64,000 bases of DNA from Promethearchaeia archaeon (lineage in GTDB: Archaea > Asgardarchaeota > Lokiarchaeia > Sigyniarchaeales > SOKP01), in the NCBI GenBank assembly GCA_029856145.1, contig JAHQWK010000029.1:1-64000 (forward strand), given 5' to 3'. This document shows positions 1-64,000 of the stretch, piece by piece; position 1 is the stretch's first letter; every line of letters begins with the position of its first letter. The translations under genes were made by a program, and so were the position numbers. The notes below the pieces were generated by a model. That model ran no database searches. It was not told where the DNA came from and saw nothing but the letters and a program-made list of their open reading frames with translations.

Positions 1-1
1 A

Positions 2-370
2 AAACATACTATATATGTACATTTAGATCAATTATTAAAGGAAAATAGGATTTCTAAGAAAGAAAAAAATGGAAAAACAGTTATTCTAATTAAAGACCAA
101 ACTAAACAAGAGGTAATTGAGAGAGCACTAATGGTTTTTGATGAAGAAACTAAATCTATCCTTTATAAATTTATTAAGCAAAAATCTATTAAAGATGAGA
201 ATATTTTACTGTTTTTTAAGGATACAATTCCAAAATTAACATGTTTTATATCAGATTTGTTAGAAGATATTCTACCTAAAATAGTTATACCTAAAGACTT
301 TTCAAATAACCTGAAGGAAAATCTCCTAAAATTCTATTCAAATGAATATATTAGTTCTCAGTTATTTTGA
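2..370 (+). CDS. Winged-helix DNA-binding protein, 5'-partial
   Basis: Frame is open from the window edge through the 131..370 ORF; upstream part translates KHTIYVHLDQLLKENRISKKEKNGKTVILI, a recognition helix plus wing pattern. Confidence 0.6.
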   Translation, partial: KHTIYVHLDQLLKENRISKKEKNGKTVILIKDQTKQEVIERALMVFDEETKSILYKFIKQKSIKDENILLFFKDTIPKLTCFISDLLEDILPKIVIPKDFSNNLKENLLKFYSNEYISSQLF

Positions 371-454
371 TGATTTTACAATTTGGTAAAAAATTATAAA
401 TATCTCTATACATAAAATAATAGAAAGCAATTAATAGCTTTAGAATAGATAACT

Positions 455-1165
455 ATGATCTATAATGATATTGATTTACCTCGATATTTTGCTATATTTA
501 TTACAGATAATTTAATAATTGGTTGTGCAATTTTTTTATCATATAAACTTTTAAGAAGAAAAAGGAATAGAGCAACATTTACATTAAGTAGTTATTACCT
601 TTTTTATAGCATAGGGTTGATAATTAATGAAATAATGTTTCCAGTACTTATAAATCCTATCGCTAGGAATTTTAATCTCTTTGCTACATTCATAGCTTTT
701 CTTTCTTCACCTTTTCTATTAATATTTTTACTCAATCTATATTATACTGAACCAAAATTACATTTCAAATATCAAATTTTGATATTTTTAACATATGCTA
801 TAATTTTGATTTTAATTTTAAATTATCCTGGAGGTTTTCAATACGACGAATCCACAAATTGGAAGCCTCTCTATAGTTTTGAATTATTTATTCTCTTAAA
901 TATTTTTATAACTATTTCAACAATCACACCCCAATTAGTTTATACCATTATATTGTATAAAAATATAATTGAATCTGATTTAAGAAAGAGACTTAATTAT
1001 TTTTTCTTTGGTTTATGGATTGGAAATATATTTATTTATTACGGAGGGATATTCTTCAATACTTGGAGTAATATAACTTTTCGAATAAGTTATAGTATAG
1101 TTATATTTGTGGTTACGATTCTTGTTAGTTTTTTAATTTTTTACGGCGTTGGTAAGGAAATCTAA
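455..1165 (+). CDS. Seven-TM membrane protein (stand-alone 7TM sensor-like)
   Basis: Seven hydrophobic segments, basic loops (RRKRNR, LRKRL), no soluble output domain. Confidence 0.7.
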   Translation: MIYNDIDLPRYFAIFITDNLIIGCAIFLSYKLLRRKRNRATFTLSSYYLFYSIGLIINEIMFPVLINPIARNFNLFATFIAFLSSPFLLIFLLNLYYTEPKLHFKYQILIFLTYAIILILILNYPGGFQYDESTNWKPLYSFELFILLNIFITISTITPQLVYTIILYKNIIESDLRKRLNYFFFGLWIGNIFIYYGGIFFNTWSNITFRISYSIVIFVVTILVSFLIFYGVGKEI

Positions 1166-1287
1166 TTTATGCTTACTAAAATTACGTATAGATTTAAACT
1201 TGATATCTTTTTTTTATATTTAAAGCTTGATATGTAATCCGAGAAAAAAAAACACAAAAAAAAATTAATTTTCTAAAATTAAAAAAA

Positions 1288-1836
1288 GTGAAAAAATTTA
1301 TGGAACAAAAAGTAATGAAGGGAGAAATTGATACAAAGTTTGATGAAGCACTTAAGCAATTTGAAGAGATTTTTCCTAAACTAAATCCTATTGAAGGTGG
1401 CTGTGCAGAAGCAACATTGACAGGCATTTTAAATATACTAGGAATCCAAGATGGATTAATCAATAACATTATGATTCCCTTATCGGGTGGACTAGGTGGG
1501 TATAAGTCTGAAAAAGACTGGTGTGGTCCTTGTGGTGCTATCGTTGGAGGGTGTGCTGCAGTAGGTGCAATTTTAGGAGGAAAAGGAAGAGAAAAGATGT
1601 CGAGTGATTTAGTTCCCGTTGCTTATATGAAATCGGCACAATTTGCGAAAGAATTCGAAAAGGAGTTTGGTTCGGTAATTTGCCCCAACTTATCTGGGTA
1701 TGATTTCAGTGATCCAAATGTATTGATGAAATACGTTGAAGACGGTACATGGGGAAAAAAATGTTATAAGTATGTTTTATGGGCAATTGATCATATTAGA
1801 AAACTCATGGGAGAAGAATTGAAGAAAAATTGGTAG
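1288..1836 (+). CDS. C_GCAxxG_C_C family putative redox-active protein
   Basis: GCAEA, GGLGG, CGPCGAIVGG, FGSVICPNL and KKCYKY cysteine pattern; true start may be ATG 1300 or 1315. Confidence 0.8.
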   Translation: MKKFMEQKVMKGEIDTKFDEALKQFEEIFPKLNPIEGGCAEATLTGILNILGIQDGLINNIMIPLSGGLGGYKSEKDWCGPCGAIVGGCAAVGAILGGKGREKMSSDLVPVAYMKSAQFAKEFEKEFGSVICPNLSGYDFSDPNVLMKYVEDGTWGKKCYKYVLWAIDHIRKLMGEELKKNW

Positions 1837-1935
1837 ATCTACATCAAATTTCAAATTTTTTATTTTTTTTTATTAATCTAAGCCAATCAGAATGAATAAG
1901 AAGAGTATAATCTATAAAAAGGTGTAATTTGGTTA

Positions 1936-2742
1936 TTATTTACCTCTCAATTTTCTTTTTTTAAAGGTATATAAAGCTTTTAGGGGTAAGGTTGAAAGAA
2001 ATGCTATATATTCGCGTTCCTTTACTTCAGGATCGTTATTTTGTGCTGTTACTAATTCAATATTCTTTTTAATAAAATCTAGCTGTGCTTTCTTAAATTG
2101 GTTATAATATTTTTCACTGAAATAGGTCCAACCAAAAAAAGGTCCCAATTTCGAATCAAAGCTAAAAAATTTGTCATAAATTTTTGTAGCATTTGGGATA
2201 TTATCAAGTTGTGATTCAAAACTATTTAATAATGGATTTAATAAGTCTAGTAGAATGTTAAAACTGTGAATGGCGACTCTAGTTAGATCAATTTTTCTTT
2301 TGTAGAATTCAACTAATTTTTTTGGATCTACTGGTGGTGATGGATTAATCGGACGATATTCAAGTACTTGTAGTATTTTTTTGTTTATTTGATATAATTT
2401 TGGAGGGATTTTTCCTTTTTGATGCTTATCAGCTTTTCGTGAAATAATCAAACCGTCTTGTTCCATGTTTTCAAGATGTCTAGCTACTGTAGATTTACTT
2501 TGTTCAACCATATGGCTAATTTGGGTTATATTCAATTCATCAAATACCCTTAAAATGTTCATAATATCAAATCGTATATTATGTTTACCAAGTAGATGAA
2601 AATAGTTTTCAATTGTTTCTATTTCTTTATCATTCAATTTTATTATAATTTCTTCTCCATTTGGTAAGGTTATAGTGAATTTTTGTTCCTTATCCACTTT
2701 TAGCTTATCCGGTACAACTTCACGGTGTTCTTTTTTAGACAT
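1936..2742 (-). CDS. ArsR-like wHTH transcriptional regulator with C-terminal extension
   Basis: IRFDIMNIL...LNITQISHMVEQSKSTVARHLENMEQDGLI HTH. Confidence 0.8.
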   Translation of the reverse strand: MSKKEHREVVPDKLKVDKEQKFTITLPNGEEIIIKLNDKEIETIENYFHLLGKHNIRFDIMNILRVFDELNITQISHMVEQSKSTVARHLENMEQDGLIISRKADKHQKGKIPPKLYQINKKILQVLEYRPINPSPPVDPKKLVEFYKRKIDLTRVAIHSFNILLDLLNPLLNSFESQLDNIPNATKIYDKFFSFDSKLGPFFGWTYFSEKYYNQFKKAQLDFIKKNIELVTAQNNDPEVKEREYIAFLSTLPLKALYTFKKRKLRGK

Positions 2743-2894
2743 TTTTTAATATCATCTCTCTAAAATTCATTAATTTTTTTCATATGTGCTAGTTTCAGTT
2801 TTTTTCTTTAATAATATTATAGCGTACTAATTTTTTAGTTTTTTGGTTTGATAGTCCGTTTCATCAGTTTATGTATTCTAACATTTAAGATGGT

Positions 2895-2989
2895 TTAGTC
2901 TTCGATATAATGGTTTTATTAGATATCATATCAGTGATAAGATTTAAATATAAACCGTCCCAATAATATAACGACATATCGAAGACTAA
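2895..2989. repeat. Perfect 14-bp inverted repeat enclosing a TATA-like box in a divergent intergenic region
   Basis: TTAGTCTTCGATAT (2895-2908) and ATATCGAAGACTAA (2976-2989), 67-nt spacer containing TTTAAATA (2943-2950). Confidence 0.85.
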
Positions 2990-3021
2990 TTTAAAAATAA
3001 AAAAAAAGTTGATAAAAAAAA

Positions 3022-3417
3022 ATGACCGAAATTAAAAAACTTACAAAAATCGTACTTTTAGTGGATACTATTCTTTGGTTCATATTTGGGACACTCCTTA
3101 CATTTCTATATGATATGACCATGAATCCTGAGGGTTGGACAAATCCCTTTCTCCCAAGATTGTTTGGGGGAGTTAATTACCTATCTGCTATTTTCGCAAT
3201 TTTAATGCTTCGCAAAAAAGAATGGGAAGAAATTAAATTTACATTTGAGTATTTTTTAGGTTTAATTATAACGACATTAATCATTGAAGTTACTGTATTT
3301 GCTACATTTAGCTCCACTTTTGGAGCTTCGCAGATTCTAAACAATTCATTTACTATAACTGTAGAGGTTGTACTTTTAACGCTTGGAATTGTCACTTATA
3401 TCAAACAGAGAAGCTAA
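3022..3417 (+). CDS. Small 4-TM membrane protein
   Basis: Four hydrophobic segments, PRLFGG motif. Confidence 0.7.
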   Translation: MTEIKKLTKIVLLVDTILWFIFGTLLTFLYDMTMNPEGWTNPFLPRLFGGVNYLSAIFAILMLRKKEWEEIKFTFEYFLGLIITTLIIEVTVFATFSSTFGASQILNNSFTITVEVVLLTLGIVTYIKQRS

Positions 3418-3614
3418 ACGCCATAAATTAAAAAATTTCTAATTTTTTTTTTTTATTTCTTGAATATTTTCTGTAATTTGGTAAATCTAATTAGATCTCT
3501 GACTATGAAAGAATTAAAAATTAGAATTCAAATTTTAATTAGAATTAAAAATTGAAATCGCTTAGATTTATATTTTTAAAATTTCTAAGATCATTATAAC
3601 TTATATTATTTTAT

Positions 3615-5282
3615 GTGGTATTAATGACAGAAGAACATACACAAGAAGAAAAACCAGTAGGCAGACTTACTGGTAAAACGACAACTCATACAGTTACAGT
3701 CGTATTGGAAGGTACTTCAGTTGAAAGGAATAACTATTTAGTGGTTTATGGTGAAAAAGATGAAGAAGGGAAGAAGCAATATTTTGTAATGTACATTACC
3801 GACATGTGGACTGATGAGAAGGGCCGTATGGCAAAGTTATCCGTATTAGGAGAGAGACCAACAAGACCTTTTGAAATTGGTTCGGATGTCTTCATGGCTA
3901 AAGAAGAGCAAATTTCAAAGATTTTGGGAATTTTCAATCCACCGGAAGAATCCGTCTCTTTAGGAAAACTCATTGGTTATCCTTACGAAGTATATTTATT
4001 AATAAAGAATTTTGGTAGAATTTTCATTACAGGAAAGTCAGGAAGTGGAAAATCCTATACAATGGGAATTCTTGCAGAGGAATTTCTTAAGAAGGGAATT
4101 CCTGTTGTAATATTGGATAGACACGGAGAATATAGCAGTTTAAAAGTTGCTGGCGAAGATCTACCAGAAGGTGAAAGTGAGTTTGTTGATAGCATAATTG
4201 AATTTTCTGATTTAAAGAAAAATAAAGGTGGAGATGTTGATATTGAGTATTTATTTTCATTAAACCCTTCAGATATAGTTGCACCTAATCTTTGTACTAT
4301 AGTTAATTTAAATGGAATGGCCTTAGAAGTTCAAGAAGCAATAGCGGGCAAATTACTCAAAAAACTATATGATGCCAGCACAACAAGAGGTATACCCCCT
4401 TTCTACTTGTTTTTAGATGAGGCTCACTTATTTGCTGGTAAGAAACAAACAGAAACTTGCGCAGTAGTTAGATTATTTGCTCAAGAAGGGAGAAAGTTTG
4501 GAGCTAATATAATCATAGGGACACAACGTCCACAATTATTAGATACTACAATAAGAGCTCAAGCAGGAACTTGGGTTGTTCACAACCTTTCTGATATACG
4601 AGATATTGGAATTACTATTTCGAGCGCTGAAGATTTAAGTAATGAAAATAAATCAGATATTTCTGGGTTGGATAAAGGACAAGCGATAATCTGTGGAGAA
4701 GCTGCTAAGGGAATTCCTCTCTTTGTGGAAATAAGAAAACGGCGAACAAAACATGGGGGCGTTAGCTTTAATCCGTTAGATTTCCTCTCACAACAAACAG
4801 TTGAACAGCTACAAAAGCGAAAAGAAAGGCTTTTAGGCGGAAAATCTGCTGATGAATTAGAAACTGGAAAAACTATATTTGAAGAAATGAGGGAACCAAA
4901 AAAAGCTGCTGATTATTTAGATGAAATTGCATCGCTAAAAGTTAGAATTCAAGAATTAGAGGATGAAGTGTCCCGATTAAAACAAAAAGTTGCGGATGTA
5001 AAAGAGGGAAAAGATATCCCTCTTATTGCTACTGATGAGGCCATAGAAGATTTGCAAATTGAAATAAACGTGTGGAAGGAGAAATACAACTTTTTAAAAG
5101 AAATGGCAGAGAAGGGTGGAGAAGATATGGCCCCCTTAGATGATAACAGCGAAAGGGTATTAGATTTGAATAATAGAATAATAGAAATAGATGCACAGGT
5201 TAAGAAATATAAATCAAAATACGACGATGCGCTAATCTTGGCTGAAAAATCAATAGCTGAACTAAAAAAGAGAAAAAAATAA
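3615..5282 (+). CDS. HerA/FtsK-like (DUF87) ATPase with N-terminal barrel and C-terminal coiled coil
   Basis: Walker A GKSGSGKS, ILDRHGEY, Walker B FLDEAH, EGRKFG, TQRP; heptad-rich C-terminus. Confidence 0.85.
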   Translation: MVLMTEEHTQEEKPVGRLTGKTTTHTVTVVLEGTSVERNNYLVVYGEKDEEGKKQYFVMYITDMWTDEKGRMAKLSVLGERPTRPFEIGSDVFMAKEEQISKILGIFNPPEESVSLGKLIGYPYEVYLLIKNFGRIFITGKSGSGKSYTMGILAEEFLKKGIPVVILDRHGEYSSLKVAGEDLPEGESEFVDSIIEFSDLKKNKGGDVDIEYLFSLNPSDIVAPNLCTIVNLNGMALEVQEAIAGKLLKKLYDASTTRGIPPFYLFLDEAHLFAGKKQTETCAVVRLFAQEGRKFGANIIIGTQRPQLLDTTIRAQAGTWVVHNLSDIRDIGITISSAEDLSNENKSDISGLDKGQAIICGEAAKGIPLFVEIRKRRTKHGGVSFNPLDFLSQQTVEQLQKRKERLLGGKSADELETGKTIFEEMREPKKAADYLDEIASLKVRIQELEDEVSRLKQKVADVKEGKDIPLIATDEAIEDLQIEINVWKEKYNFLKEMAEKGGEDMAPLDDNSERVLDLNNRIIEIDAQVKKYKSKYDDALILAEKSIAELKKRKK

Positions 5283-5415
5283 TTTTTTTTATAATATTTC
5301 GTCCAAATTCTTTTTTTTAATGAATTTGGCTGTTTTAACTAATTTTTTTTAAATATCTTAAACTATATATGTAAAATATTAATTACACAATTATTAATTT
5401 AAAACATATTTACTT

Positions 5416-6495
5416 GTGAGTAGAATCAATTTGAATATTGAAAGTATTAAAGAATTACAGCAAAAGTTATCATCCATACTTGGTGTATCCGGACATGAAG
5501 AAGAAGTTAGTAATTTTATTCTTGAAGAAATTGAAAAGAGAGATTTAGTTGATAAAGTATGGATTGATCCTCTTGGAAATGTTTTAGCTATTAAGGAGGG
5601 AACTACTGGAAAAACTAGGATCTTATTAGACGCTCATATTGATGAAATTGGATTTATGATTTCTCATGTAACAGAGAAGGGATTTTTACGGTTTGTATCC
5701 ATTGGTGGCTGGGATAATAGAATCCTTTTAGGACAATCAGTAATCTTGAAATCTGGGGATGGAAAATTATATAATGGAATTATTGGCTCAAAGCCGCCTC
5801 ATCTTACCACTATTGAAGAGCGAAAGAAAGTAGTTGATATGGAGAATATGTATATTGATATTGGTTTGTCTTCCTATGATGAGGTAATTGAAAATAATAT
5901 TAATATTGGGACTGTAGGTACTTTATTTAGTCCTTTTATAGAATTTCCTAATGGAATGGTTCGTGGTAAAGCATTTGACGACCGTAGTGCTTGTAATGTT
6001 CTCCTTCATACTTTAATGCTTTTAAAAGAAAAAGAACACTCTGATACTGTGCTCTTTAATTTTGCTGTGCAAGAAGAAACAGGTGGTCAAGGAGCTATAA
6101 CTGGAGCTTATAACTTAAAACCTACTATGGCTCTTGCAATAGAGAATACAACTGCTGCCGACGTACCTGGGATTAGCAAAGATAAAATTCCAGTATATAT
6201 TGGACAGGGCCCAGCAATAACAGTTGCTGACAGATCAATCATCTCAAATCCTAAAGTTAATCGACGATTGATTAAAAATGCTGAACAAGAAAATATTCTT
6301 TATCAATTTAAAAAACCTAGATATGGAAGTACCGACGCAGGAAAAATTCAAATCACACGTGGTGGTGTACCAAGTTCGGTTGTGTCTGTTCCATGTCGAT
6401 ATATTCATTCCCCAACGTCCTTATTAAAGTTGGAGGATATTTTAGAAACGGTACGATTAATAGAGGCATTTATAAGAAATCCTGCTAATATCTAA
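5416..6495 (+). CDS. M42 family (TET-type) aminopeptidase
   Basis: SGHEEEV, DAHIDEIG, GKAFDDR, VQEETG, TDAG, PCRYIHSP. Confidence 0.93.
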   Translation: MSRINLNIESIKELQQKLSSILGVSGHEEEVSNFILEEIEKRDLVDKVWIDPLGNVLAIKEGTTGKTRILLDAHIDEIGFMISHVTEKGFLRFVSIGGWDNRILLGQSVILKSGDGKLYNGIIGSKPPHLTTIEERKKVVDMENMYIDIGLSSYDEVIENNINIGTVGTLFSPFIEFPNGMVRGKAFDDRSACNVLLHTLMLLKEKEHSDTVLFNFAVQEETGGQGAITGAYNLKPTMALAIENTTAADVPGISKDKIPVYIGQGPAITVADRSIISNPKVNRRLIKNAEQENILYQFKKPRYGSTDAGKIQITRGGVPSSVVSVPCRYIHSPTSLLKLEDILETVRLIEAFIRNPANI

Positions 6496-6650
6496 TTCTA
6501 TCTTAAGAAATAAATCTTCTTAAGAAATGTTAATTCTTATTTTGCTATAATAAATTTTTTGCCCATTCTCTTCCTTCCAAAAAAATTAACATTAATAAAT
6601 TCTCAAATCAAATTATTTTAATAATAAAATTTCAGTAAAACAATTCAAAT

Positions 6651-8348
6651 TTGATAAAAATGAAAAGAATTGAATTAACCAGAAAAAGAATAATCTTACT
6701 GTGTATGTTTTTAGCAATCTTCGTGATAGGTACGGTTCTAATTTTTATTACACCAATAAGTGTTAAAGCTACTTATAATAAAACAGTTCAAACGAGTGAT
6801 GGAGTTACAATTTCTTTTAATGTGTTTGAGCCTAAAACTGGTGGAGCAAATAAGAAAGTCATAATTTTAGGACATGGGGTGATGTCAAACAAAGAAATGT
6901 TAAAGGGTTATGCTATAGACCTTGCTGCTGCAGGGTTTGTGGCAATACCATTTGATTTTAGAGGTCATGGACAGAGTACTGGTGTACTAGATTGGCAATT
7001 ACTTACATATGATATCGAAGCGATTATAACATATATTAATTCTAGACCTGATATTGACTCCTCCAATCTTGGATATTTAGGTTATTCTATGGGGGGTGTC
7101 GGATTGCAAGTTGTTAATGAATCAACTGACTTTAAGTGTTTCATAGGAGCAGGAACTAGATTTTCTACTAATTTAAGGAAAGGAAGTTCTTCAGCTCCTC
7201 TTAATATACTAATGATTCTTGGACGATACGATGAATTGATAACACCAGAAGATTTAAAAATAGGATTATCTGATTACACCGGAATTCCAGTAGCAGATCT
7301 CGATGTTAATAAATTATACGGGAGCTTTCAAGATGGAAATGCTTCTATGATATATTTAGATGATCTTTCTAATCATGTATTAGGTAATTGGGATCCTGAC
7401 TTCATTCGGGAAGCAAGAAATTTCGCAATGAATACTTTTCCAGACGTACAACCTATCGATGAGAATTTTTATGCAAATATAAGACTATTTATCCTTTCTT
7501 TCCAGCTTCTTGGAGGTTTTGGATTTTTTGTCCTAATTATTGACCCTCTTTCAAAGTTGATTCTAAAGCAGAGAGAAGAAGAATTTTTCAAATTAGATCT
7601 TGAAGATGGAAAAACTTTAACTATCGGAAGTAAAACATTGGGATATTCCTTAATTTTTGGTATACCGGGAATTATTATTTTTATTCCTATAATCCTCATT
7701 GTATTTTTAGCTACAGCAGGTTTCGTTTCCGCTTTATTATTTGGTCAGGCTTTTGGAATTTTAATTTTACTTTGGAGAATGGGTAAGAAAAAGAATATCA
7801 AGCTGACTGAAATCATAAGAAAACCATTTAAAATTTCAAGAAACAATCTTGTTAGACAATTCTTACTGGGATTAATATTAGCTATACTTCTAACTTTAAT
7901 CATTTATCTTTCAGGTGGATTAAATTATATAGGAATGATTCCATCCGTACTAAAAATTCCTTGGATTCCCTTGTTTCTTATAATTAATTTCATCATTTTC
8001 ATGATATTCGGTTTGCTATTTCATGGAGTCCTCCAAAACAAATTTGAAACTGACTTTAAATCTATTTTAAAAGTATCATCACTTATATTCGGATTTCCCT
8101 TTCTATACATGTTTACCTATCTTTTCATCGTATCGCTTCTTATGAGAAGCTTCTTTTATTTCGGATCTTTTATACCTTTTGCAATACCATTATTTCTAAT
8201 GAATGCATTTCTTTCAACATTAATATACCAGAAGACAGATAATATAATTGCAGGAGCTATTGTTAATACATTATTCTTTACCTTAATGATTTGCACAATT
8301 TCACCATATCAAAGTGGATTAAGTTTCATTCTAGGCTTTTTTCGATAA
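6651..8348 (+). CDS. Alpha/beta hydrolase fused to a multi-pass membrane domain
   Basis: N-terminal TM, GHG oxyanion motif, DFRGHGQS, nucleophile GYSMG, many C-terminal TM helices; ATG at 6660 is a likely start. Confidence 0.8.
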   Translation: MIKMKRIELTRKRIILLCMFLAIFVIGTVLIFITPISVKATYNKTVQTSDGVTISFNVFEPKTGGANKKVIILGHGVMSNKEMLKGYAIDLAAAGFVAIPFDFRGHGQSTGVLDWQLLTYDIEAIITYINSRPDIDSSNLGYLGYSMGGVGLQVVNESTDFKCFIGAGTRFSTNLRKGSSSAPLNILMILGRYDELITPEDLKIGLSDYTGIPVADLDVNKLYGSFQDGNASMIYLDDLSNHVLGNWDPDFIREARNFAMNTFPDVQPIDENFYANIRLFILSFQLLGGFGFFVLIIDPLSKLILKQREEEFFKLDLEDGKTLTIGSKTLGYSLIFGIPGIIIFIPIILIVFLATAGFVSALLFGQAFGILILLWRMGKKKNIKLTEIIRKPFKISRNNLVRQFLLGLILAILLTLIIYLSGGLNYIGMIPSVLKIPWIPLFLIINFIIFMIFGLLFHGVLQNKFETDFKSILKVSSLIFGFPFLYMFTYLFIVSLLMRSFFYFGSFIPFAIPLFLMNAFLSTLIYQKTDNIIAGAIVNTLFFTLMICTISPYQSGLSFILGFFR

Positions 8349-8452
8349 TAAGATTAAATACTCCCTTTTTTTTATTTTTGGAATAATAATTTGAAGTTTT
8401 TCTAAGGTAAAATTAAAAATTTTAAATTTGAATAAATCTTATTTTTTCAACA

Positions 8453-9490
8453 ATGACTCAAAACCAGATACTATGTGTTACTTATTTTGATGAAGTCATT
8501 TGACCCAGTACATTATATTCTAGCGAACCACTAGTTGAATCAACTGATACGCCTGATTTAAACCGGATCCTTGAATTCAACGAGGAAGAAGGCACTTTTA
8601 TTTTTGCTTACAGGAAATTTCAAACGGTTAACCATATATTTTATGCTGATTCTGAAATAGCTCGCGGTGGTAAAGAACTAATGATGATCACCTATATGAT
8701 TAAAACTGCTATTTTTAAGGGTGAAATAGTAGATGTTTTTCGATATTTAGACTCAAAAGCACCAGTTTTAGAAGAATTTGCTTCAGAGTTAAAAAAATGT
8801 AATAACCTCTTTTCAATTCTACATCTTAAAAAGAGTGCCTTAACAGGTAAATATGTGCTAGAATTAGCTAATGAGGATTTAAAAAGTAATTTTTTAATGA
8901 TTTTTGACAAATATTTTATGAAATTATCCCCGAAATATAAATTAGAAACTCCCATAAAGGATAAACGTCTAATAAAAAAGTTGTTTATAATTGGTGCTCC
9001 TAGAGTTGGAAAAACAACTTTTTTAAAGAATATTGAATTAATTCAATTTTTAAATATTAAAAGAAATGATTTACCGAGCAGAATTTTTGAGGTTGTTATT
9101 GAAAACCTTGAAATTTTAAAATACGATAACGTTTTGAGTGAATTTGAATGTAAGGAATTTGAAAATTTGCAAAATTGTGTGAATTTCTCTCAAGGTTTTA
9201 TTCTTCTCTTTAATTTATCAGATAAAAATTCAGTTCTTCAAACAAAAGAAATTTTTAAAATTGTTGATAACACACGGCTAGAAATGGAAACAGATTTAGC
9301 TCCAATATTAATAATAGGAAATAAGTTTTTTGATAAAGAAGATATTACTCCTGAATTTGTTTATGAAACCTTTGAAATCGAGCAATTAAAGGAGCTTGGC
9401 ATTAAAGTTCATTATTTTCCAATAAATATCTTAAAAGAAGATGAAAAAGTTATGGAAGCAATACGTTGGTTAATAAAAAAGATAATCTAA
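8453..9490 (+). pseudogene. uDENN/folliculin-like longin domain fused to degenerate small GTPase, interrupted by in-frame TGA at 8501-8503
   Basis: ATG 8453 is in frame with ORF 8681..9490: MTQNQILCVTYFDEVI*PSTLY...SEIARGGKELMMI; C-terminal GAPRVGKT P-loop and IGNKF. Confidence 0.7.
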
Positions 9491-9633
9491 AATCAATTGT
9501 GAAAAAAAAGAAGCTTCCTTTAAAACTTATTACCATTAAATTAACCATCCAGCAAATCTTTTAAATTATTATAAATATATTAAATAAAAATATTCAAACA
9601 TTCAATCTTAAATAATAATTTAGATCGGTAAAA

Positions 9634-9990
9634 ATGGCACTCAAAGGGATAGCATGGGGAATTTTGTTCTTTTTTACAGCAGCTATATATTCAGTAATTC
9701 CCACTTACTTAATAGTAAGGTATTGGGTGTGGTTAAACAGTTTTCCAGTATATACTTTATCATTATTTATGTTATTTTTATGGATTGTAGCTCTTATAAT
9801 TGTTTTAATATATATTGTAGCGATGATACGAGCTTTCATTCAAAGGAATAATGAAGAGGGTCTTGGGATCCCAAGGGGTGTAAAAGGTTTTGGATTGGTT
9901 TCTACAGTGATAATATTGTCTTTTATGTTAATCTGGTACTTGTTATTTAACCAAATAGCCTTTTTCTCTATGGTCCCTCCTTTAAAATGA
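9634..9990 (+). CDS. Small 3-TM membrane protein
   Basis: Three hydrophobic helices, clean ATG start. Confidence 0.7.
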   Translation: MALKGIAWGILFFFTAAIYSVIPTYLIVRYWVWLNSFPVYTLSLFMLFLWIVALIIVLIYIVAMIRAFIQRNNEEGLGIPRGVKGFGLVSTVIILSFMLIWYLLFNQIAFFSMVPPLK

Positions 9991-10013
9991 AGGAATAATA
10001 GCAAAGAAAGCTA

Positions 10014-11207
10014 TTATAATTTTATAGGATATGTTCCGTATTTCTTTAATGTATTGTGCATTGCTAAATAATTTTCTAATTTAACTGAGGGATTTATGCT
10101 ATGCCCAGAGCTTAGGATAAATCCTCCTCCAGGAGCAAGCTTTTTCAGGAGATTTTTTGTATAATCTTCTATAAATTCTGGTTCTTTATCTGCGAGATCT
10201 TGCGGAGATACATTTCCAATAAAAGTAATCTTATTGCTGAATTTTTCATATAACTCAAAGATATTATATTTAGGATTTGCAGTCGTTGGCTCAATAGGAT
10301 GAATTGCATCAACTCCAACTTTAACAATATCGTCGAGTAATTCACTTATATCTCCACAGCTGTGTAGTATTACCTTTAAACCGCCTTTATGGGCAATTTT
10401 ACAACTTTCTTTTAACCAAGGCATCACATAAGTTCTATAATTCTTTGGACTCATTAAAAGCCCACTTTTATATCCATAATCATCCATTATGAGAATTGCT
10501 TCTGTTTCTCCCCAATCAATGAACATCTTTATTAAATTCACAAGAAATTTTCCATATTTATCAAATACATTCCTTATCTTTTTTGGATTAGTCAATAATT
10601 TGCTAAAAGTTGAAAAACCAAAAGCCTGCCATGAAGGTTCAAAAACACCCCATATTGCAGGAATAAGAGAGATTTTTCCTTGAGAATTATTATCTACTTT
10701 TTTCATTCCTTTAAAGTATTTTTCTCTACGTGGAGTTTCTGCCTCTAGGTTTAGTAAAGTTTCGAATTCATCAAAATTTTTAAAATAACCATCTCTGTAG
10801 TATGCTAAATCCATGCCATCGGAAGGATTCTTTCTTAAATCAAAAATTCTTCCATATTCATCAATAAAATGAGTTCTCTCACAACGAATAGGGAATAAAA
10901 TATAACCAGTAAATGTGATGATTGCAAGATCAATTCCAATTTTTTTGTATAAATTAATATATATATTTAGAGAATTATTTATGTATGATCTCGTTTCCAT
11001 AGCCTTAAGAATAGTTTTTGTTAAAATTTCAACATCTCCTTGACATAGATGGTATGTAGTATTGTAATTTTTAACTATCCCCTGAAATACATAATTTTCA
11101 TTAAAATATTGGCAAATTTTTAGATTATCAATAAATAATTCAAAAGAGGGAACTCTATCTGGTTCTTCCAAATTTAAAGCTGTTTGGACTCTTTCTTTAC
11201 TATCCAT
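10014..11207 (-). CDS. Uroporphyrinogen decarboxylase-like (URO-D/MtaA-CmuA) family protein
   Basis: SKERV..AL..EEPDRVP, DDYG, LHSCG, GNV, GGGFILSSGHSI. Confidence 0.88.
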   Translation of the reverse strand: MDSKERVQTALNLEEPDRVPSFELFIDNLKICQYFNENYVFQGIVKNYNTTYHLCQGDVEILTKTILKAMETRSYINNSLNIYINLYKKIGIDLAIITFTGYILFPIRCERTHFIDEYGRIFDLRKNPSDGMDLAYYRDGYFKNFDEFETLLNLEAETPRREKYFKGMKKVDNNSQGKISLIPAIWGVFEPSWQAFGFSTFSKLLTNPKKIRNVFDKYGKFLVNLIKMFIDWGETEAILIMDDYGYKSGLLMSPKNYRTYVMPWLKESCKIAHKGGLKVILHSCGDISELLDDIVKVGVDAIHPIEPTTANPKYNIFELYEKFSNKITFIGNVSPQDLADKEPEFIEDYTKNLLKKLAPGGGFILSSGHSINPSVKLENYLAMHNTLKKYGTYPIKL

Positions 11208-11237
11208 AAAATATCTTCCACGATTATTGTTTGAATT

Positions 11238-12443
11238 TCATTTGGTTAATATTTTCAATAATTGGATAAAAATAATAGGATTTTTTAAAGTAAATTTTAC
11301 TAAAAAAGGAATTACTAAAGGATTCTTAATTAATTTGAATATTAAAGATTTTGGGAAATCCATATCACCATACAACGATATTAAATTCTCAATTTTACTA
11401 GTTTTTATTATTTGAAGTATCTTTTCAAAATCATTGTCAGTAAATTTTTCTAAAAGTATTCGAATTAAATAATGGATTTTCAATTCTTTACCAATTGTAG
11501 ATTTACATGGAGTTTCATAGTATTTTTTAATAATACTCCGGGAAAATTTATTGTGCTTAAAACATTTTTTGACACAATTGGCAGCATATTTTGCCGCTGT
11601 TAAAAGCATTATAATACCCCCACCTGTAGTAGCTTTAACTTGACATGCAGAATCTCCTAGTAATAAAACATTTTCAAATGCTAGATTGTTCATTAAACCA
11701 TAAGGTATAAGTCCTCCTTGTTGATCAATTTTAGATCCCTTTTTTATATTAAGACTATTTAAAAAAACACGAAAATTTTTCGCTAAATTCTTAGAGCAAG
11801 CCATGCCAATTCGATAAATAAAATTTCCTTCTGGAACTATCCAACCAAATAATTCCTTCCATCGCTGATTGAAAAACATTAATGCTTCATTTTCATTAAA
11901 CTGATGTTTTATTCGAATTTGAACGGCATACAAATTCCGATTATGTATACCCAAAGTCTTAGCTACTGAGGATAAGGGACCATCGCATCCAATTAACATT
12001 CTAGATTTTATAATTCTCATTGATGTCTCAATAAATATAAACTTTTGATGATTTGATTTAATATATTTAAAAGATTTGAATTTTTCTCCTAAACTGTATT
12101 GTATATTTTTATTATCCTTCACTTTTTCAAAAAATAAACAGTCTAAAGCAATTCTATCTATAATATAAGGTCTTTCATCTCCAGATATTTTGATGAATTT
12201 TCCCGATGGTGCTACTATTTTAGCTATCTTTACACGATTTAAAATAATTTTACTTGGTAGGTCAATTATTTTCTTTAATTTTTGAGATATAATACCTGCA
12301 CATTGAAGGGGTAGACCAATTTTTTCATGTTCCTCAATAACAAGGATTTTTAAATTTGTTTTTGATAATAAATAACATAAATAATTGCCAGCAATACTTC
12401 CACCAATGATACAGACATCGAAAGTATCTAAATTTCTATCCAT
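11238..12443 (-). CDS. Geranylgeranyl reductase family flavoprotein
   Basis: DVCIIGGSIAG, PLQCAG, DR..LD, GCDG, WIVP, LLGDSACQVKATTGGGI; start moved to ATG 12443 (ORF track 12539). Confidence 0.88.
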   Translation of the reverse strand: MDRNLDTFDVCIIGGSIAGNYLCYLLSKTNLKILVIEEHEKIGLPLQCAGIISQKLKKIIDLPSKIILNRVKIAKIVAPSGKFIKISGDERPYIIDRIALDCLFFEKVKDNKNIQYSLGEKFKSFKYIKSNHQKFIFIETSMRIIKSRMLIGCDGPLSSVAKTLGIHNRNLYAVQIRIKHQFNENEALMFFNQRWKELFGWIVPEGNFIYRIGMACSKNLAKNFRVFLNSLNIKKGSKIDQQGGLIPYGLMNNLAFENVLLLGDSACQVKATTGGGIIMLLTAAKYAANCVKKCFKHNKFSRSIIKKYYETPCKSTIGKELKIHYLIRILLEKFTDNDFEKILQIIKTSKIENLISLYGDMDFPKSLIFKLIKNPLVIPFLVKFTLKNPIIFIQLLKILTK

Positions 12444-12655
12444 TATAAAATCTAATGATATCAATAAATTAGAAGTTTTTGGAAGGAATTTTAGATTCAA
12501 TTTAAATATTTCATCGAGCAAAAAGAACAGAAAACCCATTAAATAATTGATATCTATGAAAATTCAATTTTTTTTTATCACTTAGGTAAGTATTTAAATG
12601 GTGTTTCTATTTTTTTAACCATTAAAAATTAGATAAATTAATTAGGTGAAATTTA

Positions 12656-13120
12656 ATGGTAGATACGAGAAAACATAAAACTAAAATTATCTTATTGCTA
12701 ATTCTTATTATTGGTATCTACATGTTTTTTTCTGCCAATATGTTTAGTGTTTTTTTTTCTATAGATAGTATGATTACATCAGTAACAGAGCGTTTGATTT
12801 TTATAAATTATTTTAGTTCTGGAGTAGCTCAAATATTCTCTTTACTAATCGTTCCAGTAACAATAATAATATTATTAAATGTAAAGGAAATAGAACTAGA
12901 GAAAAGATATCTTATAAGCCGTATATTAGTAGCAATCTCAATACCAGTCACTCTAATCACTGCAGTCCTTTTTAATTTTTTATATTGGATTTTTGCAATT
13001 TTCTACTGGATTGAGCTCTTGGTATGGGGGCTGTTTATTTCATTTGCAGTAGTCTATATTGTTGAATTCCTACTAAGTTTAGCAGTTTTTCTATTAATGA
13101 GGGTAAAATCAGAAGAATAA
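12656..13120 (+). CDS. 4-TM membrane protein
   Basis: Four hydrophobic segments; GGTGA ribosome-binding site upstream. Confidence 0.7.
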   Translation: MVDTRKHKTKIILLLILIIGIYMFFSANMFSVFFSIDSMITSVTERLIFINYFSSGVAQIFSLLIVPVTIIILLNVKEIELEKRYLISRILVAISIPVTLITAVLFNFLYWIFAIFYWIELLVWGLFISFAVVYIVEFLLSLAVFLLMRVKSEE

Positions 13121-13217
13121 TAAATAAATTTTTTTTTTTTTATACAAAAATTTTTTAAAAGCAAAAATCTAATAATTTCAATTAATTGGAAGGTTATGAA
13201 AGGAAACTCATAGAACT

Positions 13218-14234
13218 TTATTTTAAATAAACCATTTCTTCTTTAGGTATTGAGCGAAAGCCTAAAGAAATCATCATTCCATAAACAATCCCTAATACTA
13301 TATTGATAAAAAGAGGATTACTATCAACAAGTAAGTCAGTTCTTGGTATTAATTCTGGTAGAATTCGTTCAAGGATATATTTTGTTTCTGGCGTCTCATT
13401 ATAATATTTTATAATTAATTCTTTAAATTTTCTCATAAATGATTCATGTTCTAAAATAATTTCACGCACGTTATTCTTGCCATTAACTATTCCAAAATGC
13501 CCAAAACCCGCCATTAAAGGGTCTAATTGCTTTAGGATTTCTAAAGTCTTCATATAATCTTTATGATTATAATAAATTGGCATGGATGTTGGCATGGTTA
13601 ATAATTTAGAGTTATGATATAGAGTACCAGCAGCTTCTCCTAAAAAAATAAAGTCTATCAGATTATTTTTTATCAAAATAGGAGTTTGGTGATCGGGAGT
13701 ATGTCCAGGTGTATTTAAAACTGCTAATTTTACTTCTGAACCATTAACATTAAAAATATCAATTACTTCGAGTTGATTAGGATTGAAATTTGTGCTTGGT
13801 TCAATAATCTTAAACGCCTTATCCTCAATAGATCTCATTTCACCCACGAAATTACCATATGTACTTCTTCCACGGTTTAAATGATGTTTATAATCGTTTA
13901 ATAATGTCTTGGTTAAAGCGTTTGTAAGAATTTTGACATCAGGGTTAAATCTTTTTATTTCTTTATATAATTTCCACATTCCACCGTTATGATCAAAATG
14001 ATGATGAGATGTTATCAGATATTTAAATGATGATAAAGGAATATGATTTTTTTTGAAATATCTTAGTCCTTTTTTAATATCCAAAGATGATCCACAATCA
14101 AACAGGATTGAAGACTCTTCGAATTCTCCTAAAAAAACAGACAACATTCTTGTAGAGCCATATGATCTCATGTCAATATGATGGAGGTATTCATTGACCT
14201 TCCCCGATTTAAGAGTAATAACCTCATTATCCAT
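13218..14234 (-). CDS. Metallo-beta-lactamase fold hydrolase
   Basis: SHHHFDHNGG, TPGHTPDH, GHFG; start moved to ATG 14234 (ORF track 14330). Confidence 0.88.
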   Translation of the reverse strand: MDNEVITLKSGKVNEYLHHIDMRSYGSTRMLSVFLGEFEESSILFDCGSSLDIKKGLRYFKKNHIPLSSFKYLITSHHHFDHNGGMWKLYKEIKRFNPDVKILTNALTKTLLNDYKHHLNRGRSTYGNFVGEMRSIEDKAFKIIEPSTNFNPNQLEVIDIFNVNGSEVKLAVLNTPGHTPDHQTPILIKNNLIDFIFLGEAAGTLYHNSKLLTMPTSMPIYYNHKDYMKTLEILKQLDPLMAGFGHFGIVNGKNNVREIILEHESFMRKFKELIIKYYNETPETKYILERILPELIPRTDLLVDSNPLFINIVLGIVYGMMISLGFRSIPKEEMVYLK

Positions 14235-14330
14235 AGAAAAGGTAATTAAAACAACAATAAGAAGTATTTTATTATAAAAAATCAGAATAGGATTACTAAG
14301 CTTTAAAAAAGTTAAAAAAAAATTATTCAC

Positions 14331-16532
14331 TTAGAGATCGAGTTTTTGTCTCCAAATCTTCATGGATAGTTTCAATTCTTCTCTTTCTGGGCGGCTTAAT
14401 ATTTCAGGATTAGGTTTAAGTTCTATACTCTTATTGTGAAGATTCTTTAATACGCTATTATAGCCCTCCAGCTTAACATAATCATTTTGAAATCTTTCTA
14501 GAGCTAATGAGATCTCTGTTCCAGTCATTTTTTCTAAATTATTTACAACCTCGTCAAACTGGTTTGATAAGATTACTGGTTTTGGAGCTTCAACTGCTTC
14601 TTTTTCTTCAGCTAATTCTTCCTCTGGAGGAATTGTAATCGCGGGAGTGGTAACAAAAGGCTCTTCTTTTAGAGGTTCTTCTCTTAAAGGCTCTTCTAAT
14701 ACAGGTGCTTTTATTGTCCGCATAACTTCCTTTCGAGCACCCACCCAAGCATCTTCAATTATCGGGACAAATATTTTGATATGTTCTTCAATTATACTCC
14801 CAATGCCTGCGATTTCAGTTACAGATTCTCCTCTAAATTCGGTTTTGGAAAGGACACACAATATTACTTCTTCGTAGTCTTTATTGATAGCCCAAAGATT
14901 CTGAAGGGCTCGATTTCTATAATCTACGTTATCCATTTTATCCATTTCTCTCATAATTGCTTCATGTTCGGGTATGGTTGGATCAATGTACGTAGCAATT
15001 CTGAAATTTATACGTGAGGGACGGGCTTTGATCGCCTCAATCTCAATATCGGAAAGATTAGGAGCAACAATCAAAACTCTCATCTTAGCTTTCGAAATCT
15101 CTTCATTAATATGGGCTTTAGCTGCTTCTGGAGAGCGAATAAACCAGATATCTTTCATAGTAATACCGCGTTTACCCTTAGCTTGCTCCCAAAATTCTCT
15201 AGTAGTAATTTCACTAACTTCTAACCGGTTCATAATATCCGATAATGTGTTATCTAATGTATCAACAATTCCCTTTCCAAAAATATCTTTTATATTCCCA
15301 AATGATTCAAAAATGCCTCCAGAAAGACCATCAATTCTTTCTTCTGCTAATTTTACGGCTTTATTGAAATTTTCTGAAAGCCCTGCAAATATTCTATCTT
15401 TATCTTCACCCGATTTTGAAGCAATTGAATCTATGTTTTTAACAGCATCCTGAAGTGAATCTTTTAATTTTGAAATAACCTCTGTATTCAACCCTTGAGT
15501 TACTTTTTTTAATTCATCTGCAAAGACAGTTTGACTTACACTTAATTGTACATTTAAATTATCAGTTATATCTTTTAAGCGAGAAGCAATAACTTTATCA
15601 ATAACATCTCCTACCGCTTGTTGAATTACTCCTAAACGTAGTTTTTGCAAATTGTCTGTAATCGTATTTTTGATATCACCAAACTGATTTCTAAGATCAT
15701 CAACTTGATTTTTAATTATTTGAGATGTTTTAACATTAAGATTTTCAAATTGATTTGATAAAGAACCCAGTTGATCATCAGTAAGAGTTTGTGAAATATC
15801 TCCAAGTTGAGATATGTCTTCTGAAATTGTTCTAATCTGATCAATTGCGGAAATTGTATCATTAAATTCTTTCTTTTGAGTTTGAATTTGAGAAAGCATT
15901 TTTTCTTTTAATCCAGTCATTGCTTCACTCGAATCTTTTAATCTTTCCATTCCTTCCGCTTCTGATTCAAGTTTAGTAAAAGATACGTCTAATTGTCTTG
16001 GGATTTTTGATTTAATATCTGAAATATACTTATAGAATTTTTGCAATTGTGCAACTAAAGCAGCATAAGGAGGTAAAGCTTGATAATGAGGTGTTGCTCC
16101 GACAATCTCTTTAAATAAGCCTTTTTCTACAAACTTTTCGGCGATTTTTTTTAAATCTTCTTTAGGTTTCCCGATTAAAATCGACATTTCACCAATAGAT
16201 ACTGCCTCTCTACCTGTAGTTCGAAAATAGAGATCAATTTCCTCATCTGTTAAATCAATTTCACTTAATACTTGTTTTGTCAACTCTTTCGAATAAGAGA
16301 CATCTTCGGTTTTTTCTATCATATCCTTTATTTCAAAATTCTCAACCTCTAAATATTGGTTTAAAAAGACAATTAATTTATGAGGCGGTTCCCCGTGAAC
16401 ATCTTCTTTTCTAATTGGAAACTTTTTGATTTCTTTATATTCATCAACTGAAATTGGAAATTTAATCTCTTTTAAACATATTTTACATGTAATTGGAACC
16501 TCAACTACATCATTATCTTTAAATAGATACAT
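14331..16532 (-). CDS. Multidomain TrmB-like regulator: CxxC...H...H domain, wHTH, long helical bundle, PLD-like effector domain, C-terminal helical domain
   Basis: CKIC...HGEPPH; LTDEEIDLY...SIGEMS...KFVEKGLF...YQALPP; long heptad-rich region; ISKAKMRVLIVAP...DYEEVIL. Confidence 0.6.
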   Translation of the reverse strand: MYLFKDNDVVEVPITCKICLKEIKFPISVDEYKEIKKFPIRKEDVHGEPPHKLIVFLNQYLEVENFEIKDMIEKTEDVSYSKELTKQVLSEIDLTDEEIDLYFRTTGREAVSIGEMSILIGKPKEDLKKIAEKFVEKGLFKEIVGATPHYQALPPYAALVAQLQKFYKYISDIKSKIPRQLDVSFTKLESEAEGMERLKDSSEAMTGLKEKMLSQIQTQKKEFNDTISAIDQIRTISEDISQLGDISQTLTDDQLGSLSNQFENLNVKTSQIIKNQVDDLRNQFGDIKNTITDNLQKLRLGVIQQAVGDVIDKVIASRLKDITDNLNVQLSVSQTVFADELKKVTQGLNTEVISKLKDSLQDAVKNIDSIASKSGEDKDRIFAGLSENFNKAVKLAEERIDGLSGGIFESFGNIKDIFGKGIVDTLDNTLSDIMNRLEVSEITTREFWEQAKGKRGITMKDIWFIRSPEAAKAHINEEISKAKMRVLIVAPNLSDIEIEAIKARPSRINFRIATYIDPTIPEHEAIMREMDKMDNVDYRNRALQNLWAINKDYEEVILCVLSKTEFRGESVTEIAGIGSIIEEHIKIFVPIIEDAWVGARKEVMRTIKAPVLEEPLREEPLKEEPFVTTPAITIPPEEELAEEKEAVEAPKPVILSNQFDEVVNNLEKMTGTEISLALERFQNDYVKLEGYNSVLKNLHNKSIELKPNPEILSRPEREELKLSMKIWRQKLDL

Positions 16533-16565
16533 TTTTTCTAATCATCTCTTTTTAGTTTTTAAACC

Positions 16566-17819
16566 TCAAAATTTTACTTTTTCAGGATATGTTATTTCTA
16601 ACAAGCTAAGAGCTTTCTTCGCAATTTCATAAGTTATTGCTCCATCAGAATCTTGATTCTTATAGGCTGCTCTAATTTTAGGAAGCATAAATTCAGGAAA
16701 TACTATCAAAGGTTTTATATCAGTTAATAGACATATCCATTTTCTGTCATTGTCATCTATAATCTCTGCAATAATATTAAGTTTCTTCAAATCATCTAAC
16801 AAAATCTCAGTTACAGCAAATTCAGAAAAGATTTTTGGAATTTTATCTAACGGATAATGATTATGCCTCATTAAAATAAAGAAATCATAGATATCGGGGG
16901 ATAGGAGGATTGATGCTAGCTTTTTGGTATCTTCAAGTGCTTCGGTATATGGATCATATTTTGCAAAGAAATCAACTACGTTTTGCTTATATGTTGGTAA
17001 TAATTCATTTTTAGTTTCTTTAAAATGGTTTAATAGATTTTCGTTAGGAATCCGAGCAATCATTATATCCTTAACAAGGAATAAATATTCGCCCTGGTGT
17101 GTAATTTCACCTGTCTTTCTATTTTTCTCTCCTTTTATCCAATCTCTGCGAATAATATTTAGTTCTAAAAACGGTTGAAGTAGAATATCAACATTTATAG
17201 TAGAAGTCATTTTTTCTAATATGCTTTTCATATCTTTTTTTGAAATAGGAGCCTCTCTTAAAATTTCTAAGATCTTTAAGCGTTCATTACTATTATAGAT
17301 CAAAGCTGCTTTCTGAAGTTTATCTAAATTAGATAACCTATCGACCTGGAAAATAGTGAATTTGACTTCATTTTTTAGTCTTATATTGATATTTTCAATT
17401 AAAGAGAGTTGTTTAGAATTTCTAGCCCGTGTTAATTTATCAAAGATAACATCTAATCGATTACCCATTTCTTTAATTAGATCATCAAAAATCTCAATTT
17501 CATCATCTAATTCGAATATGGAGATTGCTAGATACTGGGTTCCATCAGCAACTTGTTTGAAATATGATACTACTTGATAAGGAGTTTCTTTTAATCTTCC
17601 CTGATAAAAGTTACTATAACTATATTTGACTCCAAAAAGTCCTGTAGTATGCTGATAAAAAATCGCGAAAATATCATTTTGAACTAATAATTCTGAAAAA
17701 TCTTCTTCATCAAATTTATCTTCCCGGAATATTAATTGAATTGGTTCAAATTCAGGTTCTATTTCGCCCGTTTCTTTTTGATTAATTTTGAACTGAAATG
17801 TCAAAATACCTTGGATCAA
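16566..17819 (-). CDS. Longin/uDENN-like domain plus tandem wHTH protein (NPRL2-like architecture)
   Basis: N-terminal beta-beta-alpha-beta-beta-beta-alpha pattern; ERLKILEILREAPISKKDM...LLQPFLELNII and DFFILMR...LLDDLKKLNII HTHs; 33 bp upstream of the 733-aa gene. Confidence 0.5.
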   Translation of the reverse strand: MIQGILTFQFKINQKETGEIEPEFEPIQLIFREDKFDEEDFSELLVQNDIFAIFYQHTTGLFGVKYSYSNFYQGRLKETPYQVVSYFKQVADGTQYLAISIFELDDEIEIFDDLIKEMGNRLDVIFDKLTRARNSKQLSLIENINIRLKNEVKFTIFQVDRLSNLDKLQKAALIYNSNERLKILEILREAPISKKDMKSILEKMTSTINVDILLQPFLELNIIRRDWIKGEKNRKTGEITHQGEYLFLVKDIMIARIPNENLLNHFKETKNELLPTYKQNVVDFFAKYDPYTEALEDTKKLASILLSPDIYDFFILMRHNHYPLDKIPKIFSEFAVTEILLDDLKKLNIIAEIIDDNDRKWICLLTDIKPLIVFPEFMLPKIRAAYKNQDSDGAITYEIAKKALSLLEITYPEKVKF

Positions 17820-17973
17820 CTATATCACTTTAAAAAGTAGATAAATAAGTTTTTTAATTAAAATTATATAATTATTTCTTAAGTATTATTTATTATTATT
17901 ATTTAATTAAACTTTATTCAATTTGATTAATTATCTATATTAAGTATATCAAAACTGTTGGTGGTAAGTTTCT

Positions 17974-19671
17974 ATTAAAAAACTAAAAAAACTAAGACAA
18001 AAAAAATATTATTTTCTTTTATTTATATTAACTTGTTTGTTTTTAAGCGTTTTTATATCTAGCTTTAATTCAAGTAATCCATTTAAACAAGAATTAAGTC
18101 CTAAAAATATTCAAACCTCATCAGTGCAATCCTTCAGTAGACAATGGCTTGCTAATAGGGATTTTGAGGACATTTCTTCATGGATATCTATCAAGGATGG
18201 TGATATATCAGACGTTGATGCGTTTATAAGTCAAGGTTGGGGTAATTATCTAATCCATGGTGATTCAGATGAGATAAGAATTGATGAGCCTCTTAATAAT
18301 ATCAATTGGCAAGATTATAACAATCCAAAATTCCCAATATCTCCCGATACTAATGGTAGTTCTTCAGCAGGATTATATATTACTCATCAATGGGATGAAA
18401 GTGATGATCAAACTCGAAATACACCGAGTATTCATTGGAAAAGAACCATACGAATGGGTTTTAACATGTCAGATTATATTATTACGGATGCCTCTCTTGA
18501 TGTAATTTTTAATGCTACAGTCACTGCTGTAGGATCAAATCCATTACAACCACATATAGGTGGAATTGAACGTCCTGGTGATTATACAGAAGGTCAATTT
18601 CCAAATCCACCAAATAATGAAACACAGCTTGCTATAGGTGATTTTGCTACTTTTTATGTACTTATTTCTGATGTAGAAAATAATAATGTTTTTCAAATTG
18701 CAGTAAATAAAACAACTGATCTTGGACAAGATACTCCAGAAGTAACAAATTATACAGATACAGCTCTCGATGAGGTTCCAAAAAATATTTTAATTTCTTA
18801 TTTAAACTCAGTTTTGGAATATGATAACTTTAATTTTACAATTACTTTAGGCATAGATGTTTATTGCGAAGACAACGAATATAACGTGGATATAGACACT
18901 TGGGACATGTTAATCATGAGATCATTTAATTTAACCTTTACATATAAAAAGAAAATAGACCAATTTACATCAATTTCATGGCAACAAACAGGAGACCAAA
19001 TTACAGGAGAGACTATCCAAGTAACAGGTGCTCAGTTGAATTTTGACTTTAAAATTGATAATTCATGGCCCTCTAGCTTATCTCCTAATTCAGAAATTCG
19101 TGTGTTAATAAATAACAAACAAATAATCGAAACTATAAAATTAAGTAGAGCCACAGATTCTAGTCAAGAAGCTTACCCAGGTCGAATTGATGTAACATCA
19201 TTTATATCCAAAGATATAGATATTACTCTTTCGATTCAAGTCTACTTAGCAGATGAGTTTGGGTTATCTAAGAATATTACAATTTCTATTGATAACGTTT
19301 ATTTTCGAATTTATTGGAATTTATATACAGATGATATATTTTCAGAGCCACTTTTTTTCCGGGTGTTACTTATCGCTGCCAGTATTGCGGGTTTAAGCAT
19401 CGGAGGATATCTGGTTGCATATCAGAGAGTTTTAAAATATTCAAAACCAGTAAGAAAAGTAAGAAAATATAGAAGAACTTTAGTAAGGAAGAAAGATCCA
19501 TTAGTAAATATTATAAATAGAAAAGATGCTTTTAAGAAAAAGTATAAAAAAGAACTACATAAAACATCTTCCTTTTTAAGAGGAAAACCAACAGAAGAAA
19601 CTAAAACATTAGTTCAACCAAAACAACCAATAGAAACAAAAAAATTACCTGAAGGTAATAAAAATTTATAG
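17974..19671 (+). CDS. Secreted, C-terminally anchored surface glycoprotein, paralog 1
   Basis: Beta-rich N/D/T/S ectodomain with many NxS/T sequons, TM then basic tail; basic n-region lies upstream of the TTG at 18037, suggesting an ATT start at 17974. Confidence 0.75.
   Translation: MKKLKKLRQKKYYFLLFILTCLFLSVFISSFNSSNPFKQELSPKNIQTSSVQSFSRQWLANRDFEDISSWISIKDGDISDVDAFISQGWGNYLIHGDSDEIRIDEPLNNINWQDYNNPKFPISPDTNGSSSAGLYITHQWDESDDQTRNTPSIHWKRTIRMGFNMSDYIITDASLDVIFNATVTAVGSNPLQPHIGGIERPGDYTEGQFPNPPNNETQLAIGDFATFYVLISDVENNNVFQIAVNKTTDLGQDTPEVTNYTDTALDEVPKNILISYLNSVLEYDNFNFTITLGIDVYCEDNEYNVDIDTWDMLIMRSFNLTFTYKKKIDQFTSISWQQTGDQITGETIQVTGAQLNFDFKIDNSWPSSLSPNSEIRVLINNKQIIETIKLSRATDSSQEAYPGRIDVTSFISKDIDITLSIQVYLADEFGLSKNITISIDNVYFRIYWNLYTDDIFSEPLFFRVLLIAASIAGLSIGGYLVAYQRVLKYSKPVRKVRKYRRTLVRKKDPLVNIINRKDAFKKKYKKELHKTSSFLRGKPTEETKTLVQPKQPIETKKLPEGNKNL
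18484..18521 (+). repeat. 38-bp exact direct repeat shared with 20210-20247
   Basis: ACGGATGCCTCTCTTGATGTAATTTTTAATGCTACAGT occurs in both paralogs. Confidence 0.9.
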
Positions 19672-19690
19672 AAAATAGTGGAGGTAAAAT

Positions 19691-21451
19691 ATAATTTTAT
19701 ATCAAAAAATTAAAATTGAGAAATTACTCATTGTAGTGTTAATCTTTCTAATTCCATTATTTTCTCATATGATTTTTACAAATACGGTCATTGATAATTC
19801 TAAAATTAATTTAGAAACGGAAAACCTCAAGAATTCAAGGGTGGAATATCATCTGAATAAATCTTGGATTAAAAATCCTACATTTGATGGAACTGGACAC
19901 CCTTGGGAATCAAGAATAGAAGGTGATTATAGGGATGTCATGGGAAATATAGCTCTAGGTCAAGCAAATTATAAAATATTCGGTGATTCTAGAGAATTAA
20001 AGATTGATGATCCTTTAAATGATACAGATTGGGAACTATTTAGAAATCCAGATTTACCTATCTTACCAAATGGATTGAAGAACATTACTGAGAGTGGGTG
20101 TGTAGTTTCACATTCATGGGATGAAAATGTAAATCAAACTCATAATAGACCGAGTGCTCAATGGAAAAGAACTATAAATGTGCCTGTCGATATAAGAGAC
20201 TATATAATAACGGATGCCTCTCTTGATGTAATTTTTAATGCTACAGTAACAGTTTCTCCGTGGAATAACGGTGGAATAGACAGAGAGGGAGATCTAGGGT
20301 TAGATGATTATTCTACAGGTGATTACACAGAATTTTATGTTCTTCTTTCAGATGTGGAAGAAACTTTTCCATCAGTCAGAGTAGCTTATAATCATACAGG
20401 CGACCTTGGACTAGATGGTACTTCAGGTATTTACCCTGATACTCCTATGGAAATAGTTCCTAAAAACGTTTTAATAAGCATTTTATCATCGGTTTTGCAA
20501 ACAACTGGTTTTAATTTTACGATTACTCTTGGTATAGATATTTACTGTGAAGACAATGAATTGGGAGTAGATATAGATACCTGGAATTCTTTAATAATTA
20601 GGTCCTTTAATTTAACTTTCTCTTACGAGAAAAAAATTGATCAACTTACGTCATTATCATGGGAACAAGTAGGTAATGCAATAACAGGAACCAATGTTCA
20701 AGTTACAAATGCAAATCTTACATTTACATATAAGATTGATAGGCCATGGCCAGAGATATCTTCACCAAATTCCGAAATTAAAGTTCTACTCAATAATAAT
20801 TCAATGGCAGAAACAATTAAATTAAGTACAGCTAACAGTTCGTTCCAGATAGCAAAAGAGGGAGGATATGACGTTACATCCCTCATTTTAAAAGATACGA
20901 ATATCACCCTAGCAATCCAAGTTTATATGGCAGATGAGTTCGGTTTAGATCATAATATTACGATTTCCATAGATGATGCTTATTTAACAATTTCATATGT
21001 TGAGATTTTTCCCGAATTTTTTTCTGAGCCATGGGTATTTGCAGCATTATTAGTTTTCGCTAGCATAGCTACAGCAGGTATTGGAGGGTATTTTATTGCA
21101 TATCAAAGAGTTTTGAAGTATCCTAGACCCGTTAGAAAAGTGATGAAATATAGAAGAACTTTGAACAGAAGTAATGAGCCAGATGTCGCTATTATGCCTC
21201 GAAATGTAGCATTTAATATAGCATATAACCATGAATTAACTGCGACTTCTAAATCGTTAAAAATAAAACCAAGTGAGATAAAAAAACCGATCATTACAGA
21301 AAAAGAGGCTATTGAAAAACCATCAGATAAAATTTTAGATAAGAAAATAGAATCTGAAGAATTAATCACCAAATCCCTGGAAAAAAAAGAAGAACTTGAT
21401 GAGTTAGTTAAAGATTCTATAGGAGACGCATCAGAGACAGATAAATCCTAA
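19691..21451 (+). CDS. Secreted, C-terminally anchored surface glycoprotein, paralog 2
   Basis: Colinear homology to paralog 1 (DYIITDASLDVIFNATV, NFTITLGID.YCEDNE, GGY..AYQRVLKY..PVRKV); GGAGGT at 19680-19685 suggests an ATA/ATT start (ORF track 19736). Confidence 0.75.
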   Translation: MILYQKIKIEKLLIVVLIFLIPLFSHMIFTNTVIDNSKINLETENLKNSRVEYHLNKSWIKNPTFDGTGHPWESRIEGDYRDVMGNIALGQANYKIFGDSRELKIDDPLNDTDWELFRNPDLPILPNGLKNITESGCVVSHSWDENVNQTHNRPSAQWKRTINVPVDIRDYIITDASLDVIFNATVTVSPWNNGGIDREGDLGLDDYSTGDYTEFYVLLSDVEETFPSVRVAYNHTGDLGLDGTSGIYPDTPMEIVPKNVLISILSSVLQTTGFNFTITLGIDIYCEDNELGVDIDTWNSLIIRSFNLTFSYEKKIDQLTSLSWEQVGNAITGTNVQVTNANLTFTYKIDRPWPEISSPNSEIKVLLNNNSMAETIKLSTANSSFQIAKEGGYDVTSLILKDTNITLAIQVYMADEFGLDHNITISIDDAYLTISYVEIFPEFFSEPWVFAALLVFASIATAGIGGYFIAYQRVLKYPRPVRKVMKYRRTLNRSNEPDVAIMPRNVAFNIAYNHELTATSKSLKIKPSEIKKPIITEKEAIEKPSDKILDKKIESEELITKSLEKKEELDELVKDSIGDASETDKS

Positions 21452-21463
21452 TATAAATTACTC

Positions 21464-22012
21464 TTATCTTTTTAAACAAGCCATTATTGCAGCATCATGG
21501 TAATTCCCATGAAAATTTAAATATTCTTTTAATACACCTTCTTCATTAAAACCACATTTTTCAAAAAGAGTAATAGACTTCTCATTTTCTATTGCAATGT
21601 AAGCTTCAAGTCTATTTAATTTTAGATGATTATATCCTATGTTTTTAATCAAGTTTAGAGATATTTCTGCTAACCCTTTACTCCAAAAAGAAGGAACTAA
21701 CCAAATACCAATCTGAGCTCGACGATGCTGCCAGTTAATATTCCAAAGACTAATCGAGCCAATTTTCACTTTATTAACTTCAAGAAACTCAATTATATAA
21801 TTAAATTGAATATTATTATCCCAATATTTTAAATAACCTTTAATTAATCTTTTCGAGTGTTCTAATGTCTTTAATGGGCCCAAAGATAAATAGGTTATCA
21901 AATCCCTGTTATTTAGGCTTTTAAATACAAATTCTACATCATCTTTAGAAATTTTCCTAAGGAAAAGATTTCCATCATTAATTTCTTCCACAATTTCAGA
22001 GTTTCTTATCAT
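21464..22012 (-). CDS. GNAT acetyltransferase, RimJ/RimL family
   Basis: RAQIGIWL...FWSKGLA, LNRLEA...NEKS..LFEKCGF.EEG. Confidence 0.88.
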   Translation of the reverse strand: MIRNSEIVEEINDGNLFLRKISKDDVEFVFKSLNNRDLITYLSLGPLKTLEHSKRLIKGYLKYWDNNIQFNYIIEFLEVNKVKIGSISLWNINWQHRRAQIGIWLVPSFWSKGLAEISLNLIKNIGYNHLKLNRLEAYIAIENEKSITLFEKCGFNEEGVLKEYLNFHGNYHDAAIMACLKR

Positions 22013-22117
22013 AATTTAGATTTTAATATTATTATCTCATATAATAAAAAAAATATTTATATATTTTTAAAAAAAAAGATTAAAAAATGAATATGAAAAA
22101 AAGGAATATATTAATTT

Positions 22118-22948
22118 TTATATCCCACCAGTGAAATTTGGTTTTCTTTTTTCTAAAAAGGCTTTGATACCTTCACTAACGTCTTTAGATCCACTATTTA
22201 CACCGAATCCTAACATTTCGAATTGACTACCTACTTGAATGGGTACTTGAGTCCCAAATTTTACTGCTTTCTTAATTACTAATAAGCTAGTTGTAGGTGC
22301 ATGTCCTAACCATGAAGCCTTTTCATGAATAAGGTTTTCAAATTCTTCACCATCATCACATAGATAACTTACATGACCCCATTCATACATTTTATCTGCG
22401 GGTATTCTTTCTCCAAAATAAATCATATTTAATGCTCGGTTCACTCCAATACGTCTTGCCATTCTTTGAGTGCCTCCATTTCCAGGAAAAATTCCTCTAT
22501 TTATTTCAGGAAATGCGAAAAATGATCTTTTAGTAGCAATTAAAATATCACAGACAAGAGTTAATTCACATCCTCCTCCAAAAGCATAACCATCTATTGC
22601 ACCGATTACTGGTTTTGGAAATTGTTCAATTAAACTATAATATCTATGTTTTTGTTGCATAGCTATGGTCCAGTGAACAGGAATATTAAATTTTAATCCT
22701 TTCCCCATAGGAGAAGATAAATCTGCACCAGCAGAAAACGCAGGTTTCTTAGTAACATTTTTAGTTCCTCGAAGAACTATACATCTAACACTGCTTTCAG
22801 TTTCGAATTGTTCCATCGCTTCATAAATTTCTCTTAATGTTTGCGTCGTAAGTGCATTTAATTTATTAGGCCTATTAATTGAAATTACTGCATAATTACC
22901 TTCTTCATTTCTCTCTACCATTACATGTTCAAATTTCTTTTCTGACAT
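22118..22948 (-). CDS. Enoyl-CoA hydratase/isomerase
   Basis: NRPNKLNAL, AFSAGADL, GYAFGGGCEL, PEINRGIFPGNGGTQR. Confidence 0.92.
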   Translation of the reverse strand: MSEKKFEHVMVERNEEGNYAVISINRPNKLNALTTQTLREIYEAMEQFETESSVRCIVLRGTKNVTKKPAFSAGADLSSPMGKGLKFNIPVHWTIAMQQKHRYYSLIEQFPKPVIGAIDGYAFGGGCELTLVCDILIATKRSFFAFPEINRGIFPGNGGTQRMARRIGVNRALNMIYFGERIPADKMYEWGHVSYLCDDGEEFENLIHEKASWLGHAPTTSLLVIKKAVKFGTQVPIQVGSQFEMLGFGVNSGSKDVSEGIKAFLEKRKPNFTGGI

Positions 22949-23126
22949 TTAATCTAACCTCTATTATTTGGTTTAAACAATCTTTAATATGTAGATTTAA
23001 ATTTAATTAGTATTATTTTTATTAAAATTAAAAATTTTCAATTTGAAATTCCTTAATATCCTTTTCCTCAAAAAAACTAAATAAAAAATAATAAAGAATA
23101 AAAAAAAAAAAGTAAATTCTGTTAGA

Positions 23127-24302
23127 TTACTTTCTCATTTTAACAAATTCGCCAGATTTCATAAGTGCACAAGGTTTTAAGTATTCTTTTCCGGTCTCAA
23201 CTACAAGTTTTTCTAGTAACGCCGACCATTCAGTATAATTTCTTTTACCTGCTCCAAATGGACCAGGTGTATTCATTCCAGCCATATTTGCATCATCAAT
23301 TATTTTAAAACCACTCGCAACACCTTCTTCTAAAAGACGACAACCTTCGTTTAATGAAATAGCAAACAAAGCATTTATATCAAATAATCCTGCCTTGGTA
23401 GACATATCTGGTTGGGGTCTGCCTTTACTCCAATCATAGAATCCTTGACCAGTTTTTCTACCTAAAGTACCTTTCTCATACATTTCAGTAAGTACTTTTC
23501 CCGGTTTAAAGTCTGGATGTAATAGTTCAGCATTATAATTCATTCCATGTACAAGAGTATCAATACCAACATAATCCATTAACACACCTGGAGGCATAGC
23601 TGCGAGCTTACCCACATCGGCATCTATTTGATTCCATGGAATTCCTTTCTCTGCTGCTTGATCAAGAACCCAACTTATATAGATATTTCCTGGAGCGTTT
23701 AATCTATTTACAATAAAGCCAGGTCTATCCTTTAATACCGGAGCAATGAATCTTTTACCCCTCAAGACAGGAAGCGATTTAGCGACATCCATTGCGGCAT
23801 TAAATGTATCCTCTGAAGTATCTGCTCCTTTAATTACTTCAATGCATGCCATTAAAGGAACTGGATTGAAGAAATGCATTCCACATACTCTCTCTGGAGC
23901 ACCACTATCTTTACCGATTTCAGTTATGCTCATAAAGGAAGTATTAGAAGCAAAAATGATATGGGGGGGTCCGTTATCCATAATAGTCTTACATACTTCT
24001 TTCTTTGGAGCCATTTTTTCTACTATTGCCTCTATGACCATATCAGCATCTTTTACAGCAGAAGCTAAATCAGTTGATTTTTTACATCTTGCCATAACCT
24101 CCACGGTAGTAACACCTTCACCTAATTTACCCTTTTCCTCAGATTTTTTAACACCTGTTTCTATGCCTGAATAAGCTTTATTAACGAGTTCATCCTTGAT
24201 ATCAACTAATGTGACATTGTAGCCTGCCATTAAAGCTACTTGAGCAATTCCTTCACCCATAAGGCCTACACCTAAAGTTACAATATTTTTAATATCAGCC
24301 AT
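23127..24302 (-). CDS. 3-hydroxyacyl-CoA dehydrogenase
   Basis: GVGLMGEGIAQ, EAIVE, ASNTS, GMHFFNP, PGFIVNR, GRKTGQGFY. Confidence 0.93.
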   Translation of the reverse strand: MADIKNIVTLGVGLMGEGIAQVALMAGYNVTLVDIKDELVNKAYSGIETGVKKSEEKGKLGEGVTTVEVMARCKKSTDLASAVKDADMVIEAIVEKMAPKKEVCKTIMDNGPPHIIFASNTSFMSITEIGKDSGAPERVCGMHFFNPVPLMACIEVIKGADTSEDTFNAAMDVAKSLPVLRGKRFIAPVLKDRPGFIVNRLNAPGNIYISWVLDQAAEKGIPWNQIDADVGKLAAMPPGVLMDYVGIDTLVHGMNYNAELLHPDFKPGKVLTEMYEKGTLGRKTGQGFYDWSKGRPQPDMSTKAGLFDINALFAISLNEGCRLLEEGVASGFKIIDDANMAGMNTPGPFGAGKRNYTEWSALLEKLVVETGKEYLKPCALMKSGEFVKMRK

Positions 24303-24410
24303 TTTTTTAATTTCAACCTCTTAAAATTAAATTTAAAATTGAATTTAGTAATGTTAAATTTAACATCAATTATATTTTTTTTTTAAAGATATTGAGAATA
24401 TAAAATAAAT

Positions 24411-24938
24411 TTATTTATAAAAAATTAATTCTTCAACACATACGTCTTTCTCAACATCATTTTCAAGAAAGTTGATCTCAACTTTTTTTATTTTGTTCCC
24501 TAATAATTTCTGAAATGCGGTTTCAAAGTATCCCTTATTAGTTCTACAAAAATATTTTCCGTAATTTAATTTTTCGCGATGGCTGATTGGTGTACGTAAA
24601 AAGCAGTGATTTTCAATAACAATTCTAACTTTTTCATCATATTGTTCAATGTCTCTTACTTGGAGTGAATAAAATTCTTTTAATTCTTCCATCAAAATTA
24701 CTAAAGCTTCCATTATTTCAAATTCTTCCTTACCATATTCCCTTTTAATTCTTTCCGCAATCGTAGTCCCAGGAAACACCCCTATTTGATAAAGAATGGA
24801 AAGTAAACTATTACGGCCAAAAACATCATAAACTTTATAAACTAACGATTCGCTAATTACTTCAAATCCTTTAATTGAATTGATATTTTTAATTGGATTT
24901 TGTATTCTCTCATTTATTTCTTCTATATATTCTTCCAC
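24411..24938 (-). CDS. V4R-like (HNOX/Bet3 superfamily) protein
   Basis: ILYQIG..PG helix; ENHCFLR...FC..NKGYFE...DVC Cys pattern. Confidence 0.6.
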   Translation of the reverse strand: MEEYIEEINERIQNPIKNINSIKGFEVISESLVYKVYDVFGRNSLLSILYQIGVFPGTTIAERIKREYGKEEFEIMEALVILMEELKEFYSLQVRDIEQYDEKVRIVIENHCFLRTPISHREKLNYGKYFCRTNKGYFETAFQKLLGNKIKKVEINFLENDVEKDVCVEELIFYK

Positions 24939-25028
24939 TATAAAATACCCCTAATTTCAAAGAGTAAGTCTAAAAACTAATAAATTCTTATTAAATAATT
25001 ATCGCTGTTGATCTATTTAAAAATTTCT

Positions 25029-25523
25029 TTAGATTTTTGACTCTAAGGACTCATTTATTTTAATTATTTTTCTCACCACTTTCTCAACCTGAACATCAAT
25101 AACGGTAAGAACTTTTCTATAAGTTTCATTAGATGTATAATATGGATCGATAATATTAATATTGTGAGATTCTCCGTTAAATTCCTTTAGTGTAAATATT
25201 TTTTTTTTAATCTCTCGAACATTTATAAAGGTATTTTTAATATCCTTTGAATGCTTGTTTTCCATTGTAAGAACTAAATCCTGCTTTTCTAATAATCTAC
25301 GATTTACTATCTTTGGAATAAAATCTGAATGTTTAACGCCTTTTTCATTTAAATATTTTTGAGATTCTGGCTGTATATAGTTAAAAGCATTAAAAAATCC
25401 ACAAGAGTCGAATTCCAAATCTGCATCAAGTTTTTCAGCATAATAACGAGCTAAATATTCTGCTGCTGGAGATCTTGCAGTATTTCCTAGACATACAAAG
25501 AGAACTCGCCTAATTTTATTCAT
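25029..25523 (-). CDS. Low-molecular-weight phosphatase (LMW-PTP family) 1
   Basis: CLGNTARS P-loop, DLVLTM, IIDPYY. Confidence 0.9.
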   Translation of the reverse strand: MNKIRRVLFVCLGNTARSPAAEYLARYYAEKLDADLEFDSCGFFNAFNYIQPESQKYLNEKGVKHSDFIPKIVNRRLLEKQDLVLTMENKHSKDIKNTFINVREIKKKIFTLKEFNGESHNINIIDPYYTSNETYRKVLTVIDVQVEKVVRKIIKINESLESKI

Positions 25524-25552
25524 GTTTTTGTGATTTTTTTTCTTGATATTTC

Positions 25553-26086
25553 TTACAAATTAACTTCTAATTTATTATGTTCAATAATCTTTTCAACAGT
25601 TTTTAATACACCCTCCTCAATTTTTTCGAGAATTTTATTATACTCTTCTTGAGGTAAATAAAAGGGATCTTCTATTTCTAAATTTTTTTTTTCTCCTGCA
25701 AATTCCAATAGTAAGAATACTTTTTCATCTAGATCTTTAAGATTTTTAAACTTTCTTTTCAATTTATCAATATGATGTTTTTGTTCGAATCCTAAAACAA
25801 GATCTTGCTTTTCTAATAATTGAAAATCTATTCTTTTTGTTTTAAAATCATGAATATCAATACCTTTAGACTTTAAATAATTTGCAGTTCCGGGTTGAGC
25901 AGTTTCATAGTAATGATAAATCCCAGCTGAATCGAATTCTACATTCTTCAACTCTTCTTTAAATTTTGTTTCTTTCAGCCAGTTTGCAAATGCTTCTGCA
26001 AACGGACTTCTGCAGGTATTTCCTGCACAATAAAAAAGGACTTTCTTTATCTTAGACATTTTTAATTCTTCTTGTTCCTTATTCAA
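25553..26086 (-). CDS. Low-molecular-weight phosphatase (LMW-PTP family) 2
   Basis: CAGNTCRS P-loop, DSAG, IEDPFY; ATG at 26059 is a possible start. Confidence 0.9.
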   Translation of the reverse strand: MNKEQEELKMSKIKKVLFYCAGNTCRSPFAEAFANWLKETKFKEELKNVEFDSAGIYHYYETAQPGTANYLKSKGIDIHDFKTKRIDFQLLEKQDLVLGFEQKHHIDKLKRKFKNLKDLDEKVFLLLEFAGEKKNLEIEDPFYLPQEEYNKILEKIEEGVLKTVEKIIEHNKLEVNL

Positions 26087-26192
26087 TAGAAATATTTTCT
26101 GTTAAAAAAAAATTTTGATCAACTTCAAAAGGAAAAAAAAATATAGAACAAAACAGAAGACTAAAAGATTCTAGAATATTAAGGAATTTAGT

Positions 26193-28604
26193 ATGGCAGA
26201 TGAAATATATTTCAAGGAATATACAGAAGATATTGAATCATTATTTACACCAAAAAGAAATTACACTTTTTTAGTTGGGGCAGGAATCTCCATGGATCCC
26301 CCTTCAAATATGCCTTCTGCCCAACAAATTGTAAAGGGCTTATTAGAGTTATGTGCTCCCGTAGAAGAAATTGAGAATCTACTTTCACTAGAAATGTTGA
26401 GATTTGAATTAGTAGTAGAGAAAATTCAAGACGTTTTTGATGGAGAACTAAAGTTTTTAGATTATCTTGAATATATAACCGAGCCAAATCTTATTCATCT
26501 ATTTTTAAGTAATGCTATTACTCGGGGGAACTATGTTGTTACCACTAATTTCGATTATTTAATTGAACGTGCATTATTAAGAGTTTTAGATAAGGATTGG
26601 CATCAAGATATAACACCCGTTATATCTAAAGAGGATTATATCATTTATCAAGACCCTAAAACTCTTATAGCATCGGATAAATATCCGCTTTATAAGATTC
26701 ATGGCTCAAAACGTAATATTATTACTAATAGAGACACAAGAAAATCCCTTATAACAACAATTAGCGCATTAGGAAAAGATCGCGCAGAAGGGGAGACGTT
26801 CGCGATTGAACCTTATAAGAAATCTGCTATTTTCAATTTAATGAATAACCGGACATTGGTTATTATGGGATATTCCGGGAGTGATGATTTTGATATTGGC
26901 CCTGCACTAAGAGAAATGCCTTTCCTCAATCGCCTTGTTTGGATTGAGCATTCGCAAGAATCTCAAACTAAAATCATTAATATCAGTAAGAAGGAGAAAT
27001 TAGCAACTCAAGAGATTTCTTATCATTTAGGCCAATTATTAGAAGAAATTTGTTCTAGAAGTGATTTTGAAGTAATATTAATTAAAACAAATACAATTAA
27101 TTTTATTCAAAAAAAACTATGGAATATTTTTTTACCTTATCTTCCTCTAAATGAAATCAATTTATTTGATTCAGAAAAAGAAATTCCCAATTTCTCCGAA
27201 TGGATTAAACCTATATATAAAGAAAATTCAATAATTCAAAAATATAAATTTGCATCCCAATTATTCTATCATTTGAAAGACATTAATGCTACGAAACGAT
27301 GTTCTGAGAAAGGAGTTTTAAATGCTGAAGAAATTAATGATTTAGCGTCACAATCATATTTTATTAATATGTTAGGAATGATTGATCAAATCAAAGGAAA
27401 TTATAAAAAAGCATTACAATATTATGAAAAGGCATTACAAATTGATGAGTCATTAAATGATATTGCTGGAAAAGCTACGGATTTAAATAAGATTGGATCA
27501 ATCCATTTAACTTTAGGTGAATTTGATAAAGCACTTGAACGATATAATCAAGCATTAGAAATTGTGGAGAGAATGGAAGATTTATCAAGTCAAATCTCTT
27601 GTAAAAATAATATAGGAAGGGTATACGAAGTAAAAAATGAATTTGAATTGGCTTTAAAATATTATAGTGAAGGTTTAAAAATTACTGAGAAAGTTGGTGA
27701 TCTTAACAGAAAAGCAGCGCTTCTAAATAATATTGGAATGATTTATAAGGCCAAAAATGAATTCAAAAAATCAATCGAATATTACAATGAAGCTTATCAT
27801 ATTTCCGATCTTTTAGGAGATCTTTATGGAAAAATAATTCTTTTAAATAATATAGGAAGGAATTATGATGAATTTAAAGATTATGATAGAGCTCTAGAGA
27901 AGTATCATGAATCAATAAAGATTGCAGAACAATTAGGAGATCTTTCTAAAATAGCAGGTTGTCTTAATAACATAGGTTCTATTTATTTGGCTCAAGGAAA
28001 ACAAAACTTAGCATTAGAAAAGTATCAAGAAGCACTGAATCTCGAAGAAAGAGTGGGGGATCCATTATTGAAGATAATTTATCTTAATAATATAGGGATG
28101 ATTTATAACAATCAAGCAAATTATATTCTTGCTAAAGAAAAATTCACTGAAGCTTTAAATATTGCCAGCGAGATAGGAGATTTATCAAAAAAGGGATTAT
28201 TATTAGCTAAAATTGCAACTATAGAAATGAATTACGAGAGTTATTCAAATGCTCTTGAAAAATATGAAGAAGCAGTCTTACTCTTTGAAAGAAAAGGAGA
28301 GTTGTCTAATAAAGCCGCCAGCCTTAGTAATATTGGAAAAATCTATGAAATTCAAAAAAATTTCTACGAAGCCTTGAGAAGATATGAAGAAACTCTTGAA
28401 ATAGATCAAAATTTAGAAGATCCAATGGGAATTGCAAGTGATTTCTATAATATTGGAAGGAATTATAAAATGCAAGGTGAGTATAGAAAAGCATTAGAAA
28501 ATTATGAAGAGAGCTTAAATATATTTACACAGCATGGACAAAAGCAGTATATTGAAGTAATCAAATCTTATATTGACGAAATTAATAGAATAATTAGAAA
28601 ATAA
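26193..28604 (+). CDS. SIR2-like (SIR2_2) domain protein with C-terminal TPR array
   Basis: LVGAGIS, TTNFD, KIHGS, MGYSGSDDFDI; about 10 repeats of ~40 aa with LNNIG..Y......KAL..Y..AL. Confidence 0.88.
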   Translation: MADEIYFKEYTEDIESLFTPKRNYTFLVGAGISMDPPSNMPSAQQIVKGLLELCAPVEEIENLLSLEMLRFELVVEKIQDVFDGELKFLDYLEYITEPNLIHLFLSNAITRGNYVVTTNFDYLIERALLRVLDKDWHQDITPVISKEDYIIYQDPKTLIASDKYPLYKIHGSKRNIITNRDTRKSLITTISALGKDRAEGETFAIEPYKKSAIFNLMNNRTLVIMGYSGSDDFDIGPALREMPFLNRLVWIEHSQESQTKIINISKKEKLATQEISYHLGQLLEEICSRSDFEVILIKTNTINFIQKKLWNIFLPYLPLNEINLFDSEKEIPNFSEWIKPIYKENSIIQKYKFASQLFYHLKDINATKRCSEKGVLNAEEINDLASQSYFINMLGMIDQIKGNYKKALQYYEKALQIDESLNDIAGKATDLNKIGSIHLTLGEFDKALERYNQALEIVERMEDLSSQISCKNNIGRVYEVKNEFELALKYYSEGLKITEKVGDLNRKAALLNNIGMIYKAKNEFKKSIEYYNEAYHISDLLGDLYGKIILLNNIGRNYDEFKDYDRALEKYHESIKIAEQLGDLSKIAGCLNNIGSIYLAQGKQNLALEKYQEALNLEERVGDPLLKIIYLNNIGMIYNNQANYILAKEKFTEALNIASEIGDLSKKGLLLAKIATIEMNYESYSNALEKYEEAVLLFERKGELSNKAASLSNIGKIYEIQKNFYEALRRYEETLEIDQNLEDPMGIASDFYNIGRNYKMQGEYRKALENYEESLNIFTQHGQKQYIEVIKSYIDEINRIIRK

Positions 28605-28711
28605 AGTCTAAAAAAGGATTTTCTTAATTTCATTGTAATAAAATTTTAATTTAATTAATTGTATTTTAAAATAGATTTTAATTATTTTTAGGAGATTTTT
28701 AAGAATTTCCA

Positions 28712-30283
28712 TTGAAATTTAAAACAGATTTTTTAATTATTGGAAGTGGGATTTCTGGGCTTTCGCTTGCATTATATCTATCGAAATTAGTGCCAAAAGT
28801 AAAATTATTATTAATAACAAAAGAATCTTTACACGAAAGTAGTACTTACCATGCTCAAGGGGGAATTGCATGTGTATGGAATAATAACGATAGTTTTGAA
28901 AAACATGTTCAAGATACTTTAATTGCTGGAGATGGATTATGTAATGAAACTGTTGTAAGAAACATAATAAATAAAGCACCCGACAGAATTAATGATCTAA
29001 TAGATTTAGGAATAAATTTTACACGAAATGAAAATGGGGAATACGATTTAGGAAAAGAGGGGGGTCACTCAGAAAGAAGAATTCTTCATGTGAATGACCA
29101 GACTGGCCAAAGTGTAGAGCAAATACTTATAGAACATGTAAAAAAATTAAATAATATTGAAATCAGAGAAAACTGGTGTGCAGTTAATCTCTATGTCAAA
29201 AATTTAAAATGCCACGGAGCATATATTTTAGAGCAAGACTCAGAGGAGATCCACAACATTGCAGCAAAAGCCACTATTTTAGCTACTGGTGGAGCAGGAA
29301 AGATTTATTTATATACCACAAATCCTGATATAATCTCGGGAGATGGTATTGCAATGGCTTATAGAGCAGGTGCTATGATATCAAATCTGGAATTCTATCA
29401 ATTTCATCCCACATGTTTATATCATCCGTACGCAAAATCATTCTTAATTACTGAAGCTATGCGAGGAGAAGGAGCAATTTTGAAAGATATTAGAGGGAAT
29501 GAATTTATGGAAAATTATCATCCTCAAAAAGATTTAGCACCACGTGATATTGTTTCAAGAGCTATTGATGCAGAATTAAAGAAATCTGGTGACGATTATG
29601 TTTACTTAGATATTGCATCCTATAGAGATTCCACTTTTATTAAGGATCACTATCCTGGTATATATGAAAAATGCTTAGAATTTAATATCGACATTACAAA
29701 AGAACTAATTCCAATAGTCCCCGCTGCTCATTATTGTTGCGGTGGTGTAGTGGCAGGTATTGATGGTTCAACAGAAATAAAAAATCTATTTGTTATTGGA
29801 GAAGCTGCATGTACAGGTTTTCATGGAAGCAACAGATTAGCTTCTAACTCATTACTTGAAGGTTTAGTTAGTGCCTATGAGTGTGCAAGTTATTTTTCAA
29901 AACACATTTCTGAGTTAAAAATTAAGGATTTTCCTGAATGGGAGCCTGGAAATGCGGTTCCCTCTTCAGAAGCTGTAGTTATAACGCAGAATTGGGATGA
30001 AATCCGTACGTTGATGCAAAATTTTGTAGGAATTGTAAGATCAGATATGCGATTAAAAAGAGCTCTTAAAAGAATGAATATTTTTTCAGAAGAAATTGAT
30101 TACTACTATTGGAATTATAAAGTTGAAAAAAATTTAGTAGAATTAAGAAATTTGTCAATGGTTGCAGAGCTCTTAATTAGGTGCGCATTATCTCGAAAAG
30201 AAAGTAGAGGTACTCATTTTAATCAAAATCATCCTCATAAATTAGAATTAGCAAGAAATTCCTATATTAAAAGACCTTGGTAA
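28712..30283 (+). CDS. nadB: L-aspartate oxidase
   Basis: IIGSGISG, AQGGIA, EGGHSERRILH, QFHPT, EAMRGEG, LAPRDIV, HGSNRLASNSLLE, ESRG.H. Confidence 0.93.
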   Translation: MKFKTDFLIIGSGISGLSLALYLSKLVPKVKLLLITKESLHESSTYHAQGGIACVWNNNDSFEKHVQDTLIAGDGLCNETVVRNIINKAPDRINDLIDLGINFTRNENGEYDLGKEGGHSERRILHVNDQTGQSVEQILIEHVKKLNNIEIRENWCAVNLYVKNLKCHGAYILEQDSEEIHNIAAKATILATGGAGKIYLYTTNPDIISGDGIAMAYRAGAMISNLEFYQFHPTCLYHPYAKSFLITEAMRGEGAILKDIRGNEFMENYHPQKDLAPRDIVSRAIDAELKKSGDDYVYLDIASYRDSTFIKDHYPGIYEKCLEFNIDITKELIPIVPAAHYCCGGVVAGIDGSTEIKNLFVIGEAACTGFHGSNRLASNSLLEGLVSAYECASYFSKHISELKIKDFPEWEPGNAVPSSEAVVITQNWDEIRTLMQNFVGIVRSDMRLKRALKRMNIFSEEIDYYYWNYKVEKNLVELRNLSMVAELLIRCALSRKESRGTHFNQNHPHKLELARNSYIKRPW

Positions 30284-30334
30284 GAATGAGGTGCTTTTTG
30301 TTCCTATAATTTTAAATGGTTACTCTCATTAATA

Positions 30335-31618
30335 TTGATAAGTCCTAATCTATCAAGCATTATGAATGTCTATCGCCCTTTTAAGAATAAACTTGAAAAT
30401 CTTTCAGAAGATCAGCAATTTGGAGTAATAATTTCATTTGAAGATCTCTCAAATCGAGAAAAATTCAAAAAAAAATATAACCAATTAAAAATTTTAGGTA
30501 AAACTGATTTTATTCCTTCAATTTTGGTTAATTTAGATAAAGAACAAATTAATAATTACGAAAAAGAAGAATTAATAAAAAATATTGAAGAAAATCAAAA
30601 TCTTTACCCCGCAATGTTAGATGTAATTGAAATTTTAGAACTAGACGAGTATAAGAACTCTGAAATCTCATATTCAGGAAAAAATATAAAGGTTGGAATC
30701 GTTGATAATGGAATAAATAGAAAATTATCGGCAATTTCTAATATTTCTCTGAAAAAATATACGATGTATGAAAAAGAAAAAATTGTAAAAGAGAAAGACG
30801 GAAAAAGTGAGATCACCCATGCAACAATAATGGCAAGTATAATTAGCAATAGATTTGAGAGTAGTGATAGAAAATATATCGGAATTGCTCCAAATGTTAG
30901 TATTTTTGATTTTGATATTTCAAATTCTACTCAAGAATACTCTTTTTATCATATTTTAAATGTTTTTGATAAAATTGACAAGGAAAAAATTAATCTTGAT
31001 ATTCTTTTCATTTCTTTAACTACAAAAAACTCATCTGATGGTAAAGATCTTTTATCCTTAGCTTGTGATTTATTAGCAGAGAAAGAAATTATAGTAATTT
31101 GTCCTGCAGGAAATTATGGCCCAAATCCCTATACCGTAGGAAGCCCGGGTGCTGCTAAAAAAGTTATAACAATTGGTGCTCTTACTAAAGACCTTGACGT
31201 AGCAAATTTTAGTGGAAGAGGTCCCACTCTTGACGAGAGAACAAAACCAGATTTATGTTTCCCTGGTTCTAATATTATAGTGCCGATAACTAATAATTTG
31301 AGGCTAAAAGTTTCAGGTAGTAGTGTTTCTGCAGCAATATGTGTAGGAATAATTGCATTAGTTAAAGAATATGATCCAAGTATTTCTTATGATGGTCTAA
31401 TGGATATGTTAAATGACTCAAGTGTAGATTTACAGTATAAGAAGAACGCTCAAGGTTTAGGAACGGTTAAAGTATCGCATCTGTTTACTAAACTGGATTT
31501 GTTTCATGAAAAATTAGTACCTTATAATTATTTAATAAAGAAATCTTTAAAAATATCTATTGAATTTTTAATTTTACTTATAATATTATTTTATTTTTTC
31601 TATTTTTTTAGAATATAA
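30335..31618 (+). CDS. S8 (subtilisin-like) peptidase with propeptide and C-terminal TM anchor
   Basis: IVDNG (Asp), THAT (His), PAGN (oxyanion), FSGRGP..D..KPD, SGSSV (Ser); hydrophobic C-terminus. Confidence 0.8.
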   Translation: MISPNLSSIMNVYRPFKNKLENLSEDQQFGVIISFEDLSNREKFKKKYNQLKILGKTDFIPSILVNLDKEQINNYEKEELIKNIEENQNLYPAMLDVIEILELDEYKNSEISYSGKNIKVGIVDNGINRKLSAISNISLKKYTMYEKEKIVKEKDGKSEITHATIMASIISNRFESSDRKYIGIAPNVSIFDFDISNSTQEYSFYHILNVFDKIDKEKINLDILFISLTTKNSSDGKDLLSLACDLLAEKEIIVICPAGNYGPNPYTVGSPGAAKKVITIGALTKDLDVANFSGRGPTLDERTKPDLCFPGSNIIVPITNNLRLKVSGSSVSAAICVGIIALVKEYDPSISYDGLMDMLNDSSVDLQYKKNAQGLGTVKVSHLFTKLDLFHEKLVPYNYLIKKSLKISIEFLILLIILFYFFYFFRI

Positions 31619-31638
31619 TCAGTCTTATTCAAATTTTT

Positions 31639-33141
31639 ATGGTATTTGCTTTGAGAAATTACGATGTTATTCTCATTCATCCACCTCGATTGTTAGAATC
31701 AAATAAAGATAAAAATTCCAAATTCATTCGAGGTTCTTATATTTTTATTCCAATGGGTGTTTTTGCTATTGCAGATTACCTTGAAAAAGAAGGTTTTGGA
31801 GTTAAAATAATAAATTTTCCATTAGAGCAATACTTAAATCACGAATGGTCATTGACAGGCTTTCTTAAAAATATAAATTTTAAGATATGTGGAATAGATT
31901 TACACTGGCTCCATAATGCGCATGGTGCTATAGAAGTTGTTAAAATAGTAAAAGAAGTAAATCCTAACAGTAAAGTGATTTTTGGAGGTTATAGTGCTTC
32001 ATATTACCATGATCAACTTCTAAAATATTATAAAGAAATTGATGGAGTAATCAGAGGAGAAGGTGAAGTTCCTCTTTTAAGATATGCTCAAATGATTCAA
32101 AAAAATCAACGTCTTGATTCTGTACCAAATTTATCTTATCGAAATTCTTCTAAACAAATAAAAATTAATCCCATTACCTATACAGCAAAGAATTTAGATG
32201 ATTTAGTCTTTACAAATGTATCTCTTCTAAAAAATGCGGAACAATATTTAAATCATAGTAGAAGGCTTATGGGTATCGCATATAATCTTTCTATTGGAAG
32301 AGGTTGCCCATTTAATTGTCCTTTTTGTGGAGGAGGTCAGAGAGCTCAACAATATTTAACAGGTAGAAATAACGTTATCTTCAGAAGTCCAGAAAAAGTA
32401 ATAGAAGATATGAGTATCATACTTGATAATTATAAAGTTCCGAGTTTCTTCTTTGGACATGGTACATATTCTGCAAGTTTAAAATATTGGAAAAATTTAT
32501 TTGCGTTAATTCAAAAAGAAAAATTTGATATTGGGGGAGATTTAGAGATATGGAGGTTACCTTTTCCTAAAGAAATGTGGAGAATATTTCATAAGACATT
32601 TCATCGTAAATATTCATCAATTAGCGTTTCTCCCCGAACATTATCTCCCAAGGTTCAAGATAGAATAGCTAAAATTTGTGATCCGACCTTTAAATTTCCT
32701 ATAAACCAAATTAATGATCTAATAAAGAATGCAAATTTATATCAACGGACATTAAGAATTTGGTTAACAGCGGGTTATCCATTCCAAACACGTTCAGATA
32801 TATTAAAAGATTTTATTTATGCAATGAAATGTCTTTTTAAATATGGAAAATCTAATTTCAAACCTATATCAATATATAATGAACCTTTTTATATTTTCCC
32901 CGGATCTCCAGCTCATAGATTTCCTGATAAATTTGGGATAACTTTAAAAGATAATTCTTTTCTACAAGTTGCTGAAGCTTTTAAAAACAGTAAAATCTCT
33001 TTTTTATATAATGTAGTAAATTATGATACAGAACATTTATCGGGAACATCTATTCGCAGTATGAATAAACTTTTTTTTTTAAGTACTTTTCTTATGTTTT
33101 TTACAATAGGATCCAACATTTCTGAGGTTAGAAATGAATAA
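31639..33141 (+). CDS. Cobalamin-binding radical SAM protein
   Basis: PMGVFAIADYL, GIDLHW, GGYSAS, GEGE, GRGCPFNCPFC. Confidence 0.87.
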   Translation: MVFALRNYDVILIHPPRLLESNKDKNSKFIRGSYIFIPMGVFAIADYLEKEGFGVKIINFPLEQYLNHEWSLTGFLKNINFKICGIDLHWLHNAHGAIEVVKIVKEVNPNSKVIFGGYSASYYHDQLLKYYKEIDGVIRGEGEVPLLRYAQMIQKNQRLDSVPNLSYRNSSKQIKINPITYTAKNLDDLVFTNVSLLKNAEQYLNHSRRLMGIAYNLSIGRGCPFNCPFCGGGQRAQQYLTGRNNVIFRSPEKVIEDMSIILDNYKVPSFFFGHGTYSASLKYWKNLFALIQKEKFDIGGDLEIWRLPFPKEMWRIFHKTFHRKYSSISVSPRTLSPKVQDRIAKICDPTFKFPINQINDLIKNANLYQRTLRIWLTAGYPFQTRSDILKDFIYAMKCLFKYGKSNFKPISIYNEPFYIFPGSPAHRFPDKFGITLKDNSFLQVAEAFKNSKISFLYNVVNYDTEHLSGTSIRSMNKLFFLSTFLMFFTIGSNISEVRNE

Positions 33142-33388
33142 GGAAAAAATAAAAAAATTATAATAATTTCTTATTTTCTTCATTTGATTTTTTAGATCTA
33201 TTTTCCGGAGAGTGTTTTAGTATCTGAGGGATTGCCTTATACATAGTTACATTAAGTAAGTTCTTTTCCTAATTCAATTCGTAATTTTTAAATATAAGTT
33301 AAATTTATTTTTAAAATTGAAAATTATTAGTTTAATAACTAGGATATGAAATATTTAATACTGAAGTTATTAATTCTTAAATTGTAGT

Positions 33389-34129
33389 ATGACTCAAAAT
33401 GAACTACTTCATGTAATAATAGATAATAGAGAACAGAAGTTAAAGACATTATTAGATAAAAAAAGTGATATAATAACCTACGAATCAAAACAATTAGATA
33501 TTGCAGATGTTGTCATTTCGAGTGAGGTCGCTATAGAAAGAAAAGAAGGATTTGATTTTGTTTCCTCAATAATGGATAATAGATTATTTGAGCAATTACT
33601 CCGTTTGAAAGACACGTATGAATATCCAATTTTGATTTTAGAAGGATTAAATAATGAAGTATTTGAGAATACCGGTATGAATATCTCATCAATTTATGGA
33701 GCGCTTTCTTTTATTTCATATAAATTGGGAATTTCGGTGATTCCCACCAGAAATTTAGAAGATACAGCAATAGTAATTGAAAGAATTGCTTATAGAGAAC
33801 AAGTAAAAGATAGCGCACTAATTTTTTCAAGAAAAGCTCCCAAAAATTTGTCTAAAAGAGAGAGAAGGTCTTTTATTATAGAAGGATTAGTTGATATTGG
33901 TCCTAAAAAAGCAAAAGCATTAATTGATAAATTTAAAAATCCATATCAAGTTTTCAAAGCAATAAAACGAACAGAAATTCTATATACAAAAACAGGAAAT
34001 CCCAAAGGTATTAGAGGCCCTCTAGCAGATCTTACTGGATTTGGTTGGAAATTTGTGGAAAAAAATCAAAGACTTCTTTTTGGGAAAAAGAAAAAAAGCC
34101 CTCAAAAGCGAATTAATGATGAATATTAA
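33389..34129 (+). CDS. xpf: Short XPF/ERCC4 structure-specific endonuclease with HhH
   Basis: IDNRE, IADVVIS, IERK..FDFVSSI.D.RL.EQ, IGPKKA HhH. Confidence 0.85.
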   Translation: MTQNELLHVIIDNREQKLKTLLDKKSDIITYESKQLDIADVVISSEVAIERKEGFDFVSSIMDNRLFEQLLRLKDTYEYPILILEGLNNEVFENTGMNISSIYGALSFISYKLGISVIPTRNLEDTAIVIERIAYREQVKDSALIFSRKAPKNLSKRERRSFIIEGLVDIGPKKAKALIDKFKNPYQVFKAIKRTEILYTKTGNPKGIRGPLADLTGFGWKFVEKNQRLLFGKKKKSPQKRINDEY

Positions 34130-34253
34130 CTTCTAATAAGATAAAACCAATACGCCTTTTAAATTCTTAATTATTTTTTTTAAAAATTAATTCATTTAAG
34201 TTTGCATATAATAGTTTTATATACAATTAGAACGTCTTTTTAATATAACAAAG

Positions 34254-35816
34254 GTGAATATAATGACTGAAGAAAAGAAATATGGACTTATTGTAATTGG
34301 CGGAGGAATGACAGGTCTAAGTACAGCTCTTACGTGGGCATTAAATCACGATACTAAAAAAGATCCAGTTCTTCTAATAGAAAAAGAACCAAAAACTGGA
34401 GGTTACGTTACTTCTTATGAACGCGAAGGTTTTTTATTTGATACATGTCAAATGATTCCAAATATTTCTGATATCTTAGATTATCTTGGAATAGAGATTG
34501 AATTAAAGAAATTTAAGGGCTATTATATGCGGATTTTCATTGTAGATCCTAAAACTGGTGAAAAAAAAGTACTAGAATTACCCTCTGGTGTTGAGACTTT
34601 TAAAAAGCAATTAATGGAACAATATCCTAATAATGCGAAACAAATCGAGGATTTTTTAGATTATTCTCGTGCTATGTATTTAGAACTTTATAACTTGAAA
34701 GTAGAACCCACCGTTTCTGAAATTTTTAAAACACTACGTAAATGTCCTAAGATTGTGAAAAATTCCTCTAAAACGTTCAAAGAATATTTTGAAAAATTCG
34801 AAATAACAGAACAGGAAGTAAAAGAAATTTTCAATGTATTCGCAGAGTTTAGTGCTCTTCCCTCAGAAGAAGTCTCAGCGATCGTACCAATTTCCGCAAT
34901 GAATTCTTTATTAGATGGTGCTTTTCGTCCTACGAAAGGATTTATTGAGTTTACTAAAAAAATTGAGGATAGATTTAAAAGTTTGGGAGGAGATTTGCTT
35001 TTGAACACAAAAGTAGATAAAATACTAGTAGAAGAAGGTAAGGTACAAGGAATAAAATTAAAGAATGGAAATGAAATCTATTCTGATTATGTAGTTACTA
35101 CTTGTGATCCTAAAGTAGCAATGATTGATATGGTAGGATTAGATATAATTCGAGAACTCAATAAAAAATATGCAAAAAAAGTAGAAGAGGTAAAGATGTC
35201 TTGTTCTTCAATGAATTTAAGTATTGGAGTAGATGACGACATAGATCTTGAAGCTTTAGGATTGGATTGTGGATACAATGTCATAACTACAGGAGGAGAT
35301 TCATATGATAGATTATTTGATGCTTATGAAAAAGGCGAAATTGGATTTAATAATAATAGATTCCATTTAGGAGTAATATGTCCTTCATTGACAACTGGAG
35401 GAAAACCAAATTTGACTGTTAGAATTACACCTGTACCTTTAGGAAATTGGTTGGAATTGCGTGAAAAAGACACTGAAGAATACAAAAAAGAAAAACTTAG
35501 ATGGGCAGAATTTTTTATAGATAAAGTCGAGAAATATTTAATTCCAGATTTGAGGAAGCACATTAAAGTATTAGATATTTCTACACCCGCCACATACGCT
35601 CGATATTCAGGTTCACCCACAGGTTCAGTTTACGATATGGCCCCCTATACAAATAATTTCGGAAGAACAAGACTAAAAATGAGGACTCCTATAGAAGGTT
35701 TATTTCAACCTAAATTCGTTCATGGAGTTTTTGGATGCTTGCTTGCTGGTATACAGGTTAACGATATGATTTTAGATGGAAAAATTATGAACGGTTACGC
35801 TCGTTATAAGCCCTAA
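34254..35816 (+). CDS. Phytoene desaturase-like FAD-dependent oxidoreductase
   Basis: VIGGGMTGL, EK..KTGGY...Y.REGFLFD, STPATY.RY....GSVY, TPIEGLF. Confidence 0.85.
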   Translation: MNIMTEEKKYGLIVIGGGMTGLSTALTWALNHDTKKDPVLLIEKEPKTGGYVTSYEREGFLFDTCQMIPNISDILDYLGIEIELKKFKGYYMRIFIVDPKTGEKKVLELPSGVETFKKQLMEQYPNNAKQIEDFLDYSRAMYLELYNLKVEPTVSEIFKTLRKCPKIVKNSSKTFKEYFEKFEITEQEVKEIFNVFAEFSALPSEEVSAIVPISAMNSLLDGAFRPTKGFIEFTKKIEDRFKSLGGDLLLNTKVDKILVEEGKVQGIKLKNGNEIYSDYVVTTCDPKVAMIDMVGLDIIRELNKKYAKKVEEVKMSCSSMNLSIGVDDDIDLEALGLDCGYNVITTGGDSYDRLFDAYEKGEIGFNNNRFHLGVICPSLTTGGKPNLTVRITPVPLGNWLELREKDTEEYKKEKLRWAEFFIDKVEKYLIPDLRKHIKVLDISTPATYARYSGSPTGSVYDMAPYTNNFGRTRLKMRTPIEGLFQPKFVHGVFGCLLAGIQVNDMILDGKIMNGYARYKP

Positions 35817-35914
35817 TTCTTTTATTTTATTAATATTCTATTTTTTTTTACCTCTTTGAAAAAGAGACTCTAATCTAAAAGCTTTTACCTTAAGAAAATT
35901 TTGAAATCTTATAT

Positions 35915-36682
35915 ATGATCATATATCTCTCATTAATCGCAATATTTTTCTCAAGTATGGTTTATGGAATTATTGGATTTGGTGATGCCTTAATTTTAAT
36001 ACCTATTATAACGCCAATAATAGGAATTAGAAATGCTGTAATATTAGTAAACATTTGGGGAACTTTTCCTGCTTTACTCAATTTTATTAAATATCGAAAA
36101 CTCTTAGATAAGGGTTATTTTTTCCGATTTCTATCATTGGGTATTCCTGCAACAATTCTAGGAACTTTTCTAATTATAAATATACGAGTCGAATGGATAG
36201 AGTTAATATTGGGATGTTTTATCTTTTTATATTCTTCTTTAAAACTCATTAACTATTTTAAGAATCCTGATACTATTGAAATAAAAAATCAATTAAATAC
36301 AACGCATCCACTTATTTTTCTTGGTGGTTTCTCGTATGGGTTGTTAACTGGATTAATTAGCGCAGCAGGACCAATAAATGTCGCATTATTAGAAAAAACT
36401 GGACATTATCGAGAAAGTTTTATTGAAAATTTTGCTGCTATTGGAACTGTGTTGGCTATTTCAAGAATCCCGTTTTATTTTACCGAAAATATTTTTCCTT
36501 ACGAGCTATTTTTAGTTTTTCTACTAGCATTCCCTATTATATTCCTTGGAACTAAACTAGGTCATAAAATTACCCCTAAAATACCAGTTAAAAAATTTCA
36601 AATTATTATATTCTTCTTTCTCTTAGGAATTAGTTTAAAATCGATTATTACCTCTAGCATCATCTTACTTAGTTTATATTAA
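35915..36682 (+). CDS. Sulfite exporter TauE/SafE family membrane protein
   Basis: GIIGFGDALILIP and GLLTGLISAAGP repeats, about 8 TMs. Confidence 0.85.
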   Translation: MIIYLSLIAIFFSSMVYGIIGFGDALILIPIITPIIGIRNAVILVNIWGTFPALLNFIKYRKLLDKGYFFRFLSLGIPATILGTFLIINIRVEWIELILGCFIFLYSSLKLINYFKNPDTIEIKNQLNTTHPLIFLGGFSYGLLTGLISAAGPINVALLEKTGHYRESFIENFAAIGTVLAISRIPFYFTENIFPYELFLVFLLAFPIIFLGTKLGHKITPKIPVKKFQIIIFFFLLGISLKSIITSSIILLSLY

Positions 36683-36762
36683 TTAAAAAAGTGTAGAAAT
36701 TTGGGGACATTTAACTTGCATTTTACATAATATTAAAAATTAATTTTACTAAAAAATTCAAT

Positions 36763-37290
36763 ATGAAATCTAAAAATAGAGATAATATTATTCTCATTTA
36801 CTTCTTAATTTCTCTTATTTCAATCGTATTTGCATTCTATTATATCAGTCAATACTATGGGCCGCTATTTAGAGATCCAATCTATGTATTAGTAAACTTA
36901 ATCGGATCACTTTTTATTGTAGTAATAATTGAATTTGTTGTTATATATGGATTTCTAAGATCACTTGATTTAAATAATAAAGATTTATTTCTTTCTGTTT
37001 TAATAGTTAATCTTGCAATATTTCTTCCCATTCAAATAGTTGCTTATCTTTTCTTGGCATTCTATATTATTTTTTATCCTTTCTATATATTGGCAATCTT
37101 TATTATAGGCCTTTGCTTGGAATGGTTATTATATCGTTTTGAATTTCAAAAACTCTTAGAAAAAAAATCATTAAACAAGGAAATATCCCCCAAAAAAATA
37201 ATATTGATATCAGTATTAGCTAATTTGGCTTCTGGGGTTCTTACTAATATTTATCCTGGTCTTATCCTATTAATAGCATTTGCTAAATAG
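36763..37290 (+). CDS. Multi-pass membrane protein
   Basis: About 5 TMs, internal repeat IIE...SV.IVNL / LE...SV.ANL. Confidence 0.7.
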   Translation: MKSKNRDNIILIYFLISLISIVFAFYYISQYYGPLFRDPIYVLVNLIGSLFIVVIIEFVVIYGFLRSLDLNNKDLFLSVLIVNLAIFLPIQIVAYLFLAFYIIFYPFYILAIFIIGLCLEWLLYRFEFQKLLEKKSLNKEISPKKIILISVLANLASGVLTNIYPGLILLIAFAK

Positions 37291-37390
37291 CCGGGATTAT
37301 ATCCTTAATTTACAGTACAATTTCTTTATTAAAAGAATTGGATTTGAATATAAAGAAAAAAGAAAATAAGAATATAAATTTTTAATTTAA

Positions 37391-38650
37391 TTATAGAAGT
37401 CCTGTATACCTCTGAATTTGATGTTGAATTAAAAGAAGTTGTATATTTCTTGCACCACCAATTACTTCTTCAATTTTACTTACATCAACTAATTCATCTA
37501 CGGGAGTATTGTCGGTAACGCTAACACCTCCCATATGCTGCTGCACTTCATAGCAAACTTCGTGTGCAAGTTTAGCTAAATAATATTTACCTTGAGAAGA
37601 AATTGACGCAACCCATTTTTCTGCCTCTTTAGAAGGTTTTTCTGTAAATAAAATTCTCTCATCGAATACTGTTGCGGCTTGAAGAGCTAAAGCAGTTGCG
37701 GCATTAGTTTTTGTTAATAAATCCGCTAATCCATATCCAACCCCTTGATATCTGATTACAGGTTTTCCAAATTGTTTCCTTAAATTGGTATAAATAATAC
37801 CATAAATTAATCCCGCCCAGCAAATTCCTACACCACTGCCCATTATAGAAAGCCTTTCGGGAACTAAACCTTCAAAAAGTCTTTTATATCCAAGTCCATC
37901 ATCTGCAAGTACATATTCATGAGGTACTAAGACGTTATCTAGTATTGTATGTGCAATCTGCACTCTTGGCACAGAGTTAATTTTTAACCGTTCAGTTCTT
38001 ACACCAAATTCACGAGCTATAATAGCTTGCACCATAGTGTCTCTTGGATTTCCTTCATCATAAACCCCATAACATGCAAAATAGTCAGCAACAGCTCCAT
38101 TAGTTGTATAAACTTTCTCTCCGTTAAATATTACGCCATCATCCGTTTTTGTACATTTAGTCGTTAAATTTACAGCATCAGAACCTCTTTCAGGCTCAGT
38201 AATGCCTATACAACCAATTTTTTGTCCTGATAAAAGCTCATCTTGCACTTTTGAGGGTATATCAGATTTTCCTCCATGTTCATAATAATGAAAAGTAGGA
38301 TTTCCACATAATATCCCAGTTGCCAATCGTGCAAGTTCTAATTGAGGGTCTAACAACGAGAGATGAGTGCCTAATAATATTTCTTTTTTCATCCCATATG
38401 GTTTAAAGTCTTTCCAGGGATTAATTCTTTGAATATATCCACGTTTTCCAAGTTCGGGAAGTAAACCATATACATCCTTTGATTTATCAATATTTGGGTG
38501 TAAATCTAAGCTGAATTCTTGAAGTTCTTGACAATACTCTCGTTCCTCTTCATTTAACATTGGAAAAACGTTATCATTAAAGATTTTGAAGACATTTTCC
38601 AATGACATCTTTTCAAGAATATTATCATCTATAATTTTCTCTTGGAACAT
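37391..38650 (-). CDS. Acyl-CoA dehydrogenase
   Basis: ITEPERGSDA, NGEKVYTTNG, RKQFGKP...YQGV, QHMGG, IGGARNIQ. Confidence 0.92.
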   Translation of the reverse strand: MFQEKIIDDNILEKMSLENVFKIFNDNVFPMLNEEEREYCQELQEFSLDLHPNIDKSKDVYGLLPELGKRGYIQRINPWKDFKPYGMKKEILLGTHLSLLDPQLELARLATGILCGNPTFHYYEHGGKSDIPSKVQDELLSGQKIGCIGITEPERGSDAVNLTTKCTKTDDGVIFNGEKVYTTNGAVADYFACYGVYDEGNPRDTMVQAIIAREFGVRTERLKINSVPRVQIAHTILDNVLVPHEYVLADDGLGYKRLFEGLVPERLSIMGSGVGICWAGLIYGIIYTNLRKQFGKPVIRYQGVGYGLADLLTKTNAATALALQAATVFDERILFTEKPSKEAEKWVASISSQGKYYLAKLAHEVCYEVQQHMGGVSVTDNTPVDELVDVSKIEEVIGGARNIQLLLIQHQIQRYTGLL

Positions 38651-38764
38651 TTTTTCGTCAATTTAATTTGTAATTTTAATAATTTGAAAGTATTTATATT
38701 AATTAATCTAAATTTTTTATTACAATTAAATTTTTGAATTTAAAATGGAGTTAGAAAGAATTCT

Positions 38765-40537
38765 TTAGTAATTATTATAAATATAATTATCTCTCACATA
38801 ATTTTGAACCCTTTTAATTTCAGCTAAATGAGTTTTAACTTTACCAAATATATAAAAGCGAACATCAGGTCCAGTACCGCTAGGTCGGAAATATAAAGTC
38901 GAATTTTCACTTTTTAATTGATAAATATCAATCATGTTATTGTTATCTGATAATGCATGGACTTTATAGTCTTTTTCGTTAATACTGATGGTTTTTCCAT
39001 CATTTTTTTCAAAGTTTTTCATAATTCTGATTTTCTCTTCATCTACAGCAGGAATTGTACGATTGATACCTTTAATAGTCCAATCAATTGATTCAGAAAT
39101 GATATAACCTCTACATATAAGTTCTGTTATTAACACTAAGGCAGGGACGGGGTACTTATCTGCTATAATTGTAAAATCAGTGGAAAAATTATATTCTTTG
39201 GTTTCATTATTCTTATAAACGTCCAAAACATTTAGGGTATGGCCCCCACTCTCTTCCCAATACACCATTAAATAGGATTCCTTCTCTATTTGTTGATTTT
39301 CCATTAATTTTATTATCTGTTGTTTAAGTGGTGTTGGTTTATTAATTTTAATTAGGGTTCCATTCTCATCTTCAAAATAAAGTATTGCAGTATCAATTTT
39401 TGATTGCTCTACTTCGACTCCGAGAAGAAAATACATAATCACCCCCAGATGTTTATATCCAACCCCCGTTAAAATGTTAATAAAACTTGTCTTATCTCCT
39501 CGTAAATCACTAGGGATTGTCCTTACATTTATGATTTTTTTATTAAATTCCTTTGCTAAAATATTATGCATAGCTGTGTAAATCTCATTTGGAATATACG
39601 TATAATATTTTCCATTCTGTTTAACATATAAAACAATTCTATCTCTATCAGCATCTAAAAGCAAAGCAATATTTGAATTAGCTTGTTCCATTATTTTTTG
39701 CAGTTTTTCCTCTTGTACATTTTTAAGAGGGTTAGGAGGATTGAGTTCCTCATCGATAACTGTGACATTGGCACCATAGTGCTTAAATAGATTTACAATA
39801 CCTCTAGCCTTACCTAAATAAGGCCAAATTACTATATTCATATCTCTTATACTCTTAATTTCTATGACTTTTGATACCAAATTGATTACGTAATCATTGT
39901 TTTTTTGCTCAGCATCGAGGCTAATGGGTGTGAAGTCTGATTTTAATTGAATTTCATTCACATCAAGAGCTTTTTTCGAGATATCCTTAAATAAATCGCC
40001 TGACATTGGGATAGGGTAATTTATATATAGTTTTATACCGTTCCAAGATAAATCATTGTGACTAGCAGTTAAAACTAAAATTAAGTTTATGTCTTTGTAT
40101 AATGCGACTGATGCCGCTCCATAGGGAGCAGAAATCTTTGATTCTCCGGGATTGTCTTTTTGATAATGAATCTTAAATCCATCATAAGCAAAAATTTCAG
40201 AACAAAACTGGAGCAAAAGATCCTTAGTTGGTCTGTTATCTGTAAAAATTAGTAAATTTAAATTTTGATTTCCCTTCATTTCTTTAAATTTTAAGCTAAT
40301 CGCTTTAAACATCCTAAGGAATAGAAAGAACTTTCTCTTGGTCAGAACATATGATTCTTCATCTTCCTGTTTTTGAACTTCAAGAATTTGAATTCGTAAC
40401 CCTGATGTAGGAGCAACAATAGGATTAATAATATTTTTTTCTTCTTCAGTTAGTTCTGGTAACTTTATAATCTTTATTCCTTCTTCTGATTGGTCTAATT
40501 TAATATCTTCGATTTCAAAATTAAACAAAAATTTCAC
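38765..40537 (-). CDS. Alpha-D-phosphohexomutase family protein
   Basis: TASHN phosphoserine loop, DADRDR metal loop, EESGG, RPSGT. Confidence 0.85.
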   Translation of the reverse strand: MKFLFNFEIEDIKLDQSEEGIKIIKLPELTEEEKNIINPIVAPTSGLRIQILEVQKQEDEESYVLTKRKFFLFLRMFKAISLKFKEMKGNQNLNLLIFTDNRPTKDLLLQFCSEIFAYDGFKIHYQKDNPGESKISAPYGAASVALYKDINLILVLTASHNDLSWNGIKLYINYPIPMSGDLFKDISKKALDVNEIQLKSDFTPISLDAEQKNNDYVINLVSKVIEIKSIRDMNIVIWPYLGKARGIVNLFKHYGANVTVIDEELNPPNPLKNVQEEKLQKIMEQANSNIALLLDADRDRIVLYVKQNGKYYTYIPNEIYTAMHNILAKEFNKKIINVRTIPSDLRGDKTSFINILTGVGYKHLGVIMYFLLGVEVEQSKIDTAILYFEDENGTLIKINKPTPLKQQIIKLMENQQIEKESYLMVYWEESGGHTLNVLDVYKNNETKEYNFSTDFTIIADKYPVPALVLITELICRGYIISESIDWTIKGINRTIPAVDEEKIRIMKNFEKNDGKTISINEKDYKVHALSDNNNMIDIYQLKSENSTLYFRPSGTGPDVRFYIFGKVKTHLAEIKRVQNYVRDNYIYNNY

Positions 40538-40575
40538 CCTAAATTGATTTAAATTACATTATATTTAATTGAATC

Positions 40576-41454
40576 TTAAGAAATTTCTTTTATTGCTTCT
40601 TTCAAGATTGCTAATATCTTTTCTCGGTAAATAGGTTCGATTGCAATCATTCCATGAGTTTTTATGACACGGCTTTCGCTAGATAGAATTTTTTGGCAGA
40701 ATTCTGGAGTTAACCTATTTGTTAAATCTTGTTTATTTGCTATACCAATTACTAGTTTATCCTGATAAAATTTATCTAATACTTCATGAATTATCTCTTT
40801 TGAGTTGTTAATATTCTCAAATGTAGAATCTGTAATAAGAAGAGTTATGTCCGTTCCTTGTAAAAGACTTTTCCATAGGGATCTGAATTGAGCTTGTCCC
40901 GCAAAGTCCCATAGAGTTATGGATCTCTCAAATTCATCACCCTCATAAGAAGCAATATCAGCAGTGATTGTTGGAACATATTCAAGATCTACATCCTTTC
41001 CACAGATCAACTTTGTTAGAGTAGTTTTTCCAACACCACCAAATCCTATAATGGATACTTTAATTGCTCCTAAAATGATATCATCTAACTCTGTTTCAAA
41101 TTCAGTAAAGATACTTCGATTTCCTGCCCAGCTCCCATCCTCTAAAATCTTCCTATATTTCTCGAGAAATCTGGTTCTAATACTTAATATTTTAGAATTT
41201 ACACTAACATCATCATCTTCTAAATCAGTGCAAACTACGATGATAATCATATCTATTATCGTATAAAAATATTTGAAATCCTCTGTTTGTGTGCTTTTAA
41301 TATCACTTTGACTAATTTCTTTCATAAATCCCGAAAAAGCACTTAAGAAACCAGCTAATAAATCTCTATCTACTTCAGAAGTTCCATAGTTCCTGAATAA
41401 CAATGACTTACCGTCTTTCGTAAGACAATTAACGTACTGGATCAACTTTTCCAC
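40576..41454 (-). CDS. Longin-domain small GTPase fusion
   Basis: N-terminal DGKSLLFRNY...LLAGFLSAF..F.KE longin pattern; GFGGVGKT, PT, WDFAGQ, NKQD. Confidence 0.88.
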   Translation of the reverse strand: MEKLIQYVNCLTKDGKSLLFRNYGTSEVDRDLLAGFLSAFSGFMKEISQSDIKSTQTEDFKYFYTIIDMIIIVVCTDLEDDDVSVNSKILSIRTRFLEKYRKILEDGSWAGNRSIFTEFETELDDIILGAIKVSIIGFGGVGKTTLTKLICGKDVDLEYVPTITADIASYEGDEFERSITLWDFAGQAQFRSLWKSLLQGTDITLLITDSTFENINNSKEIIHEVLDKFYQDKLVIGIANKQDLTNRLTPEFCQKILSSESRVIKTHGMIAIEPIYREKILAILKEAIKEIS

Positions 41455-41589
41455 TTAAGAAGTTTTTTATAATAGCACAATATTAATTAAATAATAAATT
41501 TCGATAAAAAATAAATTTTGTAAAAGTTCTTACTTTCTAACAATTAAAAACTTTTTTTATTAAAATAACTTTAAAAAAAAAGTATAAAA

Positions 41590-42243
41590 TTATGAATTAT
41601 TGATCTTTAAGATTTTCTTTCTCTTATAAATCATAGTAACGGCTATAATTCCTACTACTAATATTGATATTGTTGTGGATAAGGTATAACCTGGAATTTC
41701 AGGACCAGGACTTGTCATTACAAAATTCTCCATAACGTTATAAGTTCCAGATTCACTAAATTCTGAGCTGGTGAAATCATATTCAAAGATTATTTCTAGA
41801 TCAAGAGGGAATAAATCGTTCGTTATAAGAAATGAATGAATACTATAATTATAAAGTAAATCTCCGAATTGGATTAAACTTGTACTATCAACTCCAACAC
41901 CAGAGTGGTTATTCCAAGTTCCATCATAAGAGAAACTAGCATTAAAAGTTAATGTAGCTGTCAACATTGTGACAAATAGTGAATTCAAGGTGATAACAAA
42001 AACATCTGATACTAATTCCGAATGAGTATCGTCAAGTTTTACGAACATAGCTCCAAAGACTATGCTATAATTAAGCGTTGTCGTATCATAAACGAAAGTA
42101 AATGACTTAATCTCTTCAAAAATTTTTTGCGAAGCATTTTCATATTCACTACGATACGCACCTAAAACAGTAGTAGGACCACTTCCCAGTAAAAGGACGG
42201 AAAAAACTAATAACACCAAACTACCTTTACTTATTTTTTTCAT
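41590..42243 (-). CDS. Secreted protein with Loki-CTERM-like (IPGY-TM-basic) sorting signal
   Basis: Signal peptide MKKISK-hydrophobic; PEIPGY-TM-KRKK. Confidence 0.8.
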   Translation of the reverse strand: MKKISKGSLVLLVFSVLLLGSGPTTVLGAYRSEYENASQKIFEEIKSFTFVYDTTTLNYSIVFGAMFVKLDDTHSELVSDVFVITLNSLFVTMLTATLTFNASFSYDGTWNNHSGVGVDSTSLIQFGDLLYNYSIHSFLITNDLFPLDLEIIFEYDFTSSEFSESGTYNVMENFVMTSPGPEIPGYTLSTTISILVVGIIAVTMIYKRKKILKINNS

Positions 42244-42475
42244 TAAAAATCGCTATTTTTAATTGGTAGTTAATAAGTATGATACCATAACTCTTAAGCA
42301 TGTTTGACATTAATGTTAAAGAAACATTTTCATAATTATATTATATCCTTTGGCTGCATCTAAAGATTTAAAGTCAACAACTATCTTACTCTTCGCTTGG
42401 AAGGTGGGGAAACTATAATTTATGTGAAAAATAACTATAATTTATAGGTATGACAAAATAGTAAGTTAGGAGTGA

Positions 42476-42652
42476 GATGAGCCTTTTTTCTTTATGAAAT
42501 GTATTAGAATGAAGCAAAACGGTTTATGGGAACGCCCTTCGTTAAAAGAAGGGATAACTATTAAAGTTGGATTAGAAGAATTGAGTAATATTTTATCTGT
42601 ATTAAAGCTTAGAAAAGATTCTTATAAACATTCCTATATTAAATCATCTTGA
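42476..42652 (+). pseudogene. Probable gene remnant / small ORF
   Basis: DEPFFFMKCIRMKQNGLWERPSLKEGITIKVGLEELSNILSVL... is protein-like, but stops lie immediately upstream; 52 aa from ATG 42494. Confidence 0.4.
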
Positions 42653-42814
42653 AGATGTATTTTATTAAAATATTACTGAAATCAAGTTAATTTTTTTTAC
42701 TTCAGAAGTTTTTTATACGAGCATTATATTAATAAAATAATAATTTTATATGCAAATTAACTCTGTCTTTTTAACGTTTATCTCTTCAAATGCATATCAA
42801 TAAGAGGAAAATTA

Positions 42815-43414
42815 ATGGTAGATAAAAATAATTTAGAAAAAGAAGATACCGTTAAATTTATCAAAGAAGCTAATGAAAAAATTGATAAATTCGCATCGAT
42901 CCTCGAGAAGTTTGGACTAGATATTATTACTAAGATGGGTCAAACAAACCTAAAAATTAATGTATTAACTGATAAAATCAATGAGTTAAGTAAAGCAACA
43001 CTCGATATAAAATCATTAGTACCTCAATTAAATAATGTAATTGAAAACCAAAAGATCCTTGAAGCGGAGCTTGACTTAATTAGATCTTTAATCCAAAGAT
43101 CAGAGATTTCATTATCCTCGAAACATATGGAAAGCGAAGAAATTGCACGAGATACATCCGTAACTGATAAAAAACAATTAATTATAGATCAATTCAACGA
43201 TCTCAAAAATGAGGTTGATGAACTTAACGATCCAGAATTAGTGGTTGAACGACTTGATAATATCAAGGAAGACATATTTATCTTCAAAGGAGGCCATAGG
43301 ATTCTCTATGAGATTTCACAATTTGTAAAAAAATTGAATGGATTAGAGACCATTCCAGATGATATAAAAGAATCTGTAAAAGAGAAAATTGTTTTTTGGA
43401 TAAATAAACTTTAA
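42815..43414 (+). CDS. Coiled-coil protein with C-terminal WxxKL helical domain
   Basis: Heptad N-terminal half; C-terminus aligns with that of 14331..16532. Confidence 0.7.
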   Translation: MVDKNNLEKEDTVKFIKEANEKIDKFASILEKFGLDIITKMGQTNLKINVLTDKINELSKATLDIKSLVPQLNNVIENQKILEAELDLIRSLIQRSEISLSSKHMESEEIARDTSVTDKKQLIIDQFNDLKNEVDELNDPELVVERLDNIKEDIFIFKGGHRILYEISQFVKKLNGLETIPDDIKESVKEKIVFWINKL

Positions 43415-43748
43415 TCCCACCTAAGATATTTACTCTTTTTCTAATCCCGTCAAAATCTTCTCTTATTTATATTAATATTTTTAATTCTATGAAAGTAATT
43501 TTAGAGAGAATTAAGGAGAAGGTGTATTAAAAGAAAAATATGTGAAATCAATGAGATATTATCTTCTCTCTATTCGCTTAGTTTAATTGAGGTAAATAGT
43601 GATCAAAGTGGTTAATAGAAATTGTAATAATATCTATTTAAATCTCAAGATTTTTTGGAATGAAAGCATTTGCATCAAAAATTAAAACTCATAAAAGAAA
43701 GGATTTTAAAAAATAATTATTGAAAAAGTGAACCTGAAAAAAATATCC

Positions 43749-44330
43749 TTATTTTTCTTCTAGTTTTGAACGCAAAGTAAGTTCAGCAATTTTTTGAAAT
43801 ATAAGATGGGCTTTTTCCCCTGTTAACGCTGAAGTTTCAAAAAAAGGCGCAGCTATTTTTTCACTTAAATGTTCAGCCATGGGTAATATAATCTTTCTTT
43901 CGTCTTTAAGGTCAATTTTATTACCAATTAAAATACGGGGAATTCCTGAAAGGCCGTATTTCACTGAAGTCTGCCACCAATTGTTTATATTTGAAAATGA
44001 ACTTGAGCGTGTTATATCATAAACTAACATCATCCCATCAGCACCGTTAAAATAGGGCCGATGTAACATGTAGAATTGCGGTTGTCCTGCTATATCCCAA
44101 ATCATGAGATTTACTGTGGTGTCCTTGCCCATATCATCCTTAATTGTGACTGGTTCCTTTGTAATATTGACACCCACGGTTGGAATATATTCATAATCAA
44201 ATTTTTCACCACAGAAATTCGTCAAAAGGCTTGTTTTACCAACAGCAGGATCTCCAATTACTATTATTTTGAAGATCATCTCAGTTTTTCCTTGAAACAC
44301 TATTTTTCCTTTTTCTTTATCATCTGTCAT
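43749..44330 (-). CDS. Rab-like small GTPase
   Basis: GDPAVGKT, PTVG, WDIAGQ, NKID, ETSA. Confidence 0.95.
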   Translation of the reverse strand: MTDDKEKGKIVFQGKTEMIFKIIVIGDPAVGKTSLLTNFCGEKFDYEYIPTVGVNITKEPVTIKDDMGKDTTVNLMIWDIAGQPQFYMLHRPYFNGADGMMLVYDITRSSSFSNINNWWQTSVKYGLSGIPRILIGNKIDLKDERKIILPMAEHLSEKIAAPFFETSALTGEKAHLIFQKIAELTLRSKLEEK

Positions 44331-44411
44331 GATTTTGGTAAAGTATCTTTTTGAAATTTTTAAGTTTTTAATTAATTAATTAATGAAATTCCAATATAAA
44401 AATTTTAATTA

Positions 44412-44954
44412 TTATTCTTGAAGTTGTATTCGTTTTTTTATTTCAAATTTCGAAGTTTTGCTTTTCTCGCGAGAGATAAAAAATATTTCATTTAAGAGAA
44501 AATGAATTTCATTCCAATTGTCCTGTAAATTCTTCATTATGTTTAGAAGGTTATTTTTCCCTTGAATTTGACCGACGCTCAAATGCGGTCTAAATCCATG
44601 TTTATATTTATTTACATCATTACAATCGGGGATAATTTCTATAATTATAGCTTGTAAATTGTTAACCAATTCAACAGGTTCTGGATTGAGCCACAATGTA
44701 TATCTTTGTTTTCCATGGTTAAAATAATTAAACTGCTCTAAATGAATTTCAAAAGGTTTAATAGATTTGCACTTATTTGAAAAATCTTTTTCAAGTGTTG
44801 GATATTCATCTTCTGGTCTAAATGGATACAATAAAGTAATATGGGGCATCCACCGATTAATTTGACGATCATATTTTTCACGAATTTCTTGGATTGGTGC
44901 CCATTTTTCTTCTGGTGGAATTATTACAACCGCAGAAGTATAGACTTTACTCAT
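44412..44954 (-). CDS. 2H phosphoesterase (2'-5' RNA ligase family)
   Basis: PHITL and PHLSV motifs. Confidence 0.88.
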   Translation of the reverse strand: MSKVYTSAVVIIPPEEKWAPIQEIREKYDRQINRWMPHITLLYPFRPEDEYPTLEKDFSNKCKSIKPFEIHLEQFNYFNHGKQRYTLWLNPEPVELVNNLQAIIIEIIPDCNDVNKYKHGFRPHLSVGQIQGKNNLLNIMKNLQDNWNEIHFLLNEIFFISREKSKTSKFEIKKRIQLQE

Positions 44955-45022
44955 AATAATTCTTTTTATAATTTCAAATTAAAAGATTTTTATTTTAGAA
45001 AATTTTACTTCTAATTTGAAAC

Positions 45023-45529
45023 ATGAAGATAAAAAATAGGCATTTCGTTCGAAAATCCGAATTAAATCCCATAAAAGACGAAATCTTAAAACAGTACGAT
45101 CAAAAGTTTATCGATCAAATATTTCCTAAAAAAAGTAATGTTGAAGTTATTGAAACAGAAGCAGGAGATACTTTATTTGCAGTTAATAATGTATTAAAGC
45201 TATGGAGATCGAAAGATGGATATATTCCAGTCCTAACCTTATTAATAAACAACCAGGTAGATTTGAAAACTATTGTAGTGGACTTCGGAGCAGTCCGTTA
45301 CGTTACTAATGGTGCTGATATAATGCGACCAGGAATAACTAAGATAGATTCTTCCATTATAAAAGGAGATATCGTGAGAATCATAGAAGAAACAAAAAGT
45401 AGAGCTTTAGCCGTTGGCAAAGCCATGTTTGATGCTCCTGAGATGGAAGCAAAAAGTTCTGGAAAAGTTGTAAAGAATCTTCATACAATTCAAGATTCTG
45501 TGTGGGAATTTGAAAAGCAGTTTAAATAA
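45023..45529 (+). CDS. PUA-domain RNA-binding protein (MCT-1/Tma20-like)
   Basis: VVDFGAVRYVTNGADIMRPGI...GKVVKNLH..QD. Confidence 0.9.
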   Translation: MKIKNRHFVRKSELNPIKDEILKQYDQKFIDQIFPKKSNVEVIETEAGDTLFAVNNVLKLWRSKDGYIPVLTLLINNQVDLKTIVVDFGAVRYVTNGADIMRPGITKIDSSIIKGDIVRIIEETKSRALAVGKAMFDAPEMEAKSSGKVVKNLHTIQDSVWEFEKQFK

Positions 45530-45821
45530 ATTCTGCTTTCAAAATTGATCCAAGTAGAGTTTTTTCTGATTCTGCTAATTCATTAATGGGATGGCTTTCT
45601 ATTTCATAAGAATCCAATAGTGCACCACATTCTTTAAAGTTGTACAAGTTAATTATTATTTTTAGGCCTTCTTCTACAATTTTTTTATCATCAAGCTCAC
45701 TTGAAGCGTACATTAACTTTATTATTGAATGAGATTTCCATAAATCATTCCCATAAAGTCTATTGCTTACACATAGAAAATCATCAAAAATTTCCCCAAA
45801 AAACTCTACTTCTGAGATCAA
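45522..45821 (-). CDS. Hypothetical protein
   Basis: 99-aa ORF, GAGGTG upstream, convergent 8-nt overlap with the PUA gene. Confidence 0.55.
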   Translation of the reverse strand: MISEVEFFGEIFDDFLCVSNRLYGNDLWKSHSIIKLMYASSELDDKKIVEEGLKIIINLYNFKECGALLDSYEIESHPINELAESEKTLLGSILKAEFI

Positions 45822-46267
45822 TTTAGCCTATACCACCTCAACCCTTACGTGCTGAAAAATACACATTTCTCCCTTGCAATTGCAATTACAAGTATGTATT
45901 TATCCATTAATATATCCAATCCTTTCAGAGGTTTTTCGTTATGATAATACTAACATTTTAGATTTACCTATATATGTACGAAATAAATCACTTTTTCATA
46001 TATTTATTTTCGAAATCATTAATTTTTACATTTTTTCTTTTCAATTTTGTTTATTTTGTTTAACTTTTTTGTATGTTAGTTTTCACATCTGAAATTATAA
46101 GAATGATTTAATAAATAAACAATTAAAACTCTAATAATATCCACATATCTATGTTAGAGAAAAAAATTGGATTTTGATTGTCTAAATATGTTTCTTCTTT
46201 TTCAATTTATAGTAATTAAAAATAACAATTATTATAATCGTACATGGAAGATAAAATATTTTTTTTA

Positions 46268-47197
46268 TTATTCAATCTCGTAAGATATCGCTGTTAGTGA
46301 TTCTACTTCATAAAAACCAAATTTTTTATAGAGATTTAGTGCTTTTTCATTATTAGCTTCAACACCTAATTCGATTATTTTACATCCCTTATCGATTAAT
46401 GATTGAATTCCTAATCCTAAAAGATAACTCCCAATACCCTTATGATGATAACTATGAAGAACACCTAATGTATAAATGATTCCTACATGCTTTAACTCAG
46501 GATTGATATTAAGAAAGCAAATTCCTACAGGATTATTGAATTCTAGTGCAAACCAATATTCAACATCATATCCTTTCCAACCCGCATTGTGTATTGATTT
46601 GAATTCTTCTTCTCTAAAAGGTATGAAATCAAAATGTTCACTAAATGCATCATTAAGAATTTTTACATAATTAGTAAAATCCGTTAATTTCTGATATTTT
46701 TGAAAATCAAATCCCGGTGTAACATTAATTTTAGGAATTGAGTTAAAATTATCCATCCGCATCCAATAATCAAAGTGTATTGGCTCTAATCCCATTTCAT
46801 TAAATTTGATTTGTAGTGGCGATTCTTTTAGAATATATTTACTTATAGCAAATCGGATTTTAGGAACATATTGTTTATTTGCAAGCTCTAAAATCGATTT
46901 AAATAATTGTACATAAAATTTCGACTTAAAATATAGTGGTAATACCTTAAACTCCAACCACCAAGAGTCCCGTTTAGTGGATTTAAAAAGTAATGCAAAA
47001 CCTATTATATCTCCTTTATTATCTTCTGCAATCAAGCAATCTCGAGATAAAACAGTTTGGTCTCCCTGCACTGCGAGAGCGCTATCGAGTTCTTCTTCAC
47101 TTATTGTCCAAACAGGATTTATATCCTTTACTATTCTATCCCATACTTCAATTAATCTCGTTTTATCGGTATTTACATTGAATGACCTGATTTTCAT
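46268..47197 (-). CDS. Tandem-domain GNAT acetyltransferase, paralog 1
   Basis: LGVLHSYHHKGIG, LGVEANNEKALNLYKKFGF. Confidence 0.88.
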   Translation of the reverse strand: MKIRSFNVNTDKTRLIEVWDRIVKDINPVWTISEEELDSALAVQGDQTVLSRDCLIAEDNKGDIIGFALLFKSTKRDSWWLEFKVLPLYFKSKFYVQLFKSILELANKQYVPKIRFAISKYILKESPLQIKFNEMGLEPIHFDYWMRMDNFNSIPKINVTPGFDFQKYQKLTDFTNYVKILNDAFSEHFDFIPFREEEFKSIHNAGWKGYDVEYWFALEFNNPVGICFLNINPELKHVGIIYTLGVLHSYHHKGIGSYLLGLGIQSLIDKGCKIIELGVEANNEKALNLYKKFGFYEVESLTAISYEIE

Positions 47198-47392
47198 GTA
47201 ATTTCACCTCCTATCATTATTGAATAGGGTTTTATTCAATAATCTAAATAAAGTAAGTTATAATGCTTAATAATCGTGCTCTACATTTGAATTATTATTT
47301 TTCAATGATTGGTAATTTATTTTTTCTTTAATAAATTCGAAATATTTTAAATTAGAATTTTAAAAGAAAAAAATCAGATTTTATTGTGTTAT

Positions 47393-48127
47393 TTATCTAT
47401 TTTTTTTTTTTAATTTATAGTGATTATAGGCAACAATTATTATGATCGTACATGGAATAAAGATTAAATAGTAATTTCCAAAAGGGATTTGATTTGTTTG
47501 TGGAATATTACCATATTTTATGTGATATCCAATTGAACCTTCTGAACTTACTTTATATTCAGTTAAAGTACCATTATCGTTAAAATTGAATGTGAAATCA
47601 ATATTGGAGGTAATATTTTGCATAGTTAAAGTATTTCCATTGATATAATAATCATAAAACACCAATAAAGAAGTTTGGTTCAAATAATCTCCAATCCAGG
47701 TCAGATTTAATGGAGTTGGTATAAAAAATAACATTCCAAAAAGTACAATATGCCAATCAGTATAAAAGCCTGTGAATAAATCCCGTGTGGTATCATTGAA
47801 AAACATCGCACTTCCATTGAACACTACATCCCATTGAGGATTTATGTCATACGTACTATAAACCTCTATCGAATAATTAAGTATTGTTCCAGTGTAACTG
47901 GAAGCGTCCTCAGTCCATGTTCCATTATAAATCTCTTCGATAATTACTCTAAATTTTGAGCCTTGACTTAATCCTATAGCAAGATTACCGACCAAAACGG
48001 TCCATATGTGTTCTTCTCCTTCTTCAACGCCATAACTATAATTCATACCTAATGTATTGGTTGTGGATGAAATTGAAATAAAAATAATACTCAAAATAAC
48101 TACTAATGTTTTTTTAACAGATTTCAA
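47393..48127 (-). CDS. Secreted protein with IPFG-type C-terminal anchor
   Basis: Signal peptide, YSYGVEEG...W, FFIPTP, QIPFGNY-TM-KKKNR. Confidence 0.75.
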   Translation of the reverse strand: MKSVKKTLVVILSIIFISISSTTNTLGMNYSYGVEEGEEHIWTVLVGNLAIGLSQGSKFRVIIEEIYNGTWTEDASSYTGTILNYSIEVYSTYDINPQWDVVFNGSAMFFNDTTRDLFTGFYTDWHIVLFGMLFFIPTPLNLTWIGDYLNQTSLLVFYDYYINGNTLTMQNITSNIDFTFNFNDNGTLTEYKVSSEGSIGYHIKYGNIPQTNQIPFGNYYLIFIPCTIIIIVAYNHYKLKKKNR

Positions 48128-48265
48128 ATTGTTTTCCTAGTTGCTAATTAATTTAGGATTTAAAGTAAATTTTAAGTTAGTAAAGGTTTTTCGCTTTTTA
48201 AATATACCTAAGGTTTCCATTTTAGGAGGTTTAAAAACACCTGGAATTTATGAGAGTAGTATTAC

Positions 48266-49195
48266 TTATTTAATCGTATATGTAATGAAAGTGCGTGATT
48301 CCACTCGATTAAAACCATACTTTCTATAGAGAGCTAATGCTTTTTCGTTTTTTGCTTCTACTCCTAATTCAATTGTAGAACATCCCTTTTCAATCAAAGA
48401 TTGGATCCCGTGTCCCAACAAGGAACTGCCAATTCCACGTTGATGATATGCATGTAGCACTCCCAAAGTGGTAATTGTTCCAATATGCTTTAACTCTGGA
48501 TTAATTGTCGAAGAACAAATCCCCACTAATTTGTCATCATCAAAAGCAAACCAGTGCTCTAGATCATAATCTTTCCAAATACCTTCTAAAACTGTCTTGA
48601 ATTCTTCTTCAGTAAGGGGTCTATAATCAAAATGCTTACTAAATGCATCATTACGAACTGTAATATAACTGTTTAAATCATTTACCACTTCTTGTTTTTG
48701 TAAAGTTATATTGATTGGAGTTAATAATTGTGGTTGTGAGCTTACGTCATCTAAACGCATCCAAAAACCATAATTTACTGGTTCAAGTCCCATTTTTTTT
48801 ATCTTATTGTGCAGTGGTGTGTCTATAAATGTGTATTTAGTTGTCACATAGCGGAGTTCTGGAGCATTTTGTTCTTTTGCTAAAATTAGGGTCGAATTAA
48901 ATAATTCTACCATTAGTTCCGATTTAAAGAATTCAGGCAACATATTAAGTTCAAGATACCAAAAATCGCGTTTGGAAGATTTAAAAAGCCCTGCATAACC
49001 AATTATGTCTCCTTTGTTAATTTCTGCTACTAAATAATCACGTGAAAGAATAGTTTGATCACCATCTACTTTCATATCTGAATCAAAGACTTCCTCATTC
49101 ACTATCCATATTGGATTGATATCCTTATAGACTTCATTTAATACCGCTATAATTCTCAATTTATCTGTCTCTTCATTGAACGGTCTGATTTTTAT
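48266..49195 (-). CDS. Tandem-domain GNAT acetyltransferase, paralog 2
   Basis: Colinear with 46268..47197; ATA at 49195 aligns with the paralog's ATG after GGTGA (ORF track 49159). Confidence 0.85.
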   Translation of the reverse strand: MKIRPFNEETDKLRIIAVLNEVYKDINPIWIVNEEVFDSDMKVDGDQTILSRDYLVAEINKGDIIGYAGLFKSSKRDFWYLELNMLPEFFKSELMVELFNSTLILAKEQNAPELRYVTTKYTFIDTPLHNKIKKMGLEPVNYGFWMRLDDVSSQPQLLTPINITLQKQEVVNDLNSYITVRNDAFSKHFDYRPLTEEEFKTVLEGIWKDYDLEHWFAFDDDKLVGICSSTINPELKHIGTITTLGVLHAYHQRGIGSSLLGHGIQSLIEKGCSTIELGVEAKNEKALALYRKYGFNRVESRTFITYTIK

Positions 49196-49308
49196 GATAT
49201 TTCACCTAAAATTAAAAGATAAAGTTACATAAGTCACAAAATTATTAAGATTTAGCTCTTTCACGTTAGTTTGATATATTTTATATTTGAGGTTAAGTTA
49301 AAGATATT

Positions 49309-50100
49309 ATGAGCGATCAAGATTTCATTCTATATGAAGCGAAAGGGCGTATAGCAACAATAACTATCAATAGACCAGACAAAGCAAATTCGTGTAATAT
49401 TTCGATGTTAAAAGCGATATATCAGAATCTAATCAGCGCAGATAAAGACGAGAAGGTTAAATGTATTATCATTAAAAGTACCGGGCAGAGGTTCTTTTCT
49501 GCTGGATACGATCTTAAAGACATACAAGGATCTCCCGAAAAAGCGGCGGGAATCACAGAATGGGGCAGAAAAGTTAACGAGAAAATGATTCTTATGAAAA
49601 AAATAATTATTACTCAGGTTCAAGGTATTGCTATTGGGCTAGGTTTTATGATTATATTGGGCTCTGATTTGAAGGTGTTTGCCAATAGACCTAAAGATAA
49701 ATTATACTTAAGATTGCCAGAACTTGAAATTTCGGCATTTCCTCAAACTGGAGCAACTCTTTTACCGTTATTAGCGTTTGGATTGACTTATGCAAAGAAT
49801 TTGCTATTTACAACAGATAAAATTGGTTTAGATGAGTTAAGGAATATTAACTTTCCAACTCGTATCTTTCCACTTGAGGAGCTTGAAACTGAAACTTTCA
49901 ATTTTGCTAAGCAGATAGTAAAATATCAAAAGGAATTTAGTTTCTTCACAAAAACTATGCTAAGGATTATGAATAAAGCCTATATTAAATCATGCATGGA
50001 TATGGAAGATGAATGTGGGAAAGCAGCTTATGATACTAAGAAAATGAATATGGAAGAATTAGATGATTTCATAAAGGGATTAAGTGAGAAATATCCCTAA
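49309..50100 (+). CDS. Enoyl-CoA hydratase/isomerase family protein (divergent)
   Basis: TINRPDKAN, FFSAGYDL, GIAIGLG, LPE. Confidence 0.85.
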   Translation: MSDQDFILYEAKGRIATITINRPDKANSCNISMLKAIYQNLISADKDEKVKCIIIKSTGQRFFSAGYDLKDIQGSPEKAAGITEWGRKVNEKMILMKKIIITQVQGIAIGLGFMIILGSDLKVFANRPKDKLYLRLPELEISAFPQTGATLLPLLAFGLTYAKNLLFTTDKIGLDELRNINFPTRIFPLEELETETFNFAKQIVKYQKEFSFFTKTMLRIMNKAYIKSCMDMEDECGKAAYDTKKMNMEELDDFIKGLSEKYP

Positions 50101-50132
50101 TTTTAAATGGTAATTTTAATAATTTTTTTAAT

Positions 50133-50987
50133 TTATTTTGTTTTGGTTATCCATTCGATTAATCTACTATCGAACAATTTTTGTTCTTCGAACATTGGCC
50201 AATGCCCACTTTTTCCGAAAAGAAAATATGTTAAATCTGGAATCTCATCTATTAGATTCTCCCAAAGAATGTATGGTGCTGCGTAATCATATCGACCCAT
50301 AACAAGAAACATAGGAATTGTAATATTTAAGATTTTTTGTGTGATATCCTTCCCTCTAATAATTTCAGAATAGAAATAATCAAAAAATTCCATATTAAGT
50401 TCGAGTCCTTCCCAGATCCAGGAACAATCATAGGTTTGATCATACCAATAAAAAGGAGAATTGGCTATATATTGTTGAGCAAGAGCCTTTGTAGGAGAAA
50501 CCATATTTAAGAATTCTTCTGTAAGGGGTTCATTATTCTTTTTCTGAATCATTTTTCTCTCTTCTGATGCATCAGATTCCCAGAATTCTGAACCTTTTTT
50601 TAAATTTGTCTCAGTCATATTTGGTGAAGCAGAACCAATCATAATAATATGAGATGTGTGTTCTGGATATTTATAAGCATATTCAAGAGCAACAATACCA
50701 AAAACAGAATGGCCTAATACAGCAATTTTTTCAAAACCTAAAAAAATACGTACTCCGTCAAGATCTTTTACTATTGAATCCATTGATATTTCATTTACAT
50801 CTATAGGAACAGAAGGGACAAATATTTTGAAGTCCACGAAAATAAATTTAATATATTTCTTAATTTCTTTAGAGAAAACAGGGGGATAAAAATTTGAAAG
50901 CATTCCAATAACTAGACATGGAACTCCATCCCCTTCAATGATATATTTGAGTTTAGTTTTATCAACGGTAATATGGCCAGAAGTCAT
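50133..50987 (-). CDS. Alpha/beta hydrolase (proline iminopeptidase-like)
   Basis: GHSVFG nucleophile, GRYD, SGHWPMFEE. Confidence 0.85.
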   Translation of the reverse strand: MTSGHITVDKTKLKYIIEGDGVPCLVIGMLSNFYPPVFSKEIKKYIKFIFVDFKIFVPSVPIDVNEISMDSIVKDLDGVRIFLGFEKIAVLGHSVFGIVALEYAYKYPEHTSHIIMIGSASPNMTETNLKKGSEFWESDASEERKMIQKKNNEPLTEEFLNMVSPTKALAQQYIANSPFYWYDQTYDCSWIWEGLELNMEFFDYFYSEIIRGKDITQKILNITIPMFLVMGRYDYAAPYILWENLIDEIPDLTYFLFGKSGHWPMFEEQKLFDSRLIEWITKTK

Positions 50988-51339
50988 ATAAAATCACTAA
51001 ACTACCTTTAGATGATAATATATATAAAATTTTGTTTTTTCACATCCTTATCGCTAAATTTTCCAATTGAAATTTTCTAGAAACAACCCCAAGTAAATTT
51101 TTTTTAGTAAATAGTTCTGGGTTTTTTACTTAGTGATTTAAAAGGTCTATTGGTAACTATAATTCTTGTGTAGTATAGAATTAAACTCTTATAATATATG
51201 CGTGATATGTTCCTTGCATATTACACGATATAATATAATTGATTTGAATTATATATTACTAGGATTATATGTCGATGGTCATAATGAGCATATTAATAAA
51301 CATATCTCGATGACTCATCATAATTAAACAAAAAAGGTT

Positions 51340-51651
51340 GTGTGTGGTAGAGTGAGTATGTATCGATCATATTTATTAAAAAATAATTTTTGGGCAAAAA
51401 AAGGAAATGAGAAATATTCTGAGGCGGAAAAAGTGTTTATTAAGCATGATACAGAAGTAGGGGGAATTTATGCAATTCTTCAAAACGATAGGAAGGGAGT
51501 CAAAATTATGGTTGAAGGAAAGGACTATTTTTTTAATAACTTTGATAAGCTTGATTCCTTTCTAACACGACTTCAGCAGCGAAAAGATGATTTCATGAAA
51601 ATTCTCAGAAGAAAGGATATTTCACAGAAATTAAGGATGTTAGATATTTAA
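51340..51651 (+). CDS. Hypothetical protein
   Basis: 103-aa ORF with coding-like composition; ATG 51358 is a possible start. Confidence 0.5.
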   Translation: MCGRVSMYRSYLLKNNFWAKKGNEKYSEAEKVFIKHDTEVGGIYAILQNDRKGVKIMVEGKDYFFNNFDKLDSFLTRLQQRKDDFMKILRRKDISQKLRMLDI

Positions 51652-51766
51652 GTTTTCTAATATCAAATTTTTATACTTTTTAAAGAAATGGAAGTACCAT
51701 AAATTTAATTTTGGTTGATTTTTAATTTAATCTGGTTAGTAATTTATTTTTGTATAACAAATTTTT

Positions 51767-53377
51767 CTAATTTTTATAAATTGGCTGAAGTCCCGTTTGA
51801 AAATGTCTTAATCGCAATTCTGCACCTCGAGAGACCTTTACTTTAGGAATTTTATCTTTATTATTATAGATTTCTGTTATTGCTGCTACTGCGTAATCAA
51901 TATGAGAAGCACTATACACATTTCGTGGCATTGCAAAGCGTACTAAATTCAATACACCTTTCCTTTGTTCCGGTGTTTTCTTATCCCACTCAAATGCGAA
52001 AGGACCTAATTCAACAGCTCGTATACCATAATGTTTTAGAAGTTCAATTGTAAATCCAACGCCTCCAAAATCATCGATCTTCATATCTGTTCCCTCAAAA
52101 AATTTGTTCATATTGAGGTATACAGCATGACCACCTGCGGGAAGAATAACAGGAATACCATTTTGACCAAGTTTTCTTGCGAATTCCCTAACTTGATTTT
52201 TTCTTTCATTCAAATAAGTTTCTTTTACTACTTCATAAAGGCCTGCAGCTAAAGCCATTATGTCTCTGCCACTCATTCCTCCATAAGAATCATTTCCAAA
52301 TGTTAAAATCTGTTTTTCTTTTAATTTGATTCCAATATCTTCATTGATAGAAAATTTTTTGTGAAATAAACCTTTATCTTTAAAGAAAAACCCGCCTCCC
52401 ATATTAGCTAATCCGTCTTTTTTGAAACTTATTGTAAAGCCATCAACATAAGAAAACATTTCTTGTACAATAATGGGGATTGAGCGATCTTTATACCCAT
52501 CTTCAAATTCTTTTATAAAGTTTGCATTCTCACTAAAGCGACAAGCATCAAAGAAAAGAGGTAAATTATACTTTTTGGCAATTTTATGAACTTCTTTTAT
52601 ATTATTCATTGATACTGGTTGACCTGCGGCAGTATTATTTGTAATTGTAACATAAATTAATGGTATCGCCTCCACACCCTTTTCTTGAATCAGATTTTCA
52701 AGTGCTCTTAGATCCATATTACCTTTAAATGGATTTCTTTTGTCCATTTCGTCATAAGGAAAATCATCCATTAAATTACCTGAAAACAAATTCACTGCTT
52801 TGATACCATTGGCGACGATATTTGCCTCTGTTGTATCGAAATGTCCGTTATTTGGAATATAATATATTATATCTTTATTTTGTTTTAAGATAGGTGCGAT
52901 AGTTGAGAAAAGTAAATGCTCAGCACATCGACCTTGTGGAACAATGAAAGCATTTGGTCGGGTTAATTGATGAATCCCTCCATTTACAAATCCTCCTTCA
53001 TAGGTAGTAATGTAAAGTTCGTCCATAAGTTTTTTTACATTTGTTTCCCCAGAAAGAATTAAATTAATTGATCTTTTCGGATTATTACCTCGTTCGAAAG
53101 TGTCTCTTATCGCTTCTAAAAGGACATAATATCCCTTATTGCGGGCATAGGACTCATCCCCATGAAATAGAGCAGCCCATTGAAAATCCGTCATTGTTCC
53201 AGATCCAGAATCTGACAAAAAATCTACAAATATTAAATCTGCTGGAAAAGAGAACATACTATATTCAGTTTTCTTAAGTGCATATTCTCGTTGTTCTTTT
53301 GTAACTTTTTTTATTGTTCTAACTATTAGCGGCTTATTAGCTGGAACTGCTACACCTAATTCATCTTGCGATTTCAA
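51767..53377 (-). CDS. tnaA: Tryptophanase (beta-eliminating PLP lyase), long form
   Basis: DFLSDSG, GDESYA, QGR.AE, HFDTT, DACRF.ENA, SFKKD (PLP Lys), YGGMSGRD, LRHF (His typical of tryptophanase rather than tyrosine phenol-lyase). Confidence 0.82.
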   Translation of the reverse strand: MKSQDELGVAVPANKPLIVRTIKKVTKEQREYALKKTEYSMFSFPADLIFVDFLSDSGSGTMTDFQWAALFHGDESYARNKGYYVLLEAIRDTFERGNNPKRSINLILSGETNVKKLMDELYITTYEGGFVNGGIHQLTRPNAFIVPQGRCAEHLLFSTIAPILKQNKDIIYYIPNNGHFDTTEANIVANGIKAVNLFSGNLMDDFPYDEMDKRNPFKGNMDLRALENLIQEKGVEAIPLIYVTITNNTAAGQPVSMNNIKEVHKIAKKYNLPLFFDACRFSENANFIKEFEDGYKDRSIPIIVQEMFSYVDGFTISFKKDGLANMGGGFFFKDKGLFHKKFSINEDIGIKLKEKQILTFGNDSYGGMSGRDIMALAAGLYEVVKETYLNERKNQVREFARKLGQNGIPVILPAGGHAVYLNMNKFFEGTDMKIDDFGGVGFTIELLKHYGIRAVELGPFAFEWDKKTPEQRKGVLNLVRFAMPRNVYSASHIDYAVAAITEIYNNKDKIPKVKVSRGAELRLRHFQTGLQPIYKN

Positions 53378-53662
53378 TACCTTTAACCTATAATTTAAAA
53401 TTAGTATTTTTATTTTGAGTTTTTCAGCTTAACTTGATTTATAATAATAAATCATTAAAAAATGATTTGTAAACTTTCACGATTACAGCTAATTAAAGAT
53501 TATTATGGATATGATTCGCTTTTGTTATTATAAGAATTTAATTTTTAAATAGTAGTATTTATATTATTAATATTGTTAATTTGCTAGTAAAGTTGTTAAA
53601 AAACTTCGCTTTTTATGGAGTAAAAGATAATTAGAAGAATCTGGTGTAATCTTTGATGTTAA

Positions 53663-56041
53663 ATGAAGGTGAACAAAAACTTGAATGAACGAATTAGTAA
53701 ATTACGAACACAAAGTCGTGAGGCAGTTCCTTATCTTTCGTTAGAACGTGCTCTATTACTAACAGAATTTTATAAAACTGGTGCGGCTCATAAGTTTTCT
53801 GCTCCAATTGCCAGAGCTAAAGTATTTAAATATATATTGGAAAATAAAAAGATCTGCATTAATGAAGGCGAGTTAATTGTTGGTGAACGTGGTCCAGAAC
53901 CAAAAGCAACACCCACTTATCCAGAAGTATGTTGCCATAGTTTAAAAGATTTAGACATTCTTAATTCACGTGATAAAATTTCATTTAAAGTATCTGAAGA
54001 TACAAAACAAAAAGCAAAAGATATTATCATTCCATTTTGGAAAGGACGATCTATTCGCGATAAAATCTTCTCTCAAGTTGATAATGAGTGGATCGATGTT
54101 TATGAGGCGGGAATTTTCACAGAATTTATGGAACAGAGGGCACCTGGCCATACTGTAGCGGGAAAGAATATATGGAAAAAAGGATTTTTAGATTTCAAAC
54201 AAGAAATAAAAGAAAGTATTGATGGCTTAGATTTTTACAATGATCCTGATACATATAATAAAAGAGAACAACTAAGAGCAATGGATATTGCCGCAGATGC
54301 AATAATTAATTTTGCCAATCGTTATGCTAAAGAAGCTAATCGACTGGCAACCATTGAATCAAACCCAATTAGAAGAAGAGAGTTAGAGAAAATATCAGAA
54401 ATATGTTCTTATATCCCCGCACGAGCACCTAGAACTTTTTGGGAGGCACTCCAACATTATTGGTTTATTCATTTAGCTGTCATAACTGAATACAATACTT
54501 GGGATTCTTTCAATCCAGGACGCTTAGATCAACACCTTTATCCATTCTACAAAAATGATATTGCAAATGGGATAATAACAATGGATGATGCTTTCGAATT
54601 ACTTCAAGCGTTTTGGGTGAAATTTAATAATCAACCAGCTCCTCCCAAGGTTGGTGTTACAGCAGAGGAAAGCAATACTTATACTGATTTTTGTAATATA
54701 AATATTGGAGGATTGAAAGAAGACGGTTCTGATGGAGTTAATGAGATGTCTTACATTCTCCTAGACGTAATTGAAGAAATGCGGATATTACAACCAAGTA
54801 GTAATGTTCAAATTAGTAAAAAGACCCCAGATAAGTTCTTAAAACGAGCTCTTGAAATTGTGAAAACCGGTTTTGGCCAACCTTCCGTTTTTAATACTGA
54901 TGCCATCATTCAAGAATTAACAAGGCAAGGAAAATCTATAATAGATGCACGCAATGCGGGAGCAAGTGGGTGTGTTGAGGCAGGCGCATTTGGGAAAGAA
55001 GCCTACATTCTCACAGGATATTTTAACTTAGTAAAAATTCTGGAAGTTACACTTCATAACGGTTTTGATTCTCTAACTAAAAAACAGATTGGATTGAAGA
55101 CTGGTAATCCTACGATTTTTGAAACTTTTGATGATTTCTTTGAAGCTTATACTGAACAAGTTAAGCATTTTGTAGATATTAAAATTAAGGGAAATCAAAT
55201 AATCGAACGTATTTGGGCAAAAAATCCAGCACCGTTCTTGTCAATACTGATCGATGATTGTATTAAGAATGGGAAGGATTATAATGATGGTGGCGCAAAA
55301 TATAACACTTCTTATATACAAATTGTAGGAATGGGCAGTATTACAGATTGCTTGACATCTTTAAAGTATAATGTTTTTGATAAAAAAATCATATCTATAG
55401 AAGAATTGATAAAAAGCTTAGAGAATAATTTTAGTGGATACGAGGATATTCACCAGAAATTACTCTATAAAACTCCTAAATATGGGAATGATGACGATTA
55501 TGCAGATTCAATAACCGCTCAAGTTTTTGAAATTGTTTATGATGCAATTGATAACCGTCCTAATACTAAAGGTGGTGTACATCGTATTAATCTACTTCCT
55601 ACAACAGCCCACATTTACTTTGGTCAAGTAACTGGAGCTACTCCAGATGGGCGTAAAGCATATGCACCTTTATCAGAGGGCATATCTCCCGTTCAAGGAA
55701 TGGATATTAATGGTCCAACTGCGGTTATAAAATCTGCTGGAAAAATTGATCATTTAAGAACTGGAGGAACCTTATTGAATCAAAAATTTACACCCCATTT
55801 TCTCTCAGATCAAAATAGAATTAATAAATTAGCTCACTTAATTAGAGCATATTTTGAAATGAATGGCCATCATATTCAATTTAATGTCGTCTCAGCAGAT
55901 ACTTTACGGGCTGCACAAAAAAATCCAGAAAAATACAGAAACTTGATTGTGCGAGTAGCGGGGTATAGTGACTATTTTGTGAATTTAGAGTTAGTTTTAC
56001 AGGATGAGATTATTAAAAGAACTGAACATACTGTAATTTAA
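53663..56041 (+). CDS. hypD: Glycyl radical enzyme, trans-4-hydroxy-L-proline dehydratase-like
   Basis: PTYPE, MEQRAPGHT, WDSFNPGR, SGCVE, LPTT.H, RVAGYS glycyl motif. Confidence 0.8.
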   Translation: MKVNKNLNERISKLRTQSREAVPYLSLERALLLTEFYKTGAAHKFSAPIARAKVFKYILENKKICINEGELIVGERGPEPKATPTYPEVCCHSLKDLDILNSRDKISFKVSEDTKQKAKDIIIPFWKGRSIRDKIFSQVDNEWIDVYEAGIFTEFMEQRAPGHTVAGKNIWKKGFLDFKQEIKESIDGLDFYNDPDTYNKREQLRAMDIAADAIINFANRYAKEANRLATIESNPIRRRELEKISEICSYIPARAPRTFWEALQHYWFIHLAVITEYNTWDSFNPGRLDQHLYPFYKNDIANGIITMDDAFELLQAFWVKFNNQPAPPKVGVTAEESNTYTDFCNINIGGLKEDGSDGVNEMSYILLDVIEEMRILQPSSNVQISKKTPDKFLKRALEIVKTGFGQPSVFNTDAIIQELTRQGKSIIDARNAGASGCVEAGAFGKEAYILTGYFNLVKILEVTLHNGFDSLTKKQIGLKTGNPTIFETFDDFFEAYTEQVKHFVDIKIKGNQIIERIWAKNPAPFLSILIDDCIKNGKDYNDGGAKYNTSYIQIVGMGSITDCLTSLKYNVFDKKIISIEELIKSLENNFSGYEDIHQKLLYKTPKYGNDDDYADSITAQVFEIVYDAIDNRPNTKGGVHRINLLPTTAHIYFGQVTGATPDGRKAYAPLSEGISPVQGMDINGPTAVIKSAGKIDHLRTGGTLLNQKFTPHFLSDQNRINKLAHLIRAYFEMNGHHIQFNVVSADTLRAAQKNPEKYRNLIVRVAGYSDYFVNLELVLQDEIIKRTEHTVI

Positions 56042-56129
56042 TACCGTTTTTCTATTTATTCTCAATAATTTGGAAAACGTTGAAAGTTATAATTTTATAG
56101 TTTAAGGATTTTTTCTCTTATTATAAACA

Positions 56130-56203
56130 TATGTACTTATTCAGTACATAAATTTATAAATGAATATTTCTTTAATTAATATATGTACATGATCGGTACA
56201 TAT
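56130..56203 (+). promoter_or_regulatory. Archaeal promoter with two palindromic operators
   Basis: TATGTAC-ttattca-GTACATA (56130-56150), TATA box TTTATAAA (56153-56160), TATGTAC-atgatcg-GTACATA (56182-56202); GAGGAG RBS at 56227-56232. Confidence 0.8.
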
Positions 56204-56241
56204 TATATAATTTTAAAATAAAAAGTGAGGAGAGAAAGAAA

Positions 56242-57006
56242 ATGAGTAAAGTAGAATTTAAAGATGTTTTCAAAATTTTAGTCCTTGGAGCACCTGGAGT
56301 CGGTAAATCCACATTAATTGAAAAATATTCTGAGAAACTTTTTCAAAAAGATGTAGCACCAATTGTTGGTGTAAATTTTTTTCTTAAACAGGTAACCATT
56401 AATGGAAATGATTATAGACTTCAGTTCTGGGACTTTTTTAATGAAGAAAAATTCGGATCACTTCATACATTATATTATAAAGGTGCCTCAGCTATTTTTT
56501 ATGTGTTCGATTTATCTAAACCTGAAACATTTGATTATCATCAAAAATGCCTCAACAAAGTGTGGAATGAGGGTAAACTAAGTAAATGCCCTGTACTTTT
56601 AATTGGGAATAAACTTGATTTAGTTGAGAATGAGAAAGATATTGATAGGAAAAAATATCATGAATTTGTTAGAAAAGAAGGTTTATTAGGATATATAGAG
56701 ACTTCAATAAAAGATATCGATAGTATAAAGAAAGAAGTTCTAAATATTATTCAAAGCACTTTAAAAAAGAGTTATCAAGTTAAGTTTTTAGTAAATAGCA
56801 AAGAATTGGAGGATATTAAAAGATTTGCAAAGTTTTCTCGTCAAAAGCAATCTGAGTTTATTCGTACAGCAATATGGGAAAAAATAAGGTCAATGGATCC
56901 TCTTTCAATGACTAAGAGTTTAAAGAAGGAAAAAATAGAAGAAAAAAATTTAAGATTAAACGAATTGAAAAGAATTCGAGAATTATTAGAAAGGTTAGAA
57001 AGCTAA
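56242..57006 (+). CDS. Ras/Rab-like GTPase domain fused to C-terminal ribbon-helix-helix DNA-binding domain
   Basis: GAPGVGKS, WDFFN, NKLD, ETS; residues ~175-216 YQVKFLVNSKELEDIKRFAKFSRQKQSEFIRTAIWEKI fit the CopG/MetJ-type RHH pattern. Confidence 0.8.
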   Translation: MSKVEFKDVFKILVLGAPGVGKSTLIEKYSEKLFQKDVAPIVGVNFFLKQVTINGNDYRLQFWDFFNEEKFGSLHTLYYKGASAIFYVFDLSKPETFDYHQKCLNKVWNEGKLSKCPVLLIGNKLDLVENEKDIDRKKYHEFVRKEGLLGYIETSIKDIDSIKKEVLNIIQSTLKKSYQVKFLVNSKELEDIKRFAKFSRQKQSEFIRTAIWEKIRSMDPLSMTKSLKKEKIEEKNLRLNELKRIRELLERLES

Positions 57007-57166
57007 GAATTTTAGTAAGGCGAATAAATAGTATTTAACTTTAAAGCATTTTTCTTTTTTTTTATAGCTATTTCTATTTAATAAGATATAAATTCAAGAA
57101 GTCTATTATGGAAATGTAAATTTGGAGATATAATTCGATATTGTTAATAAAAAAATAGAAAAGTAC

Positions 57167-58231
57167 ATGAACTTCGATTCAAAATTTAATAAAGGCAACC
57201 TTATTGATAACATTCCAGTTGATGAAAATTCCTATAGGGCATTAATTCAATTGTTAAAGAAAAAAACAGGGTTAAATTTTGAATATTATAATAAATCATT
57301 CATAGAAAAGCGTATAAAATCACGTATGATAAGAATCCCGTGTAAAACACTTAGTCAGTATTACGAATATATATCATCAAACAGTGCAGAAATTAAAAAA
57401 TTCACTGAAGGGTTTACAGTAAATTACACTTTCTTTTTTCGCGATTATGATGTTTTTGAAACATTTCAAGATTTATTTATTCAAGGTTTATATGTAAACA
57501 GAAAGGATATAAAGAGTAATATAAGACCAGATCCTGCTAAGTTGGCTAAATTTCATACGAAAACTAATGCGGTTAAAAATTTGCATAAAATTAGATCTTT
57601 AACTGAAAAACCTGCAAGATATTACATAGATATCTTTATTTTCCTCAATCAACTCTCTTATTATCGAAAAATGAAACGCCCAAAAAGTACAAATAATTGT
57701 ATTAATATTTGGTCATGTCCTTGTGCAACAGGAGAAGAACCTTATTCTATAGGTATGATTCTTGATAATCTTGAAACCCAAGTTCCACGTTTTCCTGATT
57801 ATAAAATCGTAGCATCTGATATAGCTCCTGAAGCAATTGAAAAAGCTAATATTGGTGTTTACACGGACGATTCAATGAAAGAAATTTCAGACTATTACGA
57901 TAATAAATATTTTACTAAACAAAAAACTCATTTTGGACATACTAATATCATAAAAGAAAGGATAAAAAATAAAATTGAATTTGTAGTAGAAGATGTTACA
58001 AAAGGTCACCAAATGCCCTATAAGTATGATATTATTTTCTGTAGGTATCTATTGATTTATTTTAACCGAGAAAATAGACATAAATTTCTAAAAATTTTAG
58101 AAAATCAATTAAATGAAAATGGAATTTTAATTTTAGGAAAAACTGAAACCTTATTTAATTCATGGGGGAGTTTACAATTAATCGATACAAATAATCGAAT
58201 ATATATCAAATCTCATTCTAAAATCAATTAG
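57167..58231 (+). CDS. cheR: CheR-type protein-glutamate O-methyltransferase with insertion
   Basis: RIKSRM, TVNYTFFFRD, IWSCPCATGEEPYS, ASDI, DIIFCR.LLIYF, LGKTE. Confidence 0.88.
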   Translation: MNFDSKFNKGNLIDNIPVDENSYRALIQLLKKKTGLNFEYYNKSFIEKRIKSRMIRIPCKTLSQYYEYISSNSAEIKKFTEGFTVNYTFFFRDYDVFETFQDLFIQGLYVNRKDIKSNIRPDPAKLAKFHTKTNAVKNLHKIRSLTEKPARYYIDIFIFLNQLSYYRKMKRPKSTNNCINIWSCPCATGEEPYSIGMILDNLETQVPRFPDYKIVASDIAPEAIEKANIGVYTDDSMKEISDYYDNKYFTKQKTHFGHTNIIKERIKNKIEFVVEDVTKGHQMPYKYDIIFCRYLLIYFNRENRHKFLKILENQLNENGILILGKTETLFNSWGSLQLIDTNNRIYIKSHSKIN

Positions 58232-58249
58232 TAAATTTTAAAAATTTTC

Positions 58250-59017
58250 TTAAAAAATATAGGGAATTAGGGCCTTTCGATTATTGGGATAGTCTGGAAA
58301 TGTTCTACTATACCATAAATGATTAGAATGAGCTCTTGGTGCTAAGTTTGCAAATGTCCACACAGCAAACACAAGCCCCGGAAGGGACCATGTCATTATT
58401 GCCCATCCAGTCCATTCTGTTATTTCCCCAAAATAACTAGGACTACTCACATATTTAAACATCCCACCATGTGGGATTTTATATTCAATTTCCCCAGGTT
58501 TTCTTAAATTACGGATAATGTAATCTGAATGGAGATTAATAATAAAACCAACTAAGAATATTATAATTCCCGCTATAAAAAGAGGGTTTAATAACCAAGT
58601 TATAGGATATGAAGGTGAAAAACTATAAATCCATCTTGCTTGCAAATATGTATTAACTCCATTAAACGTAATCCCCATCAAAATAATTATTATAGGCATA
58701 GGTAGTTTTCCACGGATTAACAATGGAAATATAAATGTACGCTGACAGTAATGCAACATCCATATAGCCATAAAAATCAGTGGAACAATCTCTAGTCTTC
58801 GATCTCCAATGAGATAATAAATAAAATAAATAATAACAGTAGGCACTTCCATTAAAAACCAACCAAGTTTAGTATTAATGGCGGGACCCCATTTCTTACT
58901 AATATGTTGTCCATATCCCGCAGGTATCCGAAATAAAATTATAAAAATTAATATTGAAGATAAACTAAAAGTTATCATCAAAAGATTATATATCAAAAAT
59001 TCATCCATATTATCCAC
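58250..59017 (-). CDS. Steroid 5-alpha-reductase (3-oxo-5-alpha-steroid 4-dehydrogenase) family protein
   Basis: YGQH, WFLMEVP, HYCQR, NLHSD..IRNLR, YKIP.GG.F.YVS.P.Y.GE..EW, RA..NH.WY...F..YP..RKALIP. Confidence 0.9.
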   Translation of the reverse strand: MDNMDEFLIYNLLMITFSLSSILIFIILFRIPAGYGQHISKKWGPAINTKLGWFLMEVPTVIIYFIYYLIGDRRLEIVPLIFMAIWMLHYCQRTFIFPLLIRGKLPMPIIIILMGITFNGVNTYLQARWIYSFSPSYPITWLLNPLFIAGIIIFLVGFIINLHSDYIIRNLRKPGEIEYKIPHGGMFKYVSSPSYFGEITEWTGWAIMTWSLPGLVFAVWTFANLAPRAHSNHLWYSRTFPDYPNNRKALIPYIF

Positions 59018-59305
59018 TTTATATTATATTGTCAAACTTTAATAATATATCCCCAAAATACAAATCTAAATTATTTCTAAGTTTTTAACTTATCCATTCT
59101 ATGTTTATTTAAATTTCAAGTTAGATTATTAAAAGGTACTCAAATAATACTTTGATAGTATTACTTATTTACGTCACAGGGCAAAAAATAATAATTTACA
59201 CACTTCTTATGTGCGAAATTATTCAAGGATATGGTGCTATAAAACAACTACTTTCTTGAATAGTTTATACGAAAAATTTTTAACACCTCCACCTTTTTAA
59301 ACAGT

Positions 59306-60040
59306 ATGAGTAGAGATAAGCAATTAATAGAATTACTTCAAACGGGTTCACTCCGTGCTATAATATTTGATTTTGATGGAACTTTACTTGATATAAGAGA
59401 AATAATTGAAAAATCAATTGAAGAAATTTTAGGAGAAAAAAAATTAGATATTGATATGGAAACAACAATACAAGAAATTGGAGCTTTATTAGAAACTATT
59501 CAAGGATATCCTCTACCTAAGGTTTTACTGGAATCTTATGAAATATTTAATCATATAACAGCACTTGAAGGACTAACTTACTTTAAGAAGTTACAAATTG
59601 CGGTAAAGATTTTTGCTAAATATCTTGAATATGCAAAAGAAGCCCTATTTTTCCCTGCTGTGAAATCCTTATTAAAAAAACTAGGTAAATCGTCTGACCT
59701 CTTTATTGTTTCTCATAATAAAACAAACACAATAATGGATCATTTAGAAAAAGTAGGGTTTGAGAAAGTATTTAAAGGTGTTTATGGAAGCGATAAAATA
59801 CCTGTTCAAAAGCCAGATCCATTGTCACTTCAACCAACTTTAGAAAACTATGAAAAACGTCGTAGAGATGAATTTTTAATGATAGGTGATATGCCCTCAG
59901 ACATTACTGCCGGTCGAGAAGCTGGTTTTTGGACTATAGGAGTAACAAGCGGAGTAAGTAAGCATGAGATTTTAACAGAATATAACCCTGACCTCTTAAT
60001 TGAGTCTTTAGATGATTTATTAAAGATAGTAGAAAATTAA
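59306..60040 (+). CDS. HAD-superfamily hydrolase (phosphoglycolate phosphatase-like)
   Basis: FDFDGTL, KPDP, MIGDMPSDI.AG. Confidence 0.9.
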   Translation: MSRDKQLIELLQTGSLRAIIFDFDGTLLDIREIIEKSIEEILGEKKLDIDMETTIQEIGALLETIQGYPLPKVLLESYEIFNHITALEGLTYFKKLQIAVKIFAKYLEYAKEALFFPAVKSLLKKLGKSSDLFIVSHNKTNTIMDHLEKVGFEKVFKGVYGSDKIPVQKPDPLSLQPTLENYEKRRRDEFLMIGDMPSDITAGREAGFWTIGVTSGVSKHEILTEYNPDLLIESLDDLLKIVEN

Positions 60041-60275
60041 TGCTCTTTCTAAGTCGTTTATTTAAAATTAATCTCAAGTGGCTTTTTTTGGTGGTTTTTA
60101 ATTATTTCTAATTTAATTCTCAACAATCTCTCAATTTAAAACCCTAAGATAATCATACTTTTTCGCGTATGACTCAGATCATTAATTTTTTAAATAAACA
60201 AGTCTTTAAGTAAAATTAATTCAGCTGAGAATAAAGACTTATTATTAAATTTTAAAGCTTTTCTTAATAAAAAAA

Positions 60276-61943
60276 GTGAGAAATATGGAATTGGAAAAAA
60301 AAGGATACCAAATCGCAGAAGAAATGGAACGTAGAAAATCCACTGAAGATAAAATGCAAGAGGAACTAAAATACGAGAAGGAACATCAAGATTGGACATA
60401 TAAAATTCTGAAATATAATCCAATTGACCCACTCAATGACTTATATCGATATATCATCAAACGATTAGAGCTGAAACCAATCGAGGGACGGCTTCAATGG
60501 TGGATGGCTTATATTTACATCAAATGGGCTGCCCGAACGTTCTGGAACTTCAAAGCAGAATATCCTAAAGGAAACATGTTCCCAGAGTGGGGTCCGGGCA
60601 TCTTAGTCGGTAATCATGAAAGCCATTTGGACCCGTTCTTTTATGGAGCTGCGTGCCACAGGCGTATCCGGTACATGAGCAAATTGGATAATTTCAAAAC
60701 ACCCATTGTGAAAACTCTTTTTAATAATCTTGGTGCTTTTAAAATTGACCGAGAAAATCCAGAACGAGGATGGGAAAAGGCAAAAGAAATTATTAGAGGT
60801 GGAGAGTGGGTAGGGATATTTGCTGAAGCTACAAGGTCTAAGGATGGAGAGCTAGGTGAATTTAAAACTGGAGCTGTTCGGCTTGCTATTGAGATGGATG
60901 TTCCAATAGTTCCTATGGCTGTGATTGGTTCTAAAAATGCATTACCTAAAGGTAATCTAGTAATGAAACCAACTCAAGTAAAAGTACGAGTTGCTAATCC
61001 AATTTATTATCATGATTATGATATCAATACAATATCATATGAAGATATTCGTAGATTAACTGATGAATTGCGGAATACAGTATGGGAATTACGAGAGGGA
61101 CTTTATGGAAGGAAAGAAGATGAGGAACTTTCCATAGGTTCCCCTGAAGAAGTTGAGAAAGCCCCCAAATTTAATTTCATGAGATATTTGAAAGATCAAG
61201 CAAAAGGGGTTATCCGGTTCATAGATGATTCTTGGTACGCTCTTTTAAGGAGTTTAGAAGAATTTGGAGTTCGAGAGCAATTTCAAAGACCGGTACAATG
61301 TTTCTCAGGAGATTTAGTTTGTGAGTGGTCTAACCTCATGATGCCGTATAGGGTAATCGATTTTGAGAAATATATCCCTGCGGAAGGTGCTGCGCTTATA
61401 TGTCCAAGTCATAATTCAGAATGGGATGTGCTTATTCTAGCAGCAAGCATGATTCATCATCCACCAAGACGTGTAATGTATCAAATGGCAAAGCAATCAT
61501 TATTTAAAATTCCACTTGTTAATTCGTGGGTAAGAAATCATCATGCCTTTCCATTAAAACGAGGAGAACATGATGTAGACGCTTATAATTATGGAAAGAC
61601 ACTTCTCGAAGCCGGTGAAGTTGTTTGTACGTATCCAGAAGGAACGACTAATCTTGGAGGGGGTCATCTTTTAGAGGGGCATACTGGGCCCATACGGTTA
61701 GCAATAGAAACACAAGTACCTATAATCCCTATTGGGATTACTGGAACCGAGGAAACTTACCCAAAACACGCAAAAATGTTAAAGTTTTACAAAGGTCAAA
61801 TTTTAAAAGCTGGTCCACCATTTATGGAACATCAAAAATACTGGGGTAAACCAATGCCAGATTATGATGAGCTTAAAAGATTAACAACAAATATGATGGA
61901 TCAAATCAGAGATTTATTGTATTATGACACTCCCGATATATGA
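60276..61943 (+). CDS. Tandem two-domain PlsC-type lysophospholipid acyltransferase
   Basis: NHESHLD...FAEATRS...VPIVP and SHNSEWD...YPEGT...VPIIP. Confidence 0.88.
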   Translation: MRNMELEKKGYQIAEEMERRKSTEDKMQEELKYEKEHQDWTYKILKYNPIDPLNDLYRYIIKRLELKPIEGRLQWWMAYIYIKWAARTFWNFKAEYPKGNMFPEWGPGILVGNHESHLDPFFYGAACHRRIRYMSKLDNFKTPIVKTLFNNLGAFKIDRENPERGWEKAKEIIRGGEWVGIFAEATRSKDGELGEFKTGAVRLAIEMDVPIVPMAVIGSKNALPKGNLVMKPTQVKVRVANPIYYHDYDINTISYEDIRRLTDELRNTVWELREGLYGRKEDEELSIGSPEEVEKAPKFNFMRYLKDQAKGVIRFIDDSWYALLRSLEEFGVREQFQRPVQCFSGDLVCEWSNLMMPYRVIDFEKYIPAEGAALICPSHNSEWDVLILAASMIHHPPRRVMYQMAKQSLFKIPLVNSWVRNHHAFPLKRGEHDVDAYNYGKTLLEAGEVVCTYPEGTTNLGGGHLLEGHTGPIRLAIETQVPIIPIGITGTEETYPKHAKMLKFYKGQILKAGPPFMEHQKYWGKPMPDYDELKRLTTNMMDQIRDLLYYDTPDI

Positions 61944-62221
61944 ATTTCTAGTCGAGGTCAATTATTCCAAATTTATCTATTTCTTTAATCCAAAAGGCAA
62001 GACATAACTATCCTAATCTAAATTCCCTTCTTGATTATGAAGACAGTGCTTCAAAGAAAAATTCTTTTTGTATTTTATTAAATCACAATCTTGTACTTTA
62101 GATTATTTAATTTATACTTAGAATAAATTTCAAATTAAAATTAAAATAAAAAAAAATTTTAACTAAGCTGTATTAACAAATATGATACTCCTAATGTATG
62201 AGTTATTGGGGAATTAAATAA

Positions 62222-63277
62222 ATGGAAACAAGTGATTACTCAACCAAGAAAAAAAAAGTTGGAATTCCACGAGCCCTTCATTTTTATCGATATTTTCCTT
62301 TTTGGAAAAAATTACTTGAAGAATTAGATGTTGAACTCATTTTAAGTCCTCCAACTAATAAAAAAATAGTTGAGGAAGGTGTAACCCATGGATTTGGAGA
62401 ACTCTGTATCCCTGTAAAGATCTATTATGGTCAAGTATTAAAGTTAGTACAGGACCATCCAGATTTAGACTATATTTTTGTTCCGAGATATGTAGCAGAG
62501 GTAAAAGAGGCATATTTCTGTCCTAAATTTATATCGCTGCCTGATATTATTAAAATTTTACCAGAAGTGCCAAAAATATTAAACTTCGAAGTAAATGTAA
62601 AGGAGTTTCCAATTGCGACTTCAGCAATCGAGCTTGGAAAAGAATTAGGGAGAACTCAAAATCAATCTTTAAATGCGTATAGAGAAGCTCAAAAATATTT
62701 TGATGAATATCATAAATTCTTGAGAGAAGGAGCCCCTGTCAATCATGCTTTAAGATTAGTAGAAAGAAATAGACCTTTCACATTACCTAAGAAAAAACAT
62801 AAGGGAGATCTCAAATTTCTACTTCTTGGGCATGGTTATAATATTTTTGACACTTTTATTAATTTGGATTTCCAGAAAAAATTACATGATCAAGGTGTTG
62901 AGGTTCTAACAATAGAAAACTTGCCTGAATCTATTTTTAAAGTGCCAGTAATTATAAATAAACGTTTGAGGAACTACTGGAGACACGAGGAGGAGATATT
63001 GGCTGCAATCCGTTATTTTTTGACAAAGGGTCGTGATGAGATCGATGGGGTTATTTTTCTTATAAGTTTCGCGTGTGGTCCAGATAGTCTTATCTCAGAA
63101 CTAATCATGCGAGATATGAAAGTTGTAGGTTTACCTTTCTTGGAGATTACAATGGATGAACATTCGGGAGAGGCGGGAATGATTACGCGTATCGAGGCTT
63201 TTGTTGAAATGGCGCGTCGTAAGAAAAAGAAATTAGAATTGGACTCAAAAAAGACTAGTGCTGTTAAAACATTATGA
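62222..63277 (+). CDS. 2-hydroxyacyl-CoA dehydratase/activase-associated protein (DUF2229-like)
   Basis: VGIPRAL, ELCIPVK.YYG, FCPK, FACGPDS, DEHSGEAG..TRIEAF. Confidence 0.85.
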   Translation: METSDYSTKKKKVGIPRALHFYRYFPFWKKLLEELDVELILSPPTNKKIVEEGVTHGFGELCIPVKIYYGQVLKLVQDHPDLDYIFVPRYVAEVKEAYFCPKFISLPDIIKILPEVPKILNFEVNVKEFPIATSAIELGKELGRTQNQSLNAYREAQKYFDEYHKFLREGAPVNHALRLVERNRPFTLPKKKHKGDLKFLLLGHGYNIFDTFINLDFQKKLHDQGVEVLTIENLPESIFKVPVIINKRLRNYWRHEEEILAAIRYFLTKGRDEIDGVIFLISFACGPDSLISELIMRDMKVVGLPFLEITMDEHSGEAGMITRIEAFVEMARRKKKKLELDSKKTSAVKTL

Positions 63278-63292
63278 ATGAACGTTCGTTCA
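63275..63292. promoter_or_regulatory. Near-perfect 18-bp palindrome overlapping a stop codon
   Basis: TGAATGAACGTTCGTTCA. Confidence 0.45.
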
Positions 63293-63589
63293 ATTTCTTC
63301 TCATTCTTTATAACAAGGTAAAAAGAGCTGTATTTCTTTTTTATTAAAATTAAACAGATTTTTTAATAATCAATATTACTTAAAAATCTTTCGCTGATAA
63401 AAAAATTTTATTTATTTAAATAGACATTGATAATTAAAGATTTAATGAGCTTAATGTAATAATATCAGTAATCTTATTTTTCGTTGTAAAATGTTTAAAT
63501 ATATAATTATAATTTTATTTTCTTATTTATTTAAATCGATGACTATCTAAGTAAAGTGAAGATTAATGATATGGCAAAGCTGATGAATT

Positions 63590-64000
63590 ATGGCAAATAA
63601 GAGTCTTTCTAGAATTGAAAAACGCGAAATCCAATATTTCGAAGGGTTAGAGATTGGAGCCGTTTCTGTAAAATGGGTTCGTAGAACGCAAAACGGAGAG
63701 ATATTAAATGAAGTTGTGCGACATGAGGGTTCTCCAAGAGAAAAGATAAAGAAAATATTTGATCGTTATAATGTTGATATTAATTCAAATATCGTAATAA
63801 CTGGTCAGGCTACAAGCTTTTTTCTTAATTTACCATATATTTCAGAAGTAGAATGTTTAGAAAAGGCATTATCCTTCTATAATCTGAAGCCTGACATTCT
63901 GCTCTCACTTGGGGGAGAAACTTTTAGTGTTTATCCAATGAAGAATGGAATTATTAAAAACATTATATCAACTTCAAAATGTGCTGCTGGTACGGGTGAA
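63590..64000 (+). CDS. Acyl-CoA dehydratase activase (BadF/BadG/BcrA/BcrD ATPase), 3'-partial
   Basis: Not in the ORF track; translates GLEIGAVSVK...VITGQ...SEVECL...SLGGETF...KCAAGTGE and runs off the window. Confidence 0.88.
   Translation, partial: MANKSLSRIEKREIQYFEGLEIGAVSVKWVRRTQNGEILNEVVRHEGSPREKIKKIFDRYNVDINSNIVITGQATSFFLNLPYISEVECLEKALSFYNLKPDILLSLGGETFSVYPMKNGIIKNIISTSKCAAGTGE

Follow-up and report, generated by a model that had tools for sequence, protein, structure and literature searches.

The window, i.e. the whole 64,000-nucleotide stretch of Promethearchaeia DNA that was analysed, carries one gene for a predicted Rab-like G domain followed by a ribbon-helix-helix (RHH) domain and a terminal helix, in the order given in an earlier note on this DNA, and the upstream region has two predicted operator boxes (Table 1). 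The boxes are exact copies of TATGTAC-N7-GTACATA with a spacing of 52 bp, located where the note had placed them, and within box 1 the GTAC half-sites are 11 bp apart centre to centre. The number of boxes expected by chance in the window is 0.12, even allowing two mismatches, and the 3.55-Mb genome has no TGTAC-N7-GTACA sites other than these two. The neighbouring genes encode a glycyl-radical enzyme (HypD; 53663-56041), which scores 1311 against the NCBIfam cut-off of 1100 for trans-4-hydroxy-L-proline dehydratase, and a CheR-type methyltransferase (57167-58231) with a long inter-domain insert and no adjoining chemotaxis genes. No activase was seen next to the HypD gene. In most loci the RHH gene comes directly after the HypD gene, and the CheR-type gene is in the slot at 23 loci. 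ARAGORN also predicted a tRNA-Sec (G000 C8 near 12915).

Table 1. Features of the pseudo-GTPase-RHH locus (window coordinates; predicted from the evidence in the last column).
Feature	Position	Strand	Evidence or remark
Operator box 1 (predicted), TATGTAC-N7-GTACATA	56130..56150		exact sequence match, ortholog conservation
TATA box candidate TTTATAAA	56153..56160	+	sequence, ortholog position
Operator box 2 (predicted), TATGTAC-N7-GTACATA	56182..56202		over expected transcription start ~56183
Shine-Dalgarno-like GTGAGGAG	56225..56232	+	sequence; GAGG/GTGA-like words before ortholog starts
Gene, candidate pseudo-GTPase-RHH fusion, 254 aa	56242..57006	+	ORF call, Pfam, homologue search
Rab-like G domain, aa 8-171	56263..56754	+	G1/G4 kept; G2 Thr, G3 Gly/Gln and G5 Ala lost
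Ribbon-helix-helix domain, aa 178-218	56773..56895	+	profile matches, dimer model, alignment
C-terminal amphipathic helix, aa 237-253, conserved, after variable linker	56950..57000	+	dN/dS
T-tract, archaeal terminator-like	57049..57063	+	sequence

The gap between the box core and the TATA candidate is 5 bp, with box 1 over the BRE position. Among the 30 two-box orthologs box 1 always ends 5 bp before a TATA-like word, 26 have TTTATAAA or TTTATATA at the TATA position, and the spacing between the boxes is 52-53 bp in 27. Given standard archaeal geometry, which we take to apply here and from which the positions are inferred, box 1 would lie over the BRE position and box 2 over the start site. 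Calibration against tRNA promoters or against where TATA falls genome-wide gave no usable information, and a sigma-70 scan is not applicable to this promoter. The conservation of GTAC-N7-GTAC upstream of GTPase-RHH orthologs, put forward beforehand as a test, is complete: the pair is kept in all 33 distinct fusions with a G domain, 31 of which have two exact boxes; in the other two, one box is exact and its partner has a single mismatch. The 506,522 flanking bases of the same loci have no further copies. Downstream, the stop codon is followed by a T-tract in the nine loci inspected (9/9), which suggests a monocistronic transcript. Contigs retrieved with this stretch from two runs labelled metatranscriptomic, probably DNA, span 56212-56998 at 99% or more, and they show neither transcription nor transcript ends.

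The RHH pattern seen earlier at residues 178-218 is borne out by profile searches, since all 24 aligned members match NikA-like (best E 3e-8) and DUF6290, and 14 of them match RHH_1; this protein itself has weak RHH-clan matches (DUF6290, NikA-like) at residues 175-238, below the Pfam cut-offs. It has the superfamily pattern of an alternating strand, two helices and S/G-x-S-E-F-I-R, and the recognition strand residues Q179, K181 and L183 are invariant in 32 of 32 orthologs. Neighbours of the domain in the Atlas are RHH clusters (a lead only). As anticipated, the C-terminus was modelled as an RHH, i.e. an antiparallel homodimer with an ipSAE of 0.50 (best control 0.00), a level that 20 of 30 solved homodimers attain, as does 1 of 23 monomers, and one that may stem from likeness to solved RHH dimers. 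The runs share at least 88% of contacts (pLDDT 72), and the closest contacts are between residues 178-184, antiparallel around K181 (pairs 11-9, 12-8 and 10-10), with helix B packed on helix B. The monomer model of the C-terminus has no strand, as expected for an RHH (pTM 0.39), and its best PDB match (Z 4.6) is helical noise; a sequence search found no solved relative. The C-terminal domain is single-copy in the 3.55-Mb genome; an apparent paralog at C4:25346 was discarded as an artefact of two adjacent ORFs.

In the full-length AlphaFold model a Rab fold precedes helices at 186-198, 203-217 and 239-253; the model has no confident contact between the G domain and the RHH, and the pLDDT of the linker is below 50. 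The dN/dS of the G domain, which is under purifying selection, is 0.25 and that of the RHH 0.17; the terminal helix (0.16) is conserved relative to the linker (0.61). Of the terminal coiled coil proposed in the earlier note the conserved helix stands, while the models give it low confidence and place it outside the confident dimer interface; it is possibly an oligomerisation helix.

The G domain matches Pfam Ras over residues 11-172 (E 3e-31) and Foldseek returns Rab matches; Atlas searches gave ordinary GTPase clusters only. All motifs read previously (GAPGVGKS, PIVG, WDFFNEE, NKLD and ETS) are present, as is the paralog at ~43750 with intact switch motifs (PTVG/WDIAG). The switch motifs of the fusion are indeed non-canonical, with the amendment that Ile at G2 is a minority state: Lys or Arg is found in 30 of 32 orthologs (K27, R3, I1, T1), and Thr in 52 of the 57 G domains of this genome. 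G3 Gly is present in none of the 32 orthologs vs 53 of these 57 G domains, and the position of the catalytic Gln is D, N or E. To these changes, as listed earlier, the loss of G5 Ala has to be added (retained in 1/32; mostly Thr or Met), and the guanine-stacking Phe is Leu in 18/32. This protein alone among the 57 G domains lacks both G2 Thr and G3 Gly. The parts that are kept are G1, GxxxxGK(S/T), and G4, NKxD (N in 32/32, K in 28/32, D126 in 30/32), with G16, G21, K22 and N123 invariant in 32 orthologs. The hallmarks of a canonical switching Rab (G2 Thr, G3 DxxG with Gln, G5 SAK and a prenylation Cys) are absent, the chain ending in RHH and helix with no C-terminal Cys for prenylation. A truncated, degenerate G domain is found separately at contig C11:18075-18512.

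Genetic studies of Ras have established that changes at Thr35, Gly60 and Gln61 abolish gamma-phosphate switching and hydrolysis, and that changes at Phe28 and Ala146 weaken nucleotide binding and speed exchange. The pattern of kept and lost motifs suits a weak, non-cycling pocket that might follow nucleotide concentration. The G domain is a candidate pseudo-GTPase, possibly of class ii/iii (nucleotide bound, switch impaired), and its motif pattern fits the definition of these proteins (PMC5593906). Among pseudo-GTPases, RGK proteins act without regard to nucleotide (10.1101/2022.06.21.496996).

When residues 165-254 were used as query, 52 proteins were retrieved, almost all of which have the same G domain, and an exhaustive profile search gave 52 representatives at 50% identity; in the databases the orthologs are named just 'Rab family GTPase' or 'GTP-binding protein'. 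Of 400 genomes of the phylum, 41 have strong matches, all of them from one order of Promethearchaeia, and within the genus itself the family is present in 32 of 53 other genomes, nearly always as one copy. Several records labelled Hod-, Hermod-, Thor- or Odinarchaeota are the same as genomes placed in this genus or its family (e.g. L013 = G077), so that these labels do not widen the range. Three records need a comment. At L089:346-1176 (P0003) the front half of a canonical G domain is joined at NKLD to the back half of the present gene, and since it lies on a single 1.3-kb low-coverage contig we regard this chimera as a misassembly or recombination product. One assembly has a frameshift between G domain and RHH (L006:1-546) and a dehydrogenase gene has an in-frame TAA (L071:2789-3613), either of which could be a sequencing error.

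The slot between the HypD gene and the CheR, reductase or HAD gene holds, depending on the genome, G-RHH, G-accessory-RHH, LRR-accessory-RHH or bare accessory-RHH forms, the HypD gene being absent beside the bare forms. The accessory part is a 55-aa module (R-x-x-V-M-x-E-L-K ... H-x-x-G-x-Y-L-x-K-P) located before or after these RHH domains (alignment A3; e.g. L069:4109-4648); this genome has none and no Pfam family matches it, and assignment as WH2/RPEL-like was rejected, the resemblance being loose and by eye only. The G-RHH, LRR-RHH and bare RHH forms in the slot all retain the boxes, as do bare forms in other neighbourhoods; LRR forms with a single box keep box 1, and in bare forms the gap between box and TATA is down to 1-2 bp. 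Moreover, the motif varies with the recognition strand: Q-K-L is paired with GTAC at 11 bp and F-K-M with GATC repeats spaced 9 or 11 bp, while in an LRR form whose strand reads Q-K-V the flanks of the box are altered. Since the co-varying lineages are related, these represent a few independent changes of motif and strand, not dozens. Judged from these sequence comparisons, the box motif is linked to the RHH recognition strand and not to the GTPase. Because LRR-RHH and bare RHH forms occur at the same locus with the same boxes, the GTPase would be a swappable input or cargo, and the circuit would work without it.

Several related loci deserve mention in their own right. A paralogous RHH family with the F-K-M strand has tandem GATC repeats upstream (L079, L080, L085-L088) and offers a second testable operator. 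Five GTAC half-sites with an exact 11-bp period precede a stand-alone RHH of another family (L074:3911-3958), a spacing suggesting polymerisation along the DNA. In some loci a conserved ORF of 47-57 aa separates the operators from the LRR-RHH gene (L025:4790-4933, L027:4761-4928, L029:4821-4994), and in one lineage a bare accessory-RHH gene is directly followed by an actin-like gene, identified by eye (L061:742-1743, L062:5490-6491, L072:4332-5333).

In a tree with paralogs of this genome as the only outgroup, the fused G domains all fall into a single clade (SH-aLRT 100) with a stem of 1.1 substitutions and short branches thereafter. The forms without the accessory module are a clade nested within it (SH-aLRT 99), which probably means one fusion followed by one loss of the module. 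Among 95 longer homologs (longest 460 aa) LRR and G domain are alternatives on the RHH and never occur together, i.e. no Roco-type chain was found. The tree of the RHH alone (44 columns) did not resolve, and we therefore make no claim about the order of the LRR and G fusions.

With respect to targets, the genome motif scan that the earlier note had expected to define a regulon yielded none: with a PWM built from 47 sites the boxes score 29 bits, and the runner-up, which lies within an ORF, reaches 13 bits and stays below control level. When 54 genomes of the genus were compared, all matches that recurred fell inside coding sequence, and half-sites are depleted upstream of genes (86 vs 199 shuffled). 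In genus g2 the boxes lie on either side of the TATA of a gene for a short-chain dehydrogenase, which directly precedes the G-RHH gene, and an enzyme gene can thus be under the control of the RHH fusion.

We propose that the protein is a self-repressing one-component transcription factor with the G domain as tuning input, a reading to which we give a probability of about 0.55. Autoregulation, as suggested in the earlier note, is strongly supported by the RHH dimer model together with the conserved palindromes of fixed geometry and the co-variation of motif and strand among paralogs. Binding of the fusion to its boxes is very probable, and repression is considerably more likely than activation; archaeal RHH proteins are known to repress their own genes through promoter occlusion (PMC5569661). 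In the proposed mechanism one RHH dimer would read each GTAC half-site by its antiparallel ribbon (Q179/K181/L183), such that two dimers, one helical turn apart, would occupy each box. Protein bound at box 1, over the TFB/BRE position, and at box 2, over the start site, would block initiation; five turns separate the boxes, and the terminal helix may bridge them. The G domain would represent an exchangeable N-terminal input that neither hydrolyses nor switches, and it rather likely binds guanine nucleotide, probably weakly. Its ligand state, set by the nucleotide level or by a partner from the small-GTPase network, would tune oligomerisation or operator binding; such allosteric coupling we consider slightly favoured. 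The points against this reading are that LRRs replace the G domain, or that it is missing, at the same locus, that the model has no confident G-RHH contact, and that RGK pseudo-GTPases are a precedent for action without regard to nucleotide. With only its own gene as target in this genome the sensor would report to itself alone.

The same swapping at one locus would also be expected if the RHH feedback only fixed the level of a cargo, with pseudo-GTPase or LRR acting off the DNA without allostery, as decoy or scaffold for GEF/GAP-like partners of the ~55 other small GTPases. The absence of a regulon and the T-tract straight after the stop agree with this, and the lowest-rmsd Foldseek matches are GEF-bound Rabs (2.4-2.8 Å vs 4.1-4.8 Å for GTP-analogue- or effector-bound forms), a weak hint of an open, GEF-binding shape. 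However, cargo-free bare RHH forms retain the same boxes, and the P-loop and NKxD are invariantly retained although a pure scaffold could do without them; we consider this explanation unlikely, if the strongest of the alternatives. The fixed spacing between box 1 and TATA, the retention of box 1 in single-box LRR forms and the dehydrogenase gene in genus g2 could instead point to a wider regulon with degenerate sites, or to activation from box 1 at low concentration and repression from box 2 at high concentration, as in some archaeal regulators. Given the outcome of the PWM scan, the confinement of recurrent matches to coding sequence, the depletion of half-sites and the 1-2 bp gap in bare forms, which fits occlusion better, this is distinctly improbable. 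Least probable, in spite of the patchy family and the member frameshifted in its assembly, is that another factor binds the boxes, the fusion being a near-neutral accident whose GTPase is decaying, as the boxes accompany the RHH across neighbourhoods and change when the strand changes, and as purifying selection acts on the G domain, in which the Thr-to-Lys change is conserved.

Returning to the self-repressor with a tuning G domain, NikR and MetJ are ligand-controlled RHH regulators that combine RHH output and ligand sensing in one chain. The present protein differs in having as input an N-terminal small-GTPase fold, for which LRRs can be substituted, and in that no regulon was found. CodY, the GTP-sensing regulator of low-GC Gram-positive bacteria, has a large regulon and is built from other domains, namely GAF and winged-helix; the likeness is that in both cases a transcription factor may read out the GTP pool, and no homology is implied. 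The Asgard Rab-like small GTPases share the fold, with 27-36% identity to the paralogs in this genome. In common with CopG/Arc/NikA-type proteins and the archaeal SvtR, AvtR and F55 (PMC5569661), the fusion has a predicted strand-helix-helix dimer, paired short boxes and sites at its own promoter. It departs from all of these in having a 165-aa Ras-fold domain before the strand, a chromosomal and syntenic location, the GTAC-N7-GTAC motif and scores below the Pfam cut-offs. With RGK and Rnd pseudo-GTPases (PMC5593906, Table 2) it has in common the Ras fold, diverged G motifs and perhaps retained nucleotide binding, while it is archaeal, fused to a DNA-binding domain, of separate origin and has Lys/Arg at G2. 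There are precedents for autorepressors of the RHH type, for RHH proteins under ligand control and for pseudo-GTPases; in the literature searched, which leaves most subscription journals outside, a G domain-RHH fusion that unites them is not described.

To our knowledge operators have been defined for hardly any Asgard transcription factor. For this regulator there is a precise predicted site, the paralogs supply a strand-to-motif code, and the protein is small and amenable to tests in vitro. A further-reaching version, that the Ras fold was retuned as a low-affinity sensor of guanine nucleotide or of GEF/GAP partners that switches the RHH repressor directly, with GTPase and LRR exchanged as sensors on the same module and operator, we hold as tentative, at somewhat less than even chance. 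If the G domain does control binding, a Ras-like fold would be the sensor of a one-component regulator, for which we found no description. The narrow range marks the fusion as a lineage invention and not a step toward eukaryotes; a small GTPase and an LRR, both eukaryote-like domains, are here reused by Asgard cells as modules plugged into a regulator of bacterial type, and if the sensor reading is true, small-GTPase signalling would be wired directly to transcription within one protein.
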